Origin: Octopus sinensis
Lineage: Eukaryota
Assembly (NCBI RefSeq): GCF_006345805.1
Contig: NC_043017.1
Location: forward strand, 13,578,001-13,642,000
Reading direction: 5' to 3'
DNA: 64,000 nt
Below, one piece after another: positions 1-64,000 of the stretch. Position 1 is the stretch's first letter. Every line of letters begins with the position of its first letter. The notes below the pieces were generated by a model, which saw only the letters and a program-made list of their open reading frames with translations, did not search any database and was not told where the DNA came from. The translations under genes were made by a program, and so were the position numbers.

Positions 1-158
1 AACATTCTGGGTCCTTTTACAGGGCTTAGAAAAACTGAAGGACTATTGCAATCAGTGTGTGAATCTGAGAGGGGAATATGCTGAATAAAGTCATAATTAA
101 CTGATCCTCCTTTATTTTCTTTTTGCCCAAAGCCAAGAACTTTTCAGCCCCACTCATA
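1..158 (+). mobile_element. Mariner-derived element, 3' end
   Basis: Degenerate mariner transposase C-terminus (GLEKL...QCVNLRGEYAE*) followed by a terminal repeat (agaacttttcagccccactcata) shared with the copies at 8487 and 11868. Confidence 0.65.
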
Positions 159-240
159 TGTGTGTGTGGGATTACATAGAGCTAGATACGTGACTCAAAA
201 TCCAAGTTTTGGGCATTGCACTTCTCAAATTTTACATGTA

Positions 241-631
241 TACTAAGAGTATCGCCCGGCGTTGCTCGGGTTTGTAAGGGAAATAACTATATAAGCATTT
301 GTAGAGATGTAAAGTATAATAGCCATCTCAATATGGCTAACTACAAAGTGGGGGGGGGGTTACTGTAGCTTTTTACGTTCTGAGATTTAATAATACATTT
401 TTAGAGAGTTACTTCCCTTATATAATAGCAAAAAAATGCATTAAAAATGGGGAAAAATGATGGTAAATTTTTTTTTAAATCGTAGACTCATGCTGATACC
501 CAGAAGGGCTCGATATGAATCACGACTGTAAGATACCCACTTTTGGTTACACTGCACTGCAAAATGTGGGAGTAGTTAGGAATCTAAATCGTAGGAGACA
601 GACACACAACTTCACTTTTATATATAAAGAT
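241..631 (+). mobile_element. Helentron/DINE-1-like non-autonomous element
   Basis: Starts actaagagtatcgcccggcgttgctcggg (subterminal hairpin) and ends cacacaacttcacttttatatataaagat. A near-identical inverted copy is at 12452-12821. Confidence 0.6.
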
Positions 632-1182
632 GTATTAAACTCAATCCCCACACGTGCATACATACTTCGTCAGATCATCCCTGTCTTCTTTGTTGCACAA
701 GAATGATGATAATAGTTTACTGAAGAAATTTTCTACAGCAAGAATGGAACCCGTTTCCTTCTTTTTATTTCTCTTTTTTTTTTTCTTTAAATATTATTTT
801 TTAATAATGTCAGCTAAATTGTTCCAAGCAGTTATGAATTAAGAATTTTACGTAAGGAAAAAGTCATCATAACATGAACCAAACAGAGTTATTTCCCTTG
901 CTCAGAAGCCCACCATAACGGAGAGATAGTGTTTGGGATAATGTAATTAACATAATCCCACAACCAACGAGAATGTAGGATTTAAGAGTTTTAAAAAATC
1001 AGTTTGAGAGGTCATGGCTGTATGGATAAGAAGTTCGCTACCCAATCACGTCATTTCAGATTCAGTCGCGCTTGAAGAATTATCTTGCTACTATAGCTTT
1101 TTGAGAGAATTTGGTAGATAGAAACTGAAAGAAGCTAGGCATATTCGTGTGTGTGTGTGTGTGTGTGTGTGCATATGTGTGC

Positions 1183-1277
<95 letters not shown>

Positions 1278-1610
1278 ATACACACACACACATATATATA
1301 TATATAATATATATATAGTGAGGACACATGGCCTAGCGGTTAGATGTTGATCTCAAGTATGTGAGATTGTGGTTTCAATTCCTAGACTGGATGGTGTGTT
1401 GTGTTCTTGAGCAGAACATTTCATCTCATTTTCTTCAGCTCTCACCTTGATACTGATGTGTGGTACACCGTGCACCTGTTCGGGCAATGTCTATTTGCTG
1501 GAGGGAGTGAGTCAATATGCACCACATACATTTGATCGCAATAAACAAATTCTTTGTGCAGGTCAGCACAAAATCTGAATACTCATACACCATCTTTGAT
1601 GGGAGAGTCC

Positions 1611-1644
<34 letters not shown>

Positions 1645-1759
1645 CAAGGGCTAAAGAAGGTTATTCTAAAGCGAATATACTGATAATCCACATTTAATCT
1701 ATTTGCTACAGAAAGTTGAACTGAAAATCGGGCAACTATACCTTTGGAACATTTAAATT

Positions 1760-1800
<41 letters not shown>

Positions 1801-2587
1801 AATTAGTATTTTGTTTGCAAAATTCAAGATGTGAACTCCTGGGTTGAAACAGCATTGTTGTATCTAGAGAAGGTCATAATGCTAACCACACACACTGATT
1901 CTATTTCACTTCTTTTTTTAGTTAACTAGTTAACATTTAACCAATTAATGAATAATCAATTAACTAATCAAACAGCCAATTAGTTAATTATTTGTTAAAT
2001 GGTGAACAAGTTGATTGATGATAAGGTTTTCTATTATAGGCATGAGGCCTGAAATTTTGGAGTAGTCAATTACAGTGACCCCCAAATGGATGAAAGGCAG
2101 AGGCAACTGAGCATTTTGCCTGGTGTGCTAATGATTTTGTCATCTCATTGCCTTTAGCTGATTAATAATAAGATGCAAAATAGAACCAGTGTGTGTATAT
2201 TACTGACATAAATATCTTTCCAAGGTACAACTGTCTGTCTGTCTGTTTCTCTCCCTCTCACGCGCACATATATGTCTGTGTGTACGTGTGTCTGTCTATG
2301 GTTGTTCACATTTATGCTCTTTGGAAGTTGCCAGCTACAAACAGTATCATTCTTTTCAACAGATTGTCCACTTACTTCCTGCTTTCAAAGATATCTGTAA
2401 TCAGAGATCCCTTAAGAAGACAGTTCAGGGTTAATGACAGTAAAACAATGACCCTGATACACTCATCTAACCCATGCTAGCATGAATAAACAGACATAAA
2501 ACAAATGAATCAACATTAGATGTAGAGGTGTCTGGAATAACCCAATAGCCTGGTAAAACATTAAGGCTCAACTGGTTTAGTACCTAC

Positions 2588-2821
2588 CGATGCATCGATT
2601 GCTTCTTTGGTTTGCGCTATGCCCATTGCTATTTGGTCTCTTAATCTTCGAAATTCGTGAAAATCTGCAAATTCAGATGGAGATTCCAAACTTTGGCAGT
2701 ATTTGTCAGATAGATCTTGTCTGGGTAATTGGTATATCAGTTGCAAGTCTCGATAACGTTCTCCTTGAGCAGAAATCCGAGGTACTTTGTGATTCGGTAG
2801 CTGGTCCATATATTCTGAAAT
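2588..2821 (-). CDS. Lmpt: Coding exon of a PET-LIM protein (Limpet/LIMPETin-like, Prickle/Testin family): C-terminal part of the PET domain
   Basis: Acceptor ttttcag|ATT at 2821 and donor TCG|gtaggt at 2588; 234 nt, phase 0/0. Encodes ISEYMDQLPNHKVPRISAQGERYRDLQLIYQLPRQDLSDKYC...EFRRLRDQIAMGIA. The KVP..GERYRD.QL.YQLPxQD motif resembles Limpet-type PET domains more than the QLPPHD of Prickle or QLPAHD of Testin, as recalled. The symbol is tentative. Confidence 0.9.
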
Positions 2822-5069
2822 CTGAAAAGAAATATTTTGGAAAATTTAGAATGGCAGGCTTAAATGTAGAATATATTTTCTATATTAATTAATTTAATAT
2901 ATACTTGAATGCAATATGATGTATGTAATATATAATATGGAACATATGTAATAGAAAATGTAAGATGTAATATAAATATGATTTCATAATATTATTTAAT
3001 ATAATGTTATAATATGTAATATATATGTAATATAATGTATGCAATATAATTTAATATATACTCGTATGTGTGTGTTCTTTTTATTATTTTACTTGTTTCA
3101 CTCATTTGACAATGGCCATACTGGAGCACTGACTTTAGTTGAACAATATATATATATGTATACATATATAACTATACAACAAGCTGCTTTCAGTTTCCGT
3201 CTACCAAATCCACTCACAAGGTTTTGGTCGCTCCAAGACTATTGTAGAAGACATTCGTCCAAGGTGCCATGCAGTGGGACTGAACCTGGAACCTTATAGT
3301 TGGGAAGCGAACTTCTTACCATGTGTTTTTGCGCTCTTTCTTCTTGACATTACATAATAGTTGTAAAGCATCATTCAAGTGATGTCCTTTCTTCCCAATC
3401 ATCCACAAAAACATATCTTGTCATGGGAAAATATTATCCAGCTTAAAAACAAGTGAAGGTTGGCAACAGGAAGGGTATCCAGCTGTAGAAAATCTGCCTC
3501 AGCAATTTATATTTGATCGATGAAGACACAGAAAGGTGGACATTAAAATGATGATGATAGAATAGGGACCTCACTACAATAATGATTTCTTGTATGATAA
3601 AAAAAAGATGAAATTGTCAACAACAAAAAAAGGATAATTTTTTGGAAATTGTATTTAAATAATGAAGCAAGTTTTTAAGTTCATCATCTGTTTTAATTAT
3701 AGTATTTTCCCTTTCAGTGGTAGAATTATCATACCAATTGCTATCACAATTTGGTCCGTTGAGACCAGAGAACTATCAACCACTGTGTTGCAAGCATTTC
3801 AAGAAAAGTCTCTGGCTTCATTTGAGCTCATATTTTTTTCCTTGCAGACGTCAACTGGCATGGGATCATGTAGAGAGGTCATGCAAAGGCAATGACCTCT
3901 GTGCATCCACCTTTTATTTATAAAAGGAGTGCAGTATATATGTATTGTATTATATCGTAAACCAGATTCCCAATTGTGTAGCAATTGGTTATCTCCCTTT
4001 AGTAATTTCTGTTGATAAAGCATTTTTGGAAGCTGGTAAGGGTACCAAGCTGGCAGAATTGTTAGCACATAGGTCAGAATGCTTAGTTGCATTTCTTCCG
4101 GCTCTTCATGTCTTGAGTTCAAATCCTACCAAAGTCAACTTTGCCTTTCATTTTCTTTGGGGTTGATAAAATGAAGTATCAGGATAAAATGCTTGCTGGC
4201 GTTTCTTCTGGCTCTTTATGTCCCGAGTTCAAATTCTACTGAAGCCAACTCTGCCCTTCATGCTTTTGAGGTTGCTAAAACAAAGTACCAGTCAAGTACT
4301 GGCAACGTAGTAATCCATCTCTCAAAATCGTTAGCTTTGTGCCAAAATTGTAAAGAATTATTGAGCTGCCAAAAAGGGAGTCAAACAAAATACTTTGCAA
4401 AATTTCACTCTAGTTCTTTATGTTCTGAGTTCAAATCCTGCTGATTCAGCTTAGCCTTTCAGCCTTAATAAAATAAAGTACCAGACAAGTACTGAAACAG
4501 ATGATACCAACAAACCTTTCTCTTCCCAAAACTGCTGGTTTTGTCCCTAAATTAGAAATATTTGTTTGATAGATGATGAGAACAATGGATGAAATAAATG
4601 GTAAAACAAACCATTAAGTACTTTGCAGTAATTAATTAGACATCTTTATATTCTGAGTTCAAATCCTACCAGGTTCAACTTTACCTTTTATCATTCTGAG
4701 GTCGATAAAAGAAGTATAAGTTAATGTTTAACCCCACCAGGTCAATCTTAACTGAAAAGACGTCTGTGTGACCAAAGATGCTCTCGCCTTACAAGAATTA
4801 CATATCTAAGAACTACATTCTCCGGTATGTTACTCCTGTTTGAAGAAGGTGAGCTTCTTTTAGCAAGACAAGGAACCTTTTAGAGTCTTGGTTCTCAATC
4901 TGGCTCTGTAATTCATTGCAGATCAAACAAAGCAAAAACAAATTTAAAAAAAAAAACGAAGTGCTGATAAAATATAAAAAAGTAATACAGCATCCATGAC
5001 TTTGGAAACAGTTTTTCACATTTAGAATTGTCAAAGCATGGAATAAGTACCCACATCAGTTGTTAGCTG

Positions 5070-5412
5070 TCAGGACCCGTGGACATGTTTACAAAGTCAG
5101 AAAACAACACAGCTCCCATGACTTTCGGAAACATTTTTTCATGCTGAGAGTTGCTGAAGTATGGAACAAACTGCCAGCATCAGTTGTTAGTTGTCAGAGC
5201 ACTGCATCCTTCAAAACTTCCATGCTTCCTGAGATTCGCCAACACTACACCTGATTTTCTCCCCTCCATACACACGCAAGCATGTATCTGACTCATACAC
5301 TGTTCACTTTCCAGACATTTGTACATTACTGCACATGCTTTATACGCACTTTTGACAAGTTGTGGTACACCTGGGCACTGTATACAATAATTTCATTATT
5401 ATTATTATTATT
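5070..5412 (+). mobile_element. CR1-group LINE extreme 3' fragment
   Basis: RTRGHVYKV...RKHFFMLRVAEVWNKLP, followed by the same UTR as 13177-13500 and an (ATT)n tail. Confidence 0.85.
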
Positions 5413-6642
5413 AGGACATGGCATCCTTCAAAGATTCCACACTTCCCAAAATTCACTAACACTAGTCTTGACATACCTATGCACCCTTCCCTCTTTATGG
5501 TTCTTTTAATATTCACTTTTCTGTCCATGTACTTATAATTTTCATTGCTGTTTTCCTTTACTTAAATTATGGTTGCATTCTGTCCCCTCTTTTAATCTTT
5601 CCCAATGAGCTGTAGCGTATCTGAGAACTGTATACAGAAACTCATTATTATTGTTTTTCTTCAGTGCTAAGGTAATTACTGAGTATGGTTTTTTTTTTAT
5701 GTTTGTCTGGGTTATGTTGGAGAGATTGTGTTTTTTAACGAATTCAGGGATTGCAGTGGGAAAATTGGGAATAAAAGGCACTTGTATAGGGACAACCATT
5801 GCTCATATTATGGTTGGATGACTTAACTATTGTTTCATACAGAAGGTGTCACTGAATTATTATCTTCTGATCAATTCTGTTTGCTAGTAGTCAGATGCCA
5901 TAGAACAAGTAGAGTTATGTACCTTGCTCAAGATGGGCAATATGTCAGAGAATAGATTGGTTCCATAATTCCACAAGAATCCTATCACATTTTCTCTTAA
6001 CTCCAGTTGCTCAACACTGATGAAGAAACCTCTATGTGATGACTTGATCTGGTAGAACTAGCAGCCAAATCTCCTTGCTTGCTTCATGCTCTTGCTTGAT
6101 GGGGCCGAGGTCATCCCACATTAGTGGTCCCACAGGTGTCATCATGCATAGAGCCAACCAGGCCCAGCCGTGCTCCCAATTGCTGGTGGTCCCATGCCAA
6201 ACTCTCTGTATCCTCCAACATGACGTTGAGCCTCTGGAGATCTTCCTTAATCCTGTCCAGCCTTCAAGTGTGAGGCCTGCAATGGGACCTCTTCCAAATC
6301 TCTCTCAAATCACAAATTACCATCTTAATCTAAATGTAGGAGGGGTGCCATTAGTGACCTCTGTAATATCTTTGACCTCAGGTTTGATGTATCAGGGATG
6401 CAACATTAGCAAGATCAACGATGATGGGGGAAGACACCAGAAAAGATACCTTCGGTCAAGTCTTATGTAACAATAGCTTCTATATAGTCTGTTATATGTA
6501 ACCATATCTTCTATGTAGAGTATATACATAACATTACTTACTTTTTATATGGCCTCTTTTATGTAACAGTATCTTAGAGTATTATTTAACAATATCATCT
6601 TTATATGTAACCGTATCTTCTATATAGAGTACTATATGTAAA

Positions 6643-7027
6643 GTGGAGGCGCAATGGCCCAGTGGTTAGGGCAGCGGACTCGCGGTCATAGGATCGCGGT
6701 TTCGATTCCCAGACCGGGCGTTGTGAGTGTTTATTGAGCGAAAACACCTAAAAGCTCCACGAGGCTCCGGCAGGGGATGGTGGTGATCCCTGCTGTACTC
6801 TTTCACCACAACTTTCTCTCACTCTTACTTCCTCTTTCTGTTGTACCTGTATTTCAAAGGGCCGGCCTTGTCACTCTCTGTGTCACGCTGAATATCCCCG
6901 AGAACTACGTTAAGGGTACACGTGTCTGTGGAGTGCTCAGCCACTTACACGTTAATTTCACGAGCAGGCTGTTCCGTTGATTTGGATCAACCAGAACCCT
7001 CGTCGTCGTAACCGACAGAGTGCTTCC
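6643..7027 (+). mobile_element. tRNA-derived SINE, family C (young, full length)
   Basis: A box tggcccagtggttagg and B box ggtttcgattccc; target-site duplication actatatgtaa at 6631-41 and 7028-38. Confidence 0.9.
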
Positions 7028-8069
7028 ACTATATGTAATAGTATGTTCTACATAGCAGTGATTTAGCAGAAGCCCATAAGATTATTCACCATCATTCCAG
7101 TAACAACTTTGGTCGCCTTTTTGAATTCAATACCTCTACAACCCTTGGACATTCTTATACAATTAGAAAACAGCATATCACCATGACTTTTATCAACAAC
7201 AAAGAATGGCTTTTTTTTTCTTGTACATCTAAACTCAACAGTTAGGAATGGTATTTCTGTAACTAATGGTATTTGCATATCTTCAGGAAGAACACATTAG
7301 ATTGTAGTGTATTCCTAAAGACAATATTTCAGAATAAAAGTAGGGATGGTCGTGGATAAAACATCTTTGATCACAGCTCTGAAGGGCAGGGCTGACTCAG
7401 AACTAAATCCACTGCCACCACCACCACCAACAACAACATCCATTCTGGTTCCTTAAGCCCTTGAACTTCCTTTATTAGACTACATGGCTTTCTGGAACCA
7501 AATCTTAAAAAAATAAACATTCCCTCTTTTACTAAATTCTGTCTTTCCTATAATCCTGTTCCTTTTCTCATTGGCTGCCATTTTACCAATAATTCCACCA
7601 GCATCCAACTCCACCCCACCCGGCACCTCATCTATACTGATGTTGTAGATTAGTCATCAGTCATTGATTTTTGTGGCTATGACTAAACACATCTCGTTTC
7701 CATTCAGAAATGCAAACACACACACACACACATGCACATGCACACACACGCATGAACACACACACACACCACGCGTGCACGCACGCACACACGCGAATCA
7801 TCATCATCACCATCATCACCACCACCTCTGCTATTACCATCATCATCATCATCACTGCTGCAAACACAAGTGATACTCCAAATGAGCAGACAACCTCAAC
7901 AGCTACACACACACATCCTCCTCCTCCTCCTCATCATCATCATCATTTAACATCTGTAGTCCATGCTGGTATGGGTTGGACAGTTTAACAGAATCTGACA
8001 AGACAGAGAACTTCACTGAGCTCCTGTGTCTGCTTTAACATGATTTCTCTATGCTTGGATGACTTTCAA

Positions 8070-8309
8070 ACCTATTTACCTATTTCTTTACTACCCACAA
8101 GGGGCTAAACACAGAGAGGACAAACAAGGACAAACGGATTAAGTCGATTATATCGACCCCAGTGCGTAACTGGTACTTATTTAATCGACCCCGAAAGGAT
8201 GAAAGGCAAAGTCAACCTCGGCGGAATTTGAACTCAGAACGTAACGGCAGACGAAATACAGATACGCATTTCGCCCGGCGTGCTAACGTTTCTGCCAGCT
8301 CGCCGCCTT
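8070..8309 (-). mobile_element. SINE family B (central gactttgcctttcatcctttcggggtcga domain)
   Basis: Near-identical to 15130-15360 and 41821-42040 in reverse orientation. Confidence 0.8.
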
Positions 8310-8486
8310 TATTTATATACAGAGGGTATTTACCTTTTACTTGTTAGACCGTGGTCATGCTGGGGTACCACCTTGAAGAATCTTAGTCGAATGAATCAAC
8401 CCCAGGACGTATATTTATTAGGTACATAGATACACCAACACCAGTCAAGCAGTGGTGGGGGACAAACCAAGACACACACATACTAT

Positions 8487-8684
8487 ATAAAGGGGGTACT
8501 GAAAAGTTCCTGGCTTCAAGGGTCCAACCTTCCAAGTTCTTTTACAGGGCTTCGAAAAACTGGAGGACCACTGCAACACCTGTGTGAATCTGAGAGGAAA
8601 AAAAATGTTGAATAAAATTATAATTAACTGATCCTCCTGTATTTTCTTTCACTGACAGCCAGAACTTTCCAGCAGCCCCTCATG
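8487..8684 (+). mobile_element. Mariner-derived MITE
   Basis: Ends agggggtactgaaaagttcctggct and agccagaactttccagcagcccct are imperfect TIRs; the interior matches 1-158. Confidence 0.65.
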
Positions 8685-10447
8685 TGTATATATTTCGTTT
8701 TGGCATTTGTTTTGCAAGATTCTTTGTATGAATTCGTGTGTTGAAGCCTATTCTATGGTGTCTGGGGTGAGTCATTTTCTTTTTGTGCCTTATTATTTAA
8801 CACTTACCAGTTCAATTTCCTCTAATTTAGTTGTCTATTTTTTCTAAAATTTTACAAAAAATAAGTAACTAAATGAGTGAATATCAAACTGGTGATAAGG
8901 CACTAAAAGAGAATGACTCTCCCCAGACACAAAAACATATATATATACTATATAGAGGGCATTACTATACATAAATGCCACATGCTAGAATTTTGCTGCA
9001 GATCACCATTATTTCATAATTAGTGCAGTAATGCACTTTTTAATCATCAGTGCAAGCATAATTCAAGATTTGTAATAAGTGAACAAAATCAACATACCAG
9101 ACGAACAACCAATGTATCCAATGTATGTATGTATATAATGAGCTTCAAGTTTCCACCTACCAAATCTCCTTGTAAGGTTTTGGTCAGCCCAAGGATATAG
9201 TAGAAGACACTTGTCCAAGAATCCAGAACCATGAGGTTGAGAAGCAAACTTCCTACCACATAGCTATGCCTTTCAACTGGGTGCTTTTATTTCGTGGCCC
9301 CAGAAACACCGCCAGATCTGACTGGCCTGGTGCAGCCTTCGGGCTTTCCAGACCCCAGTTGAACCGTCCAACCCATGCCAGCATGGAAAGCGGACGTTAA
9401 ACGATGATGATGATGATGAAAACTAGAGAGGTTGCCATATAATTTGCAAGACTAAAGCATCTCCTTGACTGAGTAGAAGTAAAACACACACATGTGTACG
9501 CATGTGTGATAAAACTCCACTCAAAATTCATACCAGCCACCTCAGGTACTTGCCAAAGAGCGTCCTCAGATGGAGCATGACAGATTGGCTGATTAATGTG
9601 AGACTGATATGATATTCAGGTCACTTAACTCTTTTGTTACTCTATTTATTTTGAGATGCTCTGTTTCTTTCAATTACTTTAAATATAACAAAGAACTTAG
9701 TAAAATAACTTAGTTATCATTAAGCTAGTGTTAGGAACATAAATTGTGACTAAGGTTTGGTGGAAGATTTTAATTCAGAACTTATGAAAACAAGACATTT
9801 GTACTACAGAGCCAGAGCTGGTTTTAGCCAGGTTGGTAACGAAAGGGTTAAGGAGTGAGTGGGCAACAGCTGTAGTGGGCATGCATCATACTGTCTTACT
9901 TGCCCATGAAGACATGTGGAATAAGAGACCCTTTACTTGGAAAACAGTGAAGGGTTAATGATATGAAGAGCACCCAGCTATAAAACACTACCTCAAAAAT
10001 ATATTCATCCAGCTCATGGTAGCAGGAAAAATTAATGTAAAAAAAAAAAACACCCATATATCGATTTCAAATTTTGGCCCAAGGACAGCATTTTGGTGGG
10101 TGGGGGCACAAGTTGACTACATCAACCCCAGTGATCGACTGGTACTTGTACTTATTTTATCGACCCCAAAAGGATCGATAAAGGCAAATTCGAACTCAGA
10201 AGAATTTCAACTCATGGAGTGGTTGGCATTAGGAAGGGCATCCAGCCGTAGAAACATTGCCAGATCAGACTGGGCCTGGTGCAGCCTTCTGGCTTCCCAG
10301 ACCCCAGTTTCACTGTCCAACCCATGCCAGCATGGAAAGCGGACGCTAAACGATGATGATGATGATGATTATAAAGATTGATGAAATGCCACAAAGTATT
10401 TTGTTCAGTCTGATAACAATTCTGCCAACTCACCAGCTGAACAAACA

Positions 10448-10540
<93 letters not shown>

Positions 10541-10898
10541 TGTGTACATTTCTTTGAAGGCCTATATCCATATATGCATGTATATATACATATATATGTA
10601 GGTATGTACATATATGTATGTACATATGTATATATTTATTTAATTTTATGATCGAACGCTATGCATCCATTTCCAAGTAAGTTATATATATGCATATAGA
10701 TATTTACATATATACATAGGCACAGTTGTGGCTATGTGGTAAGAAGCTTACTTCCCAACCATATAGTTCCGGGTCCAGTCCCACCGTGTGGCACTTTGGG
10801 CAAATGTCTTCTATTATAGCCTTGGGTTGACCAAAGCCTTGTGAGTGGATCTGGTAGATGGAAGCTTAAACAAGCCTGTCTCATACACACACACACAC

Positions 10899-10934
<36 letters not shown>

Positions 10935-11867
10935 ATATATATATGCATGTATGTCTTTGTGTCTATGTGACCACCACCACCACTGCTTGACAACTGGTGT
11001 TGGTTGTTTACAACCCTGTAACTTAGCAGTTCAGCAAAAGAGACTGATAGAATAAACACTAGGCTTTAAAAAAAAAACTAAACTAAAACTGTTCTGGAGT
11101 CGATTTGATTGACTAAAACCCTTGAAGGCAATGCCCCAGCATGGCCACAGTCAAATCATTGAAACCAAAAAAAAGGTAACAAATAAAAGATGCTTATACA
11201 TGCATTAATCTGATTATCAGTTTTACCGATAATAGGTGACTAGTTAATAATAGTGGAGTGATTGCTACAATATATAAATCAAAGGGGGAGGGTAGGAAAT
11301 TCATTTACCCTAACATTCTCTTCATTTCTACACAGATCCACCCTTTTTGATGGATATCTGCCAGCAGACATTCATTGAAAAATAATACCCTCTCTCTCTC
11401 TTGATCTATACCGCTATCAGAAAAGGAGTTCTTTCCCCCATACTAAACACCATCACACCTCAACCTAACTGCTATCACTTAATGCAGACTGTCGACATGA
11501 TTGGTTAGCCAGCCATTATAGTCCAATTAGCAAAGAAAAATTACATTCATAATAAACAACCACAACCCCCCTCCACACAACTAGCTACTCTCCTTCTCTT
11601 TCTACCCAGGTATTCAGACATATCTCTACCCCTATTTCCATTTATTTCCTCTCAACATGTCCCTTCCTTTTCTAATAAATCATATTACAAGATATTTCCT
11701 TTCACTTCCTGCAAACAATCTAAACCAGAAATATGTATGGCACCAACAGCTACAGAGTTATTGTGTTAATTCCTTCACAAGAATCTATTGGAATATGAAT
11801 AAACTGTTCTGTTCTGTCTGTCCAGAGCCCTAGGACTCATTAGGCCACTTACCTGGTTTCCAAGGTG

Positions 11868-12261
11868 TACGAGGGGGTTCTGAAAAATTCCTGGCTTCAA
11901 TGGTATCGTGAAAAGCTTGGCTGGAGACCCAACCTTCTGAGTTCTTTTACAGGACTGCTGATTAATGAAATGCCAGCTGTTTGCCAGCCCCATCTGGCAC
12001 CTGTGCGGGTGGCACGTAAAAAGCACCCACTACACTCACGGAGTGGTTGGCGTTAGGAAGGGCATCCAGCCGTAGAAACATTGCCAGATAAGACTGGAGC
12101 CTGGTGCAGCCTTCTGGCTTCCCAGACCCCAGAAGAACTGCTGAAGGACTGCTGCAATAAGTGTGTGAATCTGAGAGGGGATTATGTTGAATAAAACAAC
12201 CAGCTGATCCTCCTGTATTTTCTTTTACCCAAAACAAGGAACTTTTCAGCACCCCTTCGTA
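11868..12261 (+). mobile_element. Mariner-derived MITE with a nested RTE-tail SINE fragment
   Basis: TA-cgagggggttctgaaaaattcct ... aggaacttttcagcaccccttcg-TA. Interrupted at ~11960-12130 by the ggagtggttggcgttaggaagggcatccagc repeat. Confidence 0.7.
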
Positions 12262-12451
12262 TAAGAGACCGAAATTGAAACATTCACCAGCAACTAGGAT
12301 GCCAGTCCATCACAGATTTATTCTTTTATGGCTGAGTGGGATGGCGTAGTATTAAATGAAATGTTTAGCCCAAGAACGCAACACACTGCCCAATCCAAGA
12401 ATTGAAACCACAGTCTGACAAGAATATATTGTAATATATTGTAGTATGAAT

Positions 12452-12821
12452 ATCTTTATATATAAAAGTGAAGTTGTGTGTCTGTCTCCTACAATTTAGA
12501 TTCCTAACTACTCCCACATTTTGCGGTGCAGTGTAACCAAAAGCAGGTATCTTATAGTCGTGATTCATTGAGCCCTTCTGGGTATTAGCGCGCGTCTACG
12601 ATGAGTCTACGATTTAAAAAAAAATTTACCATCATTTTTTCCCATTTTTAATGCATTTTTTTGCTATTATATAAGGGAGGTAACTCTCTAAAAATGTATT
12701 ATTAAATCTCAGAACATAAAAAACTACAGTAACACCCCCCTTTGTGGTTAGCCATCTCTAAAAATGCTTATATAGTTATTTCCCTTACAAACCCGAGCAA
12801 CGCTGGGCGATACTGCTAGTA
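12452..12821 (-). mobile_element. Helentron/DINE-1-like non-autonomous element (inverted copy of 241-631)
   Basis: High identity to the reverse complement of 241-631; ends cccgagcaacgctgggcgatactgctagt. Confidence 0.6.
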
Positions 12822-13176
12822 TAATATATAATAGTGGAAGCACATGACTAAGTGGTGAGGGTATTTGACTCCTGATCATAAGGTCATCAGTTTGATTGTG
12901 TCCTTGAGCAAGACACTTTATTTCGTGTGGTTCCAGTCCACTCAGTTGGCAAAAATGTATAGTACCTGTATTTCAAAGGGCCAGCCTTGTCACATTCTGT
13001 GTCACACCAGATCTCCCTGAGAACTGCATTAAGTGCATGCATGTCTGTGGAGTACTCAGCCACTTGCATGGTAATTTCACAAGAATGCTGTTCCATTGAT
13101 TGAATCTACTGGAACACTCGTCATCATAACAGATAGAGTGTCAGTTTCACATTGTAATACCTTCATAGGAATTTAA

Positions 13177-13850
13177 AATAATAATAATGAAATTATTGTA
13201 TACAGTGCTCAGGTGCACCACAACTTGTCAAAAGTGCATATAAAGCATATGCAGTAATGTACAAATGTCTGGAAAGTGAACAGTGTATGAGTCAGATACA
13301 TGCTTGCGTGTGTATGGAGGGGAGAAAATCAGGTGTAGTGTTGGCGAATCTCAGGAAGCATGGAAGTTTTGAAGGATGCAGTGCTCCGACAACTAACAAC
13401 TGATGCCGGCAGTTTGTTCCATATTTCAGCAACTCTTAGCATGAAAAAATGTTTCTTGAAGTCATGGGAGCTGTGCTGTTTTCTGACTTTGTAAACATGT
13501 TAGACAGGTGGAGTTTGAAAAGGTGCTCAGAGTTATTGTTGGTAAGATGGTTAATAATTTTATGGGTGTCTGCCAAGTCAGCTGCCAGACATCGGAGTTT
13601 CAATGTGTCCATGCCCAGGGAAGTAAGGCGTTCAAAATATGGCAAATGCCTGATGGAGGGTATTCTCTTGGTTGCACGTTGTTGAACACTTTCCAGACGA
13701 TTAATATCCTGGGCAAGATAGGGGTTCCAGACCGGTGATGCAAATTCCAGGTAAGGTCGAACCATAGCTATATAAAGCCTCAGATAGATAGCCGGAGAGC
13801 GGCTCACAAAGGAGTTGGTAAGTGATGCCAAGACACCCTCAGTCTTCTTG
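13177..13850 (-). mobile_element. CR1/L2-group LINE 3' fragment (decayed ORF2 C-terminus, 3' UTR and (ATT)n tail)
   Basis: LYIAMVRPYLEFASPVWNPY...INRLESVQQRATKRIP...LPYFERL is typical of the CR1-group ORF2 C-terminus. A shorter copy is at 5070-5412(+). Confidence 0.85.
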
Positions 13851-13954
13851 GCAATTTATTGTAATATGCAGCAACAACAACTAAACAATCGTTCTGTTCA
13901 TTCCTTCACAAGAAATAACACAGAACTCATAACTCACAGAACAAAAAATCCTAT

Positions 13955-14114
13955 CCCAGGCATGGCTGTGTAGTAAGAAGCCTGCTTCCCAACCACATAG
14001 TTCTGGGTTCAATACCACTGCATGGCACCTTGGGCAAGTGTCTTCTATTATAGCCTTGGGCCGGCCAAAGCCTTGAGTGTGGATTTGGTAGGCAGAAGCT
14101 GAAAGAAGTCCATA

Positions 14115-14156
<42 letters not shown>

Positions 14157-14360
14157 CGTCCCCCACCACTGATTCTCAACTGGTGTTGATGTGTTTATAT
14201 CCTCATAACTTAGCGGTCCACCAAAAGAAACCTTAAAGATCAGTACCAGACTTGATAAAAACGTAAGTACCAGGGTCAATTCATTTGACTAAACATTCTT
14301 GAAGGCAGTGCTCCAGCATGACAACAGTCTAATGATTAAAACAAGTAACAGATGAAAGAT
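13955..14360 (+). mobile_element. SINE family A (diverged)
   Basis: Head, internal (GT)n and tail are all recognisable. Similar older copies at ~10716-11190, 15410-15765, 36714-37055, 40513-40950, 52856-53120 and 61552-62060. Confidence 0.75.
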
Positions 14361-14463
14361 AAAAGATTACACACACACACGTATGAGTATATACACGCAT
14401 ACAGCCATACACACACACACTAGCTAAATCTTTCCTCTCACCACAGTATTTCACCCTACTGTA

Positions 14464-14847
14464 GTGGAGGCACAATGGCCCAGTGGTTAGGGCAGCGGAC
14501 TCGCGGTCGTAGGATCGCGGTTTCGATTCCCAGACCGGGCATTGTGAGTGTTTATTGAGCGAAAACACCTAAAGCTCCACGAGGCTCTGGCAGGGGATGG
14601 TGGTGATCCCTGCTGTACTCTTTCACCACAACTTTCTCTCACTCTTACTTCCTCTTTCTGTTGTACCTGTATTTCAAGGGGCCGGCCTTGTCACACTCTG
14701 TGTCACGCTGAATATCCCCGAGAACTACGTTAAGGGTGCACGTGTCTGTGGAGTGCTCAGCCACTTACACGTTAATTTCACGAGCAGGCTGTTCCGTTGA
14801 TTCGGATCAACCGGAACCCTCATTGTCGTAACCGACGGAGTGCTTCC
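14464..14847 (+). mobile_element. tRNA-derived SINE, family C
   Basis: Near-identical to 6643-7027; TSD tcaccctac(t/c)gt at 14451 and 14848. Confidence 0.9.
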
Positions 14848-15048
14848 TCACCCTACCGTGGATATTTCTGATATTGAGAGAGGATTCCTGAGTTAGACTT
14901 CACCACAGATTCAGTCGAGTTTTCTTACTTTAGTCTGATGATCAAAAGCAGATTACGTATTACGTAATTACCATAATTCAGACACACCCATAGCCACATT
15001 TTCATCATTACCTTCCAACAAGTCTCTTTCCTTTCTTGATAAATCAGG

Positions 15049-15098
<50 letters not shown>

Positions 15099-15129
15099 GT
15101 GTGTGTGTGTGTATGTATATAGATAGATA

Positions 15130-15360
15130 AGGCGGCGAGCTGGCAGAAACGTTAGCACGCAGGGCGAAATGCGTAGCCGTATTTCGTCTGCCGTTACGTT
15201 CTGAGTTCAAATTCCGCTGAGGTTGACTTTGCCTTTCATCCTTTCGGGGTCGATTAAATAAGTACCAGTTACACACTGGGGTCGATATAATCGACATAAT
15301 CTGTCTGTCTGTCCTTGTTTGTCCCCTCTGTGTTTAGCCCCTTGTGGGTAGTAAAGAAAT
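15130..15360 (+). mobile_element. SINE family B
   Basis: aggcggcgagctggcagaaacgttagc...gagttcaaattcc...gcctttcatcctttcggggtcga...aagtacc; multi-copy within the window. Confidence 0.8.
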
Positions 15361-15975
15361 ATGTGTGTGTGTGTGTATGCATATATGTGTGTAATATATA
15401 AACACACATAGTTCAGTGCTATTCTGTGGCACCTTTAACAAATGTCTTCCAATATAACTTCAAGCTGATCGAAGACTTGTGGGTGGATTTGGCAGATGGA
15501 AACTGAAAGAAGCCTGAATATGTATAAGTGTGAGTATGTGTATGTGTCTTTGTATCTGTGTTTCTCCCCTCCACTACTGCTTGACAACTGGTGTTGGTGT
15601 TTCATGTCCCCGTAACTTAGTGGTTCAGCAAAAGAGACTAATAGAATAAGTACCAGGCTTCATAAAATAAGTCCTGGGGTCGATTCATTCCACTAAAAGA
15701 ATTTTTGGGTGGGGCAGTGCCCTAGTATGGCCACTGTCTAATGACTGAAACAAGTAAAAGATGAAACAATATTTTACAGAAAAAAAAAACCCTCAAAAAA
15801 AATCCCCATAACAATACAACCATATTTATAACCATAACCAGTCCCCATAATATGAGGTTCCCCTGTAATAACAACAGTCTTCAAAATCTAACCTGTGTCT
15901 GTATCAACACTGAAAATTGAATGCAAAATGGAAATCAAAATCATTTGAAAATATGTTTCAAGTAATTTATATAAA

Positions 15976-16344
15976 ACTAGCACTATGACCTGGCAATGCC
16001 GGGTCATAGTGCTAGTGCATGCATATATAGATGTGTGCGTGTACACATACATGTGAGTACTGTCCAAATCTCTGACCAATTACATACAGCTAGTTGGCAT
16101 TCAATTGGGCGTATCAAGTTTCGGGCATTTTGATTGGGTTTTGGATAGAAAATTCACAAAAAAGTCACTTTTATTGATTTTTTAATGGCTTTGCGGGGTG
16201 ACTGGGGAAATGTAAAGATGTGCACGACCACCCTTGGATAGTTTTGAATGACCATAGAAAGTGCGAGCCCTCTAACTGAAAAATTGTGGATTTGTATAAA
16301 GGACACACACACACAGACATTTTGCCGTTTATATATAGAGAGAT
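15976..16344 (+). mobile_element. Helentron/DINE-1-like element, different subfamily
   Basis: Starts with a 19-bp-stem hairpin, actagcactatgacctggc-aat-gccgggtcatagtgctagt, and ends acacacagacattttgccgtttatatatagagagat. Confidence 0.55.
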
Positions 16345-16608
16345 ACTGCATACATTTTATAAAGGTAATCTATAAAATACTACATGTATTTCATAGAAAT
16401 GAACCATTACTTGGTTTAATACTATCACCTGGCTACTCGGCTGCAAGTATTTAGCCTGGGGATATCAGGATCTTCCTCCTTTTTTCCTCAAAACTTTCAG
16501 GATGCTCTACCGAAAAAGTCATTGTTGTTACCCTTCTTCTAGTTTTTCATTTTTTGAAAGATAATAAAAAGAAAACAAAATTCAAAACAAAAAGACAACC
16601 AAACTCAC

Positions 16609-16780
16609 CTGTGGCCGAGAAAGGCCTGAGGGAACCCAGGTAAAACCTTCTCGCAATGTACTTTCTTTTAAATCTTCATCATTCATTTTTGGCCAACCTA
16701 AGCGATCCCGGACATCAATAAATTCACAGTGGTAGACATCGTGAGATTCTCGAGGACATCGACATAATTTGCAAATATTT
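16609..16780 (-). CDS. Lmpt: Coding exon of the same PET-LIM gene: end of the Cys-rich region and start of the PET domain
   Basis: Acceptor cttttgtcag|A at 16780 and donor CAG|gtgagt at 16609; 172 nt, phase 2/0. Encodes (R)NICKLCRCPRESHDV...EGFTWVPSGLSRPQ; the WVPxGL motif starts PET domains. Joins the 2821 exon in frame. Confidence 0.92.
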
Positions 16781-16967
16781 CTGACAAAAGAAATCAAAAC
16801 ATAAATCACAATCCCATTGTAGACATTAGCAGAGAAATCGTTTAAAGAGTGACAGACATTTAGCTTTATTATGTCTTTATCTGTGGTAGCAGTGGACACT
16901 GAGTGGAGCTAATGGGTAAATTCAAAGACAGTTTTTAAAACTGGGATTACAGTCAATAAACACACTG

Positions 16968-17306
16968 GTACTCTTTTACTTGTTTCAGTCATGTGACTGT
17001 GGCCATGCTGGAGCATCGCCTTAGGTCAAGCAAATCGACTGCCAGGATTTATTCTTTGTAAGCCTAGTACTTATTCTATCGGTTTCTTTTACCGAACCGC
17101 TAAGTTACGGGGACATAAACACACCAGCATCGGTTATCAAGTGATGTTGGGGGGACAAACACAGACACACAAATCCACTCACAAGGCTTTGGTCGGCCCG
17201 AGGCTATAGTAGAAGACACTTGCCTAAGGTGCCACACAGTGGGACTGAACCCGGAACCATGTGGTTGGTAAGCAAGCTACTTACCACACAGCCACTCCTG
17301 CGCCTA
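16968..17306 (-). mobile_element. SINE family A with internal deletion
   Basis: Tail and head are present; the microsatellite segment is missing. Confidence 0.8.
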
Positions 17307-19939
17307 TAGTAGTCAATACATTCAATGAAGTATTCCAAGAAAAGAGGAAAGAGGGTGCAGTACAGAGAGAGAGAGAGAGGAAGGAGAGGAGGGGAAGGAG
17401 AGAGGGGAGAAGGAGGAAGGGAGAAAGAGGAATGTGCATATGTGTGCACATGCTTGGGGGTGGGGGCCATTGACATCATTATCGTCTGACTTCCATTATC
17501 CGTGCTGGCATGGCTTGGACAGTTTGACAGGACCTGAAGAGCCAGAAGACTGTGCCAAGCTCCAATGCCCGCTTTAAGATGTCTCCACGGCTGGATGCCC
17601 TTCCTAGCACCAACCACCATACACAGTGTATTGGGTGCTTTTTATGTGGAACCAGCAGCTGTGAGGTCACCGAGACAAGGTCTCTCGACTGAGGTGGGAA
17701 TAGTATTGAGGGAGATGGCTTCATACAAGGTGATGAGGAGTATGAAACAAAAAAAAAAGTGTACTCAATGCATGAATATATCAGCCTTTACTGAACTACA
17801 CCGGTGATGAAGAGGAGTCTTACATGCATGTACAACTATTAGCCTTCCATAAAGAAAGGAACCTTACTAGGCCTGTGCCTTAGCAAAGAACTTTCCAAGT
17901 GCAGACCTATGACAAGATATACAAAGGTTTTCCCTTTGTTAAGATGGTAGGATTTAATTTGAGTTAATATTTGGCTGCTATTTCTAACAGGTTGAGCAAC
18001 TGCAATGAGGTGCCCTCATATTCATTTCTTGAACCAATTTGTCTTACCGTTGGATTGATATCCTTCTTGCTGTTAATTACTCAACTATAAAATACGAATG
18101 GCTTCTAATTGTTCTTCCCCACCCACCTTCAGCCAGGAAAACTGAAGCCAGCAGAGTTATGTACCTTGTTCAGAGGCTCAATAGAATGATCATAGAGCAA
18201 GTGCACGAACATTTGTTTTCACAATTCTCATACTTGCACAGAAAAAACAAGCATGGATTAATTAAAGTTGCTTCTAATTCAATTGAGCACCAAAATTTCA
18301 GAGTGATTCATTTTCCCCATTGGCATTCATTCTGCAATAGTTGTTTTCACAGCTACTTATTCAACCTGAAATGATCAACGAAGAAGACACACCACAGCAG
18401 TGGGAATATGCATAAGATGTGTAAAAGCTTGCTCAAATGTAGAATTTCCAACAAAGGCCTATTACATGTGTCTTATACATTGTTTGGTCTGAATATTTCT
18501 TTAAATTATATTGTATGAACATCTTCTCTAGTAAATGCTCTAAAACATAAAGAAGCCTTCCATTTATTACATAAGTCTATGATATGATGCAATGACTACC
18601 ATATTTAATCCTTTAACATTCAGATTGCAGAGGACATCTGCTTTAAGTACCCCATATAACACCTCGTAACTTATTTATTTTGGGGAATTTTCAGAAAATT
18701 TTCACAAATTTGTATTTTGCATGCAAGAATTCATGATTATGAAAAAAAAAAAAAAATTTTGTGTGTGATTTAAAGAGCTATTTAACTGCTATTTTTACCT
18801 CATCTCACAATCACCTGATACCCTCCTCATTTCTTTCTCACTGACATATTAATGTTTTTTCAATATCTTTCTAACCATAAACACATTTAATGGTCTATTC
18901 CTAGGATTTAAGCCAAAAATTCAGATCGTCGGTATTTGAAACTGTGATTTAAAAAAAAAAAGAAGTTAGAAAAATAAGAAAATTCTTTCCTTTTTCATAC
19001 TCATATGAATTCCAAAAAAATATAAAAGTTATGAGGGATTATCTGGGGTACTTAAAGCAGAATTCTGCCCAGATTTCTCTGTCAAATATAATGCTTATTT
19101 ATTCACATTGATTTGCATTTGTCATGCACTAAATTTGTAGCTTTGAGATCTCAATGACGTAATTGTTTACTTTTAGGATAATAGTTTAGGGTGAGTGCAA
19201 GAGGCAGGATCTGGCCAATTTGAAAATAAAGCAGGTGGATTTATTTTGGCCAAATTTGGCCGGTTTATATGTTAAAAGGTTAAGGCCACTTAGTAGTATG
19301 GCTCTAACTCAGCTCTAAGCAGTGCTTCTGATATGATAAATGAAGATCAAGGAATCAAGGGAGATGTCACGTTAAAGGGAAATTACCAGGTGATGATGAT
19401 GATGATGATGATGGTGGTGGTGGGAACTGTCTAGACTGAACATCTGTAAATAGAGTCAACAGTGATTTATCATCTCTTTCAGCTGATCAAATATGGAATC
19501 ATAAAATATGGTAGGTGTATGAGTGGAAGTAGAAGTGTCAGAGAAACAGAGGTGGATGAGGGGTTTAGGAGGAAGGGGAAGAGTATCAAGGGGATGTAAA
19601 GAAGAACGAAGGAAAACGAAGAGGAAAAAATTACAAAAAACAAACAAAAACAGAGGAAAGATGAGGAAGGAAGAAAAAAGGAAAAAATAAGCAAAAGAAC
19701 AGAAGTGTTGAGGGGAAAAACACACAAAGAAGGGATGAAAAAATATAAATATGTGTGTGTATTTTTGTGTGTGTGTCTGTGTGTAAATATATTATTTATT
19801 TGAATCAGTCAGTTGGAACCAAAACTGGCTGGAAAACCTGGGTTTCATCAGGCTTTGCCATTTCATGCTTCAGTATTTAGCTTACATTTCATTTATAAAT
19901 GTGGTGTGTGTCTGTGTGTCCATGCATACACATACACAC

Positions 19940-21335
19940 ATAGATGTCTTAGAGTTAATTACAGGGATATCATATTGCTTGGAACAGGTCATGACAATCG
20001 TGTAAAGAATTACAGCCCAATTGATTATGAAGGGAATTAGCCTAGATGAGATGCAGTTTGGTTTTGTACCAGGAAGAAATAGTTTTCTTCTTACGCAAGG
20101 AAACTGCAGAAGTATTTAGTATTTGTTGACCTTGCAGAAAGCCTTCACTCTGTGATCTGATGATCAGTGAGGAAACTAGGAGCACATGGCTTACTTGTGA
20201 GAGCCGTACAAATCGTGTATCTTTTTATTTATAGTCTCCTAAGTCATAACAGGGGAATTTAAGAAACCATGCCAAACCTGACACTGGGGCAAAGTAGGGT
20301 CCTCAAACCAACTGGATCTTGTTTAACCATCCAACCCATGCCAGCATAGAAAGCTGATGTAAAACCCATGATGATGAGGATAATAATGGCATGTGTGTCT
20401 GTGCGTGAGAGAGAGAGAAAGGTAGAGAGACAGAGGGGGGAGATGGGGGAGGGGAGAGATGGGGGAGGGGAGAGATGGGGAGAGAGAGAGAATGGTAATG
20501 TTGGTTTATATGCCAAGTTATACATAAATCAGACAGGACCCTTCACTCTTCCAATAAATGGCCCTTCTTGATATGTAGGTAGGGTGTAGGCAGAAATTCT
20601 ATTGGGTGTACCCAGTGCAGGCTATGGACACAAGAGGTGCAGTGGAATAGTTGGAAGGTTAACAAAGGAAGTGGTATATGTATTTGAGGGATGATTATAT
20701 GATGTATGTCTTTGAACTACGATGCTGCATGGTAGTGAGATGAGGGTATGTGGAGGCTGGAGAGAAATGAAGCTGGTATGCTCTGCTAGATATGCAATGT
20801 CAGTGTGCATGTGAAACAGAGCACTAGTGTGTTGAGAGTGAAGTTGAGCATAAGAGGAATTAGATGCAGTGTGCAAGAGAGGAGATGACTGTGGTGGTTT
20901 GGTCATGTAACGTAGATGGATGAGGACAGGTGCATAAAGAAGTGCCAATCACTTGAAGAGGAGGGAAGGTGTGAAAGAGGGAGACCCAGGAAGACATGGG
21001 ATGTAGTACTGAAGGTCGATCCCAAAATGCTGAACCTTAAAAAGGTGATGGCAGAGGATCGAGATAGGTGGCACATTGCTGTACTTGAGAAGACCCACCA
21101 ACCACAATAGAATTGAGATCCTAAAACCAAGGTGCCATGTAAAAAGCACTCGTGATGGTGTAACATAAAAAGCACCCAGTACAGTGTAGAGTGATTGGCA
21201 TTAGGAAGGGCATCCAGCTGTAGAAACCATGACAGAACAGAGAATGGAGCCTGGTGCAGCCCCTGGCCTTGCCAGTTCCTGTCAAGTCATTCAACCCCTG
21301 CTAGCATGGAAACCGAATATTAAATGTTGATGACA
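19940..21335 (+). mobile_element. Decayed RTE-clade LINE fragments
   Basis: LDEMQFGFVPGR-like RT remnant near 20040; C-terminal WFGHV...MDEDRCIKKC...RGRPRKTW at ~20890-21000; then the RTE-type 3' UTR. A related fragment is at ~27200-27540. Confidence 0.75.
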
Positions 21336-21340
21336 GTGTA

Positions 21341-21376
<36 letters not shown>

Positions 21377-22460
21377 CAAACGGCGGTGCATCAGCATGGC
21401 CACAGCTCTGAGCTGAAACTAGAAAAAAAAAAATATATATTACGGAGATGTACTTGCATAGCAAGTGACCTGATCTGAGATTGTGTGCTGGAAAGGAAAC
21501 AATTACAGCATGGAAGGTGTTCATAAGCCATTTAAGAAACACAAAAAATCCGTTAGATTCACTTCAACACTTAAATTAAATTTGTCAAAATATTTCCGTC
21601 GCTTTGAGACCACGACCTCTTCACTGACAAAATTCCGTGCTGCATCTATCTATCTATCAATCTATCTATCTATCTATCTATCTATCTATATATAATTGAA
21701 AATGAAGAGGAGTGTGGAGATTTATTCACATTCAAAACTTTTTGTTTAAAATGTTTTCTACAGTATGTATAGCAATGACCAACATATGTTTCAATTGCAG
21801 CAACTACACATTGTTCCATATGCAAATGTGCATCCTAGTCGCTGCAATTTCATCAGAGTGAACTAATTCAAACAATCTTTCATGTGTGTGTATGTGCAAA
21901 AACTCACAAAACACACTAAAGGATCAGTGATTGTTTGATTAATGAACAGTGTTGTCAACCCATCTCATTTAGAATTCTTTCCTCCACCTCTCATTGATAT
22001 TTTGTGTATTTATTGAACCCTACAAATGTAACACAGATAAAACTGTTTATTTATTGGTGATTGATACAGCAACTTATTGAACAGATTCTTCAGTTACCAT
22101 GGAGACAACAGCTAAACACATCCAAACCTTAAATAAACTATGTTGTTATTTCAATACAATAATGTTAAGGAGAAGGACATGTTAAATAACGTAATCCTAT
22201 ATACTCTTAAGAGGTGGTGGCCAAGGCTGGAAGGTCACTGACCATCGCTCTACTCAGGATTAGACAAATATATTATTGAGGCATTGTTGTACAGCTGGAT
22301 GCTCTTCCTGTAGCTAACCCTTACCTGTTTTTCTTATGTTTTTTTTTATCAAGTATTGAGCTCCATTTGATTTTGCTGAAGGAGACTCAGAATTAGTTTC
22401 TGGATTTAATGTTGATTATGGGGCAGTAGGGTTTGCAATCCTGTTTATGGCTGAGTATAT

Positions 22461-22858
22461 TCTTTTACTCTTTTACTTGTTTCAGTCATTTGACTGCGGC
22501 CATGCTGGAGTACCGCCTTTAGTCGAGCAAATCGACCCTGGGACTTATTCTTTGTAAGCCCAGTACTTATTCTATCGGTCTCTTTTGCCGAACCACTAAG
22601 TGACGGGGACGTAAACACACCAGCATCGGTTGTCAAGCAATGCTAGGGGGACAAACACAGACACACAAACATATACACACACATATATATATATATACAT
22701 ATATACAACAGGCTTCTTTCAGTTTCCGTCTACCAAATCCACTCACAAGGCATTAGTCGGCCTGGAGCTATAGCAGAAGACACTTGCCCAAGATGCCACG
22801 CAGTGGGACTGAACCCGGAACCATGTGGTTGGTTAGCAAGCTACTTACCACACAGCCA
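22461..22858 (-). mobile_element. tRNA-derived SINE, family A (internal CA/TA microsatellite)
   Basis: Head ggctgtgtggtaagtagcttg...ggttcagtccc and tail cagcatggccgcagtcaaatgactgaaacaagtaaaagag; more than 20 copies in the window. Confidence 0.85.
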
Positions 22859-23079
22859 ATATTTTATTTGTAATTTTTTTTGTGTCAAGTGTTATTTTGG
22901 GGGGAAGGTTTTTTTAAGAATTTTGAAGGCACAAAGCCATTGGATGATTTGTCAACAGGAGAAATGACAAAAATGTCCCCACTGGTAATTCAGCAATTTT
23001 TTGGAGGTGCACAAAGGGAAACTAACATACAGACACAAAGGTAGAGTCATTAACATCAATTCCAATAAAGTACCATTTA

Positions 23080-23475
23080 ATCTCTCTATATATATAAAGC
23101 TGAAATTGTCTGTGTGTGGCAGGTTTGGTAGCCTTCAACTAACACTATCTCCTCCGAGACCCTGCGGTGCAAGTTGACCAAAATTGAGAGTACGATACAA
23201 GAAGGCTTGCTCTTCCTTCCATAGAAGAAAAAATTCAAATCGGACCATGTTAACACCAAAAATTATTTACATCAAAAAAGTGCTTTTTTTCTATGAAAAT
23301 CCCTATTTTTTACGATTTTTTTACTGCTGTGTCGCCATTTTTCAGTGTATTTCAACAAGAAAAATGTTCACTTAAAGAGAATAACAAGCTACATAATGCA
23401 AAATTTTTACTTTTCAAAAATTCCAATTCTAAAGGGTCGAAACAAACCCGAGCAATGCCGGGCAATACTGCTAGT
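23080..23475 (-). mobile_element. Helentron/DINE-1-like element
   Basis: atctctctatatatataaagctgaaattgtctgtgtgt ... cccgagcaatgccgggcaatactgctagt; same terminal architecture as 12452-12821. Confidence 0.55.
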
Positions 23476-24701
23476 GATACTATAATATTATTTTACTAAC
23501 CCCTAAGAGGAATGTATGCAATGCTAAAATGGATAGAAATTTCTAATTCAGTCTATAAAGGAAAGTAAACAAATATCACAAGATACTGGTTCTGAGCAAT
23601 TTTTGTAAGAAGGTAGAGGTGTGGCTGTGTAGTAAAAGGTTTGTTTCCCAACCACATGGTTCCAGGTTCAGTCCCACTGCATGGCACCTTGTGTTTTTAC
23701 TATAGTCCTGGGCCAACCAAATCTTTGTGAGTGAGTTTGGTAGATGGAAACTAAATGATGTGTGTGTGTGTGTATCATCATCATCGTTTAATGTCCGCTT
23801 TCCATGCTAGCATGGGTTGGACGGTTTGACTGAGAGCTGGCGTACCAGATGGCTTCACCAGGCTCCAATCTTGATTTGGCAGAGTTTCTACAGCTGGATG
23901 CCCTTCCTAACGCCAACCACTCCAAGAGTGTAGTGTGTGCTTTTTACGTGCCACCGGCACGGGGGCCAGTCAGGTGGTACTGGCAATGACCTTGCTCAAA
24001 TCTTTTTACACATGCCACCAGCACAGGTGCCAGTAAGGCGACGTTGGTAACGATCACGCTCGAATGGTGCCCTTTTACATGCCACCGGCGCAGAAGCCAG
24101 TTGGCTGCTCTAGCCAGTTGTGTGTACATATGTATATATGTATGTATGTGTCTTTGTGTCTATTCCTACCACCACTTGACAACTGGTGTTTGTTTGCTTA
24201 CCTCCCCATAACTTAGCAGTTTGACAAAAGTATTGATAAAATAAGTACCTGACTTAAAAAAAAATTGCTGAGATAAATTTGCCAGACTAATACCTTTCAA
24301 GGCAGTGCCCCAGCATGGCTACAGTCTAATGACTGATCCAAGTAAAAAGATAAAGAACGACTGTGGGGACAGAAGATAAAGAAGGGTGGGTAAAGAGTGC
24401 AAGAATGAGAGTGGGGAGAGTGGGAGATGGTTAGAAAGGAGAGGTAGGAGTGAACAATGTAGAGATGGGAATCAACAGTAAGTACAAGGGGGTGGAGGTA
24501 GAGATAAGAATGAGAGAAGGATGAGGTTTAGGAATAGTAGAGGCTTAGGGAATGGGGAGTGAAATTTAACAAGAGAGTGGGGCAGCAGAATAATGGAATA
24601 GATAGGTAAGGAATGAAGGGATTAGAGATTGAGAGATGAAGGGCGGAACATTTAATTTTAGAATTAATGTTTTTACTTCCATTCTTCCTTTTGCTACTCA
24701 C

Positions 24702-24787
24702 CTCCAGGGATGACTCTTAAAACCAGGACATCTATCACCACATTCCATGCATGGCTGATCTTCATCCACTTCATAAATAGCTATTCC
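24702..24787 (-). CDS. Lmpt: Coding exon of the same PET-LIM gene: N-terminal Cys-rich region (absent from the ORF track)
   Basis: Acceptor ttttttcag|GGA at 24787 and donor TGGAG|gtgagt at 24702; 86 nt, phase 0/2. Encodes GIAIYEVDEDQPCMECGDRCPGFKSHPW(R). The split AG|A codon completes PCxxC..CxGF..HxWRxICxxCxC with the next exon. Confidence 0.9.
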
Positions 24788-25240
24788 CTGAAAAAAACAA
24801 AAACAAAGCAAAATAAATATAAACAAAACGATTGGTACATCAATAAATGTAGTAGAAACTCGGTGTTATTATTAAACATTTTGTTACCATATTTTTATCA
24901 CAATACGGTATCTTTGTTTCAATTTATTTTGAAAAAAGAAATGAAGGACTTAGTAAAGAAAAAATTTGTCATTGCTGATGTTTGGAGCATAAATTAACAT
25001 GAAATTTTAATGCAATATTCTAATTTAGCGCATTTTAAAACAGGAAGTTTGTGGCACAGAACAAGGAGCAGTCTCAGGGGCATGGATCAAAAAGGTCATG
25101 TTCCAAAAAGGCTTAATAACGAAGTTAATTATTTTAGTGAATCAATCCAAAATTCATTATTTTAACAATTCCAACATAGGTGGTGCCCCAGCATGGCCGC
25201 GGCCTTCGGGCTAAAACATTTTAAAGGATTTAAGGATTTA

Positions 25241-25650
25241 TAGGCACAGGAGTGGCTGTGTGGTAAGTAGCTTGTTTACCAACCACATGGTTCCAGGTTC
25301 ATTCCCATTGTGTGGCACCTTGGTCAAGTGTCTTCTACTATAGCCTAGGGTCGACCAAAGCCTTGTGAGTGGATTTGGTACACAGAAACTGAAAGAAGCC
25401 CATCATATATATATATATATATGTATATATATGAGTGTATATGTGTGTGTGTCTGTGTTTGTCTCCCCAACATCACTTGACAACTGATGCTGGTATATTT
25501 ACGTCCTCATAACTTAGTTCGGCAAAAGAGACCGATAGAATAAGTACTAGGCTTCCAAAGAATAAGTCCTGGGGTCGATTTGCTCGACTAAACGCAGTGC
25601 TCCAGCTTGGCCACAGTCAAATGACTGAAACAAGTAAAAGAGAGAAAAGA
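25241..25650 (+). mobile_element. SINE family A
   Basis: Full-length plus-strand copy. Confidence 0.85.
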
Positions 25651-27871
25651 GAGAGAGAGTAATAGAAATATAAGAAATTAAAAATATGTTTACAAAAAGT
25701 TTAACCCTTTAGTGTTCAGATTACTCTGTTAAATGTAATATTTTTTTACTCAAATTGTTTTTAATTAATCCTGCATTATCTTATAGCTTTTGAGGTTTCA
25801 ATGATGATGATCATCATCATCGTTTAACGTCCGCTTTCCATGCTAGCATGGGTTGGACGGTTTAACTGGGGTCTGGGAAGCCCGAAGGCTGTACCAGGCC
25901 AGTCAGATCTGGCGGTGTTTCTACAGCTGGATGCCCCTTCCTAACACCAACCACTCCGTGAGTGTAGTTTCAATAATGTGATTGTTTATTTTTAGAATGT
26001 CAATGTAGGTTAGGTGTGAGAGGCTAGATATTGCCAGTCTGAATATAAAACATGTAGAATATTTGGGCTGGATATGGCCGGTTTAAACACTAAAGAGTTA
26101 AGCCAAAACAAATATTTACAAAGAATGCTACAATAAAGCAGAGTCTGTAGAGTGGTTGGTGAAAGAATAGAGGAAAGCTGAAGTAGAAAGAGAACTGTTT
26201 GGTGTTGCTGGGGACATGACAACCTCTTTGGTGCTAGGGACAGGATAATTTATGCTCAGTATACTCTTGGCAATGTTTAGTACAGGAAAGGTAACCAATC
26301 TGAGAAATGACACCAAAAATGAAACCTCCAAGCAAGAGGTACAAGCATGGCTATGTGTTAAAAAGCTCACTTTCCAATCATGTGGTCTTGGGTTCAGTCC
26401 CACTGTGTGGAACCTTGGGCAAATGTCTTCTACTATAACCCTGGGCCAAACCAAAGCTGTGTGAGTGGATTTGGATGACAGAAACTAAAAGATCATATAT
26501 AGGTATGTGTCAGTGTATGTGTGTATGTGTGTGTGGACATGCATGCACACAAATGTGTGTGTGTTTGTGTGCCCCTCTCTAGACGTCACATGATGGTTGT
26601 AAATGAGCATCAGTGTTATCATACACGAACAACTTCAAGTTTTTCATATCCAGTCTTCTATGGGAAAATATTACATTTTTTTTTACAAACAGTTGAGGGT
26701 TGGCAACAGGAAGGGCATCCAGCTGTAGAAAAATCTTCCTCGACAAACTCCATCTGACCCATGCAAACATGGAAGAGTGGGTGTTAAATGATGATGATGA
26801 TAATGGTGAAGCGATATTTCCTCTAATTTTTATTGCTGTGGTGTGTGCATAAATTGTAGCAATTTTGCCTTTTTATTTATTAATTTTTTTTTTTCGTTTC
26901 TTCATATCCATGTGAGTAACCAACTGCAATTAACAAAAATATTCAATTTTATCTTGAAAAGCTTATGCACACACGTTTACCCCTTTAGGTACTGGTTGTA
27001 AAATAAATGTGCAATCTTGGAGGAACAGTGCTTACAAGCAGGACCCATAAAGTAGAAAGAGGAGAATCCACCACATTAACAACTCACTTCTGAATGCAAT
27101 CAAGCAAGTTAAGACACAGAAAGGAGACACCAGCCCAAAGCTGATACCTTGAGGGCATGTTTTGGCACCTTGCCATCACTGCACTTCCTCTCTTTCCAGC
27201 ACCATTCCAGCTTATGCCCACCCACTCATGCAAAATGCAATGTATTCTGCTAAATGTGTAATGTCAGTATGTATAAAAAGCAGAATACAAATGTGTTGAG
27301 AGAAAAACTGGTAGTGTGCAGGGGAGAAGATTGCATTTGGAATGGGTTTGTGATGCATATGGATGAGGGCAGCTCTATGAGCAAGTGCCAACTGTTTACA
27401 GTGGATGGAGCATGTGGCAGAGGGAGACCCAGGAAAACATGGGATGAAGTGGTGAGGGTTGATCTGTGGATGTTCAGCCTCGAACAGGAGATGATAAAGG
27501 ACTGAATTGATATGCAGTACTTGTGAAGATATGCCCTTCCCCTCTGCTAGCATGTGAAACTGAGGTTCTTAAAGCACAACTGGACCCCTCGTTCAATGTC
27601 ACAGTCAAGTTTTCACCTGCAACTCCTTCACTCTGTCATTTACCTATCACTCATCATTCCATCACTTTTTATATCTACAGCATTATTCTGCATACCTACA
27701 CATATCATCAATCCCTTCCACATTACCCTTTCTCTTTCCTTTTCTTTAGAGCCACTTCCTTTTCACATCCATCCTCCTTCGTCCTTAATATCTTCCATCC
27801 CGACTCATATCTTTCATTGGCCACGCTTCCTACACCACACCAAACTTGGCCCCTATTCCTTCCATCATGCT

Positions 27872-28100
27872 TTAACCCTTTAGTGTTCACATTATTCTGC
27901 CAAAATTAATCCTTTTTTATCCATATTGTTTTGAACTAATCATACATTATCTTGCAGCTATGAAATTTTGATGAGGTAACTGTTAATTTTTAAAATGATA
28001 TTGTAGGGTTGGTGTGAGAGACCAGATCTGGCCAGTTTGAACCTAAAACAGGCAGAATACTTTTGGCCAGACATGGCCGGTTTAAATGTTAAAGGGTTAA
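27872..28100. mobile_element. piggyBac-like MITE
   Basis: TTAA-CCCTTTA ... TAAAGGG-TTAA. Further copies or relatives at 9625-9851, ~18606-19283, 25701-26101, ~33290-33424, ~45022-45250, ~48930-49139 and ~55500-55732. Confidence 0.75.
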
Positions 28101-28304
28101 TCTCTCAGCATTTCACATAAAGCTATCGCTATCTCCTAATCTCACTCAGGGTTCAGGGGTCTCATTAGTCTTGCAAGCTAGTGTTACCACATTAGCACTG
28201 GTACCAAAGAAAAAAAAACCTTCAAGACAAATCTCAGAGAATGCAGATAACCGTAACTGAATACTACAGAGCTTTTAATTTTGTCCGTAATGATTCTTCT
28301 ACCA

Positions 28305-28965
28305 ATATATTGGTTTCAAATTTTGGCACAAGGCCAGCGATTTCAGGGGAGGGGCTAAGTCAATTACACTGACCCCAGTACTGGACTGGTAATTATTTTA
28401 TCAACAACCTTGAAAGAATGAAAATCAAAGTTGACCTCAGCAGAATTTGAACTCAGAATGTAAAATAAAGATGGATGAAATGCCACTAAGCATTTTGCTC
28501 GGCATGCTAACAATTTTGCCAACTCACCATCATGTCTTCTGCCAAATATCGAGAAAGAAATTTTGTCTCTAAACATGAGCTTAACTGTCTGGAAAAATTA
28601 TAACTGTATTAATAATACTTCATGGTAGACATTTTGACACTAAGAAGCAAACCTGTTGAGTCTTTGATAATGGAACAATATTATAAATGTCGATAGATGT
28701 AATGCTAATGTGATGACGCAATTTGTGAAGAGATTCCTGTGGGAAGTCTGATAAGATTGGCAATGAAAATAGAATGTAAAAGAAAACAAAGTTTCCTGGG
28801 TATAGCTGGTGATAAATATAGCAAAATAATATTTGAAAAAAAAAGAAATTATTTTAAATCAACCATAAAAAGGGAAAATAAATGGCAGGAAGAAGAGACC
28901 ATTTTCCAAAAAATGAAAATGACCAGATTTAATTATTTCTTTATTTGCTGCCCAGGTGGACCAGG

Positions 28966-29017
<52 letters not shown>

Positions 29018-30700
29018 GGTAGTGTGCCAGAGGAAATGTTTAACGATACTTCATCAGTCCTCACATTCTGAGTTCAAATTCCAACAAGGTTGACTTTGTC
29101 TTTCATCCTTTTGGGGTTGATAAAATTAAGTACCAGTGAAACACTAGAATCGATGTTATCAACTAGTCCCTTGCCCCAAATTTCAGGCCTTGTGGCTTTA
29201 GTAGAAAGGATTATTATTATTATTAATAATAATAATAATAAATTTTGGCATAAGGCCAGCAATTTCGGGTGAAGGGATAAATTGATTACATTGACCCCCA
29301 GTGCACTACTAGTGTTTTTTTTTATCAACCCTGCAAAGATGAAAGGCAAAGTTGACCCTGGTGGCATTTGAACTCAGAATGTGAAGATGAACGAAATGCC
29401 GCCAAACATTGTGCTTAATGATTCTGCCATCTCGCCACCTTAGAAAATAGTAATAATCTTTTCTACTATAGGTGAAAAGCCTGGAATTTGAGGGGAGGGG
29501 GACAGTCAATCACACCAACTCTAGTACTTAACTGGAACTTAATTTATTGACCCTGAAATGATGAAAGCCAAAAAATGCAACCTCAACAGAATTTAGATTT
29601 AGAATGTTGCTAAGCATTTTTCTTAGTGATTTTGTCACCTCACCAATAATAATAATGATGATAATAATAAAGGTTTCAAATTTTGCCACAAGGGCAGCAG
29701 TTTTGGGAGAGGGGATGAGTTAGTTACATCAACACCAGTGTCCAACTGGTACTTATTTTATCTACACTGAAAGGATGAAAGGTAAAGTCAACCTCGGCAG
29801 AATTTGAACTTAGAACGTAGCGACAGGTGTAATATCGCTAAGCAGTGCTCTAACAATCCTGCCAGCTTCCCACCTTAATAATAATCCTTTCAACTAAAGG
29901 CACAAGGCCTGAAATTTGTGGGGAGGGGGTCTAGTTGATTACATTTACCCCAGTGTTTCACTGGTACTTATTTTCTCGCCCCCAAAAGGATAAAAGGCAG
30001 AGTCAATCTCAGCAGAATTTGAACTCAGAATGTAGTGACGGGCGAAATACCGCTAAGCATTTCGTCCAGCATGCTAATGATTCCACCAGTTTCCTACCTT
30101 AATAATAATGATAATAATAATAATAATAATAAACCAATACCTGTTGTCATAGGTGCCCTGGGAATGATAGCAAAAGGGGCTGATTGCTACCTAACTCAGA
30201 TACCAGGAAACCCCAAAATGGCAGAAATTCAAAAGATAGTGCTCATGGGAACTGCTCATATCCTACGCAAAATACTTTCTATGTAATCTCAAGTTTTAAA
30301 ACAAACATAATTTTCTTATGGTTTCTTAAACATTCTCTAGAACAACACTATATACAAAACCAAATATATGGCACCCTAGGCATAACACCAACATGAACTT
30401 CCTACTTGTTGTCTCTTGAGGTCTCCGGGTGAGACTTGGAGCCAATTTGTACAAATGTAAAGCAAAAGTCAAACATAAAATAATAATAATAATGGTTTCA
30501 AATTTTGGCACAGGCCAGCTATGTTAGGGGAGGGAGCAAGTGAACTACATTAAATTCTTTACTTGACTGGTACATATTTTAACATCCCTGGAAAGATGAA
30601 AGACAAAGTTAACCTCAGCAGAATTTTAACTCAGAACACAAAGAACTGAAACAAATACTGCCAAGCATTTTTTGCCTGACTCTCTAATGGCTCTAGGTTG
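28305..30700. mobile_element. Cluster of degenerate family B-type SINEs separated by (AAT)n/(TTA)n tracts
   Basis: At least six decayed copies of gatgaaaggcaaagtcaacctcggcagaatttgaactcagaa in both orientations. Similar clusters are at ~4040-4720 and ~33590-33790. Confidence 0.7.
30133..30478 (+). mobile_element. 3' fragment of an RLE-type (R4/Dong-like) non-LTR retrotransposon in (TAA)n
   Basis: IPVVIGALGMI...IQKIVLMGTAHILRKILSM* matches the C-terminus of R4/Dong-like elements; (AAT)n flanks both sides. Confidence 0.7.
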
Positions 30701-31010
30701 CTGCCTTGTTTAAGAATAAGTCTATTGTCTACGGTGCTCAGGTGAACAACTTCTCATCAGAAAAAAGATAAAAGAGAGGAGAGTAAGTGGCAACAAGTAA
30801 AGAAAGCCAGCCATGATAGCCACAACTACATGCATAGAACATAGAATAAAACAAAAAAATGTTCTTCTTTTTTTTCTTTTGCTTGTTGCAGTCAGTTGAC
30901 TCAGGCCATACTGGGGCACCACTTAGACGGGATTTTTTAATCGAACAAATCAACCCTAGGACTTTGTTTTTGTTGCCTAGTACTTATTCTAATGGTAACG
31001 TGTGTGTGTA

Positions 31011-31074
<64 letters not shown>

Positions 31075-31714
31075 CGTGCGTGTGTTTGGTTTGCTTGGTT
31101 GTGGCTAAAAGAAGGAACATCATAAAAATTAGTTAGAAACTGCCAGAATGGCCGAGACCATATCTGAATGGTAGTAGGTGTTACAAGCTTTGCTAGTTGA
31201 AAGAAGAATCGTTCTAAAAAAATTCACTCAATTCTGGTGCTTTACTGAACTCAAAAGGCCAAATATTTTGTTGCCTCCCTCATGAACAGAAATTCATTTT
31301 GGCAAAGAGGTCATCTCTATTTTCAGACTAGAGAATGACAGATGTGTACAAACACATAGCTGAGACCCTTCAGGTCCACTACACATGTGTACTGCTCTGT
31401 AAAAGATGTGTTCACCATTTATCATAAAATCTGAATGACATGACATCATTTGTCCCCAATTAATGAATTGTAAAATCCATCTTTGATAGAATATATTTTA
31501 TAATATATTATTATTAATATCAGGAAATCAATATTAGAAAATTCTTCAGAAAGATATATACGTGTGTAAAATAATTGTTGTATTAAAAATATAAATACGT
31601 ATAAAAATATATGTAAATAAGTATAAGTATAAATATATAATGTATATGACAGTTTAAAAGTTTTAAAGCATCTTACGATTCTCATTGAATATATTTCACT
31701 AAAGATTTCTCTTT

Positions 31715-32120
31715 GATACCAGCGTCGCCTTACTGGAACTTGTGCCCATGCTAGTAGGGTGCCAAGAGCACCATCTGAGCATGATTCTTGCCAGAGCGGC
31801 TAACTAGCTTCCGTGTCGGTGGTACGTAAAAGGCACCATTCGAGCGTGATCATTACCAGCGTTGCCTTACTGGCACCTGTGCCGGTGGCATGTGTAAAAA
31901 AATTCGAGCAAGGTCGTCGCCAGTACCACCTGACTGGCCCCATGCTGGTGGCACGTAAAAAGCATGCACTACACTCTCGGAGTTGTTGGTGTTAGGAAGG
32001 GCATCCAGCTGTAGATTGGAGTCTGGTGCAGCCATCTGGTTCGCCAGCCCTCAGTCAAAATCGTCCAACCCATGCTAGCATGGAAAGCGGATGTTAAACG
32101 ATGATGATGATGATGATGAT
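31715..32120 (+). mobile_element. RTE-tail SINE / RTE 3' UTR repeat ending in (GAT)n
   Basis: aggaagggcatccagctgtag...cccatgctagcatggaaagcggatgttaaacgatgatgat. Other copies at ~9300-9420, 10215-10370, 17470-17690(-), 23775-24118(-), 25810-25965(-), 37370-37540, 43075-43222(-), 48365-48515(-) and 59900-60190. At 21120-21335 the repeat directly follows RTE coding sequence. Confidence 0.75.
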
Positions 32121-32689
32121 TAACATTTCGAAGGAATTATAGATGACAATGACAAGAGGATGTGGTTTGAGGTAGATTCAGCTGCTGCTATTTCTAATAG
32201 GTTCAGCAACTACATAGGAGTTCTATCTATTCTGCTGAATATCATTAGCATGCTGCAGACTTCCAAAGCTGTTATCTATGTCATCCTGTCAGGTTCTCAT
32301 GAGACAACCTCTCGCATGTGTTAAGTAAAACAGCTTTATGTCTGGTGTTTTTGGTCCTAGCATTTATCTTGCTTTTGGTACAGTGTCTGCCGGTTGCATT
32401 CATGCATATTGATGCAAGCGAGATGGTGCTCCAATTTATGCATCACTGCAGCTGATATTGGAGGCTTATCAGCATTAGCTATGTCTTGAAGGACCCCCCC
32501 CCCCTCACCCACCATTTCCTGTCCTGAGGAGACTAATCAAAAGAGGTAAAATTTGAACTTGAAATGCAAAGAGTTGAAACAGATACAGTTTGGTATCTTC
32601 TCCAACAGAAATTGTCAAACATTTCTGTCAAACCACTGTCCTAGACTGGTGTTTCATTTGTTGCCTTTGAAAGGAGGAAAGACAATGCT

Positions 32690-33066
32690 CATCATCATCA
32701 TCATCATCATTGTTCGACCGTGGTCGAGACAATGGAATTTACCATGCTACGCCAGACTTCACGGTCCATCATGGCATTACGGAGGTCCTGTTGCTGGATG
32801 CCTGTATCCCTGGAGATTACATCAGGGTAGGAGAGTGTGCGCCCTCTAGTATTGCGAGTAGATGGCTTCCAGAGGAGAAGAGTAGAAATTACCTCTTTTT
32901 CAGCTCTACAACAATGTCCAGCAAACTGGACTCTCCTACCTTTCACAAGAGATGACACAGGTGGTAGTTTCCCATATATTTGCATTTTGGTTGGATGGCC
33001 CTTCCACGAGAGATTTTGAGCTCTCATAAGGAGGCGAGTGTAGATTCCATCCAACCGCCTCTCAAG
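32690..33066 (-). mobile_element. RTE-like LINE 3' fragment with (GAT)n tail
   Basis: DGIYTRLLMRAQNLSWKGHPT...YGKLPPVS...RRVQFAGHCCR...LLWKP matches an RTE-type C-terminus. A decayed relative is at ~55130-55470(+). Confidence 0.8.
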
Positions 33067-34310
33067 ACAATGCTTAATCTACATGGGATTTGAACTCAGG
33101 ATATAGGGAGTTGGAATAAATGCTATAAGTTATTTTATCCATCATTCTAACAATTCTGCCATAATTTGTGAAGTGATAAAAAGCTGAGTGTGATAGATTT
33201 AGCCATAGATTCAACAGTGACATCAAAACATTCAGTACATAGGGGCATACAAAATGATGTTGATACATAGGCACCAGGACAACTCTCACACCTACCCTAT
33301 AATGTCATTCTAAAAATATACAAACACATCCATTGAAAAATACAAAACAATGCATGATTAATTCAAAACAATGAGAATAAATAAGCAATACATTCGACAA
33401 AGAAATCAGAATGCTAAAGAGTTAACCTTCCACTAACAGTTTTATGATATGTTTAATCTCTTGAGAAATTCAGTTTTACGAAAGAGAAAGAAAAGGATTT
33501 AGTAGTACTAAATCCATCAGACCGTACAAAGAAGTTTCATCTTAACCATTCCCCTTGCATTTCCCTGTTAAGAGATAAATTTTTTCTCATTAGCATGCTG
33601 GGCAAAATGCTTAGCAGCATTTTGTCCATCTTTATGTTCTGAGTTCAAATTCCACTGAGGTTGATTTTTTGCGTTTCATTCTTTCGGGATTGATAAAATT
33701 AGTACCGGTTAAGCAAAGCACTGGGGTCATGTAATTGACTTACCCACTCCCTGAACTTGTTGCCTTTGTGCCAAAATTAGAAACCAATAAAGACAGTTCA
33801 ATAACAAAATGCAACAGATCATTTCCCACCCAACTATTTTCTATCTTTTATTTTTTACCTGACAGAAAAAAAAAAAAAAAGCAAGACTTGATTTATACAA
33901 GACGTAGAGGAGGAGTTGACAGCAGAAAAGGTAACTGTAAGAAACGAAGTCCATTAGACTGGTCAGACAGCTCACTGGACATAGTTGGTAGATTCTGTTA
34001 ATTAGGTGCACTAATTAGTAGTAGCAATTACGGTATCAAAAGTCTAATTGCTAGAGTAACGAGCAGGTGGAGAAGAAAGACGAGAAACTGTTTATCTCTG
34101 TTGGCCAAACAACAGAGTCTTTAAATGCTCAATCAACTTGCTAGAAATACCAGCTAAATTACCCTAAAATCACATTTTGACATTTAGAAATAAAGAAGAA
34201 TACACTGGAATTAATGATTATTTTTAAAAGTTTACAGGTAATACATTAACTTTACAGGTAATATATTTTGTACCAAATAGGGGTTGGAGGGCAGGAAGAA
34301 ATTAAGGTAT

Positions 34311-34715
34311 TACTCTTTTACTTGTTTCAGTCATTTGACTGCAGCCATGCTGGAGCACCGCCTTTAGTAGAGCAAATCGACCCCGGGACTTATTCTTTGT
34401 AAGCCCAGTACTTATTCTATCGGTCTCTTTTGCCGAACCGCTAAGTGACGGGGACGTAAACACACCAGCATCGGTTGTCAAGCAATGCTAGGGGGACAAA
34501 CACAGACACACAAACATATACACACACTTATATATATATATATACATATATACGACAGGCTTCTTTCAGTTTCCGTCTACCAAATCCACTCACAAGGCAT
34601 TGGTCGACCCGGGGCTATAGCAGAAGACACTTGCCCAAGATGCCACGCAGTGGGACTGAACCCGGAACCATGTGGTTGGTTAGCAAGTACTTACCACACA
34701 GCCACTCCTGCGCCT
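34311..34715 (-). mobile_element. SINE family A (young)
   Basis: Full-length copy, near-identical to 45607-46008. Confidence 0.85.
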
Positions 34716-35325
34716 ATAGTTGATACATGCAATACAGATGTCTACACACACACACATACACCATAGACTGCATCCAGGAAAGGGTCATCTGACTGATCGG
34801 CATAAAATTACTCACAGCCTTTGCCACACAGACTTCAGCCTCTGGACCTTAGGCATGTTGTGTTCTCTCTCTCTCTCTCCGCTATAATGGCCTCTGCTCT
34901 ACAGAAATAACTAGATTCAAACTACTCAGGCATCCCTGACCCTCCCTTTCTCTCATCACCCTTGTTATGACCAACGCCTCAGGGTGCAATCACCCCCTAA
35001 TCAAGACACCCAGTCTTTCCTCTTCAGAACATCATCCCTCTGGAATTCCATCCCTACCCTTATCTTTCTCACAGATATTCAGATGCTGGTCCACAGAGTT
35101 TGAAGAGAAATGTTAAATGGTGAAAGACCAAGCTGTGTAGCAATGTGTTGTACAGTAGACTCAATATTCAACTTGTGTCAGTGTGAGCCGATGAAGAAGC
35201 CTCTATGTAGTCATTTGACCTGCTAAAAATAGCAGCTGAAGTCCTTCTCTACCCCTTCTCAAACTACATACTATCATATTGAAAAAAAAAAAGAAAAGAC
35301 AGGCTGAATATGGTGGTAAATATGG

Positions 35326-35504
35326 TAGGAGTGGCTGTGTGGTAAGTAGCTTGTTTACCAACCACATGGTTCCGGGTTCAATCCCACTGCGTGGCACCTT
35401 GGGCAAATGTCTTCTACTATAGCCTCGGGCCGACCAAAGCCTTGTGAGTGGATTTAGTAGACGGAAACTGAAAAGAAGCCCGTCGTATATATGTATATAT
35501 ATAT

Positions 35505-35559
<55 letters not shown>

Positions 35560-35770
35560 TTGTGTGTGTGTGTTTGTCCCCTTAGCATTGCTTGACAACC
35601 GATGCTGGTGTGTTTATGTCCCAGTTACTTAGCGGTTCGGCAAAAGAGACCGATAGAATAAATACTGGGCTTACAAAAGAATAAGTCCCGGGGTCGAGTT
35701 GCTCGATTAAAGGCGGTGCTCCAGCATGGCCGCAGTCAAATGACTGAAACAAGTAAAAGAATAAAAGAAT
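35326..35770 (+). mobile_element. SINE family A (young)
   Basis: Full-length plus-strand copy. Confidence 0.85.
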
Positions 35771-38137
35771 ATACTTGAATAAAAATAAAAGGTGGGATGA
35801 TTACAGGCTGTTTGATCAGAGAATACCTGGGGCTAAACACCAGCAACAGTTTAAGATACCGTGGGTAAAGGAATGTTAAAATAATGATGATAATGATGAT
35901 GATGATGACAATGATGACTGACAATGAAGTTGATAATTAGAATGATGAGAATGATAATTATGATAATGATGATGCTGAGGTGGTGGTGATTCCACCCCCA
36001 CCCCCCATATCAACATTCCAACGTTTCTTCTTATAATTAGTTGGCAATATATACCTTAATAATTTGAATCTCAAACAACAACCAGTTTTACCGTTTGCTA
36101 TCATCCTGACCCAGACAACTGACAGAGAAAAAATATTATTATTAAACAAATCAATATTATTCAGAAGCTAGGGTAGACTTAATCCATTGCTCAGTTCGTC
36201 ACGGTCACTCCTACTGCTGCTGCTGCCGTCACCTGGTTTGTGGGTCCCACCAACGAGTCTAAAGTTCTGACAGTTTAGGGCAGTTTGCAACCGGGGTCCA
36301 TATGGCCCCTGAAGATCTATAAAAGATTTTGGGGGGTCCATGCAACAAAACAGTAAATTGGGGATCCTCAATAGTATTTTAAGGGCCCCTGAAAAAAGTG
36401 CTTTAGATGTATGTATTGGTATATATTGCAAGAAACAGCTGGGTTTCTTTCTCTAACATTTTACATAGTTCAACCTACACAAAATGTGTGAAAAACAAAA
36501 TAAGAATTTTTAAAGAAGTTTTTATAAAACTGGTCTTTAAACATTGGATGGTTATGGGGTCCAGAGTAAAGTAGAATTCAAAGGGGTCCATAGATAGAAA
36601 ATGGCTGAGAACCCTTAGTTTAGCGGGTGCTTCAATAAAATTTAATATAAAATTCACTTTATAGAAAACAATATTTATCATTTTAAAAACAATAAGTTAT
36701 GTTTTATATTTATCACATGGTTCCGGGTTCAGTCCCACTGCATGGCACCTTGAGCAAGTGTCTTCTATTATAGCCTTGGGCCAACCAAAGCCTTGTGAGT
36801 GGATTTGGTAGGTAGACAGAAATTGAAAGAAGCCCGTCATATATATGTATGTGTATATGTGTGTGTGTGTTTGTCCCCCTAACATCGCTTGACAACTGAT
36901 GCTGGCGTGTTTACATCCCTATAACTTAGCGGTTCGGCAAAAGAGACCGATAGAATAAGAACTAGGCTTACAAATAATAAGTCCTAGGGTCGATTTGCTT
37001 GACTAAAGGCGGTGCTCCAGCATAGCCACAGTCAAATGACGGAAACAAGTAAAGAGTTCCATGAATTGTGAAAAGTTATGTTCACCATTATGCCAAACTT
37101 ACTCAGAAAAGAGACAAAAACTGCTTTTGAGCTTGTTTCTTCAGATCTGCATATAGTTATTAATGGTGTGCTGTTTGAGTCATGATGGAGCATAGGAAAA
37201 GAAAAAGCTCGTGGCTGGGTGGCCACCTCATCTCTACCATCTCCTCTCTCCTCAACTGCAAGACACCTGTTCCTGTCTCTCTATCATATTTTAGCCTCTC
37301 TACTCTCAACACAAAGCCACTTCCATCAAAGCTGCGCCCCCCCCCACCCATTAAGTCAAAGGGTTTAGTGCAGGTGCCATGAAAAACTGTAAAGTGAGTG
37401 ATTGGTATTAGGAAGGGCATCCAGCCATAGAAAACTTGGCAAAGCAGACATTGGATCTTAACAGTCCTATAATTCTTCAGACCCTGTCAAGCTATCCAAC
37501 TCATGCTAGTATGGACAGATGATGATGATGATGATAATGATGATAAGTACAGGAATAGCCATATGGCTAAGAAGTTTGCTTGGCAACTATGCAATTTTGG
37601 GTTCAATCTGATTGCATGGCAACTTGGATAAGTGTCTTTTATTCTAACCTGAGGTTGAGCAGAATTTGGTAAATGGAAACTATGCAGAAGCCTGCGATCT
37701 GTGTGCATACATTTTCATGTTTGTATTTATGTTTATGCTAGTCTAAAAATGTATTTAAATAAAAGTCAATGTTGTGCATTTTTTGTCTTGCAACTTAGTG
37801 GCTCGGCAAATAGGTTTCGATAGAATATGAACCAGATTGAAATCTGTATTGGAGTTGATAAAATTGACTGGAACCCTTTCGAAAGTGGTGCCCCACAATG
37901 GATACAGTAGAATTGTTGGAACCTGGAAAAGATACAGAACCATACAAATACAGTTCTGAAGCATTTTCTATGAAGATAAGAGATTTGAAAAAAAAATGTG
38001 TGTGACATATTTGATAAGAAAGCATTTTTTGGGTGTGTGTGTGTGAAATATACATACACATATGTCTTTGTATGTATGCATTTATCTATATATATATATA
38101 TATATATATGCATATATATAAATATGCATATATATAC

Positions 38138-38168
<31 letters not shown>

Positions 38169-38305
38169 GATGCATATATATATATGCATATATATAAATA
38201 TGCATATATATATATGCATATATATAAATATGCATATATATATATATTTATATATATATAGATGCATATATATATATGCATATATATAAATATGCATATA
38301 TATAC

Positions 38306-38336
<31 letters not shown>

Positions 38337-38371
38337 GATGCATATATATATATGCATATATATAAATATGC

Positions 38372-38402
<31 letters not shown>

Positions 38403-38574
38403 AGGGTTTAGCAACGATTGCCTTACCACATACCGAATTTAGAAATAGCAGTCAAAGGTTTAGCTATTTCTTCTACTAAAAAGGGAGATCTCAGTAAAAA
38501 CAGCATTTGGAAGGCAGACACAACAGCTAAGAGAGAATGAATTGACTGCAATCTATCATACATCTTTTTAGTTA

Positions 38575-38687
38575 TCCACGGACGTACGTTTCGAAATCAA
38601 GTTTTAAGGAAAGCATAAGAATTAAATATTAATATTAAATAATAAATAATTCTATCTTACCGAAACTTCTTTTCTCTTCAGCGTAGA
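38575..38687 (-). ncRNA. Type I hammerhead ribozyme motif, second (inverted) copy
   Basis: Reverse-complement copy of the 39041-39152 motif with an intact core: TCTTCAG at 38675-81 and GACGTACGTTTC at 38581-92 on the plus strand. Predicted cleavage between 38581 and 38580. Confidence 0.8.
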
Positions 38688-39040
38688 ATACTATAATCAT
38701 AAATGATTATATATTGAATTTTGAGATACCAGAAGGCACCAACTCCACTCAGTATCAGAGCGAGCTAGAATCCGCAACTGGTATCACCGAATTCAATTTG
38801 TGAATGAAACGATTGTGTCAACAGCCCTTCCCACCCGCGTGTAGCCAAAACAAGATGCTGTGGTCATCTTACTGAGATAAAAATATGGTTATCCGTAATA
38901 ATGAAGGGTGAAATTAATTAATTTGGAAAATTATCAATTACACCAAGTAGTCTTCGGCATGTAAAAGCCTCATTCGAGGAAAATTTAAGTAATACTAAGC
39001 AATAAGGGTTTAGCAGCATAATCATTTATGATTATAGTAT

Positions 39041-39152
39041 TCTACGCTGAAGAGAAAAGAAGTTTCAGTAAGATAGAATTATTTATTATTTATATTTAAT
39101 ATTTAATTCTTATGCTTTCCTTAAACTTGATTTCGAAACGTACGTCCGTGGA
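39041..39152 (+). ncRNA. Type I hammerhead ribozyme motif (minimal palindromic stem III, long stem II)
   Basis: Stem I TCTACG (39041-46) pairs with CGTGGA (39147-52). Core CTGAAGA at 39047-53. Stem II closes with GAAA/TTTC and continues with AAGTTT/AAACTT and AGAATTA/TAATTCT. GAAA at 39135-38 is followed by C-GTAC-G-T-C; predicted GUC cleavage after 39146. Confidence 0.8.
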
Positions 39153-39815
39153 TAACTAAAAAAATGTATGATAGATTGCAGTCAATTCATTCTCTCTTAC
39201 TGTTTGTGTCTGCCTTCCAAATGCTGTTTTTACTGAGATCTCCCTTTTTAGTAGAAGAAATAGCTATAACCCTTTGACTGCTATTTCTAAATTCGGTATG
39301 TGGTAAGGCAACTCGTTGCTAACCCTTATTGCTTAGTATTACTTAAATTTTCCTCGAATGAGGCTTTTACATGCCGAAGACTACTTGGTGTAATTGATAT
39401 TTTTCCAAATTAATTAATTTCACCCTTCATTATTATATATATATATATATAGATGCATATATATATATGCATATATATAAATATGCATATATATACAGAC
39501 ATATACATATATGTCTATGTATGTATGCATATGTATATATATATGCATACATTTATGTATGCATCATCATCATCACGATGATGATGATGATGATGCATAC
39601 ATAAATGTATGCATATATATATACATATATGCATACATACATAGACATATATGTATATGTCTATGTGTACTTAACTGCATATAAATACAACACACATACA
39701 TACACAAGTATATGCCTATATATGTAAGCATATATATATATAATATATACATACATGTCCATGCACACATATACACACGTCTATGCACAGATATAATACA
39801 CACACACATCTATGC

Positions 39816-39854
<39 letters not shown>

Positions 39855-39861
39855 TCTATAC

Positions 39862-39905
<44 letters not shown>

Positions 39906-41164
39906 TTCATATCAATCAATTCACACACACGCACACGCGTGCAAACACACACACACACACAAAAGCTGTCACAAACAAAGGTTGGCATTCTGTTAAAAAG
40001 GAAACATCTGTTGTCTTGAGAAGGAGGACCGTTCCCAACAAGTGTTCATCCTTAAAAAATACACAGCAAAATAGTAAACAAGTCTGATAAATGACAACAA
40101 ACAGAAAATAAATAAATAAAAATTCTGAATCACATGACTTGGTTCAATGAACTGCCTTCAGTCAGAATTGAAACAGTTTATCTAATTAATTATTCTAATT
40201 GATCACTATCAAAAGATTTTTCCATGCCAATAAATACATAGGGTGACCTTTCACAGTAGTTAACATTTAACTCCAGTTTGAGTTTCATATTTAAAAGAAT
40301 TCTAAGAGGTGATTCATATTCTTTTTTTTTTTTTTTTGAATGAAATTTTAATAGAAAAATTAAATACATTATTTTTTTGTCTTTGTATTTGGTTTGCAAA
40401 GCTGACCTGGAGAAGAGAGGGCATGTCACTGAGGTGGTCATGGATGGCAATAAAAGAACTTTGAGAAACATAACTGATTGATTGATTGATTAACTGAAAA
40501 ATCAATAAAACGCAGGCGTAGCTGTGTGGAAAGTAGCTTGATTCCCAACCACATGCGTCTGCTCACATGGGTCTGTCCATTCCCAACCACATGGGTGTGG
40601 CACCTTGGGCAAATGTCTTCTACAATTGCCGTGAGCTAACCAAAGCCCTGTGGGTGGATTTGGTAGATGGAAACTGAAAGAAGCCCATTCTATATTATAC
40701 ATATTATATATATATATATATATATATACATATACATACATGTATATGTCTGTGTTGGAGTTTCTCCTCTTCCACCACTTGACAACCAGTGTGGATGTGT
40801 TTACATCCCTGCAACTTAGTGGTTTGGTAAAGAGACCAATAGTATAAGTACCAGGCTTATTAAATACGGGGGTCAATTTATTTGACTAAAAATTTCTTGA
40901 AAGTTGTGCCCCAGCATGGCTGAAGTCTAATGACTAAAACAAGTGAAAAGAAAAATGGAAAGATCAAAAGAAAAAAATCGATTAGTTTGTTGGTTAAATA
41001 GTTAATGAATCAGCAAATGATAAAGAACTGAAATAGAACCAATGTCTGTGTTTATTATTGGCATAGTGACCCTCCCAAGATGCAACAAAATAAAACATTA
41101 AATTTCATACATTAAAAAATATTCAAGATTTTTAAAAATTATTATTCCTTTCTATGCGACACCA

Positions 41165-41746
41165 TCCAGTGCAGCATGATCTCAGATGGGCTAATGCACC
41201 AATTTGACCAGCACCACTTGACATGTTTCCATTTGTCCTCCTAGGTTTGGCCTCTACGTTTGTGAGCTTCACAAATGCTGCTGTGGATCCACTGTAGATT
41301 CTTTCAGCCTCCATCCATTGTCATGCCATTATAGTGGTGGCTACCTTTAATACCATGCTGCCCTCAACAAGACCATAAAGCATGGCCTAGACACTGAAGG
41401 CCTCTCTTCTCAGAGGAGATGATAAAAGGCCAGATGGCATGAGAATTTTCCCATTCCACAGTAGTAAGCCACTCATCTGGGATGCTACATGCTACGACTT
41501 GTTCTCCAGTGACAACCTGGTGTGTCCGGATGCCAGCCCAGCTTTGCAGCTCATCAAGAAGAGAGGAGCAAACTGTCAAAGTAATGGACGTTCTCTGACA
41601 GATTTGTGGTGAAGCCTGTGACAGTGGCCTCCAGACTACATCCTTGCTCACTGCTATTGGAGCAGAGATGACTATTTGCAAGTGTGAAACCTGTGAGTAA
41701 AAGTGGTTGTTCCAGCATGTTTCCCTCACCGTCCTCTGGGGCAACA
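41165..41746 (+). mobile_element. Decayed CRE-clade-like non-LTR retrotransposon C-terminus (restriction-like endonuclease)
   Basis: Plus-strand translation gives HAALNKTIKHGL, LLRGDDKRPDGMRIFPFHSSKPLIWDATCYD and LFQHVSLTVLWGN, matching the RPDG..P....L.WD.T and LFQR.S....RGN motifs, with frameshifts. Confidence 0.7.
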
Positions 41747-41820
41747 CATTTTCCATTTTGTCTACCAAATCCACTCACAAGGCTTTGGTTGGCCTGAGGC
41801 TATAGTAGAAGACACAATAG

Positions 41821-42041
41821 GGCGGCAAGCTGGCAGAAACGTTAGTGTGCCGGGCGAAATGCGTAGCTGTATTTCGTCTGCCATTACCTTCTGGGTTCAA
41901 ATTTCGCCGAGGTCGACTTTGCCTTTCATCCTTTCGGGGTCAATTAATTAAGTACCAGTTACGCACTGGGGTCGATGTAATCGACTCAACCCGTTTGTCT
42001 GTCCTCTCTATGTTTAGCCCCTTGTGGGTAGTAAAGAAATA
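41821..42041 (+). mobile_element. SINE family B nested in a family A SINE
   Basis: Interrupts a minus-strand family A copy; tatagtagaagacac occurs on both sides (~41801 and ~42042). Confidence 0.75.
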
Positions 42042-42439
42042 TATAGTAGAAGACACTTGCCCAAGATACTATGCAGTGGGACTGAACCCAGAACCATGTG
42101 GTTGCTAAGCAAGCTACTTACCACACAGCCACTTTTTATGGTTTTGCTTGAGAAGGGGTCGCACACCCTCCAAGATCTACTCAAGTAAATGTTTGTGAAA
42201 AAAAATGCAGTTGAAAAGAAATTCCAATGAGGTGACACCCTGGGGAAGAAAAATCATGTTAGATTAAGGAAATCTTGCACTCATAACACACAAAAACAGG
42301 AATATTTTTTTTTTAGGAAACAACTTTAAAAACCCCAAATGGGGCGGGAACATAATCTTTAAAATAAGATCAGTTTATCAGTTAAAACAAACAGCTTGTT
42401 GATGTCAGTAGATTCATTTGTAACTTTAAAATCAAGAAA

Positions 42440-42475
<36 letters not shown>

Positions 42476-43852
42476 AACTTTACTGTAGAAACTTCCTATC
42501 AGAACCACTTCTTGTACTGCAATATTCTTTCACTTCTTTTAGGAGTTTTCTTTGAGGTCATTGAGGTACCACTGATAAGGTATCGCAGATTTTTATAACT
42601 TTGTCTGCAGACCATCCCCTTTCTCAGGTTATTTTACCATTTTATAGCCAGTCAGAAAAAAATTTTTTTTAAATCCTCAAAATTCAGCTTGATGCAAGAG
42701 GAAAGCAAATAGGGGGTAATGGGGATAAAACTATTTTGTCCCAAGGTAATAAGCCAGAAACAAGGGATGAGATAAAAAATCTCATAACCTTACAAGATGA
42801 ATAATTAAACCACATATCCATTTACCAAATAACTTACACACCTAACCCTTTGCAACAACTATCAATAAAGAAACTTCTACAGCATACGTATGTGCAATGT
42901 ATGTGTGTGTGTGTGTGTGTGTAAAACAAAACAGGAAATTGGAAATATTTTGGTATCATTTATTCATCATTACACATGTTTCATTTGCTAATAGGAGTTA
43001 CAAAGTTTTCATGTTAAATAGACAGGTAAGGAATTCCCTATTAGAAATTCTTCAGACAGAGAAATTAAATAATGCATCATCATCATCGTTTAACGTCTGC
43101 TTTCCATGCTAGCATGGGTTGGACAGTTCAACAGTGGGTCTGGGAAGCCCGAAGGCTGCACCAGGCCAGTCAGATCTGGTAGTGTTTCTACAGCTGGATG
43201 CCCTTCCTAACGCCAACCACTCCTATTATCATAATTTAATTTCTATGTCCTAATAAGAAATTACATGCATATCTAACAAGTAAAACTTTGTAATTCCATG
43301 TTAGCAAATGAAACACAAGTAACAGTCAATAAATAATACCAAAAAATTCCCAATTTTCTGTTTTGTTACACAATATTTCCATAATGCTCAATTGTAATAT
43401 GTATTTGGGCCAAATCCCGGACCGGGCAGCGTGTTGTGTTCTTGAGCAAAGCACTTTATTTCACGTTGCTCCAGTTGACTCATCTGTAGAAATGAGTTGC
43501 GATGTCACTGGTGCCAAGCTGTATCAGCCTTTGTCTTTCCCTTGGATAACACTGGTGGCGTGGAGAGGAGAGGCCGGTATGCATGGGCGACTGCTGGCCT
43601 TCCATAAACAACCTTGCCCGGACTTGTGTCTAGGAGGGTAACTTTCTAGGTGCAATCCCATAGTCATTCATGACTGAAGGGGGTCTTTACCCTTACAGCA
43701 GCAACCAAGACTATGTATTGGATTGTAATAATGGAATAAGTAGATGTGCTTCAAGAGGAAACAGCTAGGAATTATCCTAACATTATATATATATGTAACT
43801 GTAACTGCCAGAAAAAGCAGGCAAGTCCTCTTTGTCCTGTCCTGTTTTTGCT

Positions 43853-44255
43853 ATACTCTTTTTACTCTTTTACTCTTTTACTTGTTTCAGTCATTTGACT
43901 GCGGCCATGCTGGAGCACCGCCTTTAGTCGAGCAAATCGACCCCGGGACTTATTCTTTGTAAGCCCAGTACTTATTCTATCGGTCTCTTTTGCCGAACCG
44001 CTAAGTAACGGGGACGTAAACACACCAGCATCGGTTGTCAAGCAATGCTAGGGAGACAAACACAGACACACACATACATATATACATATATACGACAGGC
44101 TTCTTTCAGTTTCCGTCTACCAAATCCACTCACAAGGCTTTGGTCGGCCCGAGGCTATAGTAGAAGACACTTGCCCAAGGTGCCACGCAGTGGGACTGAA
44201 CCCGGAACCATGCGGTTGGTAAACAAGCTACTTACCACACAGCCATTCCTGCGCT
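43853..44255 (-). mobile_element. SINE family A (young)
   Basis: Full-length copy with a (tactcttt)n tail. Confidence 0.85.
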
Positions 44256-44530
44256 ATATATATTTTTTAAAGGTAACATTGAATGATGTAGTCGTAGATG
44301 CACTTTCCCTGAAAAAGAAAACTTAGAATGTCTTTTATTGTAAGTCCACTTGATGAGGGCTGACCAAGGACTAAATAGTTTCAATAAAACCCCTATATAG
44401 AGGATCTGATGTATGTAGCTTTAGAAAAATTTTTGATCCACTGAGAATATCATCAACATTATCGTCGTTTAAAGTCCGCTTTCTGTACTGGCAAAATCTC
44501 CCTCAATAGGTGGTTAAGAAATCTAAACAA

Positions 44531-44937
44531 AGCACAGGAGTGGCTGTGTGGTAAGTAGCTTGCTAACCAACCACATGGTTCCAGGTTCAGTCCCCCTGCG
44601 TGGCACCTTGGGCAAGTGTCTTCTGCTATAGCCCCGGGCCGACCAATGCCTTGTGAGTGGATTTGGTAGACGGAAACTGAAAGAAGCCTGTCGTATATAT
44701 GTGTATATATATATGTATGTGTGTGTGTTTGTGTGTCTGTGTTTGTTCCCCTATCATTGCTTGACAACCGATGCTGGTTTGTTTACGTCCCCATCACTTA
44801 GCGGTTCGGCAAAAAGAGACCGATAGAATAAGTACTGGGCTTACAAAAAGAATAAGAGTCGGGGTCGAGTTGCTCAACTAAAAGGCGGTGCTCCAGCATG
44901 GCCGCAGTCAAATGACTGAAACAAGTAAAAGAGTAAA
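44531..44937 (+). mobile_element. SINE family A (young)
   Basis: Full-length plus-strand copy. Confidence 0.85.
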
Positions 44938-45606
44938 GCAAAAAAACAGGAAAATCCTAAGTTCAATTGATTAAAGATTTTGGACATAGTAGGCAATACA
45001 GATTGGGGTGGCTCTTGTCTTTAATCTTTCAGCATTCAGATTATTCTGTCAAATGCAATGTCTGTCAATTCAAATTGTTTTGAATTCATCATTCATTATT
45101 GCATAGCTTTGAGATTTCGATGATGTGATATTCGATTTTTCAGAATGACATTCGAGGTTAAGTGTGAGAGGCTGGATGTGGCCAGTTTGAACGTAAAACA
45201 AGTGGAATATGTGGGTCGGATATGGATGGTTTAGATGCTAAAGGATTAAAGTAACTTGATGATAACAATGCATGTTTCCTCAGCAAAGTATGTTTTACTC
45301 AAGTGGCAAGAATAATCATACACACACACGTATGTAAGAGGGAATGCAGTGATGATTATGAACATCAACAACATGACCAAGAGAAAATCTGGAGTGGTGT
45401 GTGAGGTGGGGGGGCACTCTACAAGCTAAATACAAATACAGATGGGTCGAATTCCAAGGGGTGTTTAAAATCTAAAAACAATAAACACTTTTTATATCAA
45501 AGAACAAGAGATGGTCTCATGTGGGTTGCTATGAAAAAGATTAAATACTTTCCCTGAGTATCAAATCTTGGTTATCTTTTAAAACTATAGCAGTTCAGTC
45601 TATATT

Positions 45607-46008
45607 ACTCTTTTACTTGTTTCAGTCATTTGACTGCGGCCATGCTGGAGCACCGCCTTTTAGTCGATCAAATCGACCCCGGGACTTATTCTTTGTAAGC
45701 CCAGTACTTATTCTATCAGTCTCTTTTGCCGAACCGCTAAGTGACGGGGACGTAAACACACCAGCATCGGTTGTCAAGCAATGCTAGGGGGACAAACACA
45801 GACACATAAACCCACACACACACACATACATATATACATATATACGACAGGCTTCTTTCAGTTTCCGTCTACCAAATCCACTCACAAGGCTTTGGTCGGC
45901 CCGGGGCTATAGCAGAAGACACTTGCCCAAGATGCCACGCAGTGGGACTGAACCCGGAACCATGTGGTTGGTTAGCAAGCTACTTACCACATAGCCACTC
46001 CTGCGCCT
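45607..46008 (-). mobile_element. SINE family A (young)
   Basis: Full-length copy; TSD tatattac at 45601-08 and 46008-15. Confidence 0.85.
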
Positions 46009-46486
46009 ATATTACACAACTATTTTATTATTTTCAGCTTCCTGCCTTGCCTTAGAGAGAGAAAGTTTTCCATGTGCATATAAAACTGGCTGAGTATTTG
46101 ACTAATTTTTTCTCATCAGCTAACTAAGGGGATAAGGTAGTGTTCAAACTAGCCAAGTTGGCATTGTGTCCACGGTCAATATCCTTAATATTCAATGCAG
46201 CCAAACCTCCACCAGCTGGAAATAGCAATAAAATCCTTTACTGTTTCATTCCATTCCAATGTTTTATTGGAAAATTACAGCAAGAACAGATATTTCTGCC
46301 AGCAATTTGTAAAATGATAGATAAAGAAAATTTATGTTGATTTTATATATATATATGTGTGTGTATGTATATATATATGTGTGTGTGTGTATATATATAT
46401 GTGTGTGTGTGTATAATATATGTGTGTGTGTATATATATGTGTGTGTGTGTGTGTATATATATGTGTGTGTGTGTGTATATATATA

Positions 46487-46546
<60 letters not shown>

Positions 46547-46628
46547 ATATATATATATCTTTTACTTTTTACATGTTCCAGTCATTAGACTGTGACCATT
46601 CAAAGGCAGCACCTTAAAGTGTTTAGTT

Positions 46629-47751
46629 CGGTGATTCTTAACCAATTTTTGCCAATGGACCCCTTTTGCTTCCTATCTTACTCTTATTTCTTTATTGCCT
46701 ACAAGTGGTTAAACATAGAGGGGACAGACAAAAGTATTTAGTCGACTACATCGACCCCAGTGTGTAACTGGTACTTATTTAATCGACCCCGAAAGGATGA
46801 AAGGCAAAGTCGACCTCGGCAGAATTTGAACTCAGAACGTAACAGCAGACAAAATACCTATTTCTTTACTACCCACAAGGGGCTAAACATAGGGAGGACA
46901 AACAAGGACAGACAAATGGATTAAGTTGATTATATCAACCCCAGTGTGTAACTGATACTTATTTAATCGACCCCGAAAGGATGAAAGGCAAAGTCGACCT
47001 CGGCGGAATTTGAACTCAGAACGTAACGGCAGACGAAATACCGGCTAAGCATTTCGCCAGGTGTGCTAACGTTTCTGCCAGCTTACCACCTTCCTATCTT
47101 ACTCTACTAGACCTCCATAGCCAGTTGATGTATATAAAAAGAATTCTGTATTTATATAATTAAACATTATTAGGAATTGTCTCTATCTTCCACTTGCTTT
47201 CAGTCATGAGACAGCAGCCATGCTGGAGGTACTGCCTTGAAGAATTTTAAGTCAGATGAATCGACCCCAGTATTCTTTTCTTTTTCTATTGCTCTCTTTT
47301 ACTGAACTGCTAAGTTACAGGGACGTAAACAAACACTAGTTGTCAAGTGCTGGTAGGGGACAAACACATACGCAAAAACACACATACATATACATACATA
47401 TATATACACATATGATGGGCTTCTTTCAGTTTCTGCCAACCATATCCACTCACAAGACATTGGTCAGCCTGAGACATATAGTAGAAGACACTTGCCTTAG
47501 GTATCATACAAGGGATTGAACCCAAAACCATGTGGTTGGGAAGCAAGTTTCTTATCACACAAAAAATTATCACAAAGAAAATTAAAATACTTTGTGTATC
47601 GTAAAAGTATAAAAAATTTATTACACATAAATTTTGACAAAGAAACTTTATATGGACCCCCAAGAGCCATATGGACCCCCAAGAGCCATATGGACCCCCA
47701 AGAGCCATATGGACCCCCAAGAGCCATATGGACCCTGGTTGAGAATCACTG
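46629..47751. mobile_element. hAT-like MITE carrying nested SINEs
   Basis: TIRs cggtgattcttaacca and tggttgagaatcactg; imperfect 8-bp TSD gtttagtt/ctttagtc. A related copy in opposite orientation is at ~36280-36615. Confidence 0.6.
47651..47735. repeat. 19-bp tandem repeat, ~4.4 copies
   Basis: (tatggacccccaagagcca)n, subterminal in the hAT-like MITE. Confidence 0.95.
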
Positions 47752-49222
47752 CTTTAGTCAAAAACAAATCAACCCCGGTACTTATTTGCTTACAGCTGGT
47801 ACTTATTCCATCTGTCCCTTTTGCTGAGTCAATAAGTTATGGGGAAATAAACAAACCAAGACCGGTTGCCAAACAATGGGGAATCAAACGCACACATACA
47901 CACATCTGTGTGTGTGAAGCTTGTTTGCTTACATGTAATTTAATTCAGTTGGCTAACTTTTATGAACAAACCAGTATTTATTCTTGTAGAAGACATAATC
48001 AGAACAGACCGACTGCAATTAACACAACCAACACATTAACAGGTCTGTGTTTTATGTTCCTCTCATCAAATCTACCATTTATACCTCATATTCCGATAAT
48101 TCTCATAAATTCTTTAACTCAATCTAAAATAAACACAAACAACTGAACCATTAATGCTTCCCATGAAGATATTTCTCAGGAAATACACAGCCTTTGTCTT
48201 ACAATTTCATTTTGAAAACTATCTTTTATTCTTTACTTGTTGAACTGCACTGAACTGCAGCCATGCTGGAGCACCACCTCGAAGGTTTAATTCAAACATG
48301 GGCAACCTTTCTCAAATCAAGCATGCAAAATGAGACATGGGCTATCATCAGCTGGGCCACACTCATCATCATCATCGTTTAACGTCTGTTTTCCATGCTA
48401 GCATGGGTTGGACGGTTCGACCGGGGTCTGGGAAGCCAGGAGGCTGCACCAAGCTCCAGTCTGATCTGGCAATGTTTCTACAGCTGGATGCCCTTCCTAA
48501 TGCCAACCACTCTGGCACAGGCTAAATCAAAATAATTTAAGGTAATTTTTCATTACTGGTGTGCCGTACTTTGCCCATGACAGGTTCAGTCAAACAAACC
48601 AACCCTGGTACTTGTTTTTTTTTAAAGTCTGGTACTTTTTCTATTGGTCACCTTTTGCCAAACAGCTAAGTTAAGGGGATATAAACAAACCAACATCAGT
48701 AGTTAAGCAGTAGGATGGAAAGCACAAAGACAAACATACATATACATAGTATTTTCTAGTTCTTTATGTTTTTAATTCAGGTCCCTTCATGGCCTATGTT
48801 GCTTTTCAGCCTTTTAAGGTCGATGAAGTAAAGTTCCAGTGAAGTACTGGGGTTGATGGCATCAGCTAATTACCTCCCTTCAAAATTGCTGGCCTTGTGC
48901 CTAAATTAGAAACCATTATTTAGAATTTAGCATTTAAACCAGCCTGAGACAGCCAAAATATTCTACTTGTTCAAACTGGTCAAATCCAGCCTCTCACAAC
49001 TTCCCTGCGATGTTATTCTAAAAGTACACAATCACATCATAGAAACCTCAAAACTATGAGATAACAGATGACTCATTCAAAGTAATACGAATCAATAAGC
49101 ATTACATCTGACAGAGTAACCTGAATGCCAAAGGGTTAAGATGATATTTAGAACAAAAACTTTAAAGTTTCTTGTATAAAATTTTGATGGCAGGTTTTAA
49201 TTTAAATTACTCTCTCTCTCTA

Positions 49223-51082
49223 TTACTCTTTTACTTGTTTCAGTCATTTGACTGCGGCCATGCTGGAGCACCGCCTTTAGTCGAGCAAATCGACCCAGGG
49301 ACCTATTCTTTGTAAGTCCAGTACTTATTCTATCGGTCTCTTTTGCCGAACCGCTAAGTGACGGGGACGTAAACACACCAGCACCGGTTGTCAAGCAATG
49401 CTATGGGGACAAACACAGACACACAAACACACACACACATACATATATAAATATACATATATATGACAGGCTTCTTTCAGTTTCCGTCTACCAAATCCAC
49501 TCAGAAGGCATTGGTCGGCTAGGGGCTATAGCAGAAGACACTTGCCCAAGATGCCATGCAGTGGGACTGAACCCGGAACCATGTGGTTGGTTAGCAAGCT
49601 ACTTACCACAAAGCCACTCCTGCGCCTAATAAGTACACTATTAGAAGTTTTTCTAAGAAAAAATCAGAGGTGGTCTTAAGTAGGTTGGTATGATTAATAC
49701 TTAAAGATTAAATACTTTTTCGGTAGTCAAGCCTTTCATATCTTATCTTTTAAAAGTATTGCAGCTCAGGTTTCTTAATCTTGTACAAATGATACATGAT
49801 TCTTACGCTTAGTCTATCTTACACAACTAATTTATTATTTTCAGCTTCCTACTTCTGTCTTAGAAAAAATTTACAAAAATTTCAATGTTGAACGCAATTA
49901 ATTCTCATTCATTGAATGACTAACGAGATAAGGTAGCATTGAACAAGCCAACAGTTTGCTGGTTCAGATCTTGCTTTTGGCAGTGATTTCTGTTCATTGG
50001 TGGCACTCTTTTACTCATATTCCTGTTTCAGTCATTTGACTGCGGCCATGTTGGAGCACCATCTTTAGTCAAGCAAATGTAAGCCTAGTACTTATTCTAT
50101 CGGCCTCTTTTACTGAACTGCTAAGTTACAGGGACGTAAACACACCAGCATCGGTTGTCAAGCGATGTTGGGAGGACAAACACAGACATACATACATATA
50201 TACGACGGGCTTCTTTCAGTTTCCGTCTACCAAATCCACTCACAAGGCTTTGGTCAGCCTGAGGCTATAGTAGAAGACACTTGCCCAAGGTGCCATGCAG
50301 TGGGACTGAACCCAGAAACCTGTGGTTGGTAAGCAAACTACTTACCACACAGTCTCTCCTGTGCCTATGCTTATCACACAGCCATTCCTGCACATTTATT
50401 TCTTAACTCACCCAGTACTCCAAGCTGGATATAGGTACTGCAAGGTAGATATGACTTATTGCTCCAGTCAGTGTAATTTGATGAGTGATTTGTGAGTCTG
50501 CAATGCAGAGTTCAATTCCTCAAGTGGAAGGAAAAGCTACTTGCAATAAGCCAGGGTCTCATCTACAGGTAGATTGATCTAACCCTAGAAAAAGAAAATT
50601 GGAGATAAGCAGCACCAGGCCATGTGGATCACTGATTTTCAAAGATCAAAGAAAGACTAAATTTTAGTAATTAAATTTTTATGCTCTTTACTCTTTACTC
50701 TTTTACTTGTTTCAGTCATTTGACTGCGGCCATGCTGGAGCACCACCTTTAGTCGAGAAAATCGACCCCGGGACTTATTCTTTGTAAGCCCAGTACTTAT
50801 TCTATCGGTCTCTTTTGCCGAACCGCTAAGTGACGGGGGACGTAAACACACCAGCATCGGTTGTCAAGCAATGCTAGGGAGACAAACACAGACACACAAA
50901 CACACATATACATATATACGACAGGCTTCTTTCAGTTTCCGTCTACCAAATCCATTCACAAGGCATTGGTCGGCCCGGGGCTATAGCAGAAGACACTTGC
51001 CCAAGGTGCCACGCAGTGGGACTGAACCCGGAACCATGTGGTTGGTTAGCAAGCTACTTACCACACAGCCACTCCTGTGCCT
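49223..51082 (-). mobile_element. Three family A SINEs in the same orientation (~49223-49627, 50025-50367, 50690-51082)
   Basis: Each matches the family A sequence seen elsewhere in the window. Confidence 0.8.
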
Positions 51083-51326
51083 ATTTACTGTTTACGTTCC
51101 TATAGTCACAGCAACATTTTTTTTTCTTTGCTCTTCACTAGCAAGAGTGAGGAACAGATGAAGAACAGAGGCCTAAATTCAAACGGCAGCACCACCTCCA
51201 ATCTCCGTTTCTCGCTCTCAGACAAAGAATAAAGGCCCAAATTCAAATGACAGTACCATGTCCTTCCTCTCATACGAGGCACAAAGAGCTACGGTCAAGT
51301 GACATTACATTTTCTCTGTTCTTCGT

Positions 51327-51663
51327 GAAGGCACATGGCTCAGTGGTTAGAGCGTCGAGCTTACGATCGTGAGGTTGTGAGCTCGAATCCCGGACCGGGC
51401 TGCGTGTTGTGTTCTTGAGCAAGGCACTTTATTTCACGTTGCTTCAGTTCACTCAGCTGTAGAAATGAGTTGCGATGTCACTGGTGCCAAGCTGTATCAA
51501 CCTTTGTCTTTCCCTTGGATAACACTGGTGGCGTGGAGAGGGGAGGCCGGTAAGCATGGGCGACTGCTGGTCTTCCATAAACAACCTTGCCCAGACTTGT
51601 GTCTAGGAGGATAACTTTCTACGTGCAATCCCATGGTCATTCATGACCGAAGGGGGTCTTTAC
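51327..51663 (+). mobile_element. tRNA-derived SINE with CORE-like central domain (family D)
   Basis: A box tggctcagtggttagagc and B box agctcgaatccc; gtgttcttgagcaaggcacttt...cagttcactcagctgtagaaatg resembles the CORE-SINE domain. A 5'-truncated copy is at ~43412-43692 and older relatives at ~1318-1611 and ~12834-13143. Confidence 0.8.
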
Positions 51664-51677
51664 ATGAAGAAGCAAAC

Positions 51678-51722
51678 CCTAAAATGCTTGACTCCATCAT
51701 TCTTCACAGCAACTGAACTCAT
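51678..51722 (-). CDS. Tentative first coding exon of the PET-LIM gene (MSSVAVKNDGVKHFR)
   Basis: Lies in non-repetitive sequence. ATG at 51722, 15 codons, then a phase-0 donor AGG|gtttgc compatible with the phase-0 acceptor at 24787. The donor is weak and there is no homology support. Confidence 0.35.
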
Positions 51723-53679
51723 CAATCTTTCTTGTTGACTGATTGTTGCCAACAGAGGGCATCACTGGTTCCATTGGATTACAGATTTCCAGATTTCCAC
51801 CTTATTTTACGGTATTTTAACTCTCGACAGCCTCGTCTACTTAGTCTTTTAAACAGTTGCAATTTGAGTTACAGAAGCAAGGGGGAAGGGTCTGGTTTTG
51901 TTTTTTGTTTTTTTTTTTGCCTTTCTTGTCCTCTTCATACTTAAATAACCTCACAGCACCAGCAGTGGCATTGAAACTAGAATTGGAGATAATTCTTATT
52001 TTATTTTATTTTTATTTCATTTTATTTTATTTCTTTCACATTGTACTAAAGAGACGACTAATAACATGGTTTGGTATGCTGACATACTAAGAATTAATTG
52101 TCTCTGTAATTGTTATGGAGGCCAGTGCATATGGAGAAGAGTTAGTCATTAAACAGATCTAGCGGTTCACTCGTTGACAAGTTGGCATGTAGTTTGAGCT
52201 GAGATTAGAAAAGACACCTGTGATTGCAAGAAAACAATTTAATAATGGCAGTGAATGAGTAACAGAAACTGCAGACATGAATTACCTATGACATTTTAAA
52301 CTTTTTTTTCTCTTTTTCCTTTCCCTTTTTCTTTCTTTTTCTTTGTGCCACCAATTTGGTGTAGTAAAAACAGCAATTTCAAAGAGAAGGAGCTTTCTTT
52401 TGAAAGAATATATTTAAGATAATTTCACCTTCTTTCTCTTCTTCTTCTACTGTCATAGCTATTTGAAACAAAAGTCTTTATTAACAATTCCTCTAACCTA
52501 CATTTCTTCCCCTACATTTATACAGTTGATATTTGACTTATTCTAAACGGTTCAGGAACTCACAACGGACACTTAATAGCATTTCAGAAATTGCAAAAAT
52601 ATTCTTTTTCTTTGTTTTATTTTGTTTTATGTTTTTTTTTTTTTTCCCGAAAAAGAAACAGAGATCAAAATGACATAACAAAGTTTAACAATTTGGCCTA
52701 AATCAATATAAGGAATTCTTTTATTGATAAAAGGTATGTAAGGTCTCAGGATCATATCACCTGCCAAACAAGTACAACCCCAGAGCACCATATATAAATA
52801 CACACACACACGTGTATGTGTGTGTATATATATATATATATATTGTGTGTGTGTGTGTAGGTTTGACTGTGTGGTAAGAAGCTTGCTCCTCAACCATATG
52901 GGTCTGGGTTTAGTTCTGCTCTGTGGCACCTTGGGTAAGTGTCTTATACTATAGCTTCGGCTGACCAAAACCTTGTGAGAGGGGAGGGTTTGGGCAACAG
53001 AAACTGAAAGAAGCTCATTCAGATGTGTGTGTGTGTGCATACATGTGTGTCATTGTGTCAGTGTTTGTCCCCCACCACCACTTGACAACCAGTCTTGATG
53101 TATTTACATCCTTGTAACTTACCAGTTTGTCTTCTAAATCTTTCAAATATTTCATGTCATAAAAAAAGCACAAATAAATGTTTCACTACAAAAATATTGA
53201 TTTTGATTTTGGAATCGATTTTTTGGCTTCTCAGACATGTATAGGTGTGGCCGTGTGTGTTTGCATGTGTGTAACTATAACTGAATGATTAAGAAGGTTG
53301 TTAGGTCATCAAACCATGAGTTCACAATTTCAATCCTAACGTATGAGGTACTTTGGATAAATTTCAATAGCCTTGGGTTGATGCAAGCTTTGTGAATATA
53401 ATTGGACTGATGGAAACTGTATGGAAGCATGCTGGATGGATTGAACCAATAATTCAAAGATTAGTCCTGTTGCTCACAGTATCATATTAATTCTGCTTTG
53501 AGGTATTATGTTAAGAGTATAAGTGAGTGCAGGTACCCCAAGCACAATTGACTTGAGTATACCTAGGATGTAACTAACTGCTGAAGGCTTCAAATGTAAC
53601 CGACTGTGGAATATTCCAAGACTCATAATTATCTAAGTAAGTAGTTCAGTTGATTGAACAACTGGAAAACTCATTATCA

Positions 53680-54003
53680 AAGAGAATCCATTTATTTGTT
53701 TACATGAACTGGGCTTCAGAGGTCCACATCTCTTCAATATCCCCCCGAAGGATCTGAGAGACCTGCATGGGGAGGATGCAGATGTCTTTAAAATAAAGCT
53801 GGACCTCTTCCTGTCAGGAGTCCCAGATGAACCAACTTCACGGCAGGAGGTGCAGATGAGGGCAGCTGCATCAAACTCTCTCATGCACCAAATGTCAATT
53901 GCTAAAAAAGCATTCATGAAGTAAAATCATGTAGCAACACCGAATGGCGGTGCCCCAGCATGGCCACAGCTCATGAGCTGAAACTAGATGAAATGAAATG
54001 AAC
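53680..54003 (+). mobile_element. CR1/L2-group LINE 3' end whose tail resembles the family A SINE tail
   Basis: LGFRGPHLFNIPPKDLRDL...VFKIKLDLFLSGVPDEP, then ggcggtgccccagcatggccacagctcatgagctgaaactag(atgaa)n. Confidence 0.7.
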
Positions 54004-54037
54004 AAAAAATGTTCCTCTGTCTCTGGCACTTTTACTC

Positions 54038-54264
54038 TTAACCCTTTAGTATTTAAACCGGCCATATCCGGCCAAAATAGTTAATCTGTTTTATGTTCAA
54101 ACTGACCAGATCCAGGCTCTCACACCTACCCTACAATGTTATTCTACATTAAGTAATTACACCATCAAGATCTTGAAGATATGAGATAATGCATGATTAA
54201 TTCAAATCAATAGGAATCAATAAGCATTATGTTTGATAGAATAATCAGAACACTAAAGGGTTAA
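54038..54264. mobile_element. piggyBac-like MITE
   Basis: TTAA-CCCTTTAGT ... ACTAAAGGG-TTAA, i.e. TTAA duplication plus short TIR. Confidence 0.75.
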
Positions 54265-54596
54265 ATGCTTCCCACTATAGATCACTTTTCCCTCAAACTC
54301 TAATACAATCAAGTTCAAGGGTCCATATATCCAGACATTAAGGACACAATAAACATCCCCTTTATCTCTCTCTCTTTCTCTCTACCATTCTTACAACCCT
54401 TTCTTCACACAAGCATCTTTCTGGTTTTCATTTCAAAATTCTTATATCATGTTCTTCAAATTAGTATTTCTTACCTATATATTTCTTAGTCATTCTTATT
54501 TGCTATTCCTCGAGTTAATATCTCTCTGATATTAAGCATCTCAAAGTCCGTATCTCTCAAGTATTATCTTAACCTTCCTTACTGCCTATTCTTAAC

Positions 54597-54804
54597 GTCA
54601 GCATATCTCTGCCATTTATCTTAACCAATCTTACAGCCTACTCTTCAAGTCAGCATATCTCTGCCATTTATCTTAACCAATCTTACAGCCTACTCTTCAA
54701 GTCAGCATATCTCTGCCATTTATCTTAACCAATCTTACAGCCTACTCTTCAAGTCAGCATATCTCTGACATTTATCTTAACCATTTTTATATCCTACTCT
54801 ACAA
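54597..54804. repeat. 52-bp minisatellite: three perfect copies plus one diverged copy
   Basis: gtcagcatatctctgccatttatcttaaccaatcttacagcctactcttcaa starts at 54597, 54649, 54701 and 54753. Confidence 0.95.
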
Positions 54805-56010
54805 GATAAACATATTTCTTTGAGGAATTTTCAGAAAAAGGTTTTTATATTCATGAACTGCAAAAACTAATCATTTACTTTCACTTTCACAAACTCATAG
54901 CATCCTCTGTCTCCCCCCCCCCCGCCTTTTCCTCATCATTGGTCATACTTCCCATTCCTTCTGTAACAAAAGATATGCGCTTACCTCTTAGAATTCTCTT
55001 CTCCTTAAACACAGCTAAAACCATGTGGCCTAGTGGTTATTGTATTGGGCTCTTGATCATGAGGTTACAGGTTCAATTCTCAAACTGACTGGTGTCTTAT
55101 GTCCTTGAGCAAGTCACAATGAAATTAGTGCTATTGTACAGGTCCACTGTTGGGACACTTACCAAACACCTGAAGGCAATGCTTGATGGTGCTTACACCT
55201 AAATGTTACAAGCTATCCTGAATATCTCCTATAAAAAGCATCCAACTCAACAAAGACTGTATGGCAATCTTTTTACAATCATCAGAGGGAAAGGCAGGTG
55301 TTTTGCAAGACACTGTTGGAGAACTCAAGAATTTATTAGTGGTACACTTCTAGGGAAACCTCCCCCACCCATCCAAGATAGTAAACACAAATTGGCAGAA
55401 CAGTAAAACTTTTCATTGGATCACTGAAGGTTTTGCTGACCTACTCAAATGCTATGAGAGATATAAGTTGGTTGAACACTTCCTATAAAAAAGATTTTAC
55501 TGACAATACTTCAGCTTTATCTTACATTTATTTCTGTTAAAATACACTTCTTTTGTTTCAATTAATTATGAAAATAATGAAGAATTTAGTAAAATAACTT
55601 CGTCATTATGGCCTTAGTATTTGGAACTTAAATTGATGTGAAATTTTGATGGAGGGTTTCACTTTAAAAGAGGAAGTTTGTGTTATAGAATAAAAGGTGG
55701 TATCAGGTGCTTTGGTATAAAAAAAAGGTTAAAGTCAGTCTAAAACAGTACACTGCTTTGATATCTACCCACCTGAGACATCCCTGGTTCTATAATATAA
55801 ACAACATGCTCTAAAGTGACCTAAATTGTCATGCTAATTTATGTTCTAAACACCAGCTTAATAACGACAAAATTACTTTACTAAGTTCTTCATTTTTTAC
55901 AAAATCAATTGAAACATAAGCAGTGTTTCAAAAGAAGGCTTTAAAATCAATGCAAACATTTAAAAGATTTGATAAACTTTTGCATTGAATTCGAAATCTT
56001 GTGTTTAATA

Positions 56011-56834
56011 TACTCTTTTACTTGTTTCAGCCATTTGACTGCGGCCATGCTGGAGCACCACCTTTATTCGAGCAAATTGACCCCGGGACTTATTCTTTGT
56101 AAGCCCAGTACTTATTCTATCGGTCTCTTTTGCCGAAACGCTAAGTGACGGGGACGTAAACACACCAGCATCAGTTGTCAAGCAATGCTAAGGGGACAAA
56201 CACAGACACACAAACATATACACACACACTTATATATATATACGACAGGCTTCTTTCAGTTTCCGTCTACCAAATCCACCCACAAGGCTTTGGTCGGCCC
56301 GGGGCTATAACAGAAGACACTTGCCCAAGATGCCACGCAGTGGGACTGAACCCGAAACCATGTGATTGGTTAGCAAGCTACTTACCACACAGCCACTCCT
56401 GGCATATTTAACTTTTATTTCTTTTACTGGTTTCAATCATTGACCTGAGGCCATGCTGGGCCACAAATTCTAAAAGCTAGAAGGGCTTCAGTATTTGTAT
56501 CAGTCTGGTAATTATTTTAGTGATTTCTAACAACTTGCTAAGTTATGCTTTTGATAGAAACAGATGCAACCTGACACACTAGTTTACCTTGGTAAAAATA
56601 ATCAGACACAGGCTTATATATTACTCTTTTACTTGTTTCAGTCATTTGACTGTGGCCATGCTGGAGCACCGCCTTTAATCGAGCAACTCGACCCCGGGAC
56701 TTATTCTTTGTAAGCCCAGTACTTATTCTATCGGTCTCTTTTTGCCAAACTGCTAAGTGACAGGGACATAAACACACCAGCATCAGTTGTCAAGCAATGC
56801 TAGGGGTACAAACACAGACACACAAACATACACG

Positions 56835-56865
<31 letters not shown>

Positions 56866-57033
56866 GCATATATACGACAGGCTTCTTTCAATTTCCGTCT
56901 ACCAAATCCACTCACAAGGCTTTGGTCAGCCCGAGGCTATAGTAGAAGACACTTGTCCAAGGTGCCACGCAGTGGGACTGAACCCAGAACCATGTGGTTG
57001 GTAAGCAAGCTACTTACCACACAGCCACTCCCT
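56011..57033 (-). mobile_element. Two family A SINEs (~56011-56401, 56621-57033)
   Basis: Both match family A. Confidence 0.8.
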
Positions 57034-57437
57034 GATATGTATATATCTTCTTGTTAACTTTGCGTCAGGTCTCCATAAAAGCATTAATTTGTCATATGCT
57101 GCTGCTATTTCACATTTAGGGCCGTTTGTAGCACCCTTGTGTAACACCCATTTCGCCCATTTGATAATTTCTTTGCCAGTCTCCATGTTTCACTGCCATT
57201 TAATAGCAATGATTCGACAGTTGCAATGAACAGCTTGATTTTGATTTACCTGGGAAATTTTGGAGCTCCAGACCTCATTTAGTTTGTGATAGGCTGTCCA
57301 TGCTTGTGCCTTTCTAATCTTAATGTTGGCCCTACACACACCCATTTTTACCCCCTGGCCCTTATCCTTTGACTTGTCCATATTATTCTGGCCCTTATTC
57401 ATTGACTTGTCCAACTTTATTCCAAGACTATTTTTAT

Positions 57438-57668
57438 TTAACCCTTTAGCATTTAAACCGGCCATATGCGGCCAAAAGTATTCTGCCTGTTTTATGTTCA
57501 AACTGGCCAGATCTGGTCTCTCACACCAACCCTACAATATCGTTTTAAAAATTAACAGCTACCTCATCAAAATCTCATAGCTACAAGATAATGCGTGATT
57601 AGTTCAAAACAAGGTGGATAAAAAAGTGCATTAATTTTGGCAGAATAATGCGAACACTAAAGGGTTAA
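57438..57668. mobile_element. piggyBac-like MITE
   Basis: TTAA-CCCTTTAG ... CTAAAGGG-TTAA; same family as 54038-54264. Confidence 0.75.
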
Positions 57669-57837
57669 ATTTTCTTACTTTTATTTCAAATTTAGTTTTA
57701 AAATTTTCTTGCTGGATGTAAAAACAAAAGAATATATTTCAATTTATTTAGGCATTCATTAATTTAGATTTCTTTTTAAATTTGTGAATTTGTTTTGCAA
57801 GATTTCTGATGTGAAACCATGTTTTGAAACAGATACT

Positions 57838-58153
57838 GGATGGTCATTTTTTTTTCCCCAAAATAAACACACGCACTATATATTCATTTTTCATTCATTT
57901 TATCTTAAGTCCATTTTCTGAAAATCTTTTGACACACACCTCTGACCTCTTCAGTGACTCTCCCATCCAACATGTCTCCTCCTGTTCTGTTTAGTTCATT
58001 CTCTGAGAAACAGAAGAGTTGCTGAAGAGATCACAGGTATCTGACGAAAGATTTCCAGACAATGGACAGGAGATAAAATAAGAACAATAATAAACAAGTG
58101 AAGAATCAATATACAGTGTGTGTGTTTATTTTGAAAAAAAAAAATGACCGTCC
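57838..58153. repeat. Diverged inverted repeat with hammerhead-like cores (probable Penelope-like remnant)
   Basis: Arms 57838-57961 and 58015-58153 pair, for example ggatggtcatttt/aaaatgaccgtcc and gacctcttcagtgactct/agagttgctgaagagatc. CTGAAGAG...CGAAA at 58022-58049. Confidence 0.55.
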
Positions 58154-59295
58154 CAAAATAAAACAATAGATGTCTTTTTAATTATTTTCAAAATAGAATA
58201 ATTCTGGTTATTTAACTGTAGAAAACCTGCCTCAACAAATTTCATCCAACCCATGCAAACATGGAAAAGTGGAAGTTAAAATGATGATGATGATAGTGGT
58301 GATGGTGATGATGATGTTGGTGATGGTGGTAGTGGTGATGACAGCGATGATGATAACGACAACAACAACAACAATGATGATGATAAAAAATGGTATTCTT
58401 TCTTTTTGCTCAGAATCAGAATTACAATTCTTTCTAGAATAGTCAGAATACCTGAAGTTTGGTGAAGGGGATTAGTTACAACCATCAATCCTTGTACTTG
58501 ACATGACAGTTTTTTTGTTTTATTGGCCCTGAAGGAATAAAAGATAAAATTCGGCCTCAGGTGACTTCAGCCAGATTTGATCCCAGAACGTAAAGACACA
58601 GAACAAACACCCACCCACACAAGACATCGCCTCCAGCTTTCTAACAATTCCGCCATTCTCCCAGAAATACAACAAACTCATGCATCTAAAGTGGACTTTG
58701 AACCCAACATCTTTGAGTAAGTAGGTAGCTTATTGCATAACTTACTGCTTGGCCACTTCAAAAAGAAAAAACGAAAAGCAAAAAACTACATGACCCAATC
58801 GTGGCTAAATCGAACCAACACCTACACACACTCTACCTGTCTGTCTCTCTCTGTCTCTCACACTCTACCCACATTTCTTTCTCTTCTCTCTCTCTCTCTC
58901 TCTCTCTGCCACTCTATGCATTGTTATACACACCACACTTAGTTCACTCGTTACAAGGATGATTAGCCAAGTATATAATTTAGAATGACATGATATGACA
59001 TGACAAGTCGGAGAGATGTAGAATTTATTTTATTTCATTTCTGTTTTCGGTTTCTTTACTTAGAAATAGATAATAAAAGAAGAAAGAGGAAAACAAAAAC
59101 ACAAATAAATAAAAAATAATTGTTTAGCAATCTAACACCAACAAAAATTACATCAAATATGTGAAGGAAAATGGGTTTGTTTTGTTTTGTTTTGTGGTTT
59201 TATGTTTATACTTTTGTTTCATTTTTTTTTTTAGTTTTGGTACTGAAATAGATCTTCATCTGGGTTCTATTTTAAAATTGTAGTTTCGAGATTTT

Positions 59296-59365
59296 ACATA
59301 TATATATATGTATATATGTATGTATATATATATATATATATATATTATATATGTATATATGTATG

Positions 59366-59409
<44 letters not shown>

Positions 59410-59719
59410 GTATATACATATGTATGTATATATATACATATGTATGTATGTATGTATATACATATGTATGTATATATATACATATGTATGTATGTATATA
59501 TATACATATGTATGTATGTATATATACATATGTATGTATGTATATACATATGTATGTATGTATAATATACATATGTATGTATGTATATACATATGTATGT
59601 ATGTATATACATATGTATATATATATATACATATTATATATATATATACATATGTATATATATATATACGTATGTATACATATATATATATGTATGTATG
59701 TATGTATATACATATGTAT

Positions 59720-59767
<48 letters not shown>

Positions 59768-59900
59768 GATGTATATACATATGTATGTATATATATATAT
59801 ATATATACGTATGTATACATATATATATATATATATATACATATACAACATACACATAAATATGTAGGTGTGTGTATATATATATATATATATACACATA
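59296..59900. repeat. Compound (TA)n/(TATG)n microsatellite
   Basis: Directly visible. Other large simple-repeat tracts at 1147-1318, 10451-10535, 30998-31085, 38085-38400, 39436-39960, 46344-46558 and 60188-60663. Confidence 0.95.
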
Positions 59901-60318
59901 CCTGCCACCAGCATGAGGGCCAGTCAGGCAGTACTGGCAACGGCCACACTCAAAAGCACCATTTGAGCGTGGTCTTTGCCAGTACCGCCTGACTGGCCCT
60001 CATGCCGGTGGCATGTAAAAGCACCCACTACACTCTCGGAGTGGTTGGCATTAGGAAGGGCATCCAGCTGTAGAAACTTTGCCAGATCAGATTGGAGTCT
60101 GGTGCAGCCATCTGGTTCGCCAGTCCTCGGTCAAATCGTCCAACCCATGCTAGCATGGAAAGCGGATGTTAAACAATGATGATGATGATATATATATATT
60201 TGTATATATATATATATATGGATATGTGTGTGTATATATATGTGTATGCATATATGTGTATATATATGTGTGTGTATGTGTATGTATTTATATATATATA
60301 TATATGTATATGTGTTTG

Positions 60319-60349
<31 letters not shown>

Positions 60350-60478
60350 TTGTATATATATATATATGTGTATGTATATGTATATATGTGTGTGTGTGTG
60401 TGTGAATATATATGTATATGTGTATATATATGTATATATGTGTGTGTGTGTGTGTGAATATATATGTATATGTGTATA

Positions 60479-60586
<108 letters not shown>

Positions 60587-60625
60587 CACATATACATACA
60601 CATTAATACACATACATATAAATTC

Positions 60626-60667
<42 letters not shown>

Positions 60668-61122
60668 GTTGGAAAGAGCCAGTTTTAAATTTTCAACTGG
60701 AAAACATTCAACAGACTCGACAAAACTGATAACCTATACACAAAAAGCCAGTAATAAATGTACCAAAAACCAAAGTCAAAGATTCTTTGTTTCTTTTCTT
60801 TTCTTTTCCCCTCCCACCCCATGCTCTGCACTGCTGAGAGGTGGGGGAATAGATTTAAACCGTTTTATCTGCAAAGAAGAAGCCAAGGAATAAGAAGAAG
60901 AATTTCTGGAGATAGTCTAACAAACAGAAAGATGTAGAAGTAATAAAATATATTACGGGGCTTAAAAAATATTTGGATAGTGTGGGTTAGACTGGTATTT
61001 AACCGATAAGGAAAGTTTCTAGGTAAAGTTGATAATTAATCTTGTTTATGTGTGAAATTAAGGAAGATTATCAAAAGTTAATTGAATTCTTAGAAAAAAA
61101 ACAAAATTTGTAAATATAAAGT

Positions 61123-61540
61123 AGGCGCAGGAGTGGCTGTGTGGTAAGTAGCTTGTTTACCAACCACATGGTTCTGGGTTCAGTCCCACTGCGTGGCATC
61201 TTGGGCAAGTGTCTTCTACTATAGCCTCGGGCCAACCAAAGCCTTGTGAGTGGATTTGGTAGACGGAAACTGAAAGAAGCCCGTCGTATATATGTATACA
61301 TATATATATATATATATGTGTACGTGTATGTTTGTGTCTGTGTTTGTCCCCCTAGCATTGCTTGACAACCGATGCTGGTGTGTTTACGTCCCCGTCACTT
61401 AGCGGTTCGGCAAAAAGAGACCGATAGAATAAGTACTGGGCTTACGAAGAATAAGTCCCGGGTCGAGTTGCTTGATTAAAGGCGGTGCTCCAGCATGGCC
61501 GCAGTCAAATGACTGAAACAAGTAAAAGAGTAAAAGAGTA
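61123..61540 (+). mobile_element. SINE family A (young)
   Basis: Full-length plus-strand copy. Confidence 0.85.
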
Positions 61541-62757
61541 TATGTATATGTAGGTGCAGGCATGACTGTGGTTAGAATTTGCTTCTCAACCACATGGTTC
61601 CAGGTTCAGTTCCACTGTGTGGTGCCTTGGGCAAGTGCCTTCTGCTATAGAAATAAAGGTAATGCCATGCAACTTTGTAATAATCCTTATTATTATTGTT
61701 GATATATATGTGTATATGTGTGTGTGTGTGTGTGTGTACAGTAAGTCCTTGACTATAGCAGGTTTTACATTACAAAACCCCACTCCTTGAGGGGGGAACG
61801 TGCCCCTCAGGACCCCACCCCCTGGGTCCACCCATGTATATGTGTGTGTCTTAGTATCTGTGTTCGCACCCCACCATCACCAGTTGACAACTGGTGTTGG
61901 TATTTTTACATCCCAGTAACTTAGTGGTTCAACAAAAGAGACCAATAGAATAAGTACTAGGCTTAAGAAGTAAGTCCTGAGGTTGATTTGCTTAACTAAA
62001 ACCCTTCAAGGTGGTGCTCCAGTATGGCTGCAATCAAATGACTGAAACAAGTAAAAGAGTATAAACCTCCATCCCACAAGCAATCAAATCTAGAAATATC
62101 ACTGGGCATGGCTGTGTGGTTAGGGTGCTTGCTTCCGAGCTACATGGTTTCGGGTTCAGTCCCACTGCATGGCACTTTGGGTAGGTGTCTTCCACTATAG
62201 CCTCGAGCCGACCAGAGCTTTGTGATTGAATTTGGTAGGTGGAAGTTACTGTGTGTATGTGTGCATATAGCTGCTCAGTGCCTCTCCGAAAGAGAGAGAG
62301 GGTTTCATTCTACAACAGTTTGGAATTGGCAAAGTTGTTGTGATTACTGTTCAGGCTGTCTATGCTCTGAGTTCAAACCCTGCAGAGGTTGAGTGTCCTT
62401 CACCATTTTTCTGAGAGGAGACATCATATCTGGCCAAACTCAACTTTGCATTTTATCACCCCTCGCTCCGGTCTCAATAAAATAAGAACCAACCATGTCA
62501 AATACTTTGATTGATAGTAGTGACTAAACCCCTTCTGCCAAATTTCAGGCTGACAAGGCCATAGAAGAAAAGAGACAGGTTTGGAAAGAGTGGAAAAGCA
62601 GGATGGGGTGGTGGCAAAGACCCCTATCAGGTAGCTAAAAGGGAAACTAGGCAATGTCTTACAGCATGAAGATCAGGCATTCGAGGTGCTTGGGGATTGG
62701 TAGATAGTGTGTCAGAGAGAATCAAGATATGGGAAAAAGTGTGTGCTAATGGATAAT

Positions 62758-63147
62758 GTGTGGAAGCACTCCGTCGGTTATGACGATGAGGGTTCCTGTT
62801 AATCCGAATCAACAGAACAGCCTGCTCGTGAAATTAACGTGTAAGTGGCTGAGCACTCCACAGACACGTGCACCCTTAACATAGTTCTCGGGGATATTCA
62901 GCGTGACACAGAGAGTGACAAGGCCGACCCCTTGAAATACAGGTACAACAGAAACAGGAAGTAAGAGTGAGAGAAAGTTGTGGTGAAAGAGTACAGCAGG
63001 GATCACCACCATCCCCTGCCGGAGCCTCGTGGAGCTTTTTAGGTGTTTTCGCTCAATAAACACTCACAACGCCCTGTCTGGGAATCGAAACCGCGATCCT
63101 ACGACCGCGAGTCTGCTGCCCTAACCACTGGGCCATTGCGCCTCTAC
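62758..63147 (-). mobile_element. tRNA-derived SINE, family C, inserted in an RTE LINE
   Basis: Reverse complement of family C; TSD taatggataat at 62747-57 and 63148-58. Confidence 0.9.
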
Positions 63148-63438
63148 TAATGGATAATAGCATGTTTGCATTTATTGAGTTTTTTTAAAAAAGGAGGACT
63201 GGAGCAGCTACTGTGAAAGGCATTTAAATGTGAAGAATGAACGGGAGAAGGGCAGTCTTCCCCATGTGAACCCAACAGAGGAACCAGCTATCCTAGTTGA
63301 GAGATATGGCAATTAAAGATATGAAGACAAGGAAAGCCTCTGGTCCATCAGGAGTCACTGCTGAGAGGCTTAGAATATATGGTAGAGTAAGATATGGTTT
63401 AGTCACCTGTATAGTTAATCAGCTGCTACAAAGGGTAA

Positions 63439-63824
63439 GTGGAGGTGCAATGGCCCAGTGGTTAGGGCAGCGGACTCGCGGTCGTAGGATCACAGTTTTG
63501 ATTCCCAGACTGGGCGTTGTGAGTGTTTATTGAGCGAAAACACCTAAAGCTCCATGAGGCTCCGGCAGGGATGGTGGTGATCCCTGCTGTACTCTTTCAC
63601 CACAACTTTCTCTCACTCTTACTTCCTGTTTCTGTTGTACCTGTATTTCAAAGGGCCGGCCTTGTCACTCTCTGTGTCACGCTGAATATCCCCGAGAACT
63701 ACGTTAAAGGTACACGTGTCTGTGGAATGCTCAGCCACTTACACGTTAATTTCACGAGCAAGTTGTTCCGTTGATCGGATCAACCGGAACCCTCGTCGTC
63801 GTAACCGACTGAGTGCTTCCATCC
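63439..63824 (+). mobile_element. tRNA-derived SINE, family C, inserted in an RTE LINE
   Basis: Family C sequence; TSD acaaagggtaa at 63428-38 and 63825-35. Confidence 0.9.
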
Positions 63825-64000
63825 ACAAAGGGTAAGGGAGATGCCTGAGATAGAAGTAATTATAAGGGTATCAAATTGCTGGACCAGGTAATGAAAGTTA
63901 TGGAGAGAGTTATTGCCCAATTAATTATGAGCAAAATTAGACTAGATGAAGTGCAGTTTGGCTTTGTACCAGGGAGAAGCACTACTGATGCCATTTTCAT

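What the first reader, a model, noticed from the sequence alone, without database searches (positions are those of the whole stretch)
39041..39152. Atypical type I hammerhead: palindromic 2-bp stem III combined with an ~80-nt AU-rich stem II
Seen: an intact CUGAAGA...GAAA core, a GUC triplet, a 6-bp stem I with one G-U pair, and stem III reduced to A-C-[GUAC]-G-U, where ACGUACGU is a perfect palindrome. Stem II is a long imperfect hairpin (GAAA/UUUC, AAGUUU/AAACUU, AGAAUUA/UAAUUCU). Known: Penelope-associated minimal hammerheads with palindromic stem III can cleave as dimers. Inference: cleavage may need two monomers, so it would depend on tandem transcripts or RNA concentration. The long stem II could make standard motif searches miss this variant.
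Basis: partly seen in the sequence, partly recalled or inferred. Interest (0 to 1): 0.8.

Follow-up and report, generated by a model that had tools for sequence, protein, structure and literature searches.

The report
Long-armed hammerhead of a jumping RNA
This is a hammerhead ribozyme motif with an unusually long side arm. It sits in a 607-base non-coding repeat with about 3,000 copies in this animal genome. The repeat likely cuts itself, likely in pairs, into RNA circles that a Penelope-type reverse transcriptase likely pastes into TA repeats from two fixed start points at once.

Summary
In detail: intact type I hammerhead at 39041-39152 with an 81-nt stem II and ACGUACGU stem III; a second copy lies on the minus strand (38575-38687). 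Both belong to one head-to-head insertion (38400-39435) in a TA tract of a young, non-coding 607-nt tandem unit, about 3,000 copies: a non-LTR retrozyme. The palindromic 2-bp stem III is the known norm for animal hammerheads, not atypical. The long stem II is a variant: it covaries, and it grew from about 60 to 69, 76 and 83 nt by apical ~7-nt duplications; a homologous sister family has 25 nt. Two results go beyond the finding. (1) Loop variants that spread keep self-complementarity (GUAC 2664, GUGC about 300, GCGC 26, GCAC 2), hinting at pairing between two molecules. (2) In 38 of 38 two-ended insertions one arm ends at or before unit position 204 and the other at or after 248 (34 exactly at sites A and B). 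A Hydra-type Penelope element here behaves alike, suggesting twin priming. Cleavage, circles, dimer need and the partner enzyme are untested. This window's copy is likely inert.

The parts
39041..39152 (+). Type I hammerhead motif: stem I 39041-46/39147-52, core 39047-53, stem II 39054-39134, GAAA 39135-38, predicted cleavage after C39146
   Evidence: covariation
39138..39145 (+). Palindromic stem/loop III ACGUACGU; predicted 8-bp self-duplex -9.8 kcal/mol versus +2.4 for the 2-bp hairpin
   Evidence: variants
39054..39134 (+). Long stem II (81 nt): 4 bp, 2x2 internal loop, further helices, AU-rich tip that grew by ~7-nt duplications
39035..39158 (+). Stem I extension: 2x2 internal loop (U.U, A.A) then UAGU/ACUA; the U.U is kept in 24 of 26 representatives
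39018..39435 (+). Right arm of the insertion: unit positions 477-607 then 1-292 (counted from the cleavage site); outer end is the RNA 3' end at site B
38400..39015 (-). Left arm of the insertion: unit positions 172-607 then 1-185; outer end is the RNA 3' end at site A
38575..38687 (-). Second intact hammerhead motif (82-nt stem II), core 38681-38675, predicted cleavage after 38581
39245..39431 (+). Structured region conserved with the short-stem sister family; holds site A (about 39329-39348) and leads to site B; inferred recognition element for the reverse transcriptase
38083..38402 (.). TA-rich microsatellite, left flank (target)
39434..39544 (.). TA-rich microsatellite, right flank (target)

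Best explanation
The motif is the hammerhead of a young, non-coding 607-nt tandem repeat (a non-LTR retrozyme) whose multimeric transcripts likely self-cleave, likely with two ribozymes pairing through the ACGUACGU palindrome, into monomers that are predicted to circularise and that a Penelope-type reverse transcriptase likely copies into (TA)n tracts. Shown: intact motif in about 3,000 copies, head-to-tail arrays, covarying stems I and II, no ORF, TA targets, head-to-head arms whose outer ends are RNA 3' ends at two fixed sites about 100 nt apart (A ~195, B ~298), one arm at each. Inferred: cleavage after C17 (about 85%); dimer pairing used in vivo (about 65%), strictly required (about 45%); circular template copied round and round to give arrays (about 70%); both strands of a cut in (TA)n prime reverse transcription on the same RNA, one at A and one at B (about 60%); the enzyme is a Hydra-clade element (about 50%). 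The long stem II is likely a tolerated extension beyond an internal loop that stands where the usual loop 2 would be. The window's own copy is likely a dead end: one hammerhead per strand, and a read-through transcript is predicted to bury it in a long inverted-repeat duplex.
For: Copies: 2,664 exact GUAC 18-mers plus 345 loop variants, reversed-pattern controls 0-3. Period 607 in an array of 12 hammerheads, units 99.7-100% alike. Longest ATG ORF 47 aa, no tRNA gene. Covariation on 22 copies: 7 of 29 pairs with double changes, 92.3% of cells paired, 0 of 500 shuffles reach the score. Circular monomer folds at z -5.7 against 40 shuffles, with stems I and II formed across the junction. Outer ends: 82 of 84 arm ends scored lie in TA tracts, 30 exactly at unit 195. 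A/B rule: 38 of 38 two-ended insertions among 75 loci (34 at the exact clusters), 12 of 13 in the sister family, 10 of 11 in a Hydra-type element. Opposite arm is the closest or tied-closest relative in 26 of 30. Simple fold-back of one cDNA cannot give 11 of 32 insertions, this one included. Loop III: variants that spread keep an 8-bp self-duplex. Region around A and B keeps its helices across both families, 4 pairs with double changes. Hydra-type element: 717-aa intact ORFs with RWK, DKT and CxCX5C, young copies, same TA targets and architecture.
Against: No cleavage, circle or transcript was shown. No DNA homology links the unit to any autonomous element tested; the Hydra hammerheads here have ACUCAGAGU, not ACGUACGU. 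Loop III changes rest on few events (about two A-to-G, at least one U-to-C), A-to-G could be editing bias, and the sister family shows no spread variant. Covariation counts cells, not events, and related copies can beat the shuffles. Central deletions in palindromes could mimic the fold-back exclusion; gene conversion or one dominant source locus could explain arm identity. In PMC11167929 the hammerhead was not needed for insertion in vitro, and 8 of 9 Xenopus dimers did not cleave (bioRxiv 2026.07.22.740005).
Confidence: 0.72

Rival explanations
1. Same retrozyme, but the hammerhead cleaves as a monomer: tertiary contacts between the internal loops of stems I and II stabilise the 2-bp stem III, and the palindrome is inherited habit.
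For: Single-copy coral and mussel retrozymes cleave co-transcriptionally at about 0.8 and 0.1 per min (PMC7229834). Forming the 2-bp stem costs only about 1 kcal/mol in the model. Unpaired columns I.7 and II.5 are conserved (24 and 25 of 26).
Against: The two central loop bases cannot pair within one molecule, yet GUGC (100 of the first 100 listed of 307) and GCGC (26) spread while GCAC (2) did not. Every family seen here has a self-complementary stem III.
Confidence: 0.35
2. The unit moves as a Penelope passenger through its structured 3' region, and the hammerhead is a slow or protein-dependent accessory; arrays come from multimeric linear transcripts rather than circles.
For: PAc hammerhead cleaved only with protein and was dispensable for insertion (PMC11167929). 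Insertion ends lie about 195-305 nt downstream of the cleavage site, not at it. Naiad elements thrive without canonical hammerheads (PMC8557442).
Against: Core, stems I and II and stem III are kept across subfamilies down to about 75-80% identity and across a 57%-identical sister family.
Confidence: 0.2
3. The head-to-head arms arise by fold-back self-priming of one cDNA or on an antisense template, as proposed for Penelope in PMC3846280, followed by central deletion.
For: 19 of 32 insertions fit fold-back from a B-primed cDNA; one has a perfect palindrome at the joint (L045); arms share private variants.
Against: 11 of 32 (and 5 of 12 in the sister family) fit neither direction without an extra deletion. 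The second end falls on site A although longer AU-rich stretches exist elsewhere in the unit.
Confidence: 0.25
4. A satellite amplified at the DNA level, with a chance hammerhead-like fold.
For: Tandem arrays of near-identical units.
Against: Dispersed over many chromosomes, strand-specific fixed 3' ends, variable 5' ends, covarying RNA structure, 0 of 200 chance hits.
Confidence: 0.03

Closest known systems
Metazoan non-LTR retrozymes (Cervera and de la Pena 2020, PMC7229834; Li, Clavereau and Pollet, bioRxiv 2026.07.22.740005)
   Same: Non-coding tandem repeats, one type I hammerhead per unit, GC under 50% (35% here), self-paired predicted circle that leaves the ribozyme free to fold, co-occurrence with Penelope-like elements.
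   Different: Unit 607 nt (170-400 nt in the first paper, though 51-972 bp in the preprint). Stem II 57-86 nt instead of about 4 bp plus a loop. Head-to-head arms, TA targets and two fixed ends are not described in the parts I read.
Penelope pLTR hammerheads, minimal and short-helix III variants (PMC4209133; Lunse et al. 2017, title only seen)
   Same: Short palindromic stem III, predicted dimer, longer-than-usual helix II (7-8 bp in minimal motifs).
   Different: 6-bp stem I with extension, 2 bp plus tetraloop rather than no helix III, helix II several times longer, not attached to an ORF.
Hydra-clade Penelope-like elements (Craig et al. 2021, PMC8557442) and PAc Poseidon (Frangieh et al. 2024, PMC11167929)
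   Same: (TA)n targets, partial tandems, inverted 5'-truncated copy, a tail at one end only, internal start of reverse transcription at two sites, both strands cut and extended.
   Different: No protein encoded; tail about 100 nt rather than 30-40; the strict one-arm-per-site pairing is counted here, whereas PAc showed no start-site difference between strands in vitro.

Membership tests
Type I hammerhead ribozyme | CUGANGA and GAAA core with NUH cleavage triplet | tested here: met
Type I hammerhead ribozyme | Three helices around the core, open helix I, supported by covariation | tested here: met
   stem III is invariant and weak in a monomer
Type I hammerhead ribozyme | Loop 1 to loop 2 tertiary contact | tested here: inconclusive
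   no terminal loop 2 near the core; conserved 2x2 internal loops in both stems may replace it
Type I hammerhead ribozyme | Match to an Rfam hammerhead model | tested here: not met
   the short-stem sister motif is missed too, so this reflects model coverage
Type I hammerhead ribozyme | Site-specific self-cleavage | not testable with these tools
   needs a bench assay
Non-LTR retrozyme | Tandem repeat unit of a few hundred nt with one type I hammerhead per unit | tested here: met
Non-LTR retrozyme | Non-coding, low GC | tested here: met
   longest ORF 47 aa, GC 0.349; no tRNA gene
Non-LTR retrozyme | Dispersed, mobile copies | tested here: met
   near-identical copies on many contigs
Non-LTR retrozyme | Expressed as linear and circular monomer RNA | tested here: inconclusive
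   only contigs of runs guessed to be RNA could be laid
Non-LTR retrozyme | Target-site duplication when present | tested here: inconclusive
   cannot be read inside TA tracts
Non-autonomous derivative of a Penelope-like element | Penelope insertion signature: partial tandems, inverted 5'-truncated copy, one-sided tail, microsatellite target | tested here: met
Non-autonomous derivative of a Penelope-like element | Sequence homology to the pLTR of an autonomous element | tested here: not met
   none found against 26 fetched Hydra-type loci and one other PLE 3' end; not a genome-wide test
Hydra clade (candidate driver, locus L173) | RWK, DKT, CxCX5C motifs, single ORF, under 3 kb, (TA)n target, hammerhead in pLTR | tested here: met
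   motifs read in the 717-aa ORF against PMC8557442 section 11; hammerhead with CCGAAGA core; no phylogeny run

The most novel reading that the evidence does not exclude
A Penelope-type enzyme dimer grips one retrozyme RNA at a conserved structured element, cuts both strands of a TA tract and primes both at once, one subunit always at site A and the other at site B, rolling round the circle to lay down two divergent arrays. This would explain Penelope inverted repeats and one-sided tails by one rule. The ribozyme that makes the circle works as an obligate pair, a fact recorded as compensatory change between two molecules (GUAC to GUGC to GCGC).
Probability: 0.42. Interest if true: 0.72.

Novelty: new variant of a known kind. 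Interest (0 to 1): 0.52.

Why it matters
The ribozyme class and the dimer idea are known. What this family adds is natural-variation evidence and a clean substrate. Thousands of young copies give countable insertion ends, and the one-arm-per-site rule makes a long-open question directly testable: how Penelope elements make inverted repeats and one-sided tails (PMC8557442 calls this unresolved). Loop III variants give ready natural mutants for the dimer question. More than 6,500 motif matches in this genome belong to types that Rfam missed in the examples tested, so animal hammerhead and circular-RNA counts are probably too low.

Tried and rejected
Expression: no RNA holder listed (20 of 22 rows hold the stretch, 9 studies, none on record as RNA). 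Four runs laid were contigs only: they cover the unit in runs labelled organisms A, B and C but show no start, end, strand or circle; not used as evidence. Partner search: no DNA similarity of the unit to 6 loci of the 717-aa Hydra family or 20 loci of other Hydra-type families; local-alignment scores against 6 terminal regions were within shuffles except one marginal case (L047 3' end, 1 of 100, not corrected for 6 tests). Six 10-kb loci of other long-stem motif families had no PLE coding match. L177 (sister unit beside a Hydra ORF) has a TA linker between them, so it is not accepted as a chimera. Sister-family loop variants: 6 and 6, background only. One search used a mis-registered structure (no signal) and was redone. 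The arm comparison was faulty and was redone. An explicit dimer fold was not obtained (scripts 61 and 63 crashed; only duplex energies). Rfam miRNA hits are TA-repeat noise. 35 of 58 window ORFs were scanned with Pfam: none passed a cutoff. Earlier scan findings: none. No protein complex job was sent.

Full report
OBSERVATION. Stem I is UCUACG/CGUGGA, the core CUGAAGA is at 39047-53, stem II spans 39054-39134 (81 nt), ACGUACGU is at 39138-45 and C17 at 39146. The named helices are in the MFE fold (z -2.43). A strict descriptor hits twice in the window and never in 200 simulated windows. The second hit is an inverted copy at 38575-38687. Rfam finds neither.

WHAT IT BELONGS TO. The window is G000:C21:13578001-13642000 of a 2.72-Gb genome; I did not establish the host taxon. 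The motif lies in a 607-nt unit repeated head to tail, for example 12 hammerheads in one array whose units are 99.7-100% alike. An 18-letter pattern finds 2,664 copies with the GUAC loop and 345 with other loops. The unit has no ORF over 47 aa and 35% GC. As a circle it folds far better than shuffles (z -5.7, 40 shuffles) with stems I and II formed across the junction. In the window the element is one insertion, 38400-39435, between TA tracts: a minus arm (unit 172-607, 1-185) and a plus arm (477-607, 1-292) joined head to head. Unit positions count from the cleavage site.

STRUCTURE IS CONSERVED. On 22 copies that I chose to span the subfamilies, 7 of 29 pairs show double changes, including the outer pair of stem I (U-A 11, C-G 11) and pairs 2 and 3 of stem II; 0 of 500 shuffles reach the covariation score, and slid controls pair at most 54.5% against 92.3%. 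These are few independent events among related copies. A tree built only on the 185 nt after the cleavage site (58 rows kept of 99 after merging near-identical ones) is a ladder: about 60-nt stems at the base, then 65-70, then 74-83, with the 25-nt family outside. The alignment shows the growth as ~7-nt duplications at the AU-rich tip. The same core and palindrome occur with 8-38 nt between the core halves 3,612 times, 39-69 nt 952 times and 70-100 nt 1,980 times (controls 2, 3, 5). Most listed short matches belong to a 555-560-nt sister repeat about 57% identical to the unit; several unrelated long-stem families also exist. So a long stem II is a recurring, tolerated feature here.

DIMER QUESTION. 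In a monomer the two stem III pairs have a predicted probability of 0.04; the palindrome gives an 8-bp self-duplex of -9.8 kcal/mol. The central loop bases can pair only between molecules. Among variants at the third loop base there are 307 copies, and all of the first 100 listed are GUGC. Among 38 variants at the second base, 26 are GCGC, 4 GAAC, 4 GGGC, 2 GCAC, 2 GGAC. GUGC and GCGC keep the full duplex (-8.8, -13.3); the rare ones break it. GUGC occurs in two subfamily backgrounds. Against: events are few, A-to-G may be an editing bias, the sister family has no spread variant, and published single-copy invertebrate retrozymes cleave well. I rate dimer use likely and dimer need open.

HOW IT INSERTS. 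Of 84 arm ends scored, 82 lie in TA tracts; they cluster at unit 185-205 (site A) and 290-310 (site B), each just after a CCCUU motif. Of 75 loci, 38 could be scored at both ends. In all 38 one end is at or before 204 and the other at or after 248; 34 fall in the two clusters, and none is A-A or B-B. Independent choice would give this at most once in about 3 x 10^11 (0.5^38, hand arithmetic). Of the other loci 35 were scored at one end (29 A, 6 B) and 2 at none. The loci were top hits and early pattern hits, some picked for having two arms, not a random sample. The sister family gives 12 of 13 and a Hydra-type element 10 of 11 (its exception, L177, involves a separate older copy). The two arms share variants: no other arm is closer in 26 of 30 (this window is one of the 4 exceptions, with 2 substitutions). 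Fold-back of one cDNA cannot give 11 of 32 insertions tested, this one included, unless the centre was later deleted. The stretch holding A and B keeps its helices across both families (98.1% paired, 4 pairs with double changes, 54 of 500 shuffles reach that pair count, 0 of 500 the score). I infer that both strands of a cut TA tract prime reverse transcription on one RNA, at A and at B, and that a circular or multimeric template yields the arrays.

DRIVER. The genome holds a young element with 717-aa ORFs (150 of 150 scored matches at 95% or more) bearing RWK, DKT and CxCX5C, the Hydra-clade marks. It has the same targets and two-armed form and a hammerhead with a CCGAAGA core. No DNA homology ties it, a second 728-aa Hydra-type family or another PLE 3' end to the unit. 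The partner is therefore a candidate only.

THIS COPY. Each arm has one hammerhead, so no monomer can be released and no tandem partner exists in cis. Folding the whole insertion pairs the motif fully with the inverted arm. It is likely an inert product of the family.

COMPARISON AND READING. PMC4209133 (parts 1-2 of 4 read) describes short palindromic helix III as usual for metazoan type I motifs. PMC7229834 (parts 2-4 of 6) defines animal retrozymes and proposes Penelope elements as drivers. bioRxiv 2026.07.22.740005 (parts 1-3 of 5) reports units of 51-972 bp. PMC11167929 (parts 1-2 of 4) shows internal starts at two sites and extension of both strands. PMC8557442 (passages and section 11) and PMC3846280 (passages) describe inverted copies and a tail at one end only. 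PMC3088659 and PMC6765202 were seen as passages. Lunse et al. 2017 is not held; I saw only its title. Searches showed no description of 60-85-nt stems II in retrozymes, of compensatory change in loop III, or of a counted A/B rule, judged from listings and the parts read. Supplements of these papers were not read and Repbase and Dfam were not available; any of them may already hold the family. 'Twin priming' is a term recalled from LINE-1 work.

VERDICT. A real hammerhead in a new retrozyme family: a new variant of a known kind. The interest lies in the family-level evidence on dimer pairing and on how Penelope-type insertions get their two arms. Interest 0.52.

Noticed in passing
L051-L080, e.g. 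L055 (G000:C1:397515-400559): Sister retrozyme family, 555-560-nt unit, 25-nt stem II with a U.U or A.A mismatch at its base, same palindrome and same A/B ends; makes up most of the listed part of 3,612 pattern matches.
   Followed up: partly
L173:3177-6024 minus; L174; L175: Young Hydra-type Penelope element with intact 717-aa ORFs and no Pfam hit; its hammerhead has a CCGAAGA core (U4C) and ACUCAGAGU stem III with a 1-nt loop that can hardly close in a monomer.
   Followed up: partly
L179-L185: Second Hydra-type family, 721-728-aa ORFs, with a small hammerhead upstream of the ORF that shares the ACUCAGAGU stem III.
   Followed up: partly
L214:1628-7678 (G000:C1:18218500-18227500): Short-family arms joined by a 3-letter microhomology directly to a long-family array of about nine units: template switch between the two retrozymes or a later deletion; both ends are A-type.
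   Followed up: partly
L082, L083, L085, L095, L096, L111, L121: At least four further families with ACGUACGU stem III and 55-78-nt stems II, unrelated to the unit, solitary in the loci fetched.
   Followed up: partly
run X2 laid on L031:7865-9078: 15 A-to-G against 3 T-to-C places, four of them absent from the deep run X15; could be A-to-I editing of sense RNA, but the organism labels differ and RNA is a guess.
   Followed up: no
L047:500-2991 minus: PLE-like RT and GIY-YIG frames with a CCGAAGA-core hammerhead and AGUACU palindrome in the 3' region.
   Followed up: no
L002, L104, L111: Minimal hammerheads with GAAACGUU (palindrome AACGUU), of the published minimal type by my reading.
   Followed up: no
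window 31155-31301: Weak match (E 1.6e-4, 49 aa) to the Hydra-type endonuclease region: an old fragment.
   Followed up: no
window 9050 minus: Loose hammerhead-like match under a relaxed scan, weak stem I; probably chance.
   Followed up: no
window 54564-54805 and 47650-47735: 52-nt (4.7 copies) and 19-nt (4.5 copies) minisatellites.
   Followed up: no
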